A DNA stretch of 64,000 bases from positions 46,190,001 through 46,254,000 of the forward strand of contig NC_135655.1 of NCBI RefSeq assembly GCF_964188315.1, written 5' to 3'. A program made the position numbers and the translations under genes. A model generated the notes under the pieces. It did not search any database, had not been told where the DNA came from, and saw nothing but the letters and a program-made list of their open reading frames with translations. Within the stretch, counting starts at the first letter, position 1. Each line of letters begins with the position of its first letter. The DNA is from Podarcis muralis (taxonomy: Eukaryota). Positions 1 through 64,000 of the stretch are shown piece by piece.

Positions 1-1191
1 AGGTAGTCCATTCCACTTTTGAGTAGCTCTTTCTGTCATCTTTACATATTTTCTGATTTAAAGGATCAGTACATTTTAGACCACAGGCAAAACATGAAAA
101 TAACCCTTATACAACTCACATTTGCAGTCAATCTTAAGAGTATAGAGAAAATACATTTTTGCATTTCTTATTCTTATACTTTCCATATATTGTTTACCTC
201 ACTAGTTCTGAAAATGATGCGGTAATTGTATTGCGATCCATTTTCTTTTATTTCTTCAGGTTTTTCTCTTCTGATGCTGACAGCTACAGGACCAAGGTTC
301 TCATCTGCCCCAAAGTAGTTCCAGTGTTCTTGTGCATTTAAAAAAAGGGGTGCGGGAGGAGAAAAAATTATTTTCCATCTCAGAAAAAAAGGATTCTGTA
401 TGTTACATTTTGCATAGTAAGTAAAGGATTAAGGACAGTTTTGTTCTACATGTGAGCAAGTTCCAACCATCCATGGGCACATGCTCACATGGGCAAATGT
501 AGCATGCACATACAGCTGGGAAACAATTCTAAAGATTTTGGTGATACTCATTCTAACCGCTGTGATAACAGAAACTGCTACCAGTTGTAGCTATGAACAT
601 CTGGTTCACATGCTCAGTGTAATATTTGAATGTTGTAAAGCACAAAACCTTCTTCCAGGTATAGCAAACATTTTCCCAACCTACAGGCTGAGGTCCGTGT
701 TCTATATTAAAGGCACACCAGAATTATGTTAATTATACCCCCCTTTCTAGAACAGTAAGAAGAATTGTGTCAACTGGGGATTTGGAAAAACCTTTTAGTA
801 CAATGAAATACATTATAATAGAGAAACCTCCATTTGACCATTTTAATACATGTTTTACAATGCTGTGGGTGCCAGAACATTCGCACAGTCCCTGTTAAAC
901 AAGTTTTAATTACATTTCCATTTCCAAAATATTTTTAAAACCTCGGCATCTTTCTGTAGATTGTGCCTTTCGATTTGGTCTCGTTCCATGTACATGTTAG
1001 AAGACTGCCTAAACTATAAAGTCTAAAAAAATCCCTGTCATATTATTAAAAAGCAAATTGCAAAATTTAAGTGTTTGTATGAATTATGCCTAGAATGATC
1101 AAGGAACATTCTGTGCAGCAGGCAGTACTTGGAGAACATTTTGTAAAATAGGAAAGAATAATGCTATTCAAGGTATTAAATGATTGCTCAC

Positions 1192-2680
1192 CTTTCTGAT
1201 AGAAGAATTTACGATAATAATATGCACCAAGATCCACGTGTTCAACGATGTATCTCTTCCCTCTATCCAAGTGCAAGACCAGGTTTTCCTTGGGTACTTC
1301 AAGAACAGCCACTCCTGCATTTGTGCAATGAGAGCTAAGAGTGGACTCAAAAGAGGCACTTTCACAGCCACTGAAGGATCCAGAGTTAGATTTTGTGAGA
1401 CTGATCTTTCTTTCTCCTTCCCCACCAATCTCATTACGAAAATAAGGACAACTCATAACAAGGTCATTGCTTTTATCGTCTCCCTGGTCCATATTGAGAC
1501 TTCCTTTGGAATTCAGGTCTTCTGTACTGCCCATTGGGGAATTGAAACTTGCAGAATGGGACAATGGTCCAGAAGCTAATGATGCAACTGCTGCAGCAGA
1601 AGCTCCAGTCGTTGTATTCCTTCGTTTGATCACATTGTGCCGGTTAACTGCCACTTCATTTAAATCAAATAATATGCTCTGGCAATCGTAATGGGCAAAA
1701 CACTTTGGACAAGTCCAAGGCCTGACACTGTCTTCTGATCTGCTGTCCTCAAGATCTGAGGACTTCCCAAGATCCCCTTCAGCTTTGGCATTACGCAGCT
1801 TTCGAAAAATGGAAGAATCTCCTGTCTCTGATTTTGAACGCCTCTTCAGTGGCTTCTCCCTTTCTTTAAATAGTCGAAGGTTCTCCCTCTGAGTTATGGG
1901 TCCATCTATCACATCCAAGGAAAATCCTGAGCCCTTACTTCCACTAGCTATAAGGAGTTCACAGAATTTGCTGGTGCCTGGACCTCTCTGGTCAGATTTT
2001 TCATCTTTAAAACTTTTCAACAGGTCAAAAAAACCTTCCCCTGAAGTACCCTGCTTATCTATTGATGAAGTGCTGCCATATTCCCTGTGCAGTGATGGTC
2101 CAGATTTATAACTGGGCGAGATACATTCATCATAGCTATCTACATCAAGCTCACTTAGGGTAATGTCACTATTACTTCGCTGTCTTATTCTGCGAAGAGC
2201 TTTTCTTGGGGAGCTGTGGTATCCATCAGGAGTGAGAAACCTAGAATCTAGGTTCTCAGACTGCCTTGTTTTGCTCTTAAGTGTGTTTTGGATACTCTTT
2301 AACATGACAGAGTCACTAGAATTCAAGTTAATAGAGCTCCCCTGGCTCCCAGGACTGCTTTTTGAAGACATACTATCAAGGCAGCTTGATGTATCCATTT
2401 CTTGACTTGATCTACTATTTTCTTTGACATTTTCCTTCCTTGGGGGCCAGTCAGCAATCCTGGCCCTAACCCCCATTTTAGGTACTCCAGGAGTAGATGT
2501 AAGGTGATGAGACCCTTCATTGCGTGGAGGGCCTACTGGAGCCATCACTGAAGATCCCAAGCTACCATTCTGTGACCTGAAGCGTCTCATATAAAAGTCA
2601 TCTGAGTGGACTTTAGGAGTTCCATCTGACACTCCGGTGGCAACAGCCCTTTCAGTCTGGGACCGCTTCAAACTGGTCAT
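1192..2680 (-). CDS. SIPA1L1: First coding exon of signal-induced proliferation-associated 1-like protein 1 (N-terminal 496 codons, SPAR N-terminal region before the RapGAP domain); gene continues beyond the left edge
   Basis: Translation [10 protein letters not shown]...[35 protein letters not shown]...[20 protein letters not shown]...[16 protein letters not shown] matches recalled vertebrate SIPA1L1. The ORF track runs to 1067, but a canonical phase-1 donor (AAA G|GTGAGC) lies at 1192/1191; the last 41 aa of the track ORF are intron read-through. Confidence 0.95.
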
Positions 2681-3039
2681 TATTGGAAAACGTGTTTATC
2701 CTTAGTAAGCTCCAAAAGAAAACACAGCCATCTCTGCCTTTCACATTTATAACTCTCTTCCGAAGAAGGTTATCCAGAAAACACAAAGGTTGCATGAGAT
2801 CCCAGTTATGATCATGTAATATAATGGCAAATGTTCTACAGATGCAGCTTTTCTACACTTGATCTTAGCCAAAAGGCCGAGAAGCGATAGCTTTTCTACG
2901 AACGACCGTTGTTCAATCACTTTTGACTTCTTAGAAGTCTTAATCCGTCCATTTCAAAAAGTAGTCATCCTTCCATACGTCAAAAAATAATAATCTTCGT
3001 TTGAAGAATGAACTTTCAACTGGTAAACTTGCTTTAATC
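2681..3039 (-). other. SIPA1L1: 5'UTR portion of the SIPA1L1 first coding exon (exon 1192-3039, 1848 nt)
   Basis: Minus strand reads ctttctcttctttatttgctctag|GATTAAAG: polypyrimidine tract plus AG acceptor at 3041/3040. Size is consistent with the ~1.8-kb first coding exon recalled for mammals. Confidence 0.75.
2853..2888 (-). pseudogene. RNU2: Tailless U2 snRNA retro-fragment (U2 nt 1-36) flanked by an 11-bp direct repeat
   Basis: Reverse complement of 2853-2888 is ATCGCTTCTCGGCCTTTTGGCTAAGATCAAGTGTAG, the U2 snRNA 5' end. AGCTTTTCTAC occurs at 2846-2856 and 2889-2899. Confidence 0.95.
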
Positions 3040-5744
3040 CTAGAGCAAATAAAGAAGAGAAAGTGATTAGCCAGCACATTCACAGTTATATACAGCAGAA
3101 AAGTGAAAGCTTCAATACAGTAGTTGCTTTCTCAGTACATTTCACCACAAAGATCAGCGATTGATACCTAACATACTGTATTTTACAGCTTTGAATGCAG
3201 AATGATGTAAGTTACTTTTCAATATATACAACAGACTTCTCTCTAGATCAACAAGCTATAGGAAAGCTATTACCATCTATACATATGTAGAAAGAACAGA
3301 TGTGCTTCTCAATTAGGAGATACTGAGTTGGATCCAAACTGCTGTTCTGCCAGTGGAAAGCACTTTTGGTTCTGTACTGTGGGACTCTCCACCCCCTATT
3401 TTTGGCAATTGCTCCTTTTCCCTTCTCATGTCACTCTGTTCCAGAGAGTCCTCCAACCCTCAATAGAAGATTGGGGGGGGGGGGGGGACACAGGAGACTG
3501 CAGAGGAAAGGAGGAAGCATGAAAGCTCCATTTTGTAAACATTTATGGAATGGGACTTACTTAGGATTCAAGCCATTCTTAGCAGATTGCCTATTGATTA
3601 CATGTATGCTTTAGGAAGACCAGGTGTAAATTTTGAGTTTTTGCATGGAGTAGTCAGGATTGATTTTGACTGCTGAACCAGGCTGCTACTGCTGGTTACT
3701 ATCCCAAGGACAGACCTGAGAAGCAATTCCTTTTCATCTATTTATTAGTTACTATCATTATCATGGCTATTATTATTATTCACTGCTTGGTTTTCTACTC
3801 AAAATTCAGAAGACACCTTAAAAAAGACGTATCTTGAAGCTCAGCAGTAGCAGCAAAGTGAAATGAAAGTCAGTTACAATATTTCAGGAAAAAGCTCTTC
3901 ATAAATTGCATGAAAGCAGTTTTTGAAATGTAAATGACCACCCAAGACTGGGATCAAAATGTGTGAGGGCTTAACCCTCCTCTGATCACAGCCCCAAAGA
4001 AAATGTCCCTCCTCCCCAAACAAAAGAAAAGCTAAAAATACCTTGAGTGATATATATTTTTTTTTGGGGGGGGGGGTAACAGTGGATAGGAAGAGTTGAA
4101 GAGTTAATCCCCCCCCCATGAGCATGGACCTGATCCTGTTCACTTGGCTCACCTTGTGGCAGCTATCTACATTTCAAAAACTGCACATCAATTATTTTCA
4201 CACAATTAATGTAGCAAAGCTGATGTGACTACCGAGAAGATGTTGCTGCAAATCACCAATCTCACTTCCAAAACTAGGACCAACTCTGGGTTTTGTGAAG
4301 CCCTTGGCACGATGATTTGGGTAGGCTCTCCTCTCCAGTGACACCTGTCTTTGGTGCCTGCGGCATTGGGTCATTTGCCTCCCTGCTGGCTGTTCTTTCA
4401 CTCACCAAGAGGGTGAAGAAATGAATAGGTAGTGGAGAGAGGCAGCAGCAGTTTGTGAGGGCTCTTTGTGAGTGGCTCCTCCTGATGTGCTGGGGTTGCA
4501 ACTACCATTAAAAGATTCCGACCCCTGGCTGAAAATGAGACAACACAAGGCAGATATTCCTCTGCCAAGCTCAGAGAATAAGAAAAAGGAAGGGCCAAGT
4601 CATTTCCCACTCTCCTGACCAGTGTCCCTATGTGGAGCTGACTAATCAGGAGGTGGGATACCCTGGGGGAATAGTGTGCTGGGTAAGATGCCCCCCCAAG
4701 CAGGCTATGTGCCCTGCCCTGGCAGTGCCAATCTCGTTAGAGATGGCTTAGATCGCCCCTTTCCCCCAGATCATCAAAAAGAGATCCCTACTTGAAAGCA
4801 GGAGCCACAATTACTAGGTCCATAAAATTCTGAAAGAAACCAGAGTAGGGGAATAAAAGAAGGGTGAACACTGAGTAAGTTCCTGGAGTTTGCTTCTGAG
4901 CAAATTTCAAAGGTGGCCAATGAAGGCCCAAGTCAACCTTCTGGACGATGACTAGGAAGTCTTCCCAGAGCATTTCTCCTTGTAAACCTTGGCATAGGTT
5001 AGTGTTCAGAGATGACTCAAGACATTTTGCTGACGGCAGAATATCCAAATGTCACCTTCATTGTGCCAAATATATAATAATAATCTGATAGTTAACAGTA
5101 GACTTCCAAATGAGGCTTGCTCAGCCTATTACAAAGCTGGTCTTACTAGCTTCATGTTCCCAAACTTATTTTCCTCTCTCATCCCTTCTACCCACCATCC
5201 CAAATCTTCTTCTCATCCCCAAATTGGAACTCTGTTTGCATAAGCAAGCTCTTACTGCTAATGGCTGGCAGTGCAAGAATCGTCACAGAGAAGTTTTAAG
5301 CTGGAGCCATAGAGCAGACCCCTGATAACTGCCAGGCTGGATACAGCCTGCCAACCATTTATTGCTGCTCCCCTGTTTCTGCTATTCTAAGCAAACAAAA
5401 GTAGTTTTCTAAGACCTTAGTAGCCCACAATACATGGTTAGTGGGCTGTATCTGGCGTGATGGTTCACAAATTATCCAAGTCATCAATGTGCTTAACACA
5501 TTTGCTTAGCACCAGTGGGACTCCAAACAGCCAAGTGGTACTCTGGTGTGAGAAAAAGTATTGCTCAGAACAATTTATCGCAGCATTTCCCCCACGAGCG
5601 GCTATAAAAATACAAATGGAGTTTTGCATGTGCAACTGAGTTTTCAACTTCCTTTCTAGCACAGCCCCTTGCACCTTCTGAAAAATGGCTTCTGAAGGTC
5701 AAGGAACCTTCTGGAACAGCATGGGATGCAGTTCTGGGACCATA

Positions 5745-5825
5745 GTAAAGGTAAAGGTACCCCTGCCCGTCAGGGCCAGTTGTGACCGACTCTAGGGTTG
5801 CGCGCTCATCTCGCTCAAGAGGCCG
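5745..5825 (-). mobile_element. Sauria SINE (Squam1) 3' fragment, 5'-truncated
   Basis: (ACCTTT)n tail (gtaaaggtaaaggtacccctg) plus the BovB-derived 3' region; TSD GGGACCATA at 5736-5744 and 5826-5834. Confidence 0.85.
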
Positions 5826-7069
5826 GGGACCATAACTCGGGTGAAAAATCAGGTTCCACAGAAGTGTTTTCTGGCCCAAAGCCCTCGATTATGAAAGCTG
5901 TCCAAATAAAACGCAAAAAGCAAATGAAAACATTTTGAAGCATTTCCGCAATATTTTTACCTGAAGGTTCACAAAACAGAAAATACAAATACTCAAACCC
6001 TCCCTGCCCCAAACTAGTGATTCAATACACGAACGAATTTTTTTCTACACTCATCTTGCATATTAAAATACAAATGTTTTATCTTCTGTCAAAATAAAGC
6101 ACCTTTTAAATTCTAATTTTATAAGGTTACTGAAACAAAAGGCACTTCCTACATTGACTCTGGACTGATTACAAAGTGGTAGTTTGTCTTTTAAAGCATC
6201 TTTAACAGGAACAACAACAAAAGCCACCTCCACAAATGCACCCTGGCAGGGAGTAGACAAAGGCAAGAGAATGTCAGCATAAAATCCTGCACTGCTGTAT
6301 ACACCCTTTAACACAAAGAAGAGAATCCTATTCAGAGACTCAACCAATTACACAAAATGTGGCCTTCAAATACTTGCCAAGTCTATGCATGCAAGGATGC
6401 TGCTGAACCAGCACCACGTTGACAGAGAAGCATTGTGTACAAATCAAGGCTTCTGACAGTTCTAGGGAAACCAGCACTTTCTGCAGCCTCTTCTCAAAAG
6501 TAACAAGTGCTTGCTACCACAGTAATTAAACCTCTAGCCAGAACATAGCCTGCCTCCAACAACTAGCAAATTTAAAAGCATTTCATGGAATGCAGTATCT
6601 GGAAGAGGGCATGGCTGTCAAAAAGGAACAGTCAACGGAAGCACCCTAGGCTGCAACGTTTTGTTGCAGGCCTCCCTTATTCATGTTTAAAACTGCGATA
6701 AAATGCGCCACAGGTTTGCTGCAATATTCACACGCTTGCCTTGCAATTTTCTATTATCCATTATTAAAAGAATAATAGAGCTTATATGTCTAAGTTAACA
6801 ATCACCATGCTTTATCTGCTAAGGCAACACAATGGCTAGACTGTTAATTAAACAAGCCATTCCAAACAATCCATGTTTAAGACGTCTTTCATAAACCAAT
6901 TGCTATTTTAAAATCTATAATTAAGGTTTTAAAAACACACAGGGTGAGAAGCAATGCAGTGCAAATGGGAGTTTGCTTGTGCAATGGGGCTTCTCCTTCC
7001 TTTCGTCCCCCTTTATGCCTTCTGAACATCCCCAAAAACTGCCCTGGAGTGTCTATGGACACCCTAGAG

Positions 7070-7379
7070 CACAGGTGGGCAACCTAAGGCCCATGGGCCA
7101 CAAGCGTTTAACCAGCCCATGGACCCCCACCGCCCGCTTGGTTGGCTCTTGTGTGTCGTGTTAAACCGGCGTGGAGCAGAGCGGGGACCGCCTTCTGCAA
7201 TGCTGGTCGGCTTCCCATTGGCTGCAGGAAGCTCCTGCAGCCAATGGGAAGCTGCACACACCTCCTTTGTGCAGGAAAAAGAGCCAGAAATAGCATTTAC
7301 GCACACAAACACTCTGGCCCACCGCTGTATCTGCAGGACCGTAGACCGGCCCAAGCCACAAAAACTTTGCCGACCCCTG
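7070..7379. mobile_element. hAT-Charlie-type MITE with internal 20-bp-arm palindrome, nested in an older MITE
   Basis: Ends cacaggtgggcaacc...tttgccgacccctg; 8-bp TSD CCCTAGAG (7062-7069) / CTCTAGAG (7380-7387), close to the Charlie NTCTAGAN preference. Confidence 0.8.
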
Positions 7380-7618
7380 CTCTAGAGCATATTTTGGTGG
7401 CACAAAGGGGATGAAGGGGGGGCAGAGAGAAACCAGAAGTCCCACTGTGCAGACAGATTTTTGTTCCACAAGGAGACTGACATCTCACAATCAGTAAAGG
7501 CCACATTAAGTGTCTTCATAATCATCTAACCTTTTAAAAAGAACATTCCTTTCATAGATTTAAATATCTGAATTACTACAGTTGGCAATAATTATGATGT
7601 GAGGCTATACTCATCAAA

Positions 7619-7968
7619 GGGAAGTGGGTGGCACTGTGGGTTAAACCACAGAGCCTAGGGCTTGCCGATCAGAAGGTCGGCGATTCGAATCCCCGCAACA
7701 GGGTGAGCTCCTGTTGCTCGGTCCCTGCTCCTGCCAACCTAGCAGTTCGAAAGCACGTCAAAGTGCAAGTAGATAAATAGGTACCACTCCGGCGGGAAGG
7801 TAAACGCTGTTTCCGTGTGCTGCTCTGGTTCACCAGAAGCGGCTTAGTCATGCTGGCCACATGACCCAGAAGCTGTACGCCAGCTCCCTCGGCCAGTAAA
7901 GCGAGATGAGCACCGCAACCCCAGAGTCGTCCGCGACTGGACCTAATGGTCAGGGGTCCCTTTACCCT
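7619..7968 (+). mobile_element. Full-length Sauria SINE
   Basis: tRNA-like head (gggtggcactgtgggttaaaccacagagcc...gattcgaatcc), central core, ccctttacc tail; imperfect TSD tatactcatcaa / tatattcatcaa. Confidence 0.93.
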
Positions 7969-8054
7969 TATATTCATCAAGGGAAGGGGGAGAATCACAA
8001 CTTCTTCAGAAAAGTTTTTATTTTGAATTGCGTATTTAAATAGCTGGGGTGCCT

Positions 8055-8193
8055 NNNNNNNNNNNNNNNNNNNNNNNNNNNNNNNNNNNNNNNNNNNNNN
8101 NNNNNNNNNNNNNNNNNNNNNNNNNNNNNNNNNNNNNNNNNNNNNNNNNNNNNNNNNNNNNNNNNNNNNNNNNNNNNNNNNNNNNNNNNNNNN
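8055..8193. other. Assembly gap (139 N)
   Basis: Run of N bases. Confidence 1.
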
Positions 8194-8644
8194 TAACTGT
8201 TCCTTCCTTGGCTTCAAGTGATCACAACTCACTGTAAAAACACAATTGCTCAGAAAAATAAAAAGGAAAAAAATACAGTATTTTATGTTTAATATAATTC
8301 AATGACAAGGTATAATTTCTGCATGCCAAACATAATCTGTAAAGTAAATATTTGGTATTTAAAAACAAGTAAAATAAGAGGGGGGGGAGTTAGTCATCTG
8401 GGGTCTATTCAATGTGGTTTTTTTATAAGCCTGTTACTCGGAATAAATCCAGCTGTCTGGTGCTAACTTCTAGAGAGAACTCTGCATGCTCTGTGCTGTG
8501 TCACACGTAAAGCTGACTGGAAATACAAAATATTTGCGAAAACAAATCTAGCTCTTGTCTTAATGTCAGCTGTGCTCTCCAGCTTGACTACAATTTATCA
8601 GTGATTGTCAAAGAAGAAACATGTTGAGCATTGAGCCAGATTCA

Positions 8645-8771
8645 TAGGGTTGTCATAGTTCAAAATTGTTTTAATAGTGATTTCCCTGATTCGGCAAAAT
8701 TTCCCCTGACACCATTTTTACACCCCAAAACCAGGACATGTCAGGAATTTTCCTGACATATGGCAAGCCTA
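8645..8771. mobile_element. Short hAT (Tip100-like) MITE
   Basis: Terminal TAGGGTTGTCA ... TGGCAAGCCTA, resembling TAGGGTTGCCA TIRs; degenerate 8-bp flanks cagattca / catattta. Confidence 0.6.
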
Positions 8772-9754
8772 CATATTTATAACTTTTCAGTTCCTGCAGG
8801 CACCGAAACTATGACACTGGTGGATGGCAATCTACTCCTGAAAACAATTCCCTAAGAATCCTGGCCAAAGGGGAGGTATGGAACAAATAACCTCTGGAGT
8901 GGGGAGAAGGGAGAACCAAAGAAAAACAAGCTAAGTGACATTGTAGGGTGGAGCCAGAGCTTTAGATGTACTGGATATTATTCAGCTTAGGAAAGAGCCG
9001 GGAAGGGAGTGGCTGCATTTTTTTGCCTGTTTTATGTGTTAACTGTTTGTTTTTATAATTTATATTGAAATGAACTCAACTGATCTAGGGATCTTAAAAT
9101 AAAAAACGCATTGGGGTAAACTCATTTCCACCTTATTAGCTGGCTGTCGCAAGCCACACCAGCTGTTTGACCTTGATGCTCAAGTTGCACACTGCAAAGT
9201 TTATTATTAGACAGTTAATGCTGTAAATCAATGCGGGGATCCTTTCCTCAAAATCCGTGATCTTCAAAGCCACCAGCAAAACGCAAATAATGATAATCAA
9301 AACAATACAAATCTAGCAATAACATCTGTGTCCCATGTTTCCTCCAAAGAGCTAAGGGTAGGCTGAAGAGACAGTGATGGCCAAGGCCATTCAGTGAGCT
9401 TCACAGCTAAGCAGGAGCTTAAACTCCAGACCCTTCAAGCCTTTGGCCCCTGGCCTGCAGGTTCCCCAAACCTGAGTTAGAAGAACAACTTTGGATGCCC
9501 CTACATATGCATGGAACACTCCGTAACTCCAGTCAGGCAACAAACTGCACAATAATCAAGACCCCTATGTTCTCTCTTAACCACCCGAGATTATTCTGCA
9601 TAGGCCTCAGCCCCCTGAGGAGTCTCTAGCCATTGCTGCATGTTTGTCAAAGCTTCAGATTCATTTAAAGGCCTGCTGAATCTGCAAACAAGGATACTGG
9701 ATGGAACCCAATAGAGTGCTGCCTAGAAATTCTACTGATAGTTCTACATCCATT

Positions 9755-10032
9755 GGTTGGTTGGTGTCCTGGGAGACAATGGAGGAGTGTATCTTTGGGG
9801 GTGAAGTCAAACTGTTGGGGAGTTACAACGCCTGCTGTGGCTGTAGAGACCGATACGGGAGAGACATGTGTTGTTGCAGCTGGGGCAGATGAAGGTGTCT
9901 GGCTGTGCTGCTTCACAACCATGCACTATGGTGTTTCTTCTCTTTGCGCTCCTCCCAGTGGTCATTCCTCCTCTGCTTTGCCAAAGGGCCTAGTGCCTGA
10001 AGTCAGCTCTCCCTGGAGCACATCCTTGGGGA
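9755..10032 (-). mobile_element. RTE-clade LINE 3' fragment (C-terminal zinc-finger end of ORF plus (CCAA)n tail) with 24-bp TSD
   Basis: Minus strand translates to PDTFICPSCNNTCLSRIGLYSHSRRC, typical of RTE C-termini; TSD TCTACTGATAGTTCTA(C/A)ATCCATT at 9731-9754 and 10033-10056. Confidence 0.8.
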
Positions 10033-10218
10033 TCTACTGATAGTTCTAAATCCATTATCAAATCTCATTTTGGGCATTTCTAGTTAGGCGGTAATTCTAG
10101 TTAGCAGTGATATTTGATTACTTTCCTACTAACAAGGAATCAGTTCGGAGCAATGCTGGGTGGATGCGAATGGAGAGGTCCCTGCCCCCGAATATTCTGC
10201 TTTTCTCATTTTGACCAC

Positions 10219-10380
10219 ACATTAGGAAGAAATTCCTGATGGTACTAACTGTTCAACAGTGGAACAGACTGCTTCAGAAGGTGGTGGACTCTCCGTCATT
10301 AGAGGTTTTAAAGAGGGTAGATGGCCACTGATCAGGGCTTTGGAGTAGATGACCTTTAAAATCCTTTCCAACTCTATGGT
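10219..10380 (+). mobile_element. Old CR1 LINE 3' end
   Basis: acattaggaagaaattcctg...gttcaacagtggaacagactg...gtggtggactctcc...tttccaactctatg; homologous to the younger CR1 at 33234-33664. Confidence 0.75.
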
Positions 10381-13066
10381 TAATTATGGTTAGTAAGGAA
10401 AATACTCAAATCTGTTCCAGCCTGCTTTTATTTTTACTTCTCACACACATGCACATAAACAATCTGATTTAGATTCAAATTCAAAATCCGCACAAGCAAA
10501 TTACCTACGGCACATGTGTAGGCGTCTGCCTGTTCCTCTGCATCAAACAGCTTTAATCAGCCTTTCCACACTATTTTTTTGATTGCAGTTTATATAATAA
10601 TGTCACATGGGTAAGAGTTCTATAAAAGTAAATTTAACTCATTCTAGGATGGAATTCTGTAAGCCTATTTGGCTGTTGGTTATTTGTGACTGAAAAAAGG
10701 CCTCCCACGGCTGAGACAAAGAAAAAGTCAAGAATCTATTACTTTTTTTAAAAAGAAATCACAGCATAGGGTGCTATCCTGTTAAACCCACTGAAATCAA
10801 GGGACTTTAATTTTCACAATTAAAAAGTTATAGGTGGCAATTTATCAATTAAAATTCCAGCCCCTTTATTTTACTGCCGAAACCATTAGCCTACAAGCGG
10901 CAACCATTTTATTACGTCCAACTGATGCACAATTGCCAGTGCATGGGTCCTTTTGGACCCAGAAGAGGACAGAACAGGGGTGTAATGGGGGGCAGGGCAT
11001 AACACAGCAGGGTATGCTTCACAGTAGAGTGAACAGAAGCCTTTCCAATCAAGTGAATAGATGTTTTACCCACAATGCAAACTGCATCCCCACCCTGTCC
11101 CACTCCTGGTCTAGATCCAGAGGCTCAGTTGGCTGGATGGGAATCCTTCAGCCACCTGACAAGAAGTTCCTCATCACTACCATAGAATAGGGCCAGCTTT
11201 ATTGCACTAAAAAAAGGTAAAAGACTAGAGGAGACTCCTCCTCTAGCAGGTGATACTAATACAAATACAAGATGATTGCTGTGAGACTTGAGCATTCTCT
11301 GTGTTGCCCTTCCATCTGGAGCTGGCTATGGGGTTCTATCCAGTGTCAATCAAGCCTTGTGTATCTCAGTGCAGGTCTGAATATATTTTGCTTTACTTGA
11401 CCAATATCTATTAAAGTCAGCTCCAAATTTTCATCCAATTACATTTTTCTCTCTCTGTTACACAGTGCTATTCGCTATTACACATAATTTATCTTTCGTG
11501 GGAGACAAGAACTTCACCTGACTATTGGCTACACTCTCCATGATTATAGTTCTAGAAGATTTAATTAATTAGGGACATGGGCTGCTGATGTGAGATACCA
11601 AAACCATTAAAAATGAAATTTAATATGCTTTAAGGCGCCTTCTTTCAGCATCTTCCATGTCACTGTCACACCCCCCCCCCACACCCCCACAGTGTCACAC
11701 TAAGGAAATGGCTATTATCATCAACTTAATGCTTTTAGTGGTATAAAAGATAAATACAAAACTGCAGAGATATGCGAAACCTATGTGACTCATCTGTAAA
11801 CTCTATACTGCGCCACAGTGTGGAGGTTGGTTTCTTCACTTCAGAATGCAGATGCTGAGAGATGGCAAATCACAACAATTTTGTGCTAATTCATATTTGC
11901 CTCATAACTCACGCCCTCCTAAAATAAAGCTAAATTATATGTTTAATCTGCAGAGAGACTAAGAGTAACAAAGAAGTAAGAAACATGGGTTGATTTCACT
12001 CAAAAGTAGTTTCAAATTGTCACAGATACGTTTATAATTAATTTCCAGAGTAGTAACTGTGTTTAGTCTGCTGCAGCCTCGTGGCATCTCAAAGACTAAC
12101 CAAACTTATAATTAATGCGAGCAAATGAAAGACAGCACTTGTGTGCACATGCATTTGCATGTAAAAAGGAAAAGCATTCAACTGAGTGGATTTTGCAAAG
12201 CACCAAGTGAGCAAGCTGGTCAACTGGCTAATCAAACAGTATTGCTAACTCAGTCTCCTATTATTTCACAGCAGTCAAGTCCTTCAGGATGCCAAGAATG
12301 CTCTTGTGTAGGTCGCTGCCTACCTTTTCATTTGCATCCTGGTGTGACATTTGATGGTAATGGGGAGTGTAAGGGCCCTTTGCTCTCAAGCTCCGCATAC
12401 ACACCACCCACTCACCCCTTATTTAAGAGCGGACATCCTTAGCCCTAAACAACATCCATGGCAATATTTAGAAACTGACTTTATATTTCATACAAAAGTA
12501 CCTGAAAGCAGAAATTGCTCTAAATATTTGAGAGTGTTTTCTTGTGTCGTGCTTTTTACCGGGATACAGAATGCAAAATAGAAAATATGTGCTTTGCAGG
12601 ACAAGTGAGAAGTTTCATCTGTACAGAAACAACTATTTTTGTTGTTAAATACACGTGAGAAGCTACTGGGAAAAGACTAGGCCCCTAGCTTCTTCTTTTT
12701 ACATACATTTGCTTTTTCACTTGCTTCACTAGAATTATGCCTGTACTTTGTATCAGTGAAAGTACAACAATATAGTACAGCAAACTATCACGATCACATT
12801 ATCAAGGAAGATATTCAGCAACATAGAGTGGAATCAGACAACCATTTATCAAATGTGAATGAAATCATTTTGTGAGCTGGTTGTCTATCATCCTGCCAAA
12901 TAGAAAGGAGAACTTTGCCCACGTATCAGAGGCAAACATATGGTTATTCTTCAGGATCTTTGTTATTAGCCAATTCAAAAAATGGTTCATGGTTTGAAGC
13001 ATAACTTGAAAACATGTTCAAGTTAAATAATTCCATCTAGCTAACTGGGTCTTTGTGAGTTGTTCT

Positions 13067-13125
13067 TGCTATTTCCTGTTCCACATTCTGATGTCCCTGC
13101 TATTTCCTGTTCCACGTTCTGATGT
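13067..13125. repeat. Two-copy tandem duplication, 31-bp period
   Basis: TGCTATTTCCTGTTCCAC(A/G)TTCTGATGT at 13067 and 13098. Confidence 0.85.
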
Positions 13126-16100
13126 GGGCTGTGTTCCCACCTCAGAATAGGAAGCAAATATGTAGAAAAAAAGAAGAGACAATCCCTAGGACTATGTTGT
13201 CTCTCCCATACATGGGATTTTCCAGAGTAGAGAAGAGGTCATGGAAGAATTTCAGCGCATGGGACTGTTGAATTAAAAAGGCTCAGTACCCAAGATCATG
13301 ACACTCCTGACTGTCCTAAATGAATTGACAAGCAAGAATAGCCAGTGATCACTACCTGTGGACAAATATTTTGTGGGTTACTGAGCCTATAATAATTCCT
13401 GGGTGCTGGATAAATTGGTTGCATCTGGTTATTTTACCAGTTGATCAAGGTCCTCTAGTATAACTGGGCTCCTGATACGATGCTATGTTGATGAGAAGAT
13501 AATTTAGAAAAGGATATATGTGAATAGTCATTTAGTGGAGATGAGCTACTATCTAAACCAAAATATTGGTTAATTTTCTGGGGGCAGAGGGGGCTGCACT
13601 GTGTTGGAGGAATCAGTGTTGTAGGACTCAGGTGCTCTTCATGCACAAGCAGAAACATGTCTACTAGTGCAAAGCCTCCTGTGGTGAGGCTGTAAGAGAT
13701 GCTGAGGCTGTTTTTCTTCCCACCCATGTCAGGAGGGTGAGGTTGGAAGAACAGAGGCAGGAGACAGGTTTTTTTCTGCTTTATAAGCCACAGAGAAAGA
13801 GGAAGAAAGGAAGGTGGAGGACATGGCAAAGAGAGAAACAGAAAGATATCCTCAATCCTATCCTATAATGAGCTGGGGCTTTCAGGTCCAAAGCATGGGC
13901 CAAGAGCTCTAAGCCCTGTCCTCTGGTGTAAGAGGGGCCTGAAAATGATCTAAAGGTTATGGTCTTCTGGAGGATATCCTACCACCTTTGGAAAGAACCA
14001 TATACTTTGGCCCAGAATATAAATGCACTGAAATTCTGACAGTTCTAAATATGGCTAGTATATTCTTAGACAACACACACATGATAAACACCTGACCTAC
14101 ACAAAGCACACTATAGGAAGTGCATGGGAAGCAGACAGAGAAAGAAGGTAACTCCAGCAACTGTATCCTCCTGGCACTGATGCAGCCAACAGGCCCCCAG
14201 GCTCTGTACTAAAAAATCATTTTCATATGTCTAATTAAAGTCCCTTCTTCAAAATCAATTGTCCCAACTTTACCGCACAGACTAATTTTGCTTTCATAAA
14301 TACAGAAGAGGAAATCGGTAAGACTCAAAACCTCAAGGTAGAGAGAGAACCTTCTCCCAAACAATCAAAATAAATAAGGGAGGAAAGGAAGAATACATGA
14401 AACACCTTCCTTTTTGTTTGAGCTTCATCTGGCTATCTTAAGAATGAAAAATCAGCACAATAGTTGGTAAGGGCTCGAGGAGATTCCACCCAACACCTGC
14501 TGTTGCAGTTGGCTTAATAGCAGTCCTTTGCTAGATTTGACAATTACACCCACATTCCCCTGTGAGGGATTAATTGTTTGCTAAAAATAAAAAGAAGATT
14601 TGCATTTCAAGTGAACTGCCTGAGCAGTGTGCTATTTCACAGAAGGTGAAATTAATCAACCTTCTTGCTGATGAACCCAGATTTTATTTCAGATGTCCAG
14701 ACTTAAATTGAACCCAACAAAAATATGTATTTTAGTATGTTCTACAGCTCACTAGAACAACACACAGTAATAAAATTAATCATATACCATGGCACTGATG
14801 AGGAACCTTTTGCCCACAGGTCTAATTAGGCCTCTGCATTTGGTCCACAAGGTGTTGCCAGGTGTGGGACAGGTAAAGGTGCCTGAGAAACCCTGTACCT
14901 TTGCAAATGGTACCAATCAGCTAATAGGTGATCATTGCAATTGTACAGAAGGGAGTTGCAAGAGCCAACTATCAGCTGTGCCTACAAGCACCATGATGGT
15001 CGCTGCCTGAAACGGCACAACGGGGATTGGTAAGCACTGGCAATCAGCCGATTGGTGGTGCCTGCAAAGCCCTATACATTGGCTCAAACAGTTCGATGTC
15101 AAACCATGTAAGAAAAGGAAAACAAACCACCCGATGTCAATCAGTCATTTTATTTGTATGCCACTTTTCCAAAGTTAAAACCATGTTCAAGGTGGCTTAC
15201 AACGTATAAAAACTACATAACTACAAATATAACAAAACTAGACATAAACAATAAACAAAACTTCAAAAAGTATGCAACAAAATCAAACAACTTCCACATA
15301 GATCCTAAACTCCAAAATAAAAATATAAAATATAAGCAGCAGCACTAATCTCCGCCAACAACCCTCCTAAACAACCCCCAGACCACAATACTGTTCAGCA
15401 GCCTCAGCTTTCGTAGCTGGAGTCAGTCAAGGACCTAACCTCCTGGCTAGGTGGGAAAAGGCCTGCAAGGCAGGGAGGGAGGGAGCAGGACTTCCAACCA
15501 AGATGTCACTGTACCATCAGTTGACTGACATCCTGCCCATCTGTCAAAGTCAGGCACAGGAATAAGGAGGTAAAGATCTGGCCTGCTGGCCTAAACCACT
15601 TCCCCATCCTATGGGTTGGAGCCAGAATTCCCCTTCACAAATGGAATGCCCGTTCTTTTCTTCATTACACCCTGAAGGCTTCTGGACCAGCAGGGGGATC
15701 CTGGGGGCTGAAGGAGTGGGAGGCAACACTTGACTATTCCTCTCTCTTCCTGCAGTCCTCAGTGTCATTTCCCACACTGTTCCCCAACTCTCCAGAGCAT
15801 GTTTTCAGAGAATGCAATGCAACAGGCTGCAGTGGAAGAGGAAAACCAGCCAAGGTCGCCTCCCTCTCCTTCTATTTGTAGAACCAAAGTCTTGATTTAA
15901 GCCTAGGAATTAAGCCAAATGGTTTCACATGTACACATATGGATCTGGCATATAAGAGGTACAATGGGAAAGAAAGAAGCACCTACTATAGCTTCATGGC
16001 ATCCTGGCAAATTCATGAACTTCATTTTCAGCATCCACACAGTAAAAAGTAAAACCTAGAGAAAACAAACAATATGCCACTATTACAAAACGTTCAGGGG

Positions 16101-17699
16101 ACAATCAGTTGTTACAAATGACAACAACAATGATAATGCAAATCAAGAAGAAAGGGTGGAAAGGCTAAGTCGATGTAAGAGAAACAATTTCCAAAAATCC
16201 AGGGACAGGGTTCAAATCAATTGGGTGCAAACAGAGGGCAGACGTATTTAATTCAAAACAACTGTTCACTTCATTTTGTAAAAATCTATTCACTGTTTTT
16301 GAACTCCTGAAAACGCATATGGTTTCCTGAGGATACACACTAGAATGCCAACCAATACAAGAGGCATACTGAGCATAGTGATACCTTGCTGTTGTAAAAA
16401 AAAAAAAAAGTAGTGTGTGAGAGAAACCACAAAACAATCCCTTCAATAGATGCCTAGACATATTTCACAAGAACAAAATATGTGGGAAATTGGATAGCGC
16501 TTAGTATATTTGGCTGGTTTATTTCATCTATATCTATACTTCTGTCTCAAAAGAGTCACTCAAGGTGGCTTACGTCAGTAAAAAATACAAAACAATAAAA
16601 CCATGATATTTTGAATTATATTGGGAGAACAGAGACAGCAAGTTAAAAAAAAATAATTTAACAAAAGTAAACAAAATCAACCAGCCACCTGGGAAGACAA
16701 ATGACTGTCAGAATAATAAAAGGCCTTCACAAGGTGATGCAAAAGCATCAAGAAGGGAGCCAACTAAACCTCCCTAGGCTGAAGTCCCCCATTCTGGGTG
16801 CAACCACAGATGGATGGAAGGTGGTCTGCTCTTGATGGGGTTAGACTCCCTGTGAAGGAGTGGCTTGGGGGTACTTCTGAATCCATTGATGTCACTTGAG
16901 GCTCAGGTGGCCTCAGTGGCTCAGAGTGTCTTCCATCAGCTTCAACCGGTGGCCCAGCTGTGTCCACAAACAGTATTAGCATCACATTAATTTTGTTTGG
17001 CACTGCGGAGTCTGCTGGCTTGTTTGGCATGTATAAAATATCACCAATATTACAATTCAAAATGTGAGCTTATGCAGGTGCCAGGTAGCCTGACATACAG
17101 TGTGTGGAACCTGTGCCTTGGTCAATTTTAAAATCCACAACGTACATATGGCATTTTTAAGCCTAGCTCTCATCACACCCTGAAGTAACAGCCTTGTTGC
17201 TTCTGTTTAAAAAGTTTCATCTAACAGGAGGACAATAACAGAGCAGAACTTAATTAAACAGAGAAAGGCTGTGATATTTAAATGAAAAAAAGAGCTATGA
17301 ATATTCTATTGACTGTAAAGATCACTCGAGGTATCAAAAGCCAGGACCAATATACTGGCAGAATACAAACTTAGTTGACATTCCAAGGAATTACCAAATT
17401 AATCAAAATGTGTTGGTATGAGATAAAAATTCTATACAATATGTGAGCTCAAAAGGGCATTAACTGAACCGATTTCTTGAAAATAGTACAATTTTAGAAC
17501 AGAAATCACTTTATTTTAGATTTCCTTTTAGTGGCTAAATAGCCTTATAGAAGAAGGAACCCAACGCAGGCATAACTATGGGAAGGACCACCTCAAATCC
17601 TATTCCGGTTTTCCATTTCTCCAGTGAGAAGTCTTGATGACTTGTTGCATGTTGATTTTGTTTACTGTGAGTTTCAAAAAATGCACTGCTACATGTAAC

Positions 17700-19245
17700 C
17701 TGTCTTCAAGCGACTTCTATTCTGAAAGGTAATAAAATAATAAATATGCCACTAATTTGATGCTTTGCATCACCAAAATAAAAACACTTTTAATGAGAAC
17801 ATTTCCAACACAGATCTAATCCTACTTTGTACATCTTAACCAACCTACTCGGAGTTAAATACCATCTATGCATCATTTTCATATAATTCTCTTTCAAAGT
17901 ATAACATGTGGTAAATTTCAAATAATTCTTCTAGAGTTTCCCCCAGAAGTTTAGGTCTATGTTATGTCCTATGTCCATTGCCCAGTGTGTCATTAAAGCT
18001 TTGACTAACGCATCTTTCGTTTCCCATTCCAATAATGTTATACATTTTTTACAATAGTTTATCCTTATTCCATAATAGTTCTCTTTCAAACTGTGAGCTT
18101 TGATCTGGAAACCCATTTTTTAAATCTAATTTGAACATATCATATATTTGATGATACTGTAACCAATCCATAATTAAGCTCCTTACTTTTCCATTGGTTT
18201 CAATCTAGGTCCGCTCCCTGTGAATTCCAACAGATCTCTGTTGTGGCTCATTGCCTATCCATGTTAATTCTCTTGATTGTGATTGCTTCAATGGGTGATA
18301 ACCATAAGAGTTTTTTTCCCTTTCCAACAAGTTTGTACCAAACTCTATACAAATTTATCCTGATGTGGTTTGCAAAACTTTTATAAATTTTTGCTTTTCC
18401 ATACCAAAGACATGAATGCCAGCCAAACTTTAAATCATGGCATTCCAAGTCTAAAATATATGAATTTTCTAATACAATTCATTCTTTTAACCAACATAAA
18501 CAAGCTGCCCCATAATACAATTGCAAGTCTGGCAGAGCAAAGCCTCCTCTTTTTTTTATCAATCAAAATTTTATGTTTAATCCTACACTTTTCCCCCTGC
18601 CAAATTTAGAAATATATTTTTTCCATTCTGAGGCAGCTTAAGTTGTTGACAAAAGGATCAATTGGAATAAAAACATCTTAGGTAATACATTCATTTAAAT
18701 GGCTGAAATTCTACCTAATAGGGAAATAATTCTTTCCCGTATCTCTATCTCTTTTTTAATGTCTTTCCACAGTTTAATATAATTATCTTGAAATATGTTG
18801 AGATTTCTCACTGTCAGCCAAATCCCCAAATACTTCTTTTTTTTACCTATTTTTAGGCCAGACTACCTTTCCAAAATCTCTTTCGACTGCTCATCTATGT
18901 TTTTAATCAACATTTTAGTCTTTTCTACATTTATTTTAAAGCCTGCCACTTTTCCAAACTTTTTAATTTCCTCTAAAAACCTTGGGAATGCTTACGTTAG
19001 GTTGTTCCACTGTTAAGACCACACCCTCCTCAAAAGCCTTTAATTTATAAGTTCTACACCCTAGTTCTATACCCTTAATATCTTTGTTTCCCCTTATATT
19101 CTGCAACAGTATTTCCAACGTTGTAATAAACAATAATGGGGATAGAGGGCAGCCTTGTCTAGTTCCCTTCTTTATTTAATAATCTGAGAGATTATTATTT
19201 ACTAATATTCTTGCAAACTGCTCAGTATATATTGCTTTGATTCCT
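17700..19245 (-). mobile_element. Degenerate L1/Tx1-clade LINE ORF2 (RT to C-terminal Cys region)
   Basis: Minus strand: KGTRQGCPLSP near 19140-19173 and KMMHRWYLTPSRLVKMYKVGLDLCWKC near 17800-17880; multiple stops and frameshifts. Ends approximate. Confidence 0.8.
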
Positions 19246-19524
19246 GCTAAGAAAGCCGAGAAGTTTGTTTTCTTGCTCTGTTTATCCCCACATTTTAACT
19301 CACTCCATCATCCAGAATACCTCAAATTCATGCATGCGTATCGCTACCACATCCTCAGTCACGGAGTCTTGAGTAGGTTCTTCTCACAAAATTATCTGTA
19401 CAGAGAATGCTAACACAGGGGTGGGGAATGTCACCTCCTGCCCCCAACATCCTGTCCCTACCATGCATACCCCATAAGTTTCTTATGTTATAGAAAGGTA
19501 TGAATGTGTCTTCTAAGCACAACT

Positions 19525-19690
19525 GACACAAGAGGAACACAAGAAGAACAACCCTGCAGGATTAGGTCAAAGGCCCATAGTCCAGCAGCCCGTACTCACA
19601 GTGGCTAGCTAGGTGTTCACGGGAAGCTCAAAGTCGGATGTGAGTGCAACAACACTCTTCCCACTTGAGATTCCCAGCAACTGTTAGGCA
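19525..19690 (-). mobile_element. Old CR1-3'UTR-related repeat fragment
   Basis: aagaagaacaaccctgcaggattaggtcaaaggcccatagtccagcagcc...ctcacagtggc resembles the abundant reptile CR1-tail repeat. Confidence 0.5.
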
Positions 19691-20737
19691 GAGACCTGCT
19701 GTGTTATCCAGGTTCCTGATCATGAGGAGGCTCCTAAGCATGTTCAGCTGACTGCTCTTAGAAGGTCCCTTTAGACCTTCCTGCTCAACACAGGAGGGTT
19801 GATGGTACAGCATTCATGGCTGACACACACAGCTCTACAGAGCTTACTCACCTTGTCATTACAGGTATATCATCTGATTAGCACTACAGTGTCACAACAT
19901 TGTTTACCTTATTAGAATTCTAATGCATCATCTGTCATATGACACAGCTCTTTAGGAGAGAAATCTCAAAAATATATATATTAAATTTTTATTATTTTCA
20001 TTATTCATCACAAGCCAGACATATAACAACACAAAATTATTTAAGTTACGGGCTTGTACATAGCAAAGTACAGTAAAGAAGCAAGGAAAGTATCCACCAA
20101 TGTAATATTATGAGAACTCCCATCTTATCACAAGGTTCCTGTGCTTCATGCATTACTCACTTTCAGTGTTTCCCCACATGGCCTCTCCACATAGGCGTCT
20201 GAGAGATTTTAAATTGCTAAATTTCAAGAATCCATATGTTGTTGGGACAGCTAAACGTCTATCTATTGAAACAAGAAGGTACCTGAAAAGAATAAAATAA
20301 TTGCTAGATACTTCCAGAGGAAAGTGGCTGCTATATTCTGCGAGTCTCATCACAACTTTCCGGACACAGAAACCTATTTATTTGACTAAATAAAGAGTTT
20401 AAGAAGATAAAACAACATTACTGCACTATTGTGATTCTGCTCTGCTATCCAGCTGCCAGTTTTAGACATGGTGGATTTAGAAACAGAGGCTTCTAACAGA
20501 CTGTGTTTGATTGCCAGCATCTTTGTCCTCTTACAAGTTCCTTTCCCCCTATTCCTTGAAAGCACATATCCTGTTAGAAACAGTATGTGGCTGGCTGCCA
20601 AAGAAAGTTAAATAGATGCACTTGACTTAAAATATATTGGTTATCTACCTGTGGAAAATTACTTCTCCACATAGAACAAATGCCCCTAACAACTCATCCC
20701 CATCCATCCATCCCATTGCTTCGCAACCTTCCCTATA

Positions 20738-20979
20738 CAGTGGTACCTCGGGTTACATATGCTTCAGGTTACATACGCTTCAGGTTACAGACTCCGCTAA
20801 CCCAGAAATAGTGCTTCAGGTTAAGAACTTTGCTTCAGGATAAGAACAGAAATCGGGCTCCGGCGGCGCGGCAGCAGCAGGAGGCCCCATTAGCTAAAGT
20901 GGTGCTTCAGGTTAAGAACAGTTTCAGGTTAAGAACGGACCTCCGGAACGAATGAAGTACTTAACCTGAGGTACCACTG
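20738..20979 (+). mobile_element. Tigger/pogo-type MITE (Tc1/mariner superfamily)
   Basis: TIR CAGTGGTACCTCGGGTTA ... TAACCTGAGGTACCACTG, TA TSD on both sides, internal repeated GCTTCAGGTTAAGAAC motifs. Confidence 0.9.
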
Positions 20980-21069
20980 TATCTGATACTACTTCCCACA
21001 CCTCATTCCTCTCATTCTTCCCCTCCACATCTCCATGCTGTATCATCTTCCTTCTCTCTGGGACCAAGT

Positions 21070-21316
21070 GAAGAGTTTGGATTTGATTTGATATCCTGCC
21101 TTTCACTCCCTTTAAGGAGTCTCAAAGCGGCTAACATTCTCCTTTCCCTTCTTCCCCCACAACAAACACTCTGTGAGGTGAGTGGGGCTGAGAGACTTCA
21201 GAGAAGTGTGACTGGCCCAAGGTCACCCAGCAGCTGCATGTGGAGGAGCGGAGACGCGAACCCGGTTCCCCAGATTACGTGACTACCGCTCTTAACCACT
21301 ACACCACACTGGCTCT
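21070..21316 (-). mobile_element. Squam3-like tRNA-derived SINE
   Basis: Minus strand begins gagagccagtgtggtgtagtggttaagagcggtag (tRNA head/A box), contains a CORE-like gggtgaccttgggccagtcac, ends gatatcaaatc...aaactcttc. Confidence 0.75.
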
Positions 21317-23264
21317 CAGTGCACTGCCATACACTTTCAACATGGTGGAGTCCCAGTACTGATCTCCCCGCCTCTCCTCTGTTAAATAATAAAACCAAAA
21401 TACATTAACTACGCTGTCTAGCTTGGCCTATATAGATAGGGAAGTGACACTTTCAGGTTTAATTCACTAACATCCAGTGTATAACGCTGTATGTTGTTGC
21501 AAAGAATGGAACCTTTTACATACTTTGTTAGCAAGAATTATGAGTAATTTTCAATTGCAACTATAAAAAAATACATTTCTTAGTCCAAAACCCCCAAAAC
21601 CACTTGGGTTCATTAAGAACAGTAGAAAGACTTTTTACCAACCACTGTTTTTTAGTAAGTACTAAGAAAATAACTAGTAATAATAGATAATTAAAAATCA
21701 AATAAATTTAAGCTGCAATCCTATACAAACATACTTGGGATAAGTTCCCTTGAACCCAAGGGGGCTTACTTCTGAGTAGACATATACACTTTGAATTACT
21801 TAACAATTGCCCCTATTGCTGAATTATGTACAGGGTGCAGTCTTCTCTCCCAAATACAAAAACTGTTATTAAAAACTATATGGGAGCTTTATATGGTTAT
21901 CAATTTTCTCATGTTTGCAGGATGTTTTAAATTGTTTCTCTCTATTAATAAGATAATTGAGTATGTATATGTATGATTGAGTTCATTTTTATTATTATTA
22001 ATGTCATACTGTAACCTACAATGACGAGTGCCTTAGCCTGAAATGCACCGTGATCTGATGTTTTCTGCTGAAGTCACTTGATACCCATTTTTTTTAATTA
22101 TGTGGGTTTAGTCTTCCAGCTCAATTAAACTTTCAAGAAACAACTGGCATACTGGGAGTTGGGATAAAGATGCACTCTGCCCTGCTAAACATTTTAGGCA
22201 TCCTGGTGAATTGCCCGAAGCCCTAGTGTGTGAAGTTGCAATTATAAGAAGTTAGCAATTGAGGTCAGAAGCAGGGAATGGATTTATTCTGGACTAATTA
22301 ATCCAGATTTAGTGTGGTTTTTACAAGTGCCTGAAGGGCTCCAAGATAATGCAGAAGGCGGACTGGAAGTGTGAATGGACTGAATTCTAGTTTAAAGCAA
22401 GCAGGTTGAAACACGTCCCTTCTATTGCTAAAATGATTAGTGGAGTGCTATTTTCTCCAGGCAAGAATGTCACCTCTTAGGAGGCACCACACTGGAGCCA
22501 AAAAATGAATGAAGCACAGCTTTTCAAACTGAGTCTCTTATCTAACCGCTAAATCAAGAGTGTAATGCTTAATGAATTGAAGATATCTACAGGCACCCAG
22601 CTGGCAACTTTACAAGTCCCTGCTGCAGAAATTCATGCAAGGCTGGAACAGAGCAGGTCACAGCGCTCACGAAGCGAGTCCCAAACCCTTTGAGTATATT
22701 TCTGGGTAACATTCTGTAACTGCAAAAGAGAATCCAAGGAATCTGCTTTGCATAGGTATGTACAACATACTTTATTAATTATAAATTAGGTAGGGTTCAT
22801 GAGAACAAAAGAATTCTACCAGTGAATGTGCTGAACATTGGCAGGTTAATATTAGGCAAGCACCTGATTTGCAAACAGTTTAACACCACACTGAAACCCA
22901 CTGTATGCAACATGTTCAGAGCAAAAGAATTTGTGCTCCAATATTCTATACTAGGAAGGTCTTTATCCTTGATTTTTTTTTAAAAAAGCATATATTTTTA
23001 GAAATATTTCTTCATTAGTGGAAATACTAACAAGAATGCAGTTAGATAGGTGGGCTTCATGAGAAAATAAGTTCGATTAGGCAGTGGCTGTTAATTCCTA
23101 TGAGTGGCAGAGAACATTACAATAAAGGGGAAGGGGGAGAGAAACCTTCAATGGAAGTGAAAAGTTGTTGGTGTGTGTACAAAAGCTTCCAATTATTATT
23201 CAGACTAAACATATACACCGCAGAGACCTTTTAAAAATGCTCTTTACTATGAACTATAAGCATG

Positions 23265-23364
23265 ACCAAACTGCGGGAGGCAGTGGAAGACAGGAGTGCC
23301 TGGCGTGCTCTGGTCCATGGGGTCACGAAGAGTCGGACACGACTAAACGACTAAACAACAACAA
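23265..23364 (+). mobile_element. BovB (RTE) LINE 3' terminal fragment
   Basis: gcctggcgtgctctggtccatggggtcacgaagagtcggacacgactaaacgactaaacaacaacaa is the BovB 3' end; TSD ATAAGCATG at 23256-23264 and 23365-23373. Confidence 0.9.
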
Positions 23365-25001
23365 ATAAGCATGTGCCATAAAGCATCTTATATGCAGCTG
23401 AAGAGGATACAATATTTACATTCCCGCCTTCAGATACGATTTGAAGAAAATGTTTAGAAGTCATAACTTAATTGAAAGTAATTGGAAATAGTTACCCAGA
23501 GACACAGTTAAAGATGATGTAGTGTAGTCTAGCTATAAAAGGGAGGAATTGCCCATGTTCTCCCAGCTTGGGGAACTATGGTCTGTTTAAACTAGGGGAT
23601 GGAAACAAACCGGAATCTGAAAACATGGTTTGCTCTTGTTGGTTGTCAAACACAACACAGGTTAAACAAGCCACAATTCCTGAAGTTTGATCACCACGGG
23701 AAACTATGATCTCAGGCAGTGACCATTTTGCACACGTCCAATTGATGTGTGGGTCCTTTTGGACGTGGTAGAAGGCTGAATGGGGCGGAACAGGCTTATG
23801 CGCACTCCACCCCATGCAAAGTGGGTGCCACCTGTAACATAAAATCAAAAGCAGAAGCTTTTGACAGAAAAGAAGAAAAAAGAAGCATATAAGCCCAAGC
23901 ATTATGCAAACTGGTGTAGTGTACTAGGGTTCTATCCAAAGTACTACTTTGGATTTATACTTGTGCACCCGGAACTGGTCTGTGACCGTAATAATAAAAT
24001 AAAATTCAATTCAATACTTGTGCAAAAGGACTTTCCCCATCTCCTCCCCTAAACCTCTTCTAGTGGTTCCCCCAAATGTCCAGAGAAGCTCTGGGGCTGG
24101 ATGGGGAAATCCTTGTGCTGACAGGACGTGTTTGTTGTATACTGTCCCAAATCACAAATTCATGAACTCTCAGGACATCTTAGGTAAATCATCCTAATTG
24201 ACAATATGGGGATAATACGAGCTGTTGTGAGGCTTACTGAGATAACGTGTGAATAACTATTTGAAAACTTGAAATGGGCTATATAAATATTTATTGTTAT
24301 ATTAAGTATTCCATTTACACAAGCACTGCCACTGGAAGATTCTTTGGAACAGTACAAAAAAAAACCCATGAAGGTGACTTTGTACTAAGCTGAGAAGCTT
24401 CAAGGGGGGGGGGGGGGATCTCTAGTTGCTGTGTCAGCATGGCATAATCAGCTATTAGATATCCCTCAGCGATACTGCTTGATGCTATCACACAGCAGCA
24501 GTTCCTTTCAACTCCTTTTAAAGGAATTAACAGAGCACTGCATTACCTATGTTTGTCTAATATCTCAATGACCCAGACAACATTTTACTTTGCTGAAATC
24601 AGAGAGTCTCCCTGCTTCTTTCAGTCTTACTCATCTCCGCATTTACTCACTATGCCAGCCACCAACAGATTCAAAACTAAGCTTAGCATAGGACGTTAAT
24701 GTATTGGCCAAACACACCACATCAGACCAAGCTTGGAATTTCTAAAGACCTTTTCTGAGATCGACTTTTTGGGTCGTACCCAGGCTCAGTAATGCTTATT
24801 GTTCAGCAGCGGCAGCCAATGTGGTGGCTGTGAGTGCAGTGGCCCTTGAGGTCTTCCTATTGGTCCCAAAGAAAGCTCTGAGTTCCCTACACACTGCCTT
24901 TGGTCATGAGGTGATGAGAATAGTTACTTCTTTTTCCTCTTGAAAAGTACACACTGTTAAAGGAGGAAGTTGGAAGGGTGAAAATCTCCCACTTAACTAT
25001 A

Positions 25002-25227
25002 CAGTGGTACCTCGGGTTAAGTACTTAATTCGTTCCAGAGGTCCGTACTTAACCTGAAACTGTTCTTAACCTGAAGCACCACTTTAGCTAATGGGGCCTC
25101 CTGGTGCCGCCACGCCGCCGGAGCATGATTTCTGTTCTCATCCTGAAGCAAAGTTCTTAACCTGAAGCACTATTTCTGGGTTAGCGGAGTCTGTAACCTG
25201 AAGTGTATGTAACCCGAGGTACCACTG
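25002..25227 (-). mobile_element. Tigger-type MITE, same family as 20738-20979, opposite orientation
   Basis: CAGTGGTACCTCGGGTTAA ... TAACCCGAGGTACCACTG with TA TSD; interior is the reverse complement of the 20738 copy. Confidence 0.9.
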
Positions 25228-25950
25228 TATGCTTTTCAAGGCTCAAATTAAATCTACCGGATTTGATTTTTACTTAGATCCCTTGGAAAAACAAATATTG
25301 TGTATATGTGTGCTTTTTCTCTATCTTTCTCTGGCTGATCCAGGTTAGGGGGTGTGGATAGAAGTGGTTGTGCATGATTTAGTACCCAAGGCACTAAAGC
25401 AAAAAACCCCCAAATGTGTCCATGGGTCTAAAACATTCTGTTTTCAGCTTCTCAAATTCAAATGAGTCAGCTTAAAAGTTTGAGCCTAGGCGAAACTTTA
25501 CACATGCACCTCAACCTAAAGTTTACCTAATCTTAGGCTATGGAACAAAAGCATCTGAACTGGAACCTAGACTGTGGCTTCATCTTTTCCATTTATGTCA
25601 GCATGAGGGCACAGCCACAAAAAAATGGTAAAGGTGCATAAAACAGAATCCTGCTGGCTAAAACCATGTGGTAGTTTCTCCTTTTGAAAGATATTTATTT
25701 TTAAAGTACCGTATTTTTCGCACCATAGGGCGCACCGGACCATAGGGCGCACCCAGTTTTTAGGGGGGGAAATCAAGAAAAAAATCTTTCCCCCCCCCCC
25801 AGACCCAAAGAGCAGCGTACAGGGTGCGCACAACCTCTCCCTGCTGGAGGGGTTGCGAGCAGCTATGGAGCAAGCCAAGTTTTGGCTTCCCCTTTAGCCC
25901 CATGCAGCCTCTCCTTGCCGGGAGACGCTGCACAGGGCTAAAGAAGCCAT

Positions 25951-27400
25951 AGCCCCATGCAGCCTCTCCTTGCGGAGGGGTTGCGCGCGGCTATGGAAGA
26001 AGGCAAGGCAGCGAGCGGGATGGATCCCGCTCGCTGTTTTGCCTTCCCCTTTAGCCCCGCGCAGCCTCTCCTTGCGGAGGGGTTGCGCGCGGCTATGGAA
26101 GAAGGCAAGGCAGCGAGCGGGATGGATCCCGCTCGCTGTTTTGCCTTCCCCTTTAGCCCCGCGCAGCCTCTCCTTGCGGAGGGGTTGCGCGCGGCTATGG
26201 AAGAAGGCAAGGCAGCGAGCGGGATGGATCCCGCTCGCTGCCTTGCCTTCCCCTTTAGCCCCGCGCAGCCTCTCCTTGCGGAGGGGTTACGCGCGGCTAT
26301 GGAAGAAGGCAAGGCAGCGAGCGGGATGGATCCCGCTCGCTGCCTTGCCTTCCCCTTTAGCCCCGCGCAGCCTCTCCTTGCGGAGGGGTTGCGCGCGGCT
26401 ATGGAAGAAGGCAAGGCAGCGAGCGGGATGGATCCCGCTCGCTGCCTTGCCTTCCCCTTTAGCCCCGCGCAGCCTCTCCTTGCGGAGGGGTTGCGCGCGG
26501 CTATGGAAGAAGGCAAGGCAGCGAGCGGGATGGATCCCGCTCGCTGCCTTGCCTTCCCCTTTAGCCCCGCGCAGCCTCTCCTTGCGGAGGGGTTACGCGC
26601 GGCTATGGAAGAAGGCAAGGCAGCGAGCGGGATGGATCCCGCTCGCTGCCTTGCCTTCCCCTTTAGCCCCGCGCAGCCTCTCCTTGCGGAGGGGTTACGC
26701 GCGGCTATGGAAGAAGGCAAGGCAGCGAGCGGGATGGATCCCGCTCGCTGCCTTGCCTTCCCCTTTAGCCCCGCGCAGCCTCTCCTTGCGGAGGGGTTGC
26801 GCGCGGCTATGGAAGAAGGCAAGGCAGCGAGCGGGATGGATCCCGCTCGCTGTTTTGCCTTCTCCTTAAGCCCCGCGCAGCCTCTCCTTGCGGAGGGGTT
26901 GCGCGCGGCTATGGAAGAAGGCAAGGCAGCGAGCGGGATCCATCCCGCTCGCTGCCTTGCCTTCCCCTTTAGCCCCGCGCAGCCTCTCCTTGCGGAGGGG
27001 TTGCGCGCGGCTATGGAAGAAGGCAAGGCAGCGAGCGGGATGGATCCCGCTCGCTGCCTTGCCTTCCCCTTTAGCCCCGCGCAGCCTCTCCTTGCGGAGG
27101 GGTTGCGCGCGGCTATGGAAGAAGGCAAGGCAGCGAGCGGGATCCATCCTGCTCGCTGTTTTGCCTTCCCCTTTAGCCCCGCGCAGCCTCTCCTTGCGGA
27201 GGGGTTGCGCGCGGCTATGGAAGAAGGCAAGGCAGCGAGCGGGATGGATCCCGCTCGCTGTTTTGCCTTCTCCTTTAGCCCCGCGCAGCCTCTCCTTGCG
27301 GAGGGGTTGCGCGCGGCTATGGAAGAAGGCAAGGCAGCGAGCGGGATGGATCCCGCTCGCTGTTTTGCCTTCCCCTTTAGCCCCGCGCAGCCTCTCCTTG
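25951..27400. repeat. Minisatellite, 14 copies of a 102-bp GC/CpG-rich unit, each containing a 23-bp-arm palindrome
   Basis: Unit ...GAAGGCAAGGCAGCGAGCGGGAT-GG-ATCCCGCTCGCTGCCTTGCCTTC...; 34-aa periodicity repeated 14 times in the ORF track (25957-27495). Confidence 0.97.
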
Positions 27401-27420
27401 CCGGGAGATGCTGCGCAGGG

Positions 27421-27720
27421 CTTTCCTGGCTTTTCTGGGAGGTGGGGGAATTCCCCCACCTCCCGCAAAACCGGCAGAAGCCGCGCGCACTTTAAAAGGG
27501 CTGCACGGCTTCTTCTGGCTTTCCTGGGAGGTGGGGGGATTCCCTCACCTCTCGCAAAAGCCCGCAGAAGCCGTGAGCTCTTTAAAGGGGCTGCGCGGCT
27601 TCTCCTGGCTTTTCTGGGAGGTGGGGGAATTCCCCCACCTCCCGCAAAACCGGCAGAAGCCGCGTGCACTTTAAAAGGGCTGCACGGCTTCTCCTGGCTT
27701 TCCTGGGAGGTGGGAGAAGG
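27421..27720. repeat. Second minisatellite, ~3.3 copies of a ~90-bp unit containing a 28-bp perfect palindrome
   Basis: GGGAGGTGGGGGAATTCCCCCACCTCCC at 27437-27464 and 27616-27643; degenerate copy near 27526-27553. Confidence 0.9.
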
Positions 27721-30700
27721 GACTGATGCGGCCAGTCAGTCCCTTCTCCCTCCTGTGGAAAAGCCCGCAAGAGCGCACGGAGCTTGTGTGCGGCTCTTGG
27801 GGGCTTTTCCCGCCTGCCTCCCCCCCTGCATTCGCTCCATAGGACGCACACACATTTTCCCTTGCTTTTTAGGAGGGAAAAAGTGCGTCCTATGGTGCGA
27901 AAAATACGGTAATCCAATTACTATACATCACTTGAGTTTAGTCATTTTGTGATATTGCAGCAGAACCTCCCTCCTGTCCATATAATTTAGTTCATTATGG
28001 AATGTTATTATACTTGTTGGCTTTGCACATCGCATTTTCATTCTAACGTACAACTTAATCCCACCAAATCAATTTGCTGAAAAGGGGGATTTGAAAAACT
28101 TCGAGGCAACAAATTAAACATTTTAAATTTGTTTTTCTCATGCTGATTTGAACCAGGAATAATACTTTTTTTAAAAAAAAATTACAAAACATATCATACA
28201 AGAACAAAAGAAGTGCCAAACTAACACCACCCAATGGTCACTGGTATGAGGCTTAGACACACACAAAAAGAAATGCACAAAGAAGAAGAAAAGTTAGCCT
28301 TGCTTTCAGCTATGTTTGTTTTGCTGTAAACACAGTACAGCAGTGAGAAACGAAGCATATGGCAAAACAGTATCCCATTGCCAGCCTAATTTCACATAAG
28401 ATAAAGCAAAAACCAGTAAGCAACCAAACTGACCTCCAAAAAATTAAAATTCATTATACAGAAATTATTATTGTGTCAATCTCTATTTATTCAGGATAAA
28501 ATGAAGAAGCAGTCTGCAAAGATCTCTGAGGTGATTTTTTACCTTTACTGAGGACCAAAATTACTATCTAAAGGCACCCAATTATATAGACTGCATGAAG
28601 TCATGATCAGGTATCATTAATTATGAAAAGGCCTCAAGATCTTTCACTAATACACATGATGATAGAGGAAAGAACAAGGGATCATCTCTAAATCTTACAT
28701 CTTCAAAAGAGGAATACACTCTACCACAGTTGGCCCTCATTTAGCAAAACTTTTTTTAAAAAAAACACCTTTGATTTCCAATTGCAGCATTCTGAGATTA
28801 TACACCTGTCTTTTTTTTGAACCAGATAAACTCGCAAAGAGATTTCCTTTTGATTGCAACAACAAATACGCTTCACTACCCCACCCCCAACCTGTCAACC
28901 CTCTGGTTAAAAACTTGTCGTGCAACTGAATGTCAAAATGCAGTAAGCCTGCATGCAGCAATGCCTTCATGTTTCATGGCGTATTAAAAATACGCTGTTG
29001 AGCATCAAATAAGCATTTGCTGTGCAAGTGTTCCCTTTGCACCTCGCTTTGAAGGTTCAAAGAAAGCTATTACGGCCTACTTCTCTAAAACATTACACAC
29101 CGCAGTAAACACTGAAAGTTAAAAGGATAGATAAAAGAGATTCAGATGGCAGCTTTTCTTTAAAAAAAAAATGTAGTACTGAACATAGATGTAGAAATAA
29201 GAGATTTGTTACCATAGAAATATCAGATAAACTCTGATAACTGTTTGGCAATTATTATATATATATTCTTTGGCAATTATTATTGTTCCAGAAGAGTGCT
29301 ACTACATTGTTTCACAGCAGTGCAATTGTCATGCAGCTCACTGCCAACTGCAGCATTCTGCTGTGTGTGAATGGTGTTACTTTAATCATCCTCAGCATCT
29401 CACAATACTAACATTTGGGCTTAAAAAACCCCGATAATTAAAATGAGAACAACGTTCCTATGTTGTCAATGGTATATTGGAGAAAAAGGACTAGTACAAG
29501 TGGTATGTGGGCATGTAATGGCTGATGCAGACAAAGATTCATACCCAGCAATGTTTCCCTTCTGCTACCAGCAATAAACTGTTCCCCTGCTAGAAACAAA
29601 GGGATCAGCTCCCCATGCAATCGTACCCACTGGGGAAGAAAAAGTGCTTCTTGCTTTTATAGGAACTTGTCCCAGTATACTTGTTACTAGTAAACGTACT
29701 TCTGCGTCTACTCCCGAACATGGCTTCAGAGAACTTCTCTTTCATTTTCTCTTTGCAGTTAGAAAAGCCCATCCATAATATTTTCTCCTTTGGGACCTAC
29801 CAATTCTACACAATTAAATGTGCATCACTGTATCTACCCTTAGGATTTCAATGCAGGTTTGAGCAGGTAATAGGAATGAGCGCATTTTACATAAGTTGTG
29901 TCAAACAGGGTTGTACTGAAAGATTACTGGGTTGTTGCTATTTTTAGTTCAATGCCTGCTTTCCAGAAACAAGACAAATGTCAGTAAATTCCTCCAGATT
30001 TCAGCACCTCTGATTGGCACCAAGCTTTTGCATTTCTGTGCTTCAGGGTGCACTACTGATTCAGTCATAACATACAGTATAAAGTTGAAAAGCAAGCAAG
30101 GAAGCACCTATTTTCTGCAAGCTAGAATTTCCAGCCACACTTACAATGAACTAGGTCCAGCTAATTTCATCAGGGCTACCTTCCAAGTAGGTGTGATCAC
30201 ACCACAGCCCAAGACAATTAGTTCTCTGTTTTGCTCAAAGAATGCATAAATGAACAGCCGAACAGCGGTTGGAATAAATTCTAACAAGCTCATGTCCATG
30301 ATATTATTCTGCAGATTAATAGCCAGCTGGGCTGTACTGAAAGCCCAGATGGTTATTAATCTACAGGAAATGTCCAGCAGCCAGCTTAGTGCTATTTTAA
30401 GATGTACAGAAAATGTTTAGATACCATATGCTTCGTTTCCAGCTGCATCCAACGTTCCTGAAGTTGATGAGTATATATTAAATACGATGAGCGTATTTAG
30501 AGACTCGTCAGGTTCTCCCTTTGGCTTACCGGTTACTTTAAGAACATCTGAAAAGGCAAGTGATGTCTAGGAGGGAAGGGCTAGATTTGCAATAGTAAAA
30601 ACTTGTGGCCCAGATTTAAATAACCAAGCGTGCCAGCAGAAGGGCTTCTACTAGCACAGTGGGGCCTTCCTCTCCTCTTCTCCTGCCGATGTCTCCCAAA

Positions 30701-31454
30701 TCTGCTCTGGGGGGTCGAGAGAACCACTGAACAGCACACAGTGGGAGGAGGGGAGGTATTCTTCCATCTGGCAAGCTGCAATGTCTGCACTGATGGAACA
30801 CGATACTGAATGTTTCACTCTGTTCTTCCCTCAATTAACTTACTTGCACAGCTCTTTTGACTTAAAAGATCCTTGGAAAAAGGAAACGAGAAATTTCTCT
30901 GGTTTTTGAAATTCCATTCCTGTTTTTAGAACAACAATTTCAGAAGAAAGTATTTCAACTTTTCAAAAAGTTATGTTATAGTTTCTCAGCTCAGTGTTTA
31001 TGGGAAACATTTTCTCATAAAAGAAACTGTTGGTTACAGTACTGTTGGTTTTATAACATTTTGTTGTTTTCTGTTGTGAGACACCTTGAAATAAGTATTT
31101 TAAATACGTATTGTCTCAACTGCTTCATTGTAACATGATTCTTAGGTAATAAGTAAAATCTGACAGGTCCTCTATTTCACGATTTAGCAGCTGTACACAT
31201 CCTTCTCTCAATAACAAAAGCTATATTCAAGCCAAAAGACCCACAAGATTAACAGCTGTAGAACTTGCCTCCTTTTAATATTAAAAAATCCCTTCAGTCT
31301 TTTAATAATTTAGCAATGCCTAGGGAATTGTAAATTTGAGTAAAATACAAGCTCATTTTGAAGAAAAAGTTTTTAGAAAGCATATGACAATATACTTAAT
31401 ATCCTTTCACTCGCAAACATATTTCCAGCTGTGTAAAAATGCTACCTTTACTGG

Positions 31455-31650
31455 AGGCAGAGGGCCTTCTCAGTAGCAGCTGTGGAACGCCCTCCCTTCA
31501 GATGTCAAGGAGATGTCAAGAATTACACAACTTTTAAAAGACACCTGAAGGCAGCCCTGTATCGGGAGGTTTTTAATGCTTGATGTTTTTATTAGGTTTT
31601 CAGATATGTTGTAAGCTGCCTAGAGTGGCTGGGGAATCATCATCATCACT
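31455..31650 (+). mobile_element. L2-clade LINE 3' end
   Basis: gagggccttctcagtagcagc...tttaaaagacacctgaaggcagccctg...tgtaagctgcctagagtggctggggaa plus a short (ATC)n tail. Confidence 0.7.
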
Positions 31651-32018
31651 TGTTGGTTATTTTGCAGTACTAGACAAGACCATGAAATAAACACATTCAG
31701 TTCCTTTTTATATTCATTTTTTTGAATCATTTTAGTATTCTTACATTTTTTAGTTGCAGTCATTCATGTTATTCAAGGGCTGCTCAAATAGATCTAAATA
31801 ATTCAGGTTTGGGGGCAATATACAGGCAACTCCCCATTTCCACAGGGGTTGAGTTCTACTTCAAAGCGCTCATTGGCAGAGCATGCATAAGCATACACCA
31901 CCTCGTTACACTCACACACCCATTCTGCCCCCATTCCTCCCTCTTTTGGGTCTGAAAGTACTTGCATGTCTGCAGTCACACACCCAAAATGGTCGCCACC
32001 AGGGTATATCCACTAATG

Positions 32019-32297
32019 CAGGGGTCTGCAACCTTTAAGACAAAAAGAGCCACTTGGACCCGTTTCAGAAGAAAAAAAAACTGGGAGCCGCAAAACCGGG
32101 AAGGTGACATCGGGACAGTGCGTGACTAACGCACACACCACCCCCATGTGACGTCACAGCCAGTACCGCGCCAGCCACAGTGGGGAGTGTCGGGGCGCAC
32201 AATGCGCCTCCTCCCATCGCTAGTATCCGCTCCGGAGCCGCGGCAAAGGTGTAAAAGAGCCACATGCGGCTCCAGAGCTGCGGGTTGCAGACCCCTG
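32019..32297. mobile_element. hAT MITE, 279 bp
   Basis: Perfect 15-bp TIR CAGGGGTCTGCAACC; perfect 8-bp TSD CACTAATG at 32011-32018 and 32298-32305. Confidence 0.93.
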
Positions 32298-33233
32298 CAC
32301 TAATGCAACAAAAAGCTAAACTTTAAAATAATTTAAAAGGCACATACAGTGGTATACATCTGTTCAACTGCATCCTGCTTTTTCTTCCCAAGTTTGCTGT
32401 CAGGATTGAAAGGAAGCTCACCGCTAGCCTTAGAGGCAACCAGAATCTCCCTCTTCCTTTTCTTGACTGCTGCATCAGCATCAAAGCTCATCTTTTAGCA
32501 GCCATGGCCTGGAAGCCATTTTGTTTCACTCCTAATGCCCCTGATGAAGAGGGTGGGGGAAATGGGGGCCACCACAAAGAATAGGGTTTGAAATTAGCTT
32601 AAGGTCCTGGGTTAAACAGAGATGCTCATTCACTGTTAACCCCTCTTAAGTCTTGGAAAATAGGCACCCCAGAAGAAGTAGGGGTGGGGTAGAGAAATAG
32701 TGCAAAAGCTAGTTGCCCACTGACCTTAAAAGTTAAATTATTAAGGGCAGCTTTAGAAGGAGATGCAAAACTACAGACTTCAGGGAACAAAGAAATGCAG
32801 CTGAAATGAAATGACAAGCTTTTATTTCTTATACCAGTCCCAGCCAGCATGGCTAATAGTCAGGAATGATGGGACCATATCTAGAGGCAAAAGGTCATCC
32901 ACTTCTGCTTTATTCCCCGCCTCTAAAAACACTAAACACTATATTCAGTCTTCCAGCCTTTATTTCAGATACTTTATGCAGTTAACCTGTGCAAACTGGG
33001 TTGTATCAAACAGGAGTCCTTATCCTTTGTTATGCAAACAGGAGTCCTTCCATTCACAGAAGTGTGTTGTGTCTTTACCCTAAAAGAGGTCTTTCCTAAT
33101 AGAAGGAGGTGTGATTCTCTCCACACCTTCTGTGCCCCCTTCCACACACTCCTGGAGGGACCTCCCCAAACCTGTGGAGCAGATTTTCAGGGGACAAAAG
33201 TGGCTGCAGGGGGGAAGGTGAATTGGAAAAATA

Positions 33234-33664
33234 ACCAAAATGGTCAAAGGCCTAGAAACGATGCCTTATGAGGAACGGCTAAGGGAGCTGGGCATGTTTA
33301 GCCTGGAGAAGAGGAGGTTAATGGGTGATATGATAGCCATGTTCAAATATATAAAAGGATGTCATATAGAGGAGGGAGAAAGGTTGTTTTCTGCTGCTCC
33401 AGAGAAGCGGACACGGAGCAATGGATCCAAACTACAAGAAAGAAGATTCCACCTAAACATTAGGAAGAACTTCCTGACAGTAAGAGCTGTTCAACAGTGG
33501 AATTTGCTGCCAAGGAGTGTGGTGGAGTCTCCATCTTTGGAGGTCTTTAAGCAGAGGCTTGACAACCATATGTCAGGAGTGCTCTGATGGTGTTTCCTGC
33601 TTGGCAGGGGGTTGGACTCGATGGCCCTTGTGGTCTATTCCAACTCTATGATTCTATGATTCTA
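33234..33664 (+). mobile_element. Young CR1 LINE 3' end (ORF2 C-terminus, 3'UTR, (ATTCTATG)n tail)
   Basis: MVKGLETMPYEERLRELGMFSLEKRRL...FHLNIRKNFLTVRAVQQWNLLPRSVVESPSLEVFKQRLD is a CR1 ORF2 end; ctctatgattctatgattcta tail. Confidence 0.95.
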
Positions 33665-33854
33665 ACCCCCTTCCCATTACTAGAGGTGTGAGCAGGATCT
33701 GAAGTCCTTCGTTTCATGGAACAGAAAAACTGCATTCCATCCATTGGTGTTAACCTAATACATCCATGTGACAACTTTAAAACATATTAAAAATTGCTAT
33801 TAAAGCCATTCAAACTATCACAAGCACTTAATTAAAATCTAACAGTGTGCACAG

Positions 33855-34098
33855 GTAAAAGGTAAAGGTAAAGGTACCCCTGCCCATACGGGCCAGTCTT
33901 GCCAGACTCTGGGGTTGTGCGCCCATCTCACTCAAGAGGCCGGGGGCCAGCGCTGTCCGGAGACACTTCTGGGTCACGTGGCCAGCGTGACATCGCTGCT
34001 CTGGCGAGCCAGAGCCGCACACAGAAACGCTGTTTACCTTCCCGCTAGTAAGCGGTCCCTATTTATCTACTTGCACCCTGGGGTGCTTTCGAACTGCT
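33855..34098 (-). mobile_element. 5'-truncated Sauria SINE (subfamily distinct from the 7619 copy)
   Basis: (ACCTTT)n tail, core atttatctacttgcac...gctttcgaactgctag; 11-bp TSD AGTGTGCACAG at 33844-33854 and 34099-34109. Confidence 0.9.
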
Positions 34099-34599
34099 AG
34101 TGTGCACAGAGAACATGCTTAAACATCTCTCAGTAAAATTCCTAAAAATGGGTATCTGATACTTATACCAACATAGACTACCATGATCTTATTAATCTGG
34201 GAAATATGGTATGCCACAGGAATGCAATCATTCACACAAGAAGAAAATTAATTTATGAGACTATGAAAAGAATGCAAGCTTTTCAATCATTTCACTGTAC
34301 AGCTTCCAAAAATGCAAGCAGCCAAAGGGGTGGGGGGACCCTGAAGTGTCTTTTTTTCACAGAGCTCAGTCAGCATATGAAGCATATACAAAGGAAAGCC
34401 TTTGCATTGTGCATTTCTGTAAGCATTCAGCACATTTTTGCTTTAATTTTATAGAAGAGCCATCACATACATAAAACCCAGTCCTGGCTTACCATCTTCC
34501 TCAGTACACAGAGAATGGTTTATAGAAAGGCTGAGATTTCTGAAATCAGGCAATGCCTGAAAGAAGGAATTGGGGGTGCAGGGTAGTGATCGAGGTGCC

Positions 34600-36735
34600 A
34601 CTACCACAATAAGTGTAAGGTCAGCAAGAGATGGGACCATTTCACCAGGACTGATCTCACCCCATTACCACCCACTAGGTGGGGCTGGGCAAGGTCAGGT
34701 TTTCAACATCACAATGTTATCACCTGCCCAGTATCGTGATTTGGCAGTAAATTCCAGTGGCCAAATGGGTTTCATATTTTGGAAATACGGATTTCTATCT
34801 GATTGGTGACCAATCCTGGCAAAACTTTTCACATCAATTAATTCAACTGGAATAATGTCAAATTGTTGGACATCTAGTATTATAGTTCCAATTTATAAGA
34901 GAGGTGATCGAGAGGACACTTACAACTACTACCCAATAAGCCTCCCTGATGTCCCTGCTAATATATTTGCACAGCATATATACTGATCTACTAGACAAAT
35001 CAGAACAGTGGGTAGAAGAACACCAGGTTTTGTCCCCATTACAGGCAGGTTTTGTAAGGGGTATAGCACAATAGTGCATTGTCTTGAATTACCTTATACA
35101 AAAGTATGTAAACAGATCTTTAAAGAAGTTATGTTACATTTATTGAGCTTTCATCTTTGTTTGACTCAATAGACTGGCAACACTTATGGAAGAAACTAGA
35201 TGCCATTTCAGTTGCTAAAACACCTGCTGTTTCTTGTGAAACAACTTTATACCAATACTGACATTAAAAGTAGAGTTGGCAGGACAGGTTTTCTATCTGA
35301 GTCAATCCCAACAGTGTAGGCAGTTAAACAGGGCTGCATCTTGGCACCACTTCTATTTAATCTTTACATAAAGAACATAGGCCAGGAGCTTGCCTCCTCA
35401 TCTGATGTTTTCCCTCCTGCAGTTGGGAAACAGAAGATCCCAGTCTCGCTTTATGCAGATGACATGACACTCATCTAATCGGTAGGAGAAGGTTACACAT
35501 CAAATTTAGAAGCTACTGTAAGAGAGGACTTACAGCAAAACAAAGGTGGTGGTGGTGTTTGCCAAAAGGAGTAAACACATATGGACCATGGATGGACATA
35601 ATATCGAACAATGCCAATCATATAAATATTTAGGGCTTAATTTTTCTGAAAATACCCTATGCCACACCCACCTAGAAACAATAGCACTTTCAGCTACATG
35701 CTTATTGGGGCCCATAAAGAAACTGTATCACACAGAGGGCCACTGTTTAGTAGAACCAGCATTAAAACAAAATTGTGGCCAAGATTGTGTCTCACCTTTT
35801 ATATGGTTCACCAATCTGGGGTAACCACTGCAGGGAGGAACTTGATGTAATTCAAAATAAGTTTCTGTGTATGATATTGGCAGTACTACATAGTACACCC
35901 GGAGCATTACTAAGAACTGCACTAGGTCTTCCTTCTATAAGAGCCCATAGACACAAAACTATATTTTTGTACTTGGGAAAAATATCATTACAACCAGAAC
36001 AACACTTAGCCAAAAGATGTTTTTTTGGATTGCAGAATAGGGAAGGCTGGGTAAAATCCTGTAGAAGTCTGATGCAGAGTTATTTGATCTCTCCAACTTC
36101 TGGTCGTAAGATACGAGATATTGTGTTTAGCGAAGATGCAAAAATAGATCTTGAATACACAAAAAATTGTAAATCTGCTATTTGGTATATTAAAATTAAA
36201 ACAGACCACAAAAGGGCTATGTACTTGCAAGAACTAACTCCCCCCACCCCCCGTTAAGACATCCCAGCTCAGCTTCCAGACCATGCCTACTGAATAACCT
36301 GGCTGGGAGATATACTAGCAGACCTGCAAGAGAGCGCCTCTGTATATGTGGATCAGGGTCTATTAAGGATATTGGACATTATATTCTAGCTTGCCCATTG
36401 TATGATTCACCCAGAGCCAAATTTATCTCCCCTTTTCAGACCGCCTCAGAAGGTCAACCAGATGTCTTTAAAATTAAATGGCTGTTGGAAGATGTTGATA
36501 AATGCATCAGTTATAGGGTGGCACTATTTGCACTAGAGGCAAGAAATATAAGGGCAACCTTTATGGATAGTGCAAGTGCCAAACCCTAGGGATGATGAAA
36601 AGAAGGATTTAAAAAAAAAATTCTGGACATTGCAGATGTGTCTTGGTCTGATGTGTGTAAGGTCTTTCGTTCTGTAGTTATATGATTTGTGCTTATATTG
36701 TATTGTGATGGACATTGGCTATAAACAATAAAAAT
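34600..36735 (+). mobile_element. Degenerate non-LTR retrotransposon RT region (RTE-X-like; clade tentative)
   Basis: Fragments IVPIYKRGD..YNYYPISL, WVEEHQVLSPLQAGF, VKQGCILAPLLFNLYI, LYADDM, YKYLGL, LLYGSPIWG...VIQNKFL; many stops and frameshifts. Ends approximate. Confidence 0.8.
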
Positions 36736-37904
36736 CTATTGAAAATTTTGCAGTGTAAGTAGCTTGTATTATTTTCTTTCTGAGCAAACAGCAGTATTTA
36801 ACACACAACAATGTCCATCATTTATAATGCAGCATGCATTTATAAGCTATAAAACAAGCATGGAGAAGTTTACCATTGATTGAGTCAAAACTTAAACAAA
36901 GAATTAAACTCCTGATTTAATTAGTAACTAATCCATATCTCCCCCTTAAACCACAACCCCACATGCATGCACACTACATGAATGTGGTTAATATTTCATA
37001 ATTTATATTATCCCTATCGAAAACTTTGCATTAATTAAATTGCATTGAATTGATTTTACGTCAACATTTTTAGAACTAAGATCTATAAACCTGCTGCTAC
37101 TATTTGACCAAATAGTGACTGAATTAACTTTCTATATTAGTAGGATATGGGAGGTGGCATGGATTTACTAGGAATATATGTGAATTGATTTATTAACATT
37201 ATTTATGTGCGGACTTTCAGGTTACAAATCCTCCCATGGCAGCTTACAAGTAACATTAAACTATTTTTTAATATTTTTTTAAAAAAACCACAGCAATCAA
37301 TATTAACATACAATATCAGGATCATTCACTCAGGGTACTTGTTAGAAGGGCCATGGTGGGGTAAGGGGAAGTGACTAGCTACAGCAGGATCAGGCATGAT
37401 CTTCACCTGCATCCCCCGCCTCTCTTTGTGTATTCAAAATAATGTGTGCTTTAAAAAAATTCTCATTATAACACTTCAGCCACTCTCCTACTATGTGTAC
37501 TGGAACATGAACAAGTTTAACAGGGATACTAGAAATCAATTTCCCACAGTAAAGTCCCCCATCTAGAGTCATACATCTACAATACCACCTGGTCCAGTCT
37601 GCCACCTCCAGGTCAATAACTCAGGAATAACTTATCAAGGCTCCATGAATTCCACAGCAGGAATGATAGTAAAATTAATCTCTCATGGTAGCAAATCTAT
37701 TTTGGGGTAACAGTAACCTTGCATGAGTCATTACCAGATGCCCAGCAGGTGTTCTTTTGTGAAACCAATTTATAAGATATAAGCTAACAAAGTGGTTTCA
37801 GGCAGACATTTCTGAAGACAACTTATCAACACTTCACTGTGGATGTCTATACCGACTGACCGAATCCATGAAAAATGTGCTCATCACTAATTGTAAAATA
37901 GATG

Positions 37905-38090
37905 CAGTGGTACCTCGGTTTTCGAGCGTGTCGGAAGCCGAATGTTTCGGTTTCCAAACGCCGAAAACCCAGAAGTAAATGCTTCCGTTTTCAAACGCAC
38001 CTTGGAAGTCGAATGGCTTCCGCTGTCTGTACATGTGTTGTTGTTGTTTTTCAGTTTTCTGCAGACTGTTAGAAATCCGAGGTATCACTG
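37905..38090. mobile_element. Tigger-type MITE (second subfamily)
   Basis: CAGTGGTACCTCGG ... CCGAGGTATCACTG followed by TA; related to 57033-57145. Confidence 0.8.
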
Positions 38091-38327
38091 TATTGGGTCT
38101 AATACCTGCATTTAACTTGTAAACAGAAATTTCAAATATCTAAGATTTTTTTATATTAAAAAAATGCATATAATTACATTCTGGACACTTTTCAAAGAAA
38201 AAGTTTATGGAATCAAGTACAGTACCCAAAGATTCCTGCACCTTACACAAACCCCTCCTAGGAACTGCAGGAACACATCCTCTACCCTAAAAAAAATTGC
38301 ATTTGGAGAAAGGTAGGCAGAATGGAT

Positions 38328-38661
38328 GGGATGCGGGTGGCGCTGTGGGTTAAACCACAGAGCCTAGGACTTGCCGATCAGAAGGTTGGCGGTTCGAATC
38401 CCCGCAACAGAGTGAGCTCCCGTAGCTTGGTCCCTGCTCCTGCCAACCTAGCTGTTCGAAAGCACATCAAAGTGCAAGTAGATAAATAGGTGGGAAGGTA
38501 AACGGCATTTCCGTGAGCTGCTCTGGTTCGCCAGAAACGGCTTAGTCATGCTGGCCACATGACCTGGAAGCTGTATGCCGGCTCCCTTGGCCAATAAAGC
38601 GAGATGAGCACCGCAACCCCAGTCGGCCACGACTGGTCAGGGGTCCCTTTACCTTTACCTT
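38328..38661 (+). mobile_element. Near full-length Sauria SINE
   Basis: gggatgcgggtggcgctgtgggttaaacc, B box ggttcgaatcc, acctttacctt tail; 13-bp TSD ag(g/a)cagaatggat at 38315-38327 and 38662-38674. Confidence 0.93.
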
Positions 38662-39980
38662 AGACAGAATGGATAGTAAATCTTACTAAACTAACAGCAA
38701 TTTTGTAAACAAGCTGTTTTTTCCCTTCCAGTCAATCAGCCCCTCAAATTCAGATTTTTTTGCAGCCAAACTGGTTGCCCACCTTTTGACTATACCCGTT
38801 TCTTTCCGGGAAATCGGCAGCAATGGCAGGAGGGAATTCTGTTCATCAGCTGGCTTAGGACTCTGCCCACCCGCTGCTGCTCCCACCTTCCTTCCTATGA
38901 CTAAGGAGCCAACAACTCTCTTCCAGTTGACAAAAAAATCATCCTGGCTGATTGCTGAAAAGGAAAAGTCTTCCACATAAAAAGCAGCAGGAAGACAGGC
39001 ATCAAATTCCAAAGCATGGCCACAAAGAAAGCTCCCAGATGCAAATGAAAGCAGGCTCATCTGATTAAAAACAAAAGCCAGCATGCTGAATTGGGCCAGG
39101 AAACAGACTGAAAGGCCATGAAGTTGTCTCTAATGATGAGCCACATGATCACGGAAGCCAGCTCCAGCCTTTAAGCTGCTGTATTCTGGCCCAGCTGAAT
39201 TTTCCAAACAGTTTTCAAAGGTAGTCCCACCTAGAAAACATTCTAACTTCCAAAGAAAGCTCTGTTTGTCAGCTATCAGGCAAGTGGCTGTTTCCAAGCT
39301 TGATTAAAAAAAAAATACAATCTCAAAAATATCTAAAGTACATACACCAGTACTTTGGTCTTGGGATTTTTTACTTTCCCTGCAAGGATCTATTGTCATA
39401 GCTGGCAAGGTGCTAGGACCAAGAGCTTTGGCACAGTCAGAGAGAATATGGCCTGCATCTTCACCCATCCCACCAAATTTAAATTTTGTGACCAAAATTT
39501 CATCCTTCATGAATAAGGCTGCATGGCTGATATTCATGAGAGAGCTCTTCTCTGCACAGTTGCGAAGGTCCAGTGATGGTAACCAGCTGAGGATAACATT
39601 TGAGTTCCAAGACGGAATTAATCAAGGAATGGGACAAAAACATATCCATGTGTTTCCCAGAGACACTGATTTAATAAAGCTGCAGGCTGTCTACTGACTG
39701 AGTCCGGAAAATTTCCTTTTGTACTGTTTCTAAATCTGTGTTTTCAATTTCTTTGTGTCTACACTGCGATCAATAGCCTTCATCCTTTCTATTCCCAGAA
39801 TTCAAATACATAAGGGTTTATATGTCTTTGCTTCTGAAGTAATATTATTCACAACATACATCTTAGACAACCACCATGCCTGGCAGGTCATACAGCAACA
39901 AATTCATCATTAATAGGATAGACTTTTTCTAGGTTTAAAGTTTGAAACTACCCAGAGACATGTCAGTATGAGTACAACTA

Positions 39981-40030
<50 letters not shown>
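39981..40030. repeat. Compound (CA)n(GA)n microsatellite
   Basis: Direct reading. Confidence 0.95.
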
Positions 40031-40031
<1 letters not shown>

Positions 40032-41088
40032 AGGATTCAAAGTTTACAACTTTCTTCCATAATACATAACATAAGTGCTAGCTAGCTCTTATGTTCCCAT
40101 GGTTATTGCCATAATGTTTTTATAACCAGAACGCTAAGCAAGATTTTTTAAAAAATAAATAAAAAAAATGTGTGTGCCTGCTATTTTGCCAAGTGAATTC
40201 TCTCCCCCTCCCGCCACCATTGCCATTTCAGGGGGGGAAAGGAGGGGACAAAGATAAATGTGCAGATCCTTTTATAATTAAAATTCCAACCACAATACAG
40301 TGCATGAAAGTGCATTTATCACCCTTCTGAATGCAGTAAGAATGATTTAGAAAATATTTTATCCTTTACTGTCTTTCATTTGAAGTGAAAGCACAATTTA
40401 TTTAGGATGGATACACAGCAGAATTCTTAAATGCATCCAATCTCTCCAGCCACATCAGAATAAGCTACAAATTTGAGCTAGGAACGATTACAGCTGCTAG
40501 GGCTGTGCATCTTTTAAAATGATTGAAATCCCAGCAGACACTGCTGCAACAGGTCTAGAAATTTGCTGGCGAGAAGGAGAAAGCCTGTACCACATTATTC
40601 CCCTTCGGCCCTGTAAAAGGTGAGCTCACAGCTTAATTTTTAAAGGGATCAAGAAACCATTATGAAGAACGAGACTGGGTTAAGGGTCCACTTACAGCTG
40701 CTCATGTCAGGGAACCTACAAGCCTTTAAAGGATTTTGCATCTTGGTTTGTAAACAGTATGATACCAGTTAAGGCAAACATTTTAGATACTTTAAGACTT
40801 ATTCATCTGGATAAGCCCATCATACATCAGTTTGGAGCATAGTTTCCACAGGGATAAGCGGTCACTGTTCAACAAAGACAAGTAGGTATCAGTTACCTAA
40901 CCCGCCCCCCCCCCCGAAACCCCAACCTAACCTTAAAATCTAAGACATAGGAACATGGAAGCTGGGCAACATCAAGGCTGAGCAGGAAGCAAGGCAGAAA
41001 ACAAATGAAGGCTTAGTAAACTAGCAACCATGTGCAGGCTGTTCTTTATGCACAGGCAACTGCTTCAGGTCAGAAAAAAGGTTTAGAA

Positions 41089-41642
41089 CAATGGTTTCCA
41101 AGTACTGTGGACAGCCTGTTTTTCAAAAGCCAAGCCATTGACCCCATACTTTTGGAATTTTTGATATCTCTATGGTAGTTTTTGTTATGTGGATGGTATA
41201 TCACCCAGGACTGGTATGAGGAGCAGACCGCAATGTCAGTTTCACTCAGTGGTATATTGCTAGTGAAACTGCCACTGCTCCTGAGTCCCTCTGCTAGCAG
41301 TGTCCACTGGAGGAAGTCAAGAGTTTGAGCACCGGGGCTGTCTCAGCTGGGAGGGGGGACATTCCCTCACCCCAGCTGAGCAGCGCAAACAAGTTTCATT
41401 GTCCCAGCCTGCAAGCCTGGGTGAAACCGCCTCAGCTCATGAGGTGAGAGCTGGGGCAGTTTCACCCGGTGTCTCGTGGACAGAGACCAATGCACCTTGT
41501 TTTTTCAACATCATGATATATCACCAAACCGCAATGTTGAAAAAGCTGACATTGCCCAGCCCTAGTGAATGGTGCCACGGACCCCCTGGGGTGGGTTACA
41601 CAGAGCCCTTGGGGTCCGCAGACCACCAATTAGGAACCACTG
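41089..41642. mobile_element. hAT-Charlie-type non-autonomous element, 554 bp
   Basis: Ends CAATGGTTTCCAA ... TTAGGAACCACTG; 8-bp flanks GTTTAGAA / ATTTAGAC fit a decayed Charlie TSD. Confidence 0.65.
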
Positions 41643-42266
41643 ATTTAGACAACGGGAACTGGAACCACGCACAGAGGAAAAGGTGGTGGAAGGGAAGGTG
41701 GTTACTGGGCTAGGCTAAAAGGACATGGTAATGGTAATAGAGTAAGGCACCACTCACATGGGCCCATGTACAGGTCTCCTAACAAAGAGAAAATGTGTAT
41801 TCTCTTGACTCTCTGCACACGGTTCATACCTGATATTTTATGCAGGGGTCAATGCCACTGGGGAAAGTTTGTGTATCATCCTATTCTTTGTTATAGCTAA
41901 TTACATTCTTGATCTCACACACTGTGTTTCACCAAACTGCTTTCCAACAAGGAGGGGCATGCTGCCAATATTTTTATTCGACTTTGTAAAAATACTCAAG
42001 ATATGATCACATTTTTCAGAGGCATCCCTTTCCTGCACTGAGATTTTACACTGATAATGGGAAAAACATTGATTGAAAACACAACAAAAGGAAATGAAAC
42101 ACGGGAGAGCAAAATGATGAAACATCAGGATGAAAAATAAGTTTTTCCACCTACACATTATAGGTTTTTCACTGTCTTAGTGAATGTAACTGTTACCTAC
42201 CAACTTCTCCCCCAAACCCTATGTTTTCAAATACGCAAAGAAGTGTTTCCAGCAAATAACCACACC

Positions 42267-42526
42267 CAGTGGACGCTCGGGTTGCGAACGTGATCCGTGC
42301 AGGATGCACGTTCACAACCCACAGCATCTGCAACCCACAGTGGTGCGTCTGCGCATGCGCGGGTTGCTATTCGGCGCTTCTGCACATGCGCAAAGTGCAA
42401 TTTAGCGCTTCTGTGCATGCACAACCGCCGAAACCCAGAAGTAACCTGTTCTGGTACTTCCGGGTTTTGGCAGTCCGCAACCCAAAAAAACGCAACCTGA
42501 AGCACCTGCAACCCGAGGTATGACTG
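42267..42526. mobile_element. Tigger-type MITE (third subfamily)
   Basis: cagtggacgctcgggttgc ... gcaacccgaggtatgactg followed by TA. Confidence 0.75.
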
Positions 42527-43033
42527 TATTCCTGATACTTATATTTTGTGGAGCAAGCAAAAGGATATACTTTATCATACCTAGCAATCTGGTCTGTTTA
42601 AACTGACTTGGAAGAAACAACAAAGGAAAAGTAGAATAAACTTTGAGCTATACAGAAGACAATATTACACATATGGAAATAAATCTGTTGTACAGGTAAA
42701 CATATTTTTTTAAAATATAGCTTACAGGAGAAATAAGTGAAGGGTACATACAGCAGACCAATTTCCCCCCTGAATAACCAGCTCAAATGTGCTAAAGCAG
42801 AAGTGTCACAAGACAAGTTACATTCTTCAAACAAAGTATTCAGGAGACATAACAATTGTTTACTGCACTGGTTTATATTTAGGACAGAAATACATGCCAC
42901 AAAACAAGCTTTTTGAGATGGCTGCTTTACTGAAACATTTTTTTAAAAATCCTGCTTGCAACAGCACAGTCTTCCAACTTCAAATACAGCACAGGGAGAA
43001 ACATGCTCTGTCTGACAACTTCAAAATACACTA

Positions 43034-43195
43034 CAGTGGTACCTCGGGTTAAGAACTTTACCTCAGGATGAGAACAGAAATCATGGAGCGGTGGTGCGGG
43101 ATCAGCGGGAGGCCCCATTAGCTAAAGTGGTACCTCAGGTTAAGAATGGTTTCAGGTTAAGAACGGACCTCCGGAATGGACCAGAGGTACCACTG
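43034..43195 (+). mobile_element. Tigger-type MITE, internally deleted copy of the 20738 family
   Basis: TA + CAGTGGTACCTCGGGTTAAG ... GAGGTACCACTG; shares the ggaggccccattagctaaagtgg core. Confidence 0.85.
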
Positions 43196-43880
43196 CATGT
43201 GCAATTCAAAAGAAAATATGGCATACTATAACAGAGCAGTCATGCTTATTTGTAGACAGACTTGATTTCTTTTAAAATACTTTATGGGTGCAATGTAGAA
43301 AGTCTTGTGGCCAGAATTCCACAAATCCATCCACCAAACCATCCCTCGATCTCTGGCAAGCATGAGGAGGCTACTTCCTTCTCCCAAGTTTACAGGCAGG
43401 CGGAGGGGGAGGAAATGGTATCACCCTTTTAGTCATGCTGCACTTCAGAGGAGCTCGCAGCATCACAGAACTTCACACAACATAGACAAGCCTCTAGTCT
43501 CCATGTCAGAGACCCAACCCCTTCTCCATGCTGAGGGAGGGGCAGGGTCATAGATATGACCACCACAAATTCTGGCTGGCTACCAAAGCTTGCCAAAAGT
43601 TGTGGCAAACTGCATATGCACTCAGGCTACCAAATTTATTTATGTTTAAAGAGTGGCCAAGCAAGCCGCTTGGTATACTGTCTGGAATTTCAAAAGCCAT
43701 TTGTGGTTTATTACTAGTAATGTGAACAAGAAAGCATGTCATGAAGTTATACTCTGAGCACCCATTCAGGAGAGAGGGAGAGGGAGAAGGAGAGGGGGAG
43801 GGAGGGGGAGAGAGAGAGAGAGAGGGAGGGGGAGAGAGGGGGAGACGGAACGGAGAGGGAGATTGAGATTTACTAAAACA

Positions 43881-44119
43881 GGATTGTATCCAATGGTGGA
43901 AAGGCTTCTGTCAGTGGAACTAAAAGGGAACCAATTTTTGGTGATTCTTCTTTAGCCCTGCAGCTCCCTGCACCCCTCCTAAATGTGATCTAGAGGGTTG
44001 ATGGTGCCCTAGAGCAGTTTCAGGGGAAGCTGCAAAGGAGAGGGAGAATCACAGAAAATTGCTTCACTTCCCACTGCACTGGCTTACCATCAGCTGAATA
44101 ACACCATTGGATACAACCC
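43881..44119. mobile_element. Unclassified MITE with 18-bp TIR and apparent 3-bp TSD
   Basis: GGATTGTATCCAATGGTG ... CACCATTGGATACAACCC (1 mismatch); ACA on both flanks. Related decayed copies near 3324-3600, 6950-7455 and 32998-33233. Confidence 0.65.
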
Positions 44120-44694
44120 ACAGATCTTTTGGAAAATCTTTTGAATCCTGGCTTCTTGGTCTTCGGTTAGGCCAGGAGGGAGGGGAAAGGGCTAGCTCCC
44201 AGTCTGAAACCCTTTGCTATAAAGGAGAAGTGAAGCTTTAAGTGAAATCTGGGCAGGTTCCAGAGAAGGAAGTAAATTTTTTTTAAGATGTGGCAAGCTT
44301 GGTCAGGTAGTAGTGAATAAAATGAAGTTATTAAATACGGCCATTCTATCAAGGAGTGGTAATTTGTTACTTAAGTTGTTAGTCCTCCCACTTCTTGCAG
44401 TATAACTCAGAGAGACACTTGAAGGTTTAGATATGGAAATGTATTTAAAAATGAAAAGTTCACAAAAAGTCAGCTGAAGCAAGTGAACTTTTTAATCTGA
44501 TGCCAACACTAAACAGAGTGGGGGGATCATTTTTATTTTCCAGAGTTAAGTATTACTGATCCATAGACTAGCTGCAGGTATGTACTTACTTATTTCTGCT
44601 TGGCAGAACTTGAGATCTGTGTTATCATGCATATTCAAAACATTACTAGCCTGAAAAAGTTTTGGAGAGAGAAGCAAGATTTTCCATAATTTTA

Positions 44695-45028
44695 GACCAT
44701 TAGGTCGAGTCATGGCCGACTCTGGGGTTGTGGCGCTCATCTCGCTTTATTGGCCAAGGGAGCCGGCATACAGCTTCCAGGTCATGTGGCCAGCATGACT
44801 AAGCCACTTCTGGCGAACCAGAGTAGCACACGGAAACGCCGTTTACCTTCCCACCGGAGCGGTACCTATTTATCTACTTGCACTTTGATGTGCTTTCGAA
44901 CTGCTAGGTGGGCAGGAGCAGGGACAGAGCAATGGGAGCTCACCCCCGTCGCGGGGATTCGAACCGCCGACCTTCTGATCGGCAAGTCCTAGGCTCTGTG
45001 GTTTAACCCACAGCGCCACCCGCGTCCC
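44695..45028 (-). mobile_element. Sauria SINE lacking its terminal (ACCTTT)n tail
   Basis: Minus strand starts gggacgcgggtggcgctgtgggttaaacc with B box ggttcgaatcc; ends at ctcgacctaatggtc without the tail. Confidence 0.92.
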
Positions 45029-45962
45029 TTATTTATAACATATTAGACATCATCTAAAAGGCTGACAGTTGCTAAACAAAAAAATATTAAAATGGGGTGC
45101 TGAACTGAGGACTATTTAGGAGGATTTGACCCCTTGAAACAGTTGGATTGGGAGGTTTATTCCCTTGCCCCTCTTTCTTCTACTATTTAAAAGTGCAGCA
45201 GCATAGAAGAGGAATGGAGCTGTGGTTGCTGTCACCACCACCTTTCATTCTTGGAGTGGAGGTTTAAAATGGGGGAAAGTGGGTGGGTGGACCCACCACT
45301 ACCATCATGCAGGACGCTCAGAGCACAGTTGGCTTGGGCAGGAGGAGGTTATGTTACCTAACTTAGTACTGACAGAGGTGGAGGCAAAAGGAGAACCTCA
45401 AAGGTGCTTCGCAGTGCATTTGGTTGGGGGAGGGAGTGCCACGTAGCCCAGCAGAAAGAGGTGAGGATGGCGCAGAAGTGAAGGCATGAAGTACACTTCA
45501 ACAATGCAACATTTTGCAGAGTTTGTGCCATAAGAGGTAGGTTGTGCAACTTAACCCAACACAGGCCCAAATGCTTGCTTAACTATCTTTTACTTTGCAA
45601 GTGTGCAGGACTGCAAGCAGCTGTCTGTACCTCACATAGAGGGTGGGATACAGCTAGAAAGTTATCAGTGTGCAGTGTACCTCTTCACTGCTATGTCCTT
45701 AATACATTTCCTGAATACTGCATGTGAATAAAGATAATCAAATCCAGCCTGCCAGACAGAACAATACCTCTCCCCACTCATACTTTGTTCTGCTTTTTTC
45801 CCCAATTCTCTCCAGCCAATCCAGGGGCCAGAAGGAGGGAGAAGCCCCATTGGGCTTCTGCTGATGAGACTGGTTAGGTTAATCTTCCCCTATTTTGCTG
45901 ATTTCCTAAAATTGAAGCCAGAACATTAAGCTGCCGTACCCGAGCCACTGAATCCAATAGTT

Positions 45963-46205
45963 CAGGGGTCAGCAAACTTTTTAAGCAGGGGGCCAGTCCA
46001 CTGTCCCTCAGACCTTGTGGGGGGCTGGACTATATTTGGGGGGGGGGGATGAACGAATTCCTATGCCCCACAAATAACCCAGAGATGCATTTTAAATAAA
46101 AGCACACTGATGTAAAAACACGCTGATTCCCAGACCGTCCGCGGGCCAGATTGAGAAGGTGATTGGGCTGTATCCGGCGCCCGGGCCTTAGTTTGCCTAC
46201 CCATG
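45963..46205. mobile_element. hAT-Charlie-type MITE
   Basis: CAGGGGTCAGCAAACT ... AGTTTGCCTACCCATG; flanks caatagtt / atctagtt. Confidence 0.8.
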
Positions 46206-48924
46206 ATCTAGTTCATCACAAATCCTGGCACTGGTTCCAACTAAGTGTCAAATGCTGCACAACAAAACAAAGTAGTGAATCTAGTAAGAGACTGGGATCA
46301 AGTGTGCCACTTATAGACAACAGGAGAAGCCAAGCCCTGTTCATCTATTGTCAAAAGGTAGACATTTAAGAAAAACAAATCCAGATGGCTCAGGCTGTTT
46401 ATACCATTAGTTACAATATAAATGAGCATGTAATGAAAGATACTCAAGTGAACTCCAAATCCAGAAATGTTTATAGATATTTCAGTTTAGTAAACTAAAT
46501 GTGGCATGCTTTAAAAAGGCAAAAGTTTCAGCTGCTAGGTAGGAGGGGGTTGCGAAATCCAAATCCGGGGCTCTAAAAATACCAAAATCTCCTTTTGCTT
46601 ATCTTGCCCTGTTTTACTTTGGTAGAAACCTCAAATGGGGGGGGGGGGGGGAGAGAGAGAGAGAGAAATGATGAATATCTTTCACAAGAGGAACCCAGTG
46701 ATGTCATCGTTTAGATATGCGTAATATATATCTGCATAATACTTTCTTTTCTTTTTATACTTTTCTCAGAGCTGCAACCTTTTTGGCTAGAACTGAAATG
46801 CATCACAACTCTGAAAACAGCCCCTCCATTTTCTTTTTCTTTAATGTTAAATTATAGATCTGCTGTACAAAACGGGTTTAAATTTCTTACAAAGTTCAAG
46901 TATGACACAGAAGGCCGCCTACACAGCAGAGAAAGTGATAAAAACCACTTGCCGAACTGGGTAAAAAACACAATAGTGTAGGCGTATATGGAAGCGAGAA
47001 GGAAGAAAACTGAACTCTATTGTAGCCTCTCTCCTCCCTCCTCAAACAGGCTTCACAAACATGGGTAACTGGTTGCCTGGAAACAAAAAGAGCTAACCCT
47101 TTAGTCCAAACAGGCATCACACGATAAAGCCAAGGACAAGTCATATGAAACACATGAAGCAATCAGAAAGAATCAGACACAGTCCTGGCAATCCTATCGG
47201 CATGCCACAACTGTGGCCCACTTACCCCAGTCTTAATATCTGCATTGCTTTTTGTTAGGATGCTATAGGGAACACTGCAACTCTGACAGCCATTCCCCAA
47301 GCACCCATAATAATCAGCTGCAGAGAACAAGGCAACATTTCCCTCAGATCAGTCATGCATGGGCTATGCAAATCCATACAGAGAGACACCACCAATGTGT
47401 GTTACACCACACACAACCAGCCAGCCAGAGACAACTCACTGCCCTTCAGTGCATGAGTCACTGTGGAGTCACTTACAACTGAGAGTCTCCAGGAATCCCT
47501 GTGGACACAGGAGTGATTCTCCTTATACCATTCTCAGTGAGTGTTAATAAGTACCCCTTTGACTGCACAATATGAAGGGAAGGACAGGTGGTATACCCAA
47601 AGAGATCCCTTAGGAGGTGGCCTGCGCCACAAACCAAATAGCAAATGAGAGCAGCAAAACAGGTGACCAAGTATGGCATAAACGTGTCATGTTTCTACAG
47701 TGTGTTGGTAGCTTTAAATTGTTTTACTGTAGGCCAACCACTAAGGTTGGTTCTCCAGAAAATTCTGAACTGTAAAACATAACCTATGAAAATTAGGGTT
47801 ATTTGCATCAGAAAACTTACTGATGCCCCTAGAGCAGGAAGGAGGAACCAACTTAGTCTTACTGACCTACAATAATACCCCCACCATACACAGTTTAATA
47901 AAACACCATAGATTGTTTAACTAGCCAAAGACCAGGGAGCAGAGGAATGTTTTTGCCTGGTGCCTAAAGATATGTAAGGAAGGTGCCAGACAAGCCTCCC
48001 CGGGGAGAGCCACCGCTGAAAAGTCTGTTTTCATGTTGCCACCTCTGGACCTCTCGCAGAAGAGGCACACAAATAAGGGTCTCAGATGATGATCACAGGG
48101 TCCAGGTTAGTTCATACGGTTCATTCCATCATTCCTGATCATTGGTTCTCCATCCCAGCCTTTGAGAGTGATCTAATTTAGCACGTCTATTTTACAGGCA
48201 TTTATTAAACAAACCTAAAAATGGTGAAAGTGCCAAGCTTTCTTAATATTGTATTTGCAACTGGCATCTGGTTCATTGTTGCAACCAAACTTTTAAAATG
48301 GCAAATTCTCCACAGAAAAATAAAGCACTGGAAAGCTTTCCTCACATCTGCAGATGTTGGTGGACTCCCATTATCCCTGACTAGTAGCCATGCTGGTTGA
48401 GGCTGATAGGAGTTGGAATTTAACAACACCTAGAGGGTAACAAGTTCTCCATTTCTGGCAGCAAACATACTTACTGATTAGGCTATAACAAAAATGGGTA
48501 GAAGTTTCAAATAAGCATATCAGAAAAGATCTAGGGCACAATGGTAACTGTGTGGAGGAGGAGGAGATGATGGTGATGATTCTGTAGTTGGATAATACAA
48601 CTTTAAAATGATAATGAAAAGCATGGGCCTACATACTCATAATGTAATTTTTAATCATGTTCACAACCATCACTGTTTATTACTATCTATTATTCTTACT
48701 GCAGGCATAACAAGACTGAACACAGTAATTAAGAATATCCTAAGATTTTGTGGGGGGGACGGGACTACCATACATGGTTGCTTTCCACAATTTTACCCAA
48801 CTGTGTACCAAGAATTCTGCTCTGTTTGTGGCACACAAAACAATGTGTACATTATACAGGGAAGATCAGACTACGTAACAGGTGAATGCCCTAGCTGCAG
48901 GTACAATGGGGCTAACAGCACTTA

Positions 48925-49235
48925 ACGTATTTTTCGCTTTATAAGACGCACCCGACCATAAAACGCACCTAGTTTTTAGAGGAGGAAAACAAGAAACAAG
49001 AAAGCAACACAAAGCCTCCTGAGCGAAGAGGGAGGAGTGCTCCGGCTGCACTCAAGAGGCTTTGTGTGGCTATCGCTGAAGCCAGAAGAACAAGAGGGAT
49101 CACTGCGCACCGATCCCTCTTGCTGTTCTGGCTTCTGGGATAGCTGCGCAGCCTGCATTCGCTCCATAAGACGCACACACATTTCCCCTTACTTTTTAGG
49201 AGGGGGAAGTGCGTCTTATAGAGTGAAAAATAAGG
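48925..49235. mobile_element. Short (311 bp) member of the same Tc2-like family as 25709-27909
   Basis: acgtatttttcgctttataagacgcacc ... gtgcgtcttatagagtgaaaaataagg; TA flanks; shares the subterminal block gcattcgctccata(a/g)gacgcacacacattt..ccctt.ctttttaggaggg. Confidence 0.85.
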
Positions 49236-49237
49236 TA

Positions 49238-49952
49238 GTTGTTGGATGGTGGCAGGACTAGACCATAACAGCTGGGAAACTCAGGAGCGTTCCTAGACTA
49301 CATCAACAGCTAGAGCATGTGGACAGGCTAGAACATGGTACTGTATGCCTACATCAAACATATGCAAAAGGTAGCAAATGTAGAGGAAAGAGAACAGTTT
49401 GAAGTAGAGAGCTGATCTTGCAATAAGAATGCATAGTAACTGACAGCTTCCTTCACAGTAAATGAAAACAAAACTGATCTGTTCCATTTGCTGGAGGAGC
49501 ATATTGCATCCATTAAAAAAGCAAACAAGTGTACAGTAGTTTGCGGGAGTCCAAATACTATGCTCACCCGGCAGAAAGGACAAAAGTTCACACAAGGAAG
49601 CTGACACGTCTAATGATGTTGCATCCATCTAATGCAGCACGTACTGGGCACCAAATGTTCATGGTCAGATGGGACTGTGTCCAACTTCCAACACATTCCA
49701 GTGACTAAAGCAAAGACAAATGCCACAGGTACACTGCAGCATATAAAACGGCAACCAGTTTGGGCTCAAGGGAATCATAGGTATTAACTATGTTTCATGT
49801 GTTCACTGGCTGTGATGTGACCATATTCTTTGCCAAGAATAGCAAAAAGTCAGCTTGGGACACATGGAACAAATTTATCGATGTCACAGGTGCATTTCTG
49901 ATATTGGCATAAGCCCCAGCACTATCCCTGGCAATTTCATGGTGCTAGTTAA

Positions 49953-49987
<35 letters not shown>

Positions 49988-50130
49988 GATGATGATGATG
50001 ATTTATTTGTACCCCGCCCATCTGGCTGGGTTTCCCCAGCCACTCTGTTGAAAACTTTGCAGCGCCTCTGTATGACAGAATCAGTAGATTGTGTAAAGTC
50101 AATGAGAACAGGCAGCAGCTGTTTTCAAAG
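49238..50130 (+). pseudogene. Fossil XPG/FEN1-like (PIN-fold, H3TH) nuclease coding region of an AcademX-like DNA transposon, interrupted at 49951-50046
   Basis: Ordered frameshifted motifs: LLDG (49239-49250), FLDYI/QLEHVDRL, NENKTDLFHLL (49461-49493), HKEADT (49591-49608), MFHVFTGCD..FFAKNSKKSAWDTW (from 49790), ENF..LYDR..VNENRQQLFSK (50050-50130). This matches a recalled TE-borne XPG-like protein consensus. Confidence 0.65.
49951..50046 (-). mobile_element. L2-type 3' tail fragment with (TAAA)n/(GAT)n simple-repeat tail, inserted in the nuclease fossil
   Basis: Minus strand cagagtggctggggaaacccagccagatgggcggggtacaaataaat; same tail as at 31620 and 59175. Confidence 0.75.
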
Positions 50131-50420
50131 TCACAATACCATTGATCTGGTCTAGGGAACCACCCACAAACAGGGCCTCAGTCTTATCTGAACTGAGTTT
50201 CAGTTTGTTGGCTCTCATCCAGCCCATTACCAATGCAAGATAACAGTCAAGCAGATCCACTGCCACACCTGGAGATGTAATGGAGAAATACAGCTGTGCG
50301 TCATCATTTATGACAACCAAAGAAGTTTCTATGTGAAAACTGGGCCTAAACCCTGATTGAAATAGATATAGAAAATCTGTTTCCCCCAAGAGTGCCTGGA
50401 TCTGGTCTGCAACTCAAGAA
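50131..50420 (-). mobile_element. L2 LINE RT fragment with internal deletion
   Basis: FQSGFRPSFHIETSLV...DDAQLYFS...WMRANKLKLSSDKTEAL are L2 RT motifs. Confidence 0.85.
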
Positions 50421-50454
50421 TCTTGTCCAAGAAGGGAACTGGCAACTGGTTGGT

Positions 50455-50457
<3 letters not shown>

Positions 50458-50494
<37 letters not shown>
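50458..50494. repeat. (TG)n microsatellite
   Basis: Direct reading. Confidence 0.95.
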
Positions 50495-50497
<3 letters not shown>

Positions 50498-53400
50498 TGT
50501 ATGTATTTCTGCTACTGAATTATTATTATTTTATTATTTATTGAATTTATATAGTACATTATATAATATAATATAGAATTATATAGTACATTATGAACAT
50601 ACATGTCCCCTTGTTTTATGTTCACTGTTTATACACATACATTCTATATGTCTTTTAATTAGCATCACCATTGAAAACATTCTCTTGATTCACAGTATAT
50701 TCACCTAGGAGCAAACAGTGTAAAAATTAAAATTCATTTATTTCAGAATGGGTGTGAGAGTGCATCCATATGAAATATTTAGACATTGTCCATAACAGGT
50801 TTGATGCTTTTAACCCAAAGTGCATATATGGTCAATAATCTTGACTTAACTGCTGCACCATTTGGATGGGCAACTAACTGAGGAGAGAGAGTTTACAGTG
50901 GGCATATAGTTCACAAACGCATAAAAATTAAGACTCTTGCAGCACAGTTGTATGTTACGCAAATACTGTATATAACAAATGTGTCCTGCAGCCAGAATGG
51001 TGTCCTCAGCTTGTTAGCTTTTATGGGTATGAAGCATTATATGCATTATGCCACATATAACTTTCAAGAAGACAAAAAGAGTTATACTTTAGAAATTTTG
51101 CTGGGAAAAGGATAGCAAATATGTTATTAAGAAGGAATACTACCACCAGCGAAAAGAAATAAAAAATAATAAAAACATATGTGTTTGATAGCACGAGACC
51201 AACATTAGAAGGGTCTTTGAAAGACAGAAGTTATTTAAGTAGTTACCTAGTTAAGTCATTTAAACATTACTAGCAATCTGTAGTCTATAGTTTGTACTTC
51301 TGAAATTCATAGTTTCATTTGCAAAAAAAAACACCACCCAACATCACAGCATATTACTTTTAATCATCATAATCTAATAATAGATTTCTCCATTCCCCTC
51401 ACTATACTGGAGGTATCTTAGAGATCTGTCATCTGATAAGTTCATTGCTACTCACCATCCAAACAGCTTTGCTGTGCTAATATATTTTGGGCAGTTCATT
51501 AGTTGTTCATCTGTTCTTTTCTCCTCCCCCTCATCCTAAGAGGCTGCCATAATACAACATACCATTTCCCCAGCATGAAAAAAATGTCAGGGATCCTGAC
51601 CTTAACGCCAGGAAAAAATGGAATGGAAGCCAATAGTAGCAACCACCATAGCGTTTTATCGTTGAAGTAAATCTCATCACAGCTGAACTGTGATTTTAGC
51701 AACAGTATTTCTTTATTACAACTATTGCTTAGCAGCAGTAATGTGTTAATGATACTGCATTGTTAAGTGAATAGCTAAAGATGGGACAAGGATGAAACAG
51801 AAGTCTCAGTTCTCTGATAATGTCAGTGATCACAGCAACAAAAAATTACTTTAAATGAAAACAAAGATACAGTTACAGATGACCAGCAATAGTAAAACAG
51901 GTTATGTATTCTCATTACACTGGAGAATTAGAGTTCCATTCTGGCATACAGGATTTAATAAAGCGTACTTTTCGATTCATACAAATTTCATCCACGTTGA
52001 AGAACGTGGAAATAGCTTTAGAAATCTATTACCTGTTTCAGTATCATTAACAGAACTCTTGACTAGTCTTCCAACAAAACGACATTACTTAAATAATGTA
52101 ACTGAAGTAAGTAGAATACAGTCCAAGTTCTGCTACACAACTATAATTTCATCCAGACAGACAAGTTCTGTTACCTACCTTTGGCTTGGCGGCATCTACC
52201 CGCCAAGGTAGGTAACTCCCTCCCATCAGACAGGCGCCTCCTCTATTGTTTTTTTGGTACCTGTTGAAAACACTTTTCTTTCAACAAGTTTTCGAACAAG
52301 TCTGTAGAGTCTTTTCCCCCAGCTGTTTTGGATTTGAACTGATTTTATATATCCGTTTTTGCTGTTCTTTTAAATTGTTTTGATATACATGGTTGGTCTT
52401 CTATACGAAAATGTTTTAGCTGTTCTGTGTATGTTTTTGTTGTCCTGTAAATTGCTTTGGGATGTCTCAGGAGAAGTGATCATAAATGAAATAAATAAAT
52501 GAATGGAGCAATACAAATTCAGCCAGAAGACCCCACAGTGCTAGATAAGTTTGTGCTCAATCTTTCTCCAAAGATCCAGATCGTGTATATTCAGAGTGAG
52601 TAAAGATCTGCAACCTCTGTCATTTCCACTGTGATCAACAACCCCACACAAACATCTCTCAGGTCTTTAGTGATATACTGTACAACTATAAATGCAACCT
52701 CCAACCTTATGGTGCATTTCGGTAGAACACTAGAAAGCCTTCTTTCACACGTCATAATCACCAGACAAAATTTTAATAATTCTCTTGATGTTCTACTCAC
52801 CAGGGCCTTAACTGAGAGGCTCATACGCATAGGCTTCCTGTTCTCTTCTACAAGTACTACTAGACCTAGACCTTTCTCACATTACAGAGTTCTCTCTTAG
52901 CCAGGATACGAAGCCACCTTCAAATACAGGAAAAAAGGAAACTATGGGAAGCCCTAGCCATGGTAAATTGTGGTGCCAGTGTAATAATGGATCAGGCCAG
53001 GAGGAACAGGGGAGAGGGGATTTGTATTCAAGATGGGAAAGAACACACACTCTTATACCCAGCACAATCCTTCAGCCATAATTAAGAACAAGCCATACGA
53101 CATCCTGGCAGATGCATAATATTAATCATAATCAGTACAACCATAACATTTCCCATCTCCTAACTACAGTTAGGAAATCTGAAGCATTCTCCATCTCCTT
53201 TCCCCCACCCCTTGAGATGCAAATTAACACTTTCCTGTTCAGAACTATAAAGCAACATTATGCCTGTACTGATATCAGCACTAAACCTTTAGTTCTTAAA
53301 ACCAACCTGCCTCTAACTGTGGTTACAAGCTCTATTTTTGGAATTACCTCCAGTTAGTATTATTATATGCAAGGAAAGAAAAGAAAAGGAGAGGTCTTAA

Positions 53401-56400
53401 TGAATCTGCAGCCCTCCTCAAATCATTCACTTCATTAATTAAAGGCCAAGCTGCATTTTCACGAGTTTCACTTTAAGGAGGAATGTGCTTGTTCAGTGAG
53501 AGACCTTCAACAGCTAAGAAAATCACATGAAGAGTGCTTCTCTGTTTGTCATCTAATTATAGCTTAGGCAGAGCTATGTAGTAGTCCCAGGGCAATCCCT
53601 GGACTAGCAAAAAGGGCAGAGCTCATGGAAGCTTCCAACTCTTGGAAGCTGTGCTATCCCAGAGAAAGTAACAGCTTCAGCAGAACCTCTTAATTTACTC
53701 TCAGGAAGCAACCCTCAGGGCCATGATGTAATTAGTAAGAGTTCTGCATTAATCCTGCACAACACTTCAGGTTTCTACCTAGCATTAAGAAGACAAACTC
53801 AGGAATTTCACATCACCTTTGTTCCAAAGGCCTGGGAGCTTCCCTGAGTCATGTCCGATGAGCTAGCTCAGGGGCTGCAAAGGCCATAGGAACCTTAGAA
53901 GTCAGTCTTTGGGAGCTTCTGAACACTTCCTTCTAGTGTCCATAATTTGGATGAAAAATAGAAGGCAGTTCTAAGGAGACAGTTGAAAGCTTCCTGAAAA
54001 ACAGAGATAATTTCTAACAACAGAAAACTAAACCAAACGTATTACTTCTTTGGCTCAGCTCTGTTTAATTTCCAACTCTTAACTCTTCTACATTGAGATT
54101 GGGCAATGGCTTTTCATTTGCAGCTGCATGCAAGACAAAAACCTGAGAATTATACCAGTCCCAACAGATGTCAAACTCATTATCACTTTCCAGTGTTACC
54201 TTCCTGACCACTCAAAGATATGCAAAGTTACAGCTCCAAATAAAAACTGAGGATAGTGTCAACCTGATCATTCTGCCAACCTCAACATGCTAACATTTTC
54301 TTTTAAAAAGTCTTCTTCAATGCTTTTAAAATGCATTGTTTATTGGTTTTCCCCCTTAACAGCATGAAGAAGGAAAAAGAAAAGATATCAGCAAAACATG
54401 TCCATTCACAAAACCATTTTACAAAATCAGGCACATGTGGAAACCAATAATAAAAAACAAGAAAGAGGGGAGAGGGAGTCAGACAGGAAAGGATAAAGCT
54501 CTGGCCGAGCCCGTACTACATGCATATTGCACCAATAGCTCTAGATGGGATCTCAGAAAAGTTGTGCCCTTTGCACCTCTAGGCAAAAGCAGCTTTTTCA
54601 TAAACTGCAAGAGAGGAAAGATTCTCCAACCAACAAGCTATGAGAGGAGCCATCCAGTCCTTCCAATGCTGTAAAACCTGTTGGTTAGCTACCAATAAAG
54701 TTTGCAGGATCCAGCTGTGTTGTCTCTCCTTCAAGTTCCAAAACACTTGGATATAATGTGTAACATGAGCATACAAAGATTTCAGAGACATTCTCAGGAG
54801 CAAATTTATTTGAGATTTACACCCCCAAATAAGCCACTACAGGGCGAAACCAGGTCATGATTTAATGCTGTCCCAGCCTCACCACAAAACCGGCAGGTGC
54901 TAGTGGATATAATGCAATCACTCACTGAAGATTTCGTGCCAAACAGTGGTTAGACTCACTTGTTTGTATATCAAATATTGCAGCATAAAAAACATTATTG
55001 TAAGCACCACTTAAGCAAGGCGCAATATTTAACATGGTAACATAGCTTCTATATTTTATGTTACATAATATATCTAGCACTACTTACTCACAGTGGCATT
55101 AAGCAGTAACTGCACCTAAGAAATAATAGCTTCAAAAGCAGACAATTCAGATAGCATAGAACTATAATACAGTGTCCAGGTAAAATGCTATCCACACTGA
55201 AACAGTTAAAAGACTTGAAGATAAGCATTTACTATGAAATGTTATGTTCCACCCACATTTATCATTGTACCATTTATAGTTGCTACCTCTCTGTTACCTC
55301 CCTGAAGACAACAAAAAACACCCATCACAAATGTGAGGAAAAAAGAAACAGCGCCTATGAAATGAATCTTCTCATTTCCTTATGAATCAACATGAATACA
55401 CTAATAATTCATCCTCACTATTAGAAAAAGAAACTACAGCATACTAGTCATGTGACTCTGTCTACCAATAGAGGCAACCCAGAAGGCATTTTCTGCTTAA
55501 CAGTCAACTAAATCCAGTAAGAAAGGGTTTCCTCTTTATGTCCCACAGGGTAAATTAATATACACATGTGCTAAGTTATCCCTAAATCAGTAAGGATAAC
55601 TCATTTTACTGTTCCAAGTTTAGAAACAGTGCATTCGGAACTTTCAGCTCAGTACAAGTTGCATTCAGCATGTAAAAACACACACCCATGAGCCTAAGAG
55701 CTGACCCCATCTCTGCAACTGCTTTGAACAGGTGTCAAACTTCTTCACTGTAGTCCAGAAAGCATAACTATCTGTAAGGAGAAATGTCTCTACCAAAGTA
55801 CTCCAAACACTAAGCAAGACTCAAGTGTCCACATTCCGTCACTTGAGTTTGTGATTTCTTTTCTGCTTGTCTTGTGACAGAATCCTATTGCGTGTCTCCC
55901 GCATGGAGCAATTGGTATTCCAAACCAAGTTTGAACACACAGCTGAAGTCCCTAAAGACCTTTAGCGGATTCAAGATAAGTACAAAAGTGAAATTATTTT
56001 CAGGGCCAGGACCAAACAGCACACTAGTAAAATTTCTTTGATTTTTAACCCATGACTAATCCACTTCTCTTTATGCCACTGAGTGATCTGATTTCTAACA
56101 TCACAGAGGAGTATCACAGCCTAGAAGCAAGCAGCTGAACACTCGCGGGAACTGGAGATATAATATAATTCAGTCCTTTTTTTATAAAAAGAAGAAGAAT
56201 TCATTTCTAAGCAATGATTGTTAAATTGCTGAACAATAAATTTCAACAAGTTTGAAACCACCACCTTGGCTGCACAAATCAGCTGAGCAGTTTCATAACA
56301 GTGCTTGCAACCAGGAGTTTGACTTTCTACCACCACCCATTTCCAAAAATAGGAGATTATGGCTTTTGGCTTAGGTAGGATTAAATCTCATATTTGTCTT

Positions 56401-56422
56401 TGGGACTACGTAAGGACGTAGA

Positions 56423-56436
56423 ATACATATACATAT

Positions 56437-56512
<76 letters not shown>
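56423..56512. repeat. Compound (CA)n(TA)n microsatellite
   Basis: Direct reading. Confidence 0.95.
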
Positions 56513-56514
<2 letters not shown>

Positions 56515-57032
56515 CAGAGAGCTAGAGGTCTTGCTAATCAAACTCTTTATACTCTCAGCAATTCAAAATCTGCATTAGTTTACAACTTATTTTTCAAAGA
56601 GAGAATTGCTTTACCCATCTGCAGTACAGATAATCATTACACCTTGATGTGCAAATGAAGCTCAAGAAACAAACTTGTTTCAGCAATCAACTCCATAATA
56701 TATGCATGGAAATATGTTTTATTATCTGTAAAATGCTTACATAACCTGCTTTACCGCATTACTGTTTGAAGAGAGTCAGGCAACAGAATTAATAACTGAA
56801 TATACTCTGTCAGTCAACATACTTTCATGAGACCAAAATAAATGGAAACTTCCTGAAAGGGTTAAGGCAACCCAAACTAAAAGTGGGACTTAGAACATTT
56901 TTAAAATGAATGAGGATAGACTGTGGTACAAAGTATATCTCAAAGACAAGTAGATTAATTTTGCTTTGAAAGACTGTACTTATCATTCAGTCATGACAAC
57001 TGAAATAGTTTCTCTTTAAACTTCCAGAGATA

Positions 57033-57145
57033 CAGTGGAACCTCGGTTTTTGAATGTCTCAGCTGCCGAACGTTTCGGAAGCCGAATGCCGAAAACCTGG
57101 AAGTGAATGCTTCCGTTTTCGAATGCGCCTCGGAAGTCAAATGGC
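57033..57145. mobile_element. Truncated Tigger-type MITE (37905 subfamily)
   Basis: TA + CAGTGGAACCTCGG; interior matches 37905-38020; right TIR absent. Confidence 0.7.
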
Positions 57146-57621
57146 TTCTGCGGATATCAGCTCCAGCCAGCATGGCCAAATGGGTCTGGGATGAAGGGAG
57201 CTGTGGTTCACAACATCTGGAGGCCATTGTGTTGGCTACCACTGTAAGTGAAAGATTTCAGAACCAATGTAATGATTTTATTTAATGAGCTGTCAAAAGT
57301 ATGACAATCTACTTAATACATTCCATTGTTAATAATGATATATACTGACTTACAACCAGTAGCATTAGATTTAACTGTTAGTTGCGTAACTTTTGTTATA
57401 TAACTGAAGCTACTGTATACTTAAGTATACAGTATACTTTTTATACTGCATTTTTAAAAAGGAAATGTAGGTGGCATTTCATCACCCTTTTTTACATTTT
57501 AATTGTGGTACTAGGCAGGGCCAGCCCCCTATTAGCACCATGAGACATCTGTCTTATGCAATGCCTCAGGAGGAGAGGCAGATCAGGCCTCGCAGCCTGC
57601 CCACTACAGCTATTTGGCTCA

Positions 57622-57623
<2 letters not shown>

Positions 57624-57656
<33 letters not shown>
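57624..57656. repeat. (GCT)11 trinucleotide repeat
   Basis: Direct reading. Confidence 0.95.
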
Positions 57657-59022
57657 ACTACTGCTTTTGCCAGTCAACCTTCAGAGCTGCTGTGAGTTTT
57701 GCTGCCAGCTGCCGTCCCTGCCTTGCAGACTCACTGCTGGTCCACAGGGCTCCCTGCCTGGTGATGGGTCCCACCTCCTCTCTTCAGGCACTGGGGGGTT
57801 GTCATTGTCTTCTCCACTGAGCTGCCTGGACAACTCCTTCTAGGTGTACCCTGTGGCTGGTGTAGACGGAGAGGCTCTTGGCAAGGGAAAGAGCACAGGC
57901 AGTGCGTATTTGTGGGCATCATGTGTGGGAAAGGCAATGGGATGCTGATTTTGCTTTCATCTCCACCTTCCCATTTCTTTTTCAACATTAATAGGTGAAA
58001 GCGGAAGCAGCTTTTTTAAAAAAAAGAGGGGGGTGGCAGATGACAGGTGCAGAGATGAGGAGATAAATCCCCATGATCCGATTCGTGCATGGGTAAAAGA
58101 AAGCAAAGAACATAAAATACAAGATCTCTAATGCAACATCTCCCCTCTTCTTAGCTTTGGGCTGAGGGAGCTTTGGGCAACCAAGAAAGAAAAGTTTGTA
58201 GGAGCTTGTTTCCCTGGGAGGGAAGGAAAAAGAAGGCTAATTCAGATAAGTGGCCGTATCCTGCTGCTAGCTTGAGTTCCAGTTTGACAAATGAAATTAC
58301 TTTTCTTTTTCCCGGGCTAGTTCTTGTTGTGCTTGCCAAATTGTCATTGTCCTCCTCATTCCTTCACAGCAGGAAATTTCAAACACAGAAATTAATTTAT
58401 GGCCAAAGGTAGAGTTTCGTTTCATTTCATTTCTCGCTTGCTGGCTTTCTAATACCCCCTTTCCTTGGAGGGCTGGCTGCTAAATAGGGCAGTCCCATGT
58501 AAGTCTACTCAGAAGTATACCCCAGTGAGCAGGTGTGCATAGGATGGCGCTGCACAGCAGGAACTTCTGTTGGGTTGCCATAGGGTGATTAACTATTCTT
58601 TTTTCGGTGTTTTGGGAAATGAGTAATGATTAGCCTCATGCAGTACCCTCACGTGTTTAAAGTGCTCCACGCATATTATCTAGGTAATCCTTGCAACAAA
58701 CCTACAAGGTAGTTCAGTATCCTCATAATATTGGAAGTGGAAATTCCCTAGTAAGGGTATTCTAAACTGCAACTGGACTGAGTTCATCAGAACTGGAGGA
58801 ATTCTCATTTCACAGCTTCAGTCTCATAGTAACTCATACTTAAAATAAAACTGATTTACACAAACTGTACATATTTTTAAACATATAGACAGAAATGTTT
58901 TGAAGCAGAGAGAGCAAATGGCGGCCTTTGCGGGGAGGCCCTACCCAAAAATATTTTCTTATGCAAACATAAGCTGGTGCAACAAAGATGACTGGGGCTT
59001 GGGTACTATGCACTATGGCTGG

Positions 59023-59066
59023 TTCTTCTTCTTCTTCTTCTTCTTCTTCTTCTTCTTCTTCTTCTT
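59023..59066. repeat. (TTC)14 trinucleotide repeat
   Basis: Direct reading. Confidence 0.95.
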
Positions 59067-59212
59067 GTGTGTGTACACTATTTGTTGCTTCTCCTGTGAA
59101 AGGAAAATTTTGTGGGCCCAATACTTGGGACAGTAGGGATTAATTTCTGTTTTTATTTTTGTACAAAATAAAACCCAGTCAGATGGGTGGGGTATAAATA
59201 ATAAATAATATA

Positions 59213-59214
<2 letters not shown>

Positions 59215-59268
<54 letters not shown>
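59215..59268. repeat. (TTA)18 repeat forming the tail of an L2-type 3' end
   Basis: Preceded by cccagtcagatgggtggggtataaataataaa. Confidence 0.9.
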
Positions 59269-59270
<2 letters not shown>

Positions 59271-62200
59271 CTTTTTACACACCATTCAAACAAGTGAACA
59301 CAGTGTGGGGTACATAAAATAAAAACAGATTGATTTAACAAAACAGGAATAAAAAAAGGAATAAAGGATTACATAAAAGCACTATAAAACTCACTAAAAT
59401 TATAACTATTCACACTCCAAGGATCAGTGGCCTATCATTTCAAAATCAACATCATTAGAAGCCTGACTGATGTAGTAAGCTTTTAGCTGGTGCCATTAGT
59501 AAAGAAGAGAGAACATATCCATCCCCTCAGTAGCCTGGAAGACTCACAACTTAGCCTGCTCACGAGTACTTCCATTGGTAAAGAAGCATGCAGAAGAACA
59601 AGATTTTCCTAAGGCTGCTAACACAGTTTCCAAACTGTTTTTAAATTACTCCATTATGATTTAAATTTGCTACGCAATTTACAATTATTAAAATCAAGTT
59701 CCTCTTGCTCGTTGTCACCAATTTTACGACCTTGGTTAGGATTCCCATACAAACAATTGTTAGCAGGCTGCTAATGTGATGATTTTCCTGTTCTTGGGAA
59801 AAATAGCACAGAACAATTTTCTCCCAATTGCAGCAGAGTCAAACAATGCATTTGATGTTGGGCTCATCAGGTGGTCTGTGACTCAAAGTGTTGAATTCCC
59901 ACGGTTTTGCAAAGTGGGATTTCAAAAACAAGAGTTTTAAAAATCAGTTGCTAAGTGCAAAAAACAGTGACTTGTTAACTAGGTGTGGGTGTCAGAAAGA
60001 GAGACAGAGACACAGAGAGAGTAAGACAAAGGGAGAACTGCACAGAAACTTTTAAGGTAAAAAACCAAAAGCTTCCTATTATGTCAGATTTGGGGGGGGG
60101 GGCAGGGTCTAGGCTTTGCAGTTTGTGGACTATGGAGAGGAATTGGCAGCATATGACCTGAAATGTTTTATTTCTGATTATTGTGTGAAGTTTTAGGAGT
60201 TGTTTTTAAGAATATGTTCTGGTGCCTTATGCATTTTTATTGTATTTAGCTTTATAAGCCAGCTCATGTAGTCATTTTTTTAGAGTGATTTAGCAGCAGA
60301 AAAATAATATAATTCCATTACTTATTTTTAAAAGGGTGGCAACATATTGCCCTGTAAATTCAACCTGAGCCCCTTGTAATATTTTTGTAGCTTGTAATTA
60401 TATTGCTCCTGCAGGTCACTTAAACCAAATGTGTGGCCACATGAATTTCAGCAGCGCACAAAGGGAGGTTGAGGTGCCATAAAAAGTAAATTGCTGCCCA
60501 CCTTCAGAGCAACAAAATATATTCAAAAAGGCAAATGGAATTCCCTACTCTCTACCAAGTCTCCTGAACTCACTAAGAAAAAGTGAGAGTTGAGTGAATA
60601 TTTTGTTCTCCAATTCCCACACCCCAACAGCTACTTGAGCTTGAATAAATACGACAATCATATTCATGTTACCTAACATAAAATTATGACTAGGCTTTCT
60701 AGTATAAACTTTACAGAGATGTCACTGAAATGAAAGTTCCTCAGTCTATGTTAAATGCTTGCCTAGAAATTTGAACCCCTGAATACTAAAGAGCATCTGC
60801 TCAAGCCAACAAACGTAAGTGGACATACCTTCCATATCTCTTGATTTTTAAATACGTTTTACGTTAGGCCTTCAGTCAGCCTCCACGGTAATGCACTGAC
60901 TACTTGTGCATTTTCTATTCCTAGCTGTCGAACTGTGCAAATTCTCAACAAGTTAATCAAATCAGCATCACTTTTCGGTAACGTCAATAACTGTTAAGCA
61001 GCAATAGCAGGACGGGTGCTGGCTGGGAGGTGGATACCAACCTTAGCCTCCCCAGACCTTTTCTGTTGTGTGGTACCTGGTGAATGGAAACCTACTGAAG
61101 CAGCCAGAAAGCTTGGCTAGCCAGTCCCACTAAGGGCTTTTGGGGAGCAAAGGGTCATCTGTGGTGGGATAACCCCAAAAGCAAAGGGTAAAAGTCCCTT
61201 GGGATCTCTCCTTTGGGGTGTGACAAGGGCAAGGGCATTCCTTGTAGGTGAACGGTTATGGGTGGACCTATTCCTAGGTGAGAGACTGGAGCAACGGACA
61301 GGCGTTGAGAGGGAGAATTTGAGTTTACCTTGCTTTCAAGTGAGAGGTAGAATGATGAGGAGCTGCATCTGTAGTGAGAGCATGAATACTACTCACAAAT
61401 GCACCTGCAGTGTTATCGCAGGGTGATACTGCCATTTTATATTGCTTTATTGTACTTTTACTGTATCTTTCTTTTGTATTAATTTATTGCTTTGGGGGTG
61501 GTCTTTGGACCAAATAAGTGGTATATAAAACCACTTTTCAAAAAGCTTGCACTGAATATATTCAACGAAGATGTTATGCAAATTCTATAGCCAGTCAAAA
61601 CAATAGCACAAAGAATTAAACAGCACTGTTCACTTCATGGTGATGTCAACATTAAGGTGTAAGATGCCAACATGGTTAGACATTTCACAAACACTACAAA
61701 AAGAAACAACTATTGTTAAGATCTTAAATATAGTTACGGTGGTGGTTTCATTTTGGCTTTTGAGATGGGTCAGGCTTTGTGGGTAGAACTGGGAAGCGTG
61801 CCACAGTAAGCTTTTTCCATCAATACAACCATTTTTCCACTTCATCTTCCTTCCGAAGAGCAATTGTGGTCTGAACTTGATTCTACAAAGGTTTCTTTCA
61901 AAACTAGTATATTTCTTCTTAACTAAAAAATTGCCCCTAAGGAAATGTGGTTACAGCAACTGACAATTTTATCTCCTTTCCAATGTCCCATCATTAATAT
62001 CCAAATTAACTTCCATGAGTGAAATTAAAGCGCTTACTATTATTAGAAGGGTAAATAAGTTGTATTTCAAAAAGGGAATGATCAGCTGCACCAGCTGACT
62101 TCTCTCAAGCAACACTGGATACAACTAAAGTTGCTTATTCTCTTCATCTCTGCATTCAGTTCTAGCCTTTATTTATCATTGGCTTTAAATAGAAAACAAT

Positions 62201-63595
62201 CTACATAATTTTTTTTGGCACCCATCTTTAATTGAAGAGCAGTTTTACAAACTATAGAATGCAGGACGACACAGGAAAAGCACAAGTGTTTTGTGTTTCC
62301 TGTTCTTCTGTGTCATCCAGAATGGAGCTCGTGAGAGTTCCATTTTGGGCAATGGCGAAGAGCCCAAGAAACAGGAAGCACAAGGCATTTGGGCCTCCTG
62401 TTCCAAAAAAAATTATATAATCTCTGAAAATGCTAAGTGCTCTGTTAAAGGAAGGTGTAAGGATCACTGTGCCAGTCAAACAGCCAAAACTGGAATTGCC
62501 CCAGTACAGCCACACACCCTGCACTGGTTTAGCATCTCAAGACACTTCCTCTGAATAGAAACAGTACAAATAATTCAGCTGCAGTGAGAAAGAGATGGGA
62601 CAATACAGGTGTGCCATGAAATCTAGGTGTGAGCAGGTGGAATAGCACAACAGGATTCAAGAGCAACAACATTAAGTACAATCTAAAAAGGACAAAAACC
62701 CACCTTAAGCTGGTTCACATATACATTTATATTTGATCAGCACATCTCGAGATACTACAGTTAAACACATACACACAGAATCACATCATCAGTTCACCAC
62801 TAATACAAATCTCCCCTAGATGTCCACAGATATGTCAAAAGGAAGGGAACAGTGAAAGTGCACTGAAGTCTGAAAGGGAGACTCAGAACTTTTCAGAAGT
62901 ACGCATTGGCATGCTGCATATTAAAGCATAGTTTGCTTTTAACTATAGTTCAATGTGATGTGCAAACCAGGCCCATGAATGTCTACAAACTTTTGCTTGG
63001 TATCAAAAAGGCATAAAAAGCCAGTCCATAAAACAATCTAAGCCACACAAAATATCCTGAAGAAATAGAGGGGAAATTTGTTTACCACTCATAACATGCC
63101 CTATGTGGGTTTGCCAGACGGGACATGATAACAATAAAACCAAATCTAAAGGGGGATTAAGTGTATTATTCTAAAATAGCTTGGTGTCTGCAATGCAAGC
63201 AAAAAGAAAAAATCCTGAATGACTTTTTTGGCCTGTCTTTCAGCTGAAGGCAGATGTTCAGCACACATAGCATCTGTTAACTAGCCCAAGGTTGGTGCCT
63301 CTCTCATAGCTGTCTCATTAAGTTCTGCTGTGCCTGCTCCATGTCATAAGGATACCTAGGGGACATTTATGAATGGGGGAAGGGTGCTTATTGTCCCAAA
63401 AATTAGGGCTCCTCCATACACGTTTGCATGTTCATAATCCTTTTACATGTTTTTACATTTTTTAATGTTTTTATTTTCTTTTTAATAGTTTTGTTTTATC
63501 ACTTTGTTGCTTGTCACCCTGGGCTCCTTTTGGAGGAAAGGCAAAACAGAAATTTAAAACAACAACAATAATACATCTGTACAGACAAATATAAT

Positions 63596-63943
63596 GTAAA
63601 GGACCCCTGGAAAGTTAAGTCCAGTCGAAGGTGACTATGGGGTGCAGCGGTCATCTCACTTCAGGCTGAGGGAGCCGGCGTTTGTCCACAGACAGCTTTC
63701 CAGGTAATGTGGCCAGCATGATTAAAACGCAATGGAACACCATGATGGAAGCCAGAGCGCACAGAAATGCCGTTTACCTTTCCACCACAGAAGTACCTAA
63801 TTATCTACTTTCAAACTGCTAGGTTGGCAGAAGCTGGGACAGAGCAACGGGAGCTCACCCTGTCGCGCAGATTTGAACCGCCAACCTTCCAATCAGCAAG
63901 CCCAAGAGGCTCAGTGGTTTAGACTACAGCACCACCTGCTCCC
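63596..63943 (-). mobile_element. Older, diverged Sauria SINE
   Basis: gtaaaggacccctg tail; core ttatctac...aactgctaggttggcagaagctgggac...gagctcaccc; head ggtttagactacagcaccacc. Confidence 0.85.
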
Positions 63944-64000
63944 TCACAAACATCATATACACATGTGACAAATGTATTGTGCAGATATGCAGAAGAGAAC

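What the first reader, a model, noticed from the sequence alone, without database searches (positions are those of the whole stretch)
2846..2899. U2 snRNA 5' fragment inserted, sense-oriented, inside the SIPA1L1 5'UTR exon, apparently primed at the branch-point recognition sequence
Seen: exact U2 nt 1-36 on the mRNA strand, no poly(A), flanked by an 11-bp duplication (AGCTTTTCTAC). The last 4 nt of the left repeat (CTAC) are complementary to U2 nt 33-36 (GUAG). Known: tailless/truncated U2 retrocopies exist in vertebrates; U2 nt 1-36 hold stem-loop I, the U6-pairing segments and the start of the branch-point recognition motif GUAGUA. Inference: a LINE RT used the nicked target end to prime directly on the single-stranded branch-recognition region. 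The mature SIPA1L1 mRNA would now carry 43 extra nt forming a U2 stem-loop I and U6-complementary tract upstream of its AUG, which could alter scanning or splicing. The perfect identity suggests a very recent, possibly polymorphic insertion.
Basis: partly seen in the sequence, partly recalled or inferred. Interest (0 to 1): 0.75.

Follow-up and report, generated by a model that had tools for sequence, protein, structure and literature searches.

The report
Tailless U2 retrocopy in SIPA1L1 5'UTR
A 32-36 base copy of the start of the U2 splicing RNA, flanked by an 11-base target duplication, was pasted into the untranslated leader of a lizard SIPA1L1 gene; it is an ordinary member of a published class of "tailless" RNA retrocopies and probably has no effect.

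Summary
On the minus strand, U2 nt 1-32 (2888-2857) lie between two perfect copies of GTAGAAAAGCT (2899-2889 and 2856-2846). The first four bases of the downstream copy continue U2 to nt 36. There is no A-tail.

The gene is SIPA1L1, with its ATG at 2680 on the minus strand. Six other squamates, including a skink and a viper, lack the insert. They share a conserved splice acceptor (AG at 3041-3040), which places the insert about 150 nt inside the 5'UTR part of the first coding exon.

The proposed mechanism, LINE reverse transcription primed inside U2 by microhomology, is the published model for tailless or 3'-truncated snRNA retropseudogenes (Noll 2015; Doucet 2015). In the green anole 63-64 such U2 copies are listed, and their commonest length is 36 nt. 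The kind and the breakpoint are therefore already known.

The insert adds no upstream ATG, breaks no upstream ORF and adds only a hairpin of about -10 kcal/mol, so a functional effect is unlikely.

"Very recent or polymorphic" is not shown. This scan has already noted other U2 and 7SK tailless copies elsewhere in this genome.

The parts
2889..2899 (-). Upstream (5') copy of the 11-bp target-site duplication, GTAGAAAAGCT on the minus strand
   Evidence: D1, 100% identity, spacing 43
2857..2888 (-). U2 snRNA nt 1-32: starts exactly at U2 nt 1 and contains stem-loop I
   Evidence: Rfam RF00004; identical to the U2 consensus in Noll 2015 Table S10
2853..2856 (-). GTAG: both U2 nt 33-36 and the first 4 nt of the downstream duplication. 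This is the microhomology at the 3' junction and the presumed priming site.
   Evidence: model
2846..2856 (-). Downstream (3') copy of the 11-bp target-site duplication
3040..3062 (-). Pyrimidine tract plus AG (3041-3040): the 3' splice acceptor of the first coding exon, whose first base is 3039
   Evidence: Conserved in all seven squamate sequences; similarity collapses upstream of it. Not confirmed by RNA reads.
2681..3039 (-). 5'UTR part of the SIPA1L1 first coding exon, which holds the insert
   Evidence: Indirect: RNA-like contig sets hold 0.66-0.71 of the words of 2300-3300, and the exon share would be about 0.73.
1190..2680 (-). Coding part of the SIPA1L1 first coding exon (ATG at 2680-2678; the 3' end is approximate)

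Best explanation
This is a tailless (3'-truncated, A-tail-free) U2 snRNA retropseudogene. Inferred steps: a LINE endonuclease/reverse transcriptase, most likely of the relaxed L1 type, nicked the strand that is the window's + strand. The freed 3' end ...TTTTCTAC paired with GUAG (nt 33-36) in the single-stranded branch-point-recognition region of a U2 RNA. Reverse transcription then ran off at the capped 5' end, nt 1. A staggered second nick 11 bp away and fill-in produced the GTAGAAAAGCT duplication. Shown directly: the anatomy of the insert and its absence in relatives. The insertion landed in the least conserved, indel-rich part of the 5'UTR of the SIPA1L1 first coding exon. That spot is 166 nt upstream of the ATG and 31 nt upstream of a conserved cluster of upstream ORFs. 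The insert is most likely a neutral passenger carried in the mRNA.
For: The copy starts exactly at U2 nt 1 and ends at nt 32-36 with no A-tail. It has a perfect 11-bp duplication and a 4-nt overlap between the RNA end and the duplication. Six other squamate loci, including the skink Prasinohaema and the viper Macrovipera, lack the 43 nt. Three of them carry one copy of a motif resembling the duplicated sequence at that spot. Published class: Noll 2015 reports tailless retropseudogenes with duplications, truncated in single-stranded regions, with target complementarity; human has 666 U2 copies and the green anole 63-64. Of the 59 anole U2 copies listed in Table S6 part 9, 12 are 36 nt long (the commonest length) and 42 are 31-41 nt. 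Doucet 2015 reports that 3'-truncated snRNA copies with duplications and 3'-junction microhomology make up 65% of human snRNA copies, explained by L1 'template choice', and finds 3'-truncated U6 copies in Anolis. The insert adds no uATG, cuts no uORF, and the isolated 36-nt hairpin is predicted at -10.4 kcal/mol.
Against: The nick implied by the longest duplication (C/GTAG...) is not the L1 consensus TT/AAAA, although an A4 core follows 4 nt later. The LINE family responsible cannot be told, since Doucet 2015 found L1, L2 and RTE elements all forming snRNA chimeras in Anolis. No RNA reads were seen, so exon inclusion rests on conservation of the acceptor and on word shares. The closest relatives available are only 88-91% identical in the coding exon, so an exact empty site was not seen.
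Confidence: 0.85

Rival explanations
1. The piece was captured by DNA double-strand-break repair (end joining at a staggered break) as a U2 cDNA or RNA-templated patch, independent of a LINE endonuclease.
For: The implied cleavage site is not a textbook L1 site. A 4-nt microhomology is also typical of end joining.
Against: A clean 11-bp duplication, a start exactly at U2 nt 1 and a breakpoint at the commonest position of the LINE-associated class are what target-primed reverse transcription predicts. End joining usually gives no duplication of this length (established knowledge).
Confidence: 0.07
2. The insert is an exapted regulatory element. The U2 hairpin or U6-complementary tract in the SIPA1L1 leader alters scanning, splicing or RNA-protein binding and is kept by selection, or it segregates as a functional polymorphism.
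For: It is in sense orientation inside a leader that is otherwise strongly conserved and rich in uORFs. The predicted 5'UTR folding energy changes from -69.2 to -83.3 kcal/mol.
Against: The insert sits in the one poorly conserved, indel-rich stretch of the leader. It adds no uATG, changes no uORF, and its hairpin is weak. Hairpins of this strength far from the cap do not block scanning (established knowledge from Kozak's hairpin experiments, recalled and not tested). Hundreds of identical neutral copies exist in other genomes.
Confidence: 0.05
3. The insert is an assembly or sequencing artefact, such as a chimeric read joining U2 cDNA or DNA to the locus.
For: The read-level check could not be run. 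The runs holding 0.99 of the words may be the assembly's own source.
Against: An artefact would not create a perfect 11-bp duplication of the target around the piece. The RNA-like contig sets X15 and X16, from two other studies, hold 0.71 of the words. That is above the roughly 0.67 expected for the exon without the insert, though this evidence is weak.
Confidence: 0.02
4. It is an old full-length U2 pseudogene with internal deletions, as the end-to-end Rfam alignment (2888-2765) suggests.
For: Rfam aligns model positions 1-192.
Against: The stretch 2845-2765 is present and conserved in six squamates that have no U2 piece. The first 36 nt are perfect, while the rest would be almost unrecognisable.
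Confidence: 0.01

Closest known systems
Tailless retropseudogenes derived from U2 snRNA (Schmitz et al. 2004; Noll et al. 2015, PMC5322556)
   Same: Full-length at the 5' end, truncated in a single-stranded region, no oligo(A), flanking duplication, and target complementarity at the 3' junction. The length of 32-36 nt matches the commonest length in the anole (36 nt). The class has been reported in a lizard.
   Different: The host is another squamate lineage than Anolis. The duplication starts with G after a C, rather than following TT/WAAAA. This copy lies inside a 5'UTR exon of a conserved gene.
3'-truncated snRNA processed pseudogenes: Group II of Doucet et al. 2015 (PMC4476161); Class III of Denison and Weiner 1982
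   Same: Truncation in a single-stranded segment, short homology at the 3' junction, a flanking duplication, and the proposed L1 'template choice' mechanism.
   Different: That class was defined mainly on human copies. The partner LINE here is unknown.
snRNA/LINE chimeras (U6/L1 template switching; twin-priming U1/U2/U5-L1 chimeras, Doucet 2015)
   Same: The same RNA source and the same reverse-transcription machinery. This scan's notes report a 36-base U2 piece in such a chimera elsewhere in this genome.
   Different: No LINE, SINE or mRNA segment lies within the duplication here. The U2 piece stands alone.
SINEU elements: SINEs with U1- or U2-derived heads (Kojima 2015, PMC4494074)
   Same: They contain the 5' part of U2.
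   Different: SINEU elements have a body and a LINE-derived tail and amplify as a family. This is a bare 32-36 nt piece.

Membership tests
Tailless / 3'-truncated snRNA retropseudogene | Begins at nt 1 of the source RNA | tested here: met
   Window 2888 is U2 nt 1, directly after the duplication
Tailless / 3'-truncated snRNA retropseudogene | 3' end lies inside the RNA, in a single-stranded segment | tested here: met
   It ends at nt 32-36. The Rfam consensus structure marks these positions as unpaired. This is the commonest breakpoint in anole copies.
Tailless / 3'-truncated snRNA retropseudogene | No oligo(A) tail | tested here: met
Tailless / 3'-truncated snRNA retropseudogene | Flanking target-site duplication (8-35 nt in Noll 2015) | tested here: met
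   11/11
Tailless / 3'-truncated snRNA retropseudogene | Complementarity between the target and the RNA at the 3' junction | tested here: met
   4 nt, GTAG
Tailless / 3'-truncated snRNA retropseudogene | L1-type target (TT/WAAAA) and dependence on an L1 reverse transcriptase | tested here: inconclusive
   The target reads TTC/GTAGAAAAGCT. An A4 core is present but offset. One site cannot name the LINE, and the enzyme is not testable here.
Tailless / 3'-truncated snRNA retropseudogene | Empty orthologous site in relatives | tested here: met
   Six squamate loci lack the 43 nt. They are distant relatives, so an exact empty site was not seen.
Functional U2 snRNA gene | Full RNA with branch-point sequence, Sm site and 3' stem-loops | tested here: not met
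   Only nt 1-36 are present. The remainder of the Rfam alignment is conserved 5'UTR.
SINEU (U2-headed SINE) | U2 head followed by a SINE body and LINE-like tail within the duplication | tested here: not met
   The duplication encloses 32 nt only.
snRNA/LINE chimera | A LINE, SINE or mRNA segment joined to the snRNA inside one duplication | tested here: not met

The most novel reading that the evidence does not exclude
The insertion is young and still segregating in this lizard species, and the filled allele measurably changes SIPA1L1 translation or 5'UTR processing. That would make it a natural case of a spliceosomal-RNA fragment acting within an mRNA leader, just upstream of a conserved uORF cluster.
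Probability: 0.05. Interest if true: 0.5.

Novelty: new member of a known kind. Interest (0 to 1): 0.15.

Why it matters
It matters little by itself. It is one more copy of a class with hundreds of members per genome. It has three modest uses. It supports the idea that the relaxed LINE retroposition able to prime inside small RNAs, reported outside mammals only for the green anole, also operated in this lizard's lineage. A 43-bp presence/absence site in an easily amplified exon is a clean phylogenetic or population marker. It also shows that the distal part of the SIPA1L1 leader tolerates insertions while the proximal uORF block does not vary.

Tried and rejected
No depth, junction or allele data exist. 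Orthologues were fetched through the coding-exon protein (1067-2680), and all comparisons across the site were local alignments in the closed script machine.

2. The look-up of encoding contigs with the window's own exon protein found nothing on record, so there are no same-species contigs. P0131's contig had no DNA available.

3. L008, a spliced transcript from a more distant vertebrate, shares only the proximal leader block, so it could not map the acceptor.

4. The Rfam 'evalue' hits snoU2-30 (22.6 bits against a gathering score of 60) and CRISPR-DR21 are chance matches or trivial complementarity.

5. The word shares of DNA runs (0.86-0.92) fit either a few SNPs or an empty allele and decide nothing.

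6. No LINE open reading frame lies in the window, so the window gives no hint of the partner element.

7. Mammalian clusters P0003 and P0004 were deliberately not fetched.

Full report
**Observation**

On the minus strand the window reads GTAGAAAAGCT (2899-2889), then 32 bases (2888-2857), then GTAGAAAAGCT again (2856-2846). The repeat finder reports the 11/11 direct repeat with start-to-start spacing 43.

The 32 bases plus the next GTAG equal the first 36 nt of vertebrate U2 snRNA. They match the Anolis and mammalian consensus sequences printed in Noll 2015 Table S10 at every position. After nt 36 the sequence departs from U2.

Rfam's U2 model is the only family reaching its gathering score in the 64 kb window (46.1 bits, E 4.9e-06, minus strand). 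There is no A-run at the 3' junction.

One correction is needed. Rfam's alignment runs on to 2765 as if a whole, deleted U2 were present. That stretch is conserved SIPA1L1 leader in species without any U2 piece, so only nt 1-32/36 come from U2.

**Context**

A 537-codon ORF on the minus strand starts at 2680. Its best named relatives are bird proteins named SI1L1 (91% identity) and a whale SIPA1-like protein (87%). The ESM Atlas places it in the SIPA1L family. The gene is SIPA1L1, and the U2 piece is in sense orientation, 166-208 nt upstream of the ATG.

I listed the 90% cluster of its best hit and fetched seven contigs of other squamates by exact protein look-up. Two runs are identified in papers:
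- SRR31508491 is the skink Prasinohaema aff. flavipes.
- SRR32478113 is the viper Macrovipera lebetinus.

The coding exon is 88-91% identical to the window at the DNA level, so these are distant relatives. Alignments were made locally in the script machine.

**Result of the comparison**

1. All six loci with enough upstream DNA lack the U2 piece. The gap covers the insert plus one repeat copy.
2. At that spot L003, L005 and L002 carry one copy of a motif resembling the duplicated sequence (GGTAGCTAAAAGTT, GTTAACTAAAAGTT and TTTAAAAGAGTT). This is what a target-site duplication predicts.
3. A pyrimidine tract plus AG (window 3041-3040), followed by G-W-TWAARG..., is conserved in all seven sequences. 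Similarity collapses upstream of it. This is the 3' splice acceptor of the first coding exon, so the exon starts at 3039 and the insert lies about 150 nt inside it.
4. The insert sits in the only poorly conserved, indel-rich stretch of this leader. The 165 nt between it and the ATG are 77-83% identical across squamates.

There is also indirect support for transcription of the whole leader. Four small, RNA-like contig sets of the same species hold 0.66-0.71 of the sampled words of 2300-3300. The exon part would give about 0.73, and about 0.67 without the insert (my arithmetic). This is weak evidence and does not replace reads.

**Mechanism**

The piece starts exactly at the RNA's first nucleotide. 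That points to a run-off reverse transcript rather than copied DNA. It ends in the single-stranded region between stem-loop I and stem-loop IIa, has no A-tail, carries an 11-bp duplication and overlaps its target by 4 nt.

This matches the published model in every feature.
- Noll et al. 2015 describe 'tailless retropseudogenes' with duplications. They are truncated at defined single-stranded positions, with target sites complementary to the RNA's new 3' end, and are explained by internal priming during L1 target-primed reverse transcription.
- In that study U2 is a main source, with 666 copies in human and 63-64 in the green anole, the only non-mammal in which they were found.
- Among the 59 anole U2 copies in Table S6 part 9, the commonest length is 36 nt (12 copies), and 42 copies are 31-41 nt long.
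- Doucet et al. 2015 independently describe 3'-truncated snRNA pseudogenes. They make up 65% of human snRNA copies, are truncated in single-stranded purine-rich segments, show 3'-junction microhomology and are attributed to L1 'template choice'. They also found 3'-truncated U6 copies and U6 chimeras with L1, L2 and RTE elements in Anolis.

Truncation at GUAG is the known major breakpoint.

What remains inferred is the identity of the LINE. The nick implied by the longest duplication (TTC/GTAG AAAA...) is not the L1 consensus and does not show the Bov-B 'Tn-TA' signature. One site cannot decide.

**Function**

With or without the 43 nt, the leader has the same seven upstream ATGs and the same uORFs. 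The insert lies between the stop of the third uORF and the next uATG. It adds no ATG and no in-frame change.

The isolated 36 nt fold to -10.4 kcal/mol, and the core four pairs of stem-loop I have probability 0.9-1.0 in the context of the leader. A hairpin of that strength in the middle of a 360-nt leader is not expected to hinder scanning; this rests on established knowledge and was not tested here. I see no basis for an effect on splicing. The most likely status is a neutral passenger.

**Age**

Zero changes in 32 U2 sites plus 2 x 11 duplication sites bound the age only loosely. At 1-2e-9 substitutions per site per year, the 95% upper limit is about 28-55 million years (my calculation).

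Absence in a skink, a viper and four other squamates only says the insertion is younger than those deep splits. 'Very recent or polymorphic' is possible but unsupported. The word shares of other individuals' DNA runs (0.86-0.92) fit a few SNPs as well as an empty allele.

**Rivals**

- Break-repair capture of a U2 cDNA is not excluded. It explains the 11-bp duplication and the canonical breakpoint less well.
- An assembly artefact would not duplicate the target.
- A decayed full-length U2 pseudogene is refuted by the conserved leader downstream of the insert.
- A U2-headed SINE and an snRNA/LINE chimera are excluded, because the duplication encloses nothing but the 32 nt.

**Earlier notes of this scan**

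These are unchecked AI notes. They report further U2 pieces in this genome: a 36-base piece in a twin-priming chimera, a U2/L1 chimera and a U2/Bov-B chimera. They also report tailless 7SK copies. These agree with an active relaxed retroposition system here, but I could not test them.

**Verdict**

The feature is real and correctly described, with a correctly inferred but already published mechanism. It is a new member of a known kind. The only particular point is its place inside a conserved gene's 5'UTR exon, which is probably without consequence. 

Noticed in passing
window 2652-2815, minus strand: There are three upstream ORFs at fixed distances from the SIPA1L1 ATG (-135, -115, -51). They are conserved in position in all seven squamates compared. 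The second (47 codons here, 47-60 in relatives) overlaps the main ATG out of frame and has a conserved peptide (MQPL.FLENLL.KRV...). A more distant vertebrate transcript (L008) keeps only part of this block. This suggests conserved translational control of SIPA1L1.
   Followed up: partly
window 2765-2845, minus strand: Rfam's U2 model reaches its gathering score (46.1 against 46) only by aligning this conserved 5'UTR to the 3' half of U2. A short true fragment can be reported as a 'full-length' hit with model positions 1-192.
   Followed up: yes
window 2825-2872, plus strand: There is a weak Rfam match to snoU2-30 (22.6 bits, gathering score 60). It arises because the antisense of the U2 piece resembles the guide region of a U2-modifying small RNA. 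It is not a gene.
   Followed up: yes
window 25709-27952: Long overlapping ORFs on both strands coincide with the hairpin-repeat array inside a transposon that an earlier follow-up of this scan described. They are repeat artefacts, not genes.
   Followed up: no
window 2900-2945 versus L001-L006: The distal leader differs among squamates by several indels of 10-60 nt around the insertion point (snakes L004 and L006 lack about 60 nt there). This spot tolerates length change.
   Followed up: partly

What the first reader, a model, noticed from the sequence alone, without database searches (positions are those of the whole stretch)
25709..27909. A Tc2-type MITE that has become a carrier and amplifier of a palindromic CpG-rich minisatellite
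Seen: intact 27-bp TIRs and TA TSD enclose 14 nearly identical 102-bp units. Each unit has a 23-bp-arm, 2-nt-loop palindrome (perfect in copies 3-8 and 11) plus a second imperfect hairpin (GCGCAGCCTCTCC-TTGC-GGAGGGGTTGCGC). There are about 10 CpG per unit with almost no CpG decay, unlike the AT-rich CpG-poor surroundings. Inference: a still-mobilisable element carries a 1.4-kb cruciform-prone array that behaves as an ectopic CpG island and VNTR inside the SIPA1L1 locus. It could seed satellite DNA, fragile sites or an alternative promoter. I do not recall such a palindrome-array cargo described for this family.
Basis: partly seen in the sequence, partly recalled or inferred. Interest (0 to 1): 0.8.

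Follow-up and report, generated by a model that had tools for sequence, protein, structure and literature searches.

The report
Hairpin-repeat array inside a common lizard transposon
A 2.2-kb cut-and-paste transposon upstream of the SIPA1L1 coding exons carries 14 tandem copies of a 102-base double-hairpin unit, but both the transposon and the unit occur hundreds to thousands of times in this lizard genome, so this is a young, probably polymorphic copy of a known kind of repeat-breeding transposon and no special regulatory device.

Summary
The element spans 25709-27909 and has 27-bp TIRs (26/27), TA on both sides and a 102-bp x14.2 array. Each unit folds into two hairpins. CpG o/e is 0.87 in the array and 0.31 in the flanks.

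Contig word depth puts the TIR at about 10^4 times the single-copy flank and the 102-bp unit at about 10^3 times, in two species. A short 311-bp family copy with other hairpins lies in the same window. At least 20 unchecked notes of this scan describe similar Tc2-like hairpin-array elements elsewhere in this genome.

The array most likely grew by slippage or unequal exchange between a 24-nt direct repeat, the shared left arm of two hairpins. High CpG reflects youth or homogenisation: the older 61-nt repeats bracketing the array differ at 5 sites, 4 of them CpG transitions.

One individual appears to carry the empty site, so the insertion is recent. RNA data give no sign of promoter activity.

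Arrays inside MITEs that seed satellites are already described (Xenopus miDNA4 and Xstir, bivalve pearl, Drosophila Tetris). This is a new member of a known kind.

The parts
25707..25708 (.). Left TA target-site duplication
   Evidence: Read directly. The matching TA is at 27910-27911.
25709..25735 (+). Left 27-bp terminal inverted repeat
   Evidence: 26/27 match to the right TIR, and 0 matches in 100 shuffles. Word depth is about 12,000 times the flank in run X1.
25740..25752 (+). Second direct copy of the inner 13-nt TIR motif; putative extra transposase-binding site (inferred)
   Evidence: Read. The same motif occurs inverted at 27837-27849 and recurs near the end of the metagenome contig L001.
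25822..25949 (+). Degenerate proto-units: an older two-hairpin module followed by hairpin X'
   Evidence: The module order is the same as in the 102-bp unit, the central palindrome is shorter, and several CpGs have decayed.
25950..27401 (+). Array of 14.2 copies of the 102-bp double-hairpin unit
27378..27423 (+). Hairpin X, which shares its first 24 nt with each unit and closes the array
   Evidence: The 61-nt stretches 25879-25939 and 27362-27422 are 92% identical direct repeats.
27415..27718 (+). Second tandem array, 89 bp x3.4; each unit is a long hairpin
   Evidence: 87% matches; -27 kcal/mol, z = -5.7.
27694..27768 (+). Single long hairpin
   Evidence: -25.3 kcal/mol, z = -6.7.
27826..27882 (+). 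Right subterminal region; holds an inverted copy of the TIR motif that forms a hairpin with the right TIR
   Evidence: z = -7.1. Conserved at 87% in the short family copy.
27883..27909 (-). Right 27-bp terminal inverted repeat
27910..27911 (.). Right TA target-site duplication
48925..49235 (+). Second, short (311-bp), older copy of the same family: TA-flanked, same ends, two different internal hairpins

Best explanation
This is a recent, probably still polymorphic insertion of a non-autonomous TA-targeting TIR transposon. It belongs to the Tc1/mariner superfamily; the Tc2/pogo subgroup is likely but unverified. Its family has thousands of copies in a wall-lizard genome, and family interiors are chains of GC-rich hairpins. 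In this copy's subfamily, one module of two hairpins (102 bp) is bracketed by a direct repeat, because the next hairpin starts with the same 24 nt. Replication slippage or unequal exchange between those repeats duplicated the module, and further rounds expanded it to 14 copies here. The family average appears to be only a few copies per element. The array is CpG-rich because it is young and homogenised, not because it is protected from methylation. It lies about 23 kb upstream of the first SIPA1L1 coding exon, on the gene's upstream side, and has no demonstrated effect on that gene. Shown: the anatomy, the multicopy status, the second copy in the window, and CpG decay in the older parts. Inferred: the slippage mechanism, the empty site in run X16, and expansion at this locus versus before insertion.
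For: The array starts and ends with the same 24-nt hairpin arm and is bracketed by 61-nt direct repeats that are 92% identical. A degenerate proto-unit with the same module order lies just to the left. Word depth in X1 is about 50 in the flank, 608,861 in the TIR bin, 18,000-48,000 over 25782-25949 and 37,000-130,000 in the unit bins; X16 and the second species' run X39 show the same pattern. The ratio of unit depth to border depth is about 1.3-3.8. X16 contig record 15 (2,246 nt, at flank depth 8.53) aligns to 25208-25708, stops exactly at the TA/TIR border, and runs on for 1,749 nt that lie off the laid stretch. X16 record 16, at single-copy depth, spans the array's left border with 3 differences, which indicates a sister copy elsewhere. 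The short family copy in the window has the same ends and a different hairpin interior. Four of the 5 differences between the bracketing repeats are CpG transitions. The interior's 31-mers are held by a second species' DNA run at share 0.66 and by a third species' RNA runs at 0.16-0.17. The literature describes MITEs giving rise to internal arrays and satellites (PMC9659126; PMC4079207).
Against: Summed contig word depth is only a rough proxy for copy number; the tool says so itself. The right flank was not in the laid stretch, so the empty site in X16 is inferred from where the alignment stops. No other full copy carrying this array was seen end to end, so 'the unit lies only inside these shells' is compatible with the data but not shown. 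The exact count of 14 could not be checked against long reads. The Tc2 assignment rests on recall. No autonomous partner was examined.
Confidence: 0.75

Rival explanations
1. The 14-unit array was already present in the master copy and arrived by transposition. The element is then a true carrier of a long array, and the array did not expand at this locus.
For: The left border of the array is itself multicopy, at about 360-700 times the flank. Exact-match RNA contigs cover 25902-26075 while the flank has zero RNA depth. Both suggest sister copies with an identical border.
Against: The ratio of unit depth to border depth is only about 1.3-3.8, so most copies hold few units. The variant pattern has the perfect-palindrome variant in central units and the TT variant at the edges, which fits ongoing local turnover.
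Confidence: 0.3
2. One reading: the array acts as an ectopic unmethylated CpG island, alternative promoter or fragile site in the SIPA1L1 locus.
For: The sequence meets CpG-island criteria (GC 64-66%, o/e 0.79-0.87, more than 2 kb). RNA runs from three studies hold 0.49-0.58 of the interior words. The palindromes are very stable, and the loop flips in copies 10 and 12 suggest hairpin-mediated events in vivo.
Against: Four of 5 differences between the older bracketing repeats are CpG transitions, which points to methylation-type decay. The RNA/DNA depth ratio is lowest for the unit (about 0.0001-0.003), against 0.009 for the TIR and 0.03 for the neighbouring SINE-like repeat. The flank next to the element has zero RNA depth in X25. 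With hundreds of sister copies, RNA contigs cannot be assigned to this locus.
Confidence: 0.07
3. The number of units, or the array itself, is an assembly artefact.
For: Near-identical 102-bp repeats are hard to assemble, and short-read contigs cannot confirm the count.
Against: The units carry an ordered, non-random pattern of variants with no indels, and the array has clean, distinct borders. Unit k-mers are abundant in independent runs.
Confidence: 0.08
4. The hairpin modules serve the transposon, for example as hairpin-RNA or small-RNA sources that tune silencing, or as structures that aid excision or repair. They would then be selected features and not repair debris.
For: Hairpin interiors recur in both family copies in the window despite unrelated interior sequences, and many unchecked scan notes report the same. 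The interior is present in RNA libraries.
Against: No Rfam family reaches its gathering score; the matches are only generic hairpin look-alikes. Interiors are not conserved between copies. No small-RNA data were examined.
Confidence: 0.1

Closest known systems
miDNA4, a Tc1-mariner MITE of Xenopus tropicalis with a satellite motif inside it (Scalvenzi and Pollet 2014, as summarised in PMC9659126)
   Same: Both are non-autonomous Tc1/mariner-type elements in which a tandem repeat is born inside the element, and transposition together with local expansion spreads and amplifies the unit.
   Different: Here the unit is a 102-bp CpG-rich double palindrome. Long satellite arrays outside the element have not been shown. 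The host is a lizard, and the element is 2.2 kb, which is not miniature.
Xmix MITE / Xstir tandem repeats of Xenopus laevis (Hikosaka and Kawahara 2004, cited in PMC9659126)
   Same: Lineage-specific tandem repeats ride on a TIR element.
   Different: The sequences are unrelated. In that case the repeat derives from the TIR region, whereas here it derives from internal hairpin modules.
Tetris foldback transposon of Drosophila virilis (PMC4079207)
   Same: A non-autonomous DNA transposon whose internal tandem repeats provide building blocks for a satellite, with a secondary-structure-rich architecture.
   Different: In Tetris the arrays form part of long TIRs. Here the TIRs are short (27 bp) and the array is central.
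pearl/CvA-type MITE-like elements of bivalves with core tandem repeats (PMC9659126 table; PMC8268682)
   Same: A constant shell surrounds a variable number of internal tandem units, and these are linked to satellite families.
   Different: They belong to a different superfamily, and their units are not palindromic or CpG-rich.

Membership tests
Non-autonomous Tc1/mariner-superfamily TIR element | TA target-site duplication | tested here: met
   TA at 25707-8 and 27910-1. The short copy also has TA at 48923-4 and 49236-7.
Non-autonomous Tc1/mariner-superfamily TIR element | Terminal inverted repeats | tested here: met
   27 bp, 26/27 matching, with no chance matches in shuffles.
Non-autonomous Tc1/mariner-superfamily TIR element | No transposase coding capacity | tested here: met
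   The only long ORFs are periodic read-throughs of the 34-codon unit on both strands. Their Pfam hits are spurious, with no separately significant stretch.
Non-autonomous Tc1/mariner-superfamily TIR element | Multicopy, dispersed | tested here: met
   TIR word depth is about 10^4 times the flank in three DNA runs. A second copy lies in the window.
MITE in the strict sense | Miniature size (below about 800 bp) | tested here: not met
   This copy is 2,201 bp. The 311-bp copy at 48925-49235 does meet the criterion.
Tc2/pogo group | TIR matches a Tc2-group reference element, and the autonomous partner encodes a pogo-type DDE transposase | not testable with these tools
   No TE library was available. 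Literature searches for the TIR string gave nothing relevant. The one outside match, L001, breaks off 113 bp into the element. An unchecked scan note reports an autonomous pogo element elsewhere on this chromosome.
TE-borne tandem repeat / satellite seed (miDNA4-, Xstir- or pearl-like) | Tandem array lies between the TIRs and derives from the element's own sequence | tested here: met
   Proto-unit and bracketing repeats.
TE-borne tandem repeat / satellite seed (miDNA4-, Xstir- or pearl-like) | Unit also forms long arrays outside the element (a true satellite) | tested here: inconclusive
   Unit depth is about 10^3 times the flank, but the unit-to-border ratio of about 1-4 is compatible with all units lying inside shells. 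The genome was not searchable.
Functional CpG island | Sequence criteria (GC above 55%, o/e above 0.65, at least 500 bp) | tested here: met
   GC 0.64-0.66 and o/e 0.79-0.87.
Functional CpG island | Germline hypomethylation and promoter activity | tested here: inconclusive
   Indirect evidence points against it: CpG-transition bias in the older parts and low RNA representation. No methylation or 5'-end data were available.
Foldback (FB-like) element | Long TIRs built of tandem repeats | tested here: not met
   The TIRs are 27 bp. The array is one direct array that is 79% self-complementary only because each unit is palindromic.

The most novel reading that the evidence does not exclude
This abundant lizard transposon family systematically generates GC-rich palindromic minisatellites. 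Snap-back or template-switch repair creates hairpins whose shared arms then act as direct repeats for slippage. Hairpin extrusion in vivo perfects the palindromes (the TT to CC change that removes two mismatches in central units) and flips their loops (copies 10 and 12). Transposition then scatters the arrays, making the family a main source of new CpG-rich satellites and VNTRs across lacertid genomes.
Probability: 0.2. Interest if true: 0.6.

Novelty: new member of a known kind. Interest (0 to 1): 0.35.

Why it matters
The locus itself is ordinary: a young transposon copy with an expanded internal repeat and no evidence of an effect on SIPA1L1. The family is of moderate interest to repeat biologists. 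It has thousands of copies, appears recently active, is shared by at least two species, and has a constant shell around diverse hairpin arrays. That makes it a convenient natural system for studying how minisatellites and satellites are born inside DNA transposons, and how palindromes behave in a vertebrate germline. For genome annotation, these elements will produce false CpG islands, false long ORFs (512 aa here) and false miRNA-like hairpins.

Tried and rejected
Rfam in E-value mode returned 146 sub-threshold hits, all generic miRNA-hairpin look-alikes and none near its gathering score. The element is not a known RNA gene.

Long ORFs across the array (up to 512 aa on both strands) were rejected as coding. 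They come from a stop-free 34-codon period, and their Pfam hits are artefacts.

TIR pattern scans found nothing in bacterial/archaeal genomes or viral contigs. The metagenome scan gave one contig that ends 113 bp into a related element, so no autonomous copy or transposase was obtained and the Tc2 label stays untested.

Paper searches for the TIR string, for TcMar-Tc2 with lizard, and for Podarcis with MITE found no description of this family.

I first read 3 of 4 singleton variants in the array as CpG transitions. I dropped that argument because the two in unit 1 are shared with the neighbouring hairpin X' and so are not independent. The bracketing-repeat comparison replaced it.

I did not lay reads on the whole element, because the tool turns away stretches with a long repeat. 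The right junction, the 89-bp array and a direct empty-site joint were therefore not examined.

I ran no further search on the array ORF. Short-read contigs of such repeats are about 100 nt and would give no flanking context.

ARAGORN found no tRNA-like part in the neighbouring hyper-abundant repeat.
Full report
OBSERVATION

The element runs from 25709 to 27909. Its 27-bp ends are inverted repeats matching at 26/27. The first 21 nt occur exactly twice in the window and never in 100 shuffles. TA flanks both ends.

Tandem Repeats Finder reports a 102-bp period with 14.2 copies, 97% matches and no indels at 25950-27401.

In register, the 14 full units differ from their consensus at 26 of 1428 letters and keep 137 of 140 CpGs. 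Each unit folds as single-stranded DNA into two hairpins, at -50.6 kcal/mol with z = -9.6. One has a 19-bp stem over unit positions 1-44. The other is the 23-bp-arm, 2-nt-loop palindrome over positions 50-97. Because both halves are palindromic, the whole array is 79% self-complementary.

GC is 66% and CpG o/e 0.87 in the array, against 40% and 0.31 in the flanks.

The inner 13 nt of the TIR recur as a direct copy at 25740-25752 and as an inverted copy at 27837-27849. This resembles the multiple binding-site ends of many Tc1/mariner elements, but that reading is an inference.

Just left of the array, 25822-25949 holds a degenerate older module with the same order of parts. It contains a version of hairpin A, a short version of the palindrome lacking the central ~28 nt, and then a hairpin X'.

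The array itself ends in a hairpin X (27378-27423) whose first 24 nt are identical to the start of every unit. As a result, 61-nt direct repeats at 25879-25939 and 27362-27422 bracket the array at 92% identity.

The remaining interior consists of the 89-bp units and two more stem-loops, and it also folds into strong hairpins (z = -5.7 to -7.1).

The long ORFs over the array (up to 512 aa on both strands) arise from a stop-free 34-codon period. Their Pfam hits are spurious. Rfam gives only sub-threshold miRNA-hairpin look-alikes.

IS IT A FAMILY, AND IS THE UNIT UNIQUE TO THIS LOCUS?

A second copy lies in the window at 48925-49235. It is 311 bp and TA-flanked. Its ~75-bp left end and ~85-bp right end are 81-87% identical to those of the large copy. 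Its interior consists of two different hairpins.

I laid contigs of public runs on 24900-26155. The single-copy flank has word depth of about 50 in X1 and about 9 in X16. The other regions compare as follows:

- TIR bin: 608,861 in X1 (about 12,000 times the flank) and 104,554 in X16.
- Subfamily-specific left interior, 25782-25949: 18,000-48,000 in X1 (360-950 times).
- Unit bins: 37,000-130,000 in X1 (740-2,600 times) and 3,000-8,600 in X16 (340-950 times).

The 14 copies at this locus would account for only 14 times the flank.

A run of a second species (X39) shows still higher values. Earlier, that run held 66% of the interior's 31-mers, and RNA runs of a third species held 16-17%.

Summed contig depth is only a rough proxy, as the tool itself warns, but the orders of magnitude are clear. 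The shell has thousands of copies. This interior, unit included, has hundreds of copies or more.

The ratio of unit depth to array-border depth is about 1.3-3.8. This suggests that most elements carry only a few units and that 14 is an expanded state.

At least 20 unchecked notes of this scan describe 'Tc2-like shells filled with hairpin minisatellites' elsewhere in this genome, with units of 60, 119 and 140 bp. The scan has therefore found this kind of element before on other DNA.

One earlier follow-up note identifies the genome as a wall lizard. I did not verify that.

AGE AND MOBILITY

In run X16, a 2,246-nt contig at exactly flank depth (8.53) aligns to 25208-25708. The alignment stops at the last base before the TIR, and the contig continues for 1,749 nt that do not lie on the laid stretch (table 8, record 15).

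A contig entering a repeat with about 10^4 copies would break there, and a filled site would align past 25708. I therefore infer an empty site in that individual. Its flank differs from the window by about 2%. The right flank was not in the laid stretch, so this remains an inference.

A single-copy-depth contig in the same run spans the array's left border with 3 differences. This indicates a sister copy elsewhere in that genome (record 16).

WHY CpG-RICH?

The two 61-nt bracketing repeats are not subject to array homogenisation. They differ at 5 positions, and 4 are CpG transitions, with losses in either copy. The proto-unit also shows CG-to-CA/TG changes.

The element therefore does undergo methylation-type CpG decay. 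The near-intact CpGs of the array are best explained by recent expansion from one CpG-rich unit and by homogenisation.

In RNA run X25 the unique flank has zero depth. The RNA/DNA depth ratio falls from 0.03 for the neighbouring SINE-like repeat to 0.009 for the TIR and to 0.0001-0.003 for the unit.

Exact-match RNA contigs do cover 25902-26075. With hundreds of sister copies, they cannot be assigned to this locus. There is no support for a promoter role.

MECHANISM

The most likely mechanism, at about 0.75, has two steps. Hairpins A and X share a 24-nt left arm and lay 102 bp apart. Slippage or unequal exchange between these direct repeats duplicated the intervening module, and further rounds expanded it.

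The variant map fits this. The TT variant, which puts two mismatches into the palindrome, sits in edge units 1, 2, 13 and 14, and also in units 9 and 12. The perfect-palindrome CC variant fills central units 3-8, 10 and 11. Units 10 and 12 have the 2-nt loop inverted from GG to CC, which confirms the separate note s1-179072. These features suggest turnover in the centre of the array and hairpin-mediated events, but that is an inference.

Whether the expansion happened at this site or in a master copy before insertion is open. I give about 0.3 to the latter.

LOCATION

The ORF at 1067-2680 on the minus strand begins with the N-terminal sequence I recall for SIPA1L1 (the identification rests on my own knowledge). 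The element therefore lies about 23 kb upstream of the first coding exon, in a 5'UTR intron or an upstream region.

COMPARISON WITH WHAT IS KNOWN

Reviews list MITEs that gave rise to internal tandem repeats and satellites:

- miDNA4, a Tc1-mariner MITE with the satellite inside it, in Xenopus tropicalis
- Xmix/Xstir in X. laevis
- pearl/CvA in bivalves
- (GTCY)n-bearing MITEs in Lepidoptera

These are listed in PMC9659126. The foldback transposon Tetris supplied a satellite in Drosophila virilis (PMC4079207).

I found no paper describing this lizard family.

The Tc2 label could not be tested. The only outside match to the TIR is a metagenome contig that carries a 26/27 TIR after a TA and further copies of the inner motif, but it ends 113 bp into the element. 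Scans of prokaryotic genomes and viral contigs found nothing.

VERDICT

The feature is real and accurately observed. It is a new member of a known kind, a transposon-borne tandem array. It is not a unique cargo or a regulatory element.

The palindromic, CpG-rich nature of the units and the size and youth of the family give it moderate interest at family level.

Noticed in passing
window 24999-25230: A 232-bp repeat just left of the element has word depth of about 10^7 against about 50 for the flank, roughly 2x10^5 copies, in three DNA runs of two species. It is well represented in RNA. It is presumably a SINE, though ARAGORN finds no tRNA-like part. Some contigs join its end directly to the TA in front of the transposon TIR, so at other loci the two repeats abut.
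   Followed up: partly
window 26940-26941 and 27144-27145 (units 10 and 12): The 2-nt loop of the 23-bp-arm palindrome reads CC instead of GG, meaning the palindrome is inverted in place. This is a footprint of hairpin- or cruciform-mediated template switching or recombination. It confirms the separate scan note s1-179072.
   Followed up: partly
window 25950-27401, unit positions 88-89: The TT variant, which mismatches the palindrome, occupies the edge units (1, 2, 13, 14) and also units 9 and 12. The CC variant, which makes the palindrome perfect, occupies central units 3-8, 10 and 11. This may reflect mismatch correction within extruded hairpins, or simply spread of one variant.
   Followed up: no
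L001 6288-6403 (metagenome contig JGI24158J21664_10029587): An environmental contig (GC 38%, CpG o/e 0.86, apparently from another eukaryote) ends in TA followed by a TIR that matches the lizard element at 26/27, plus further copies of the inner motif in both orientations. The TIR type is therefore widespread and strongly conserved. The source organism was not identified.
   Followed up: partly
window 1067-2680 (minus strand): An open frame starts with the SIPA1L1 N-terminal sequence, so this is the first coding exon and the gene lies on the minus strand. The frame runs past the likely splice donor into the intron near its end.
   Followed up: partly
window 48925-49235 next to 49238-50130: The short family copy directly abuts the stretch that another scan note (s1-179081) calls a fossil nuclease gene of a large DNA transposon. 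The short copy may have inserted into or beside that older element.
   Followed up: no
window 25957-27495 and other frames: Because 102 = 34 x 3 and the unit has no stop codon in several frames, the array yields ORFs of 267-512 aa on both strands, with a spurious Pfam hit above its cutoff (TetR_C_11). This is a trap for automatic gene callers.
   Followed up: yes
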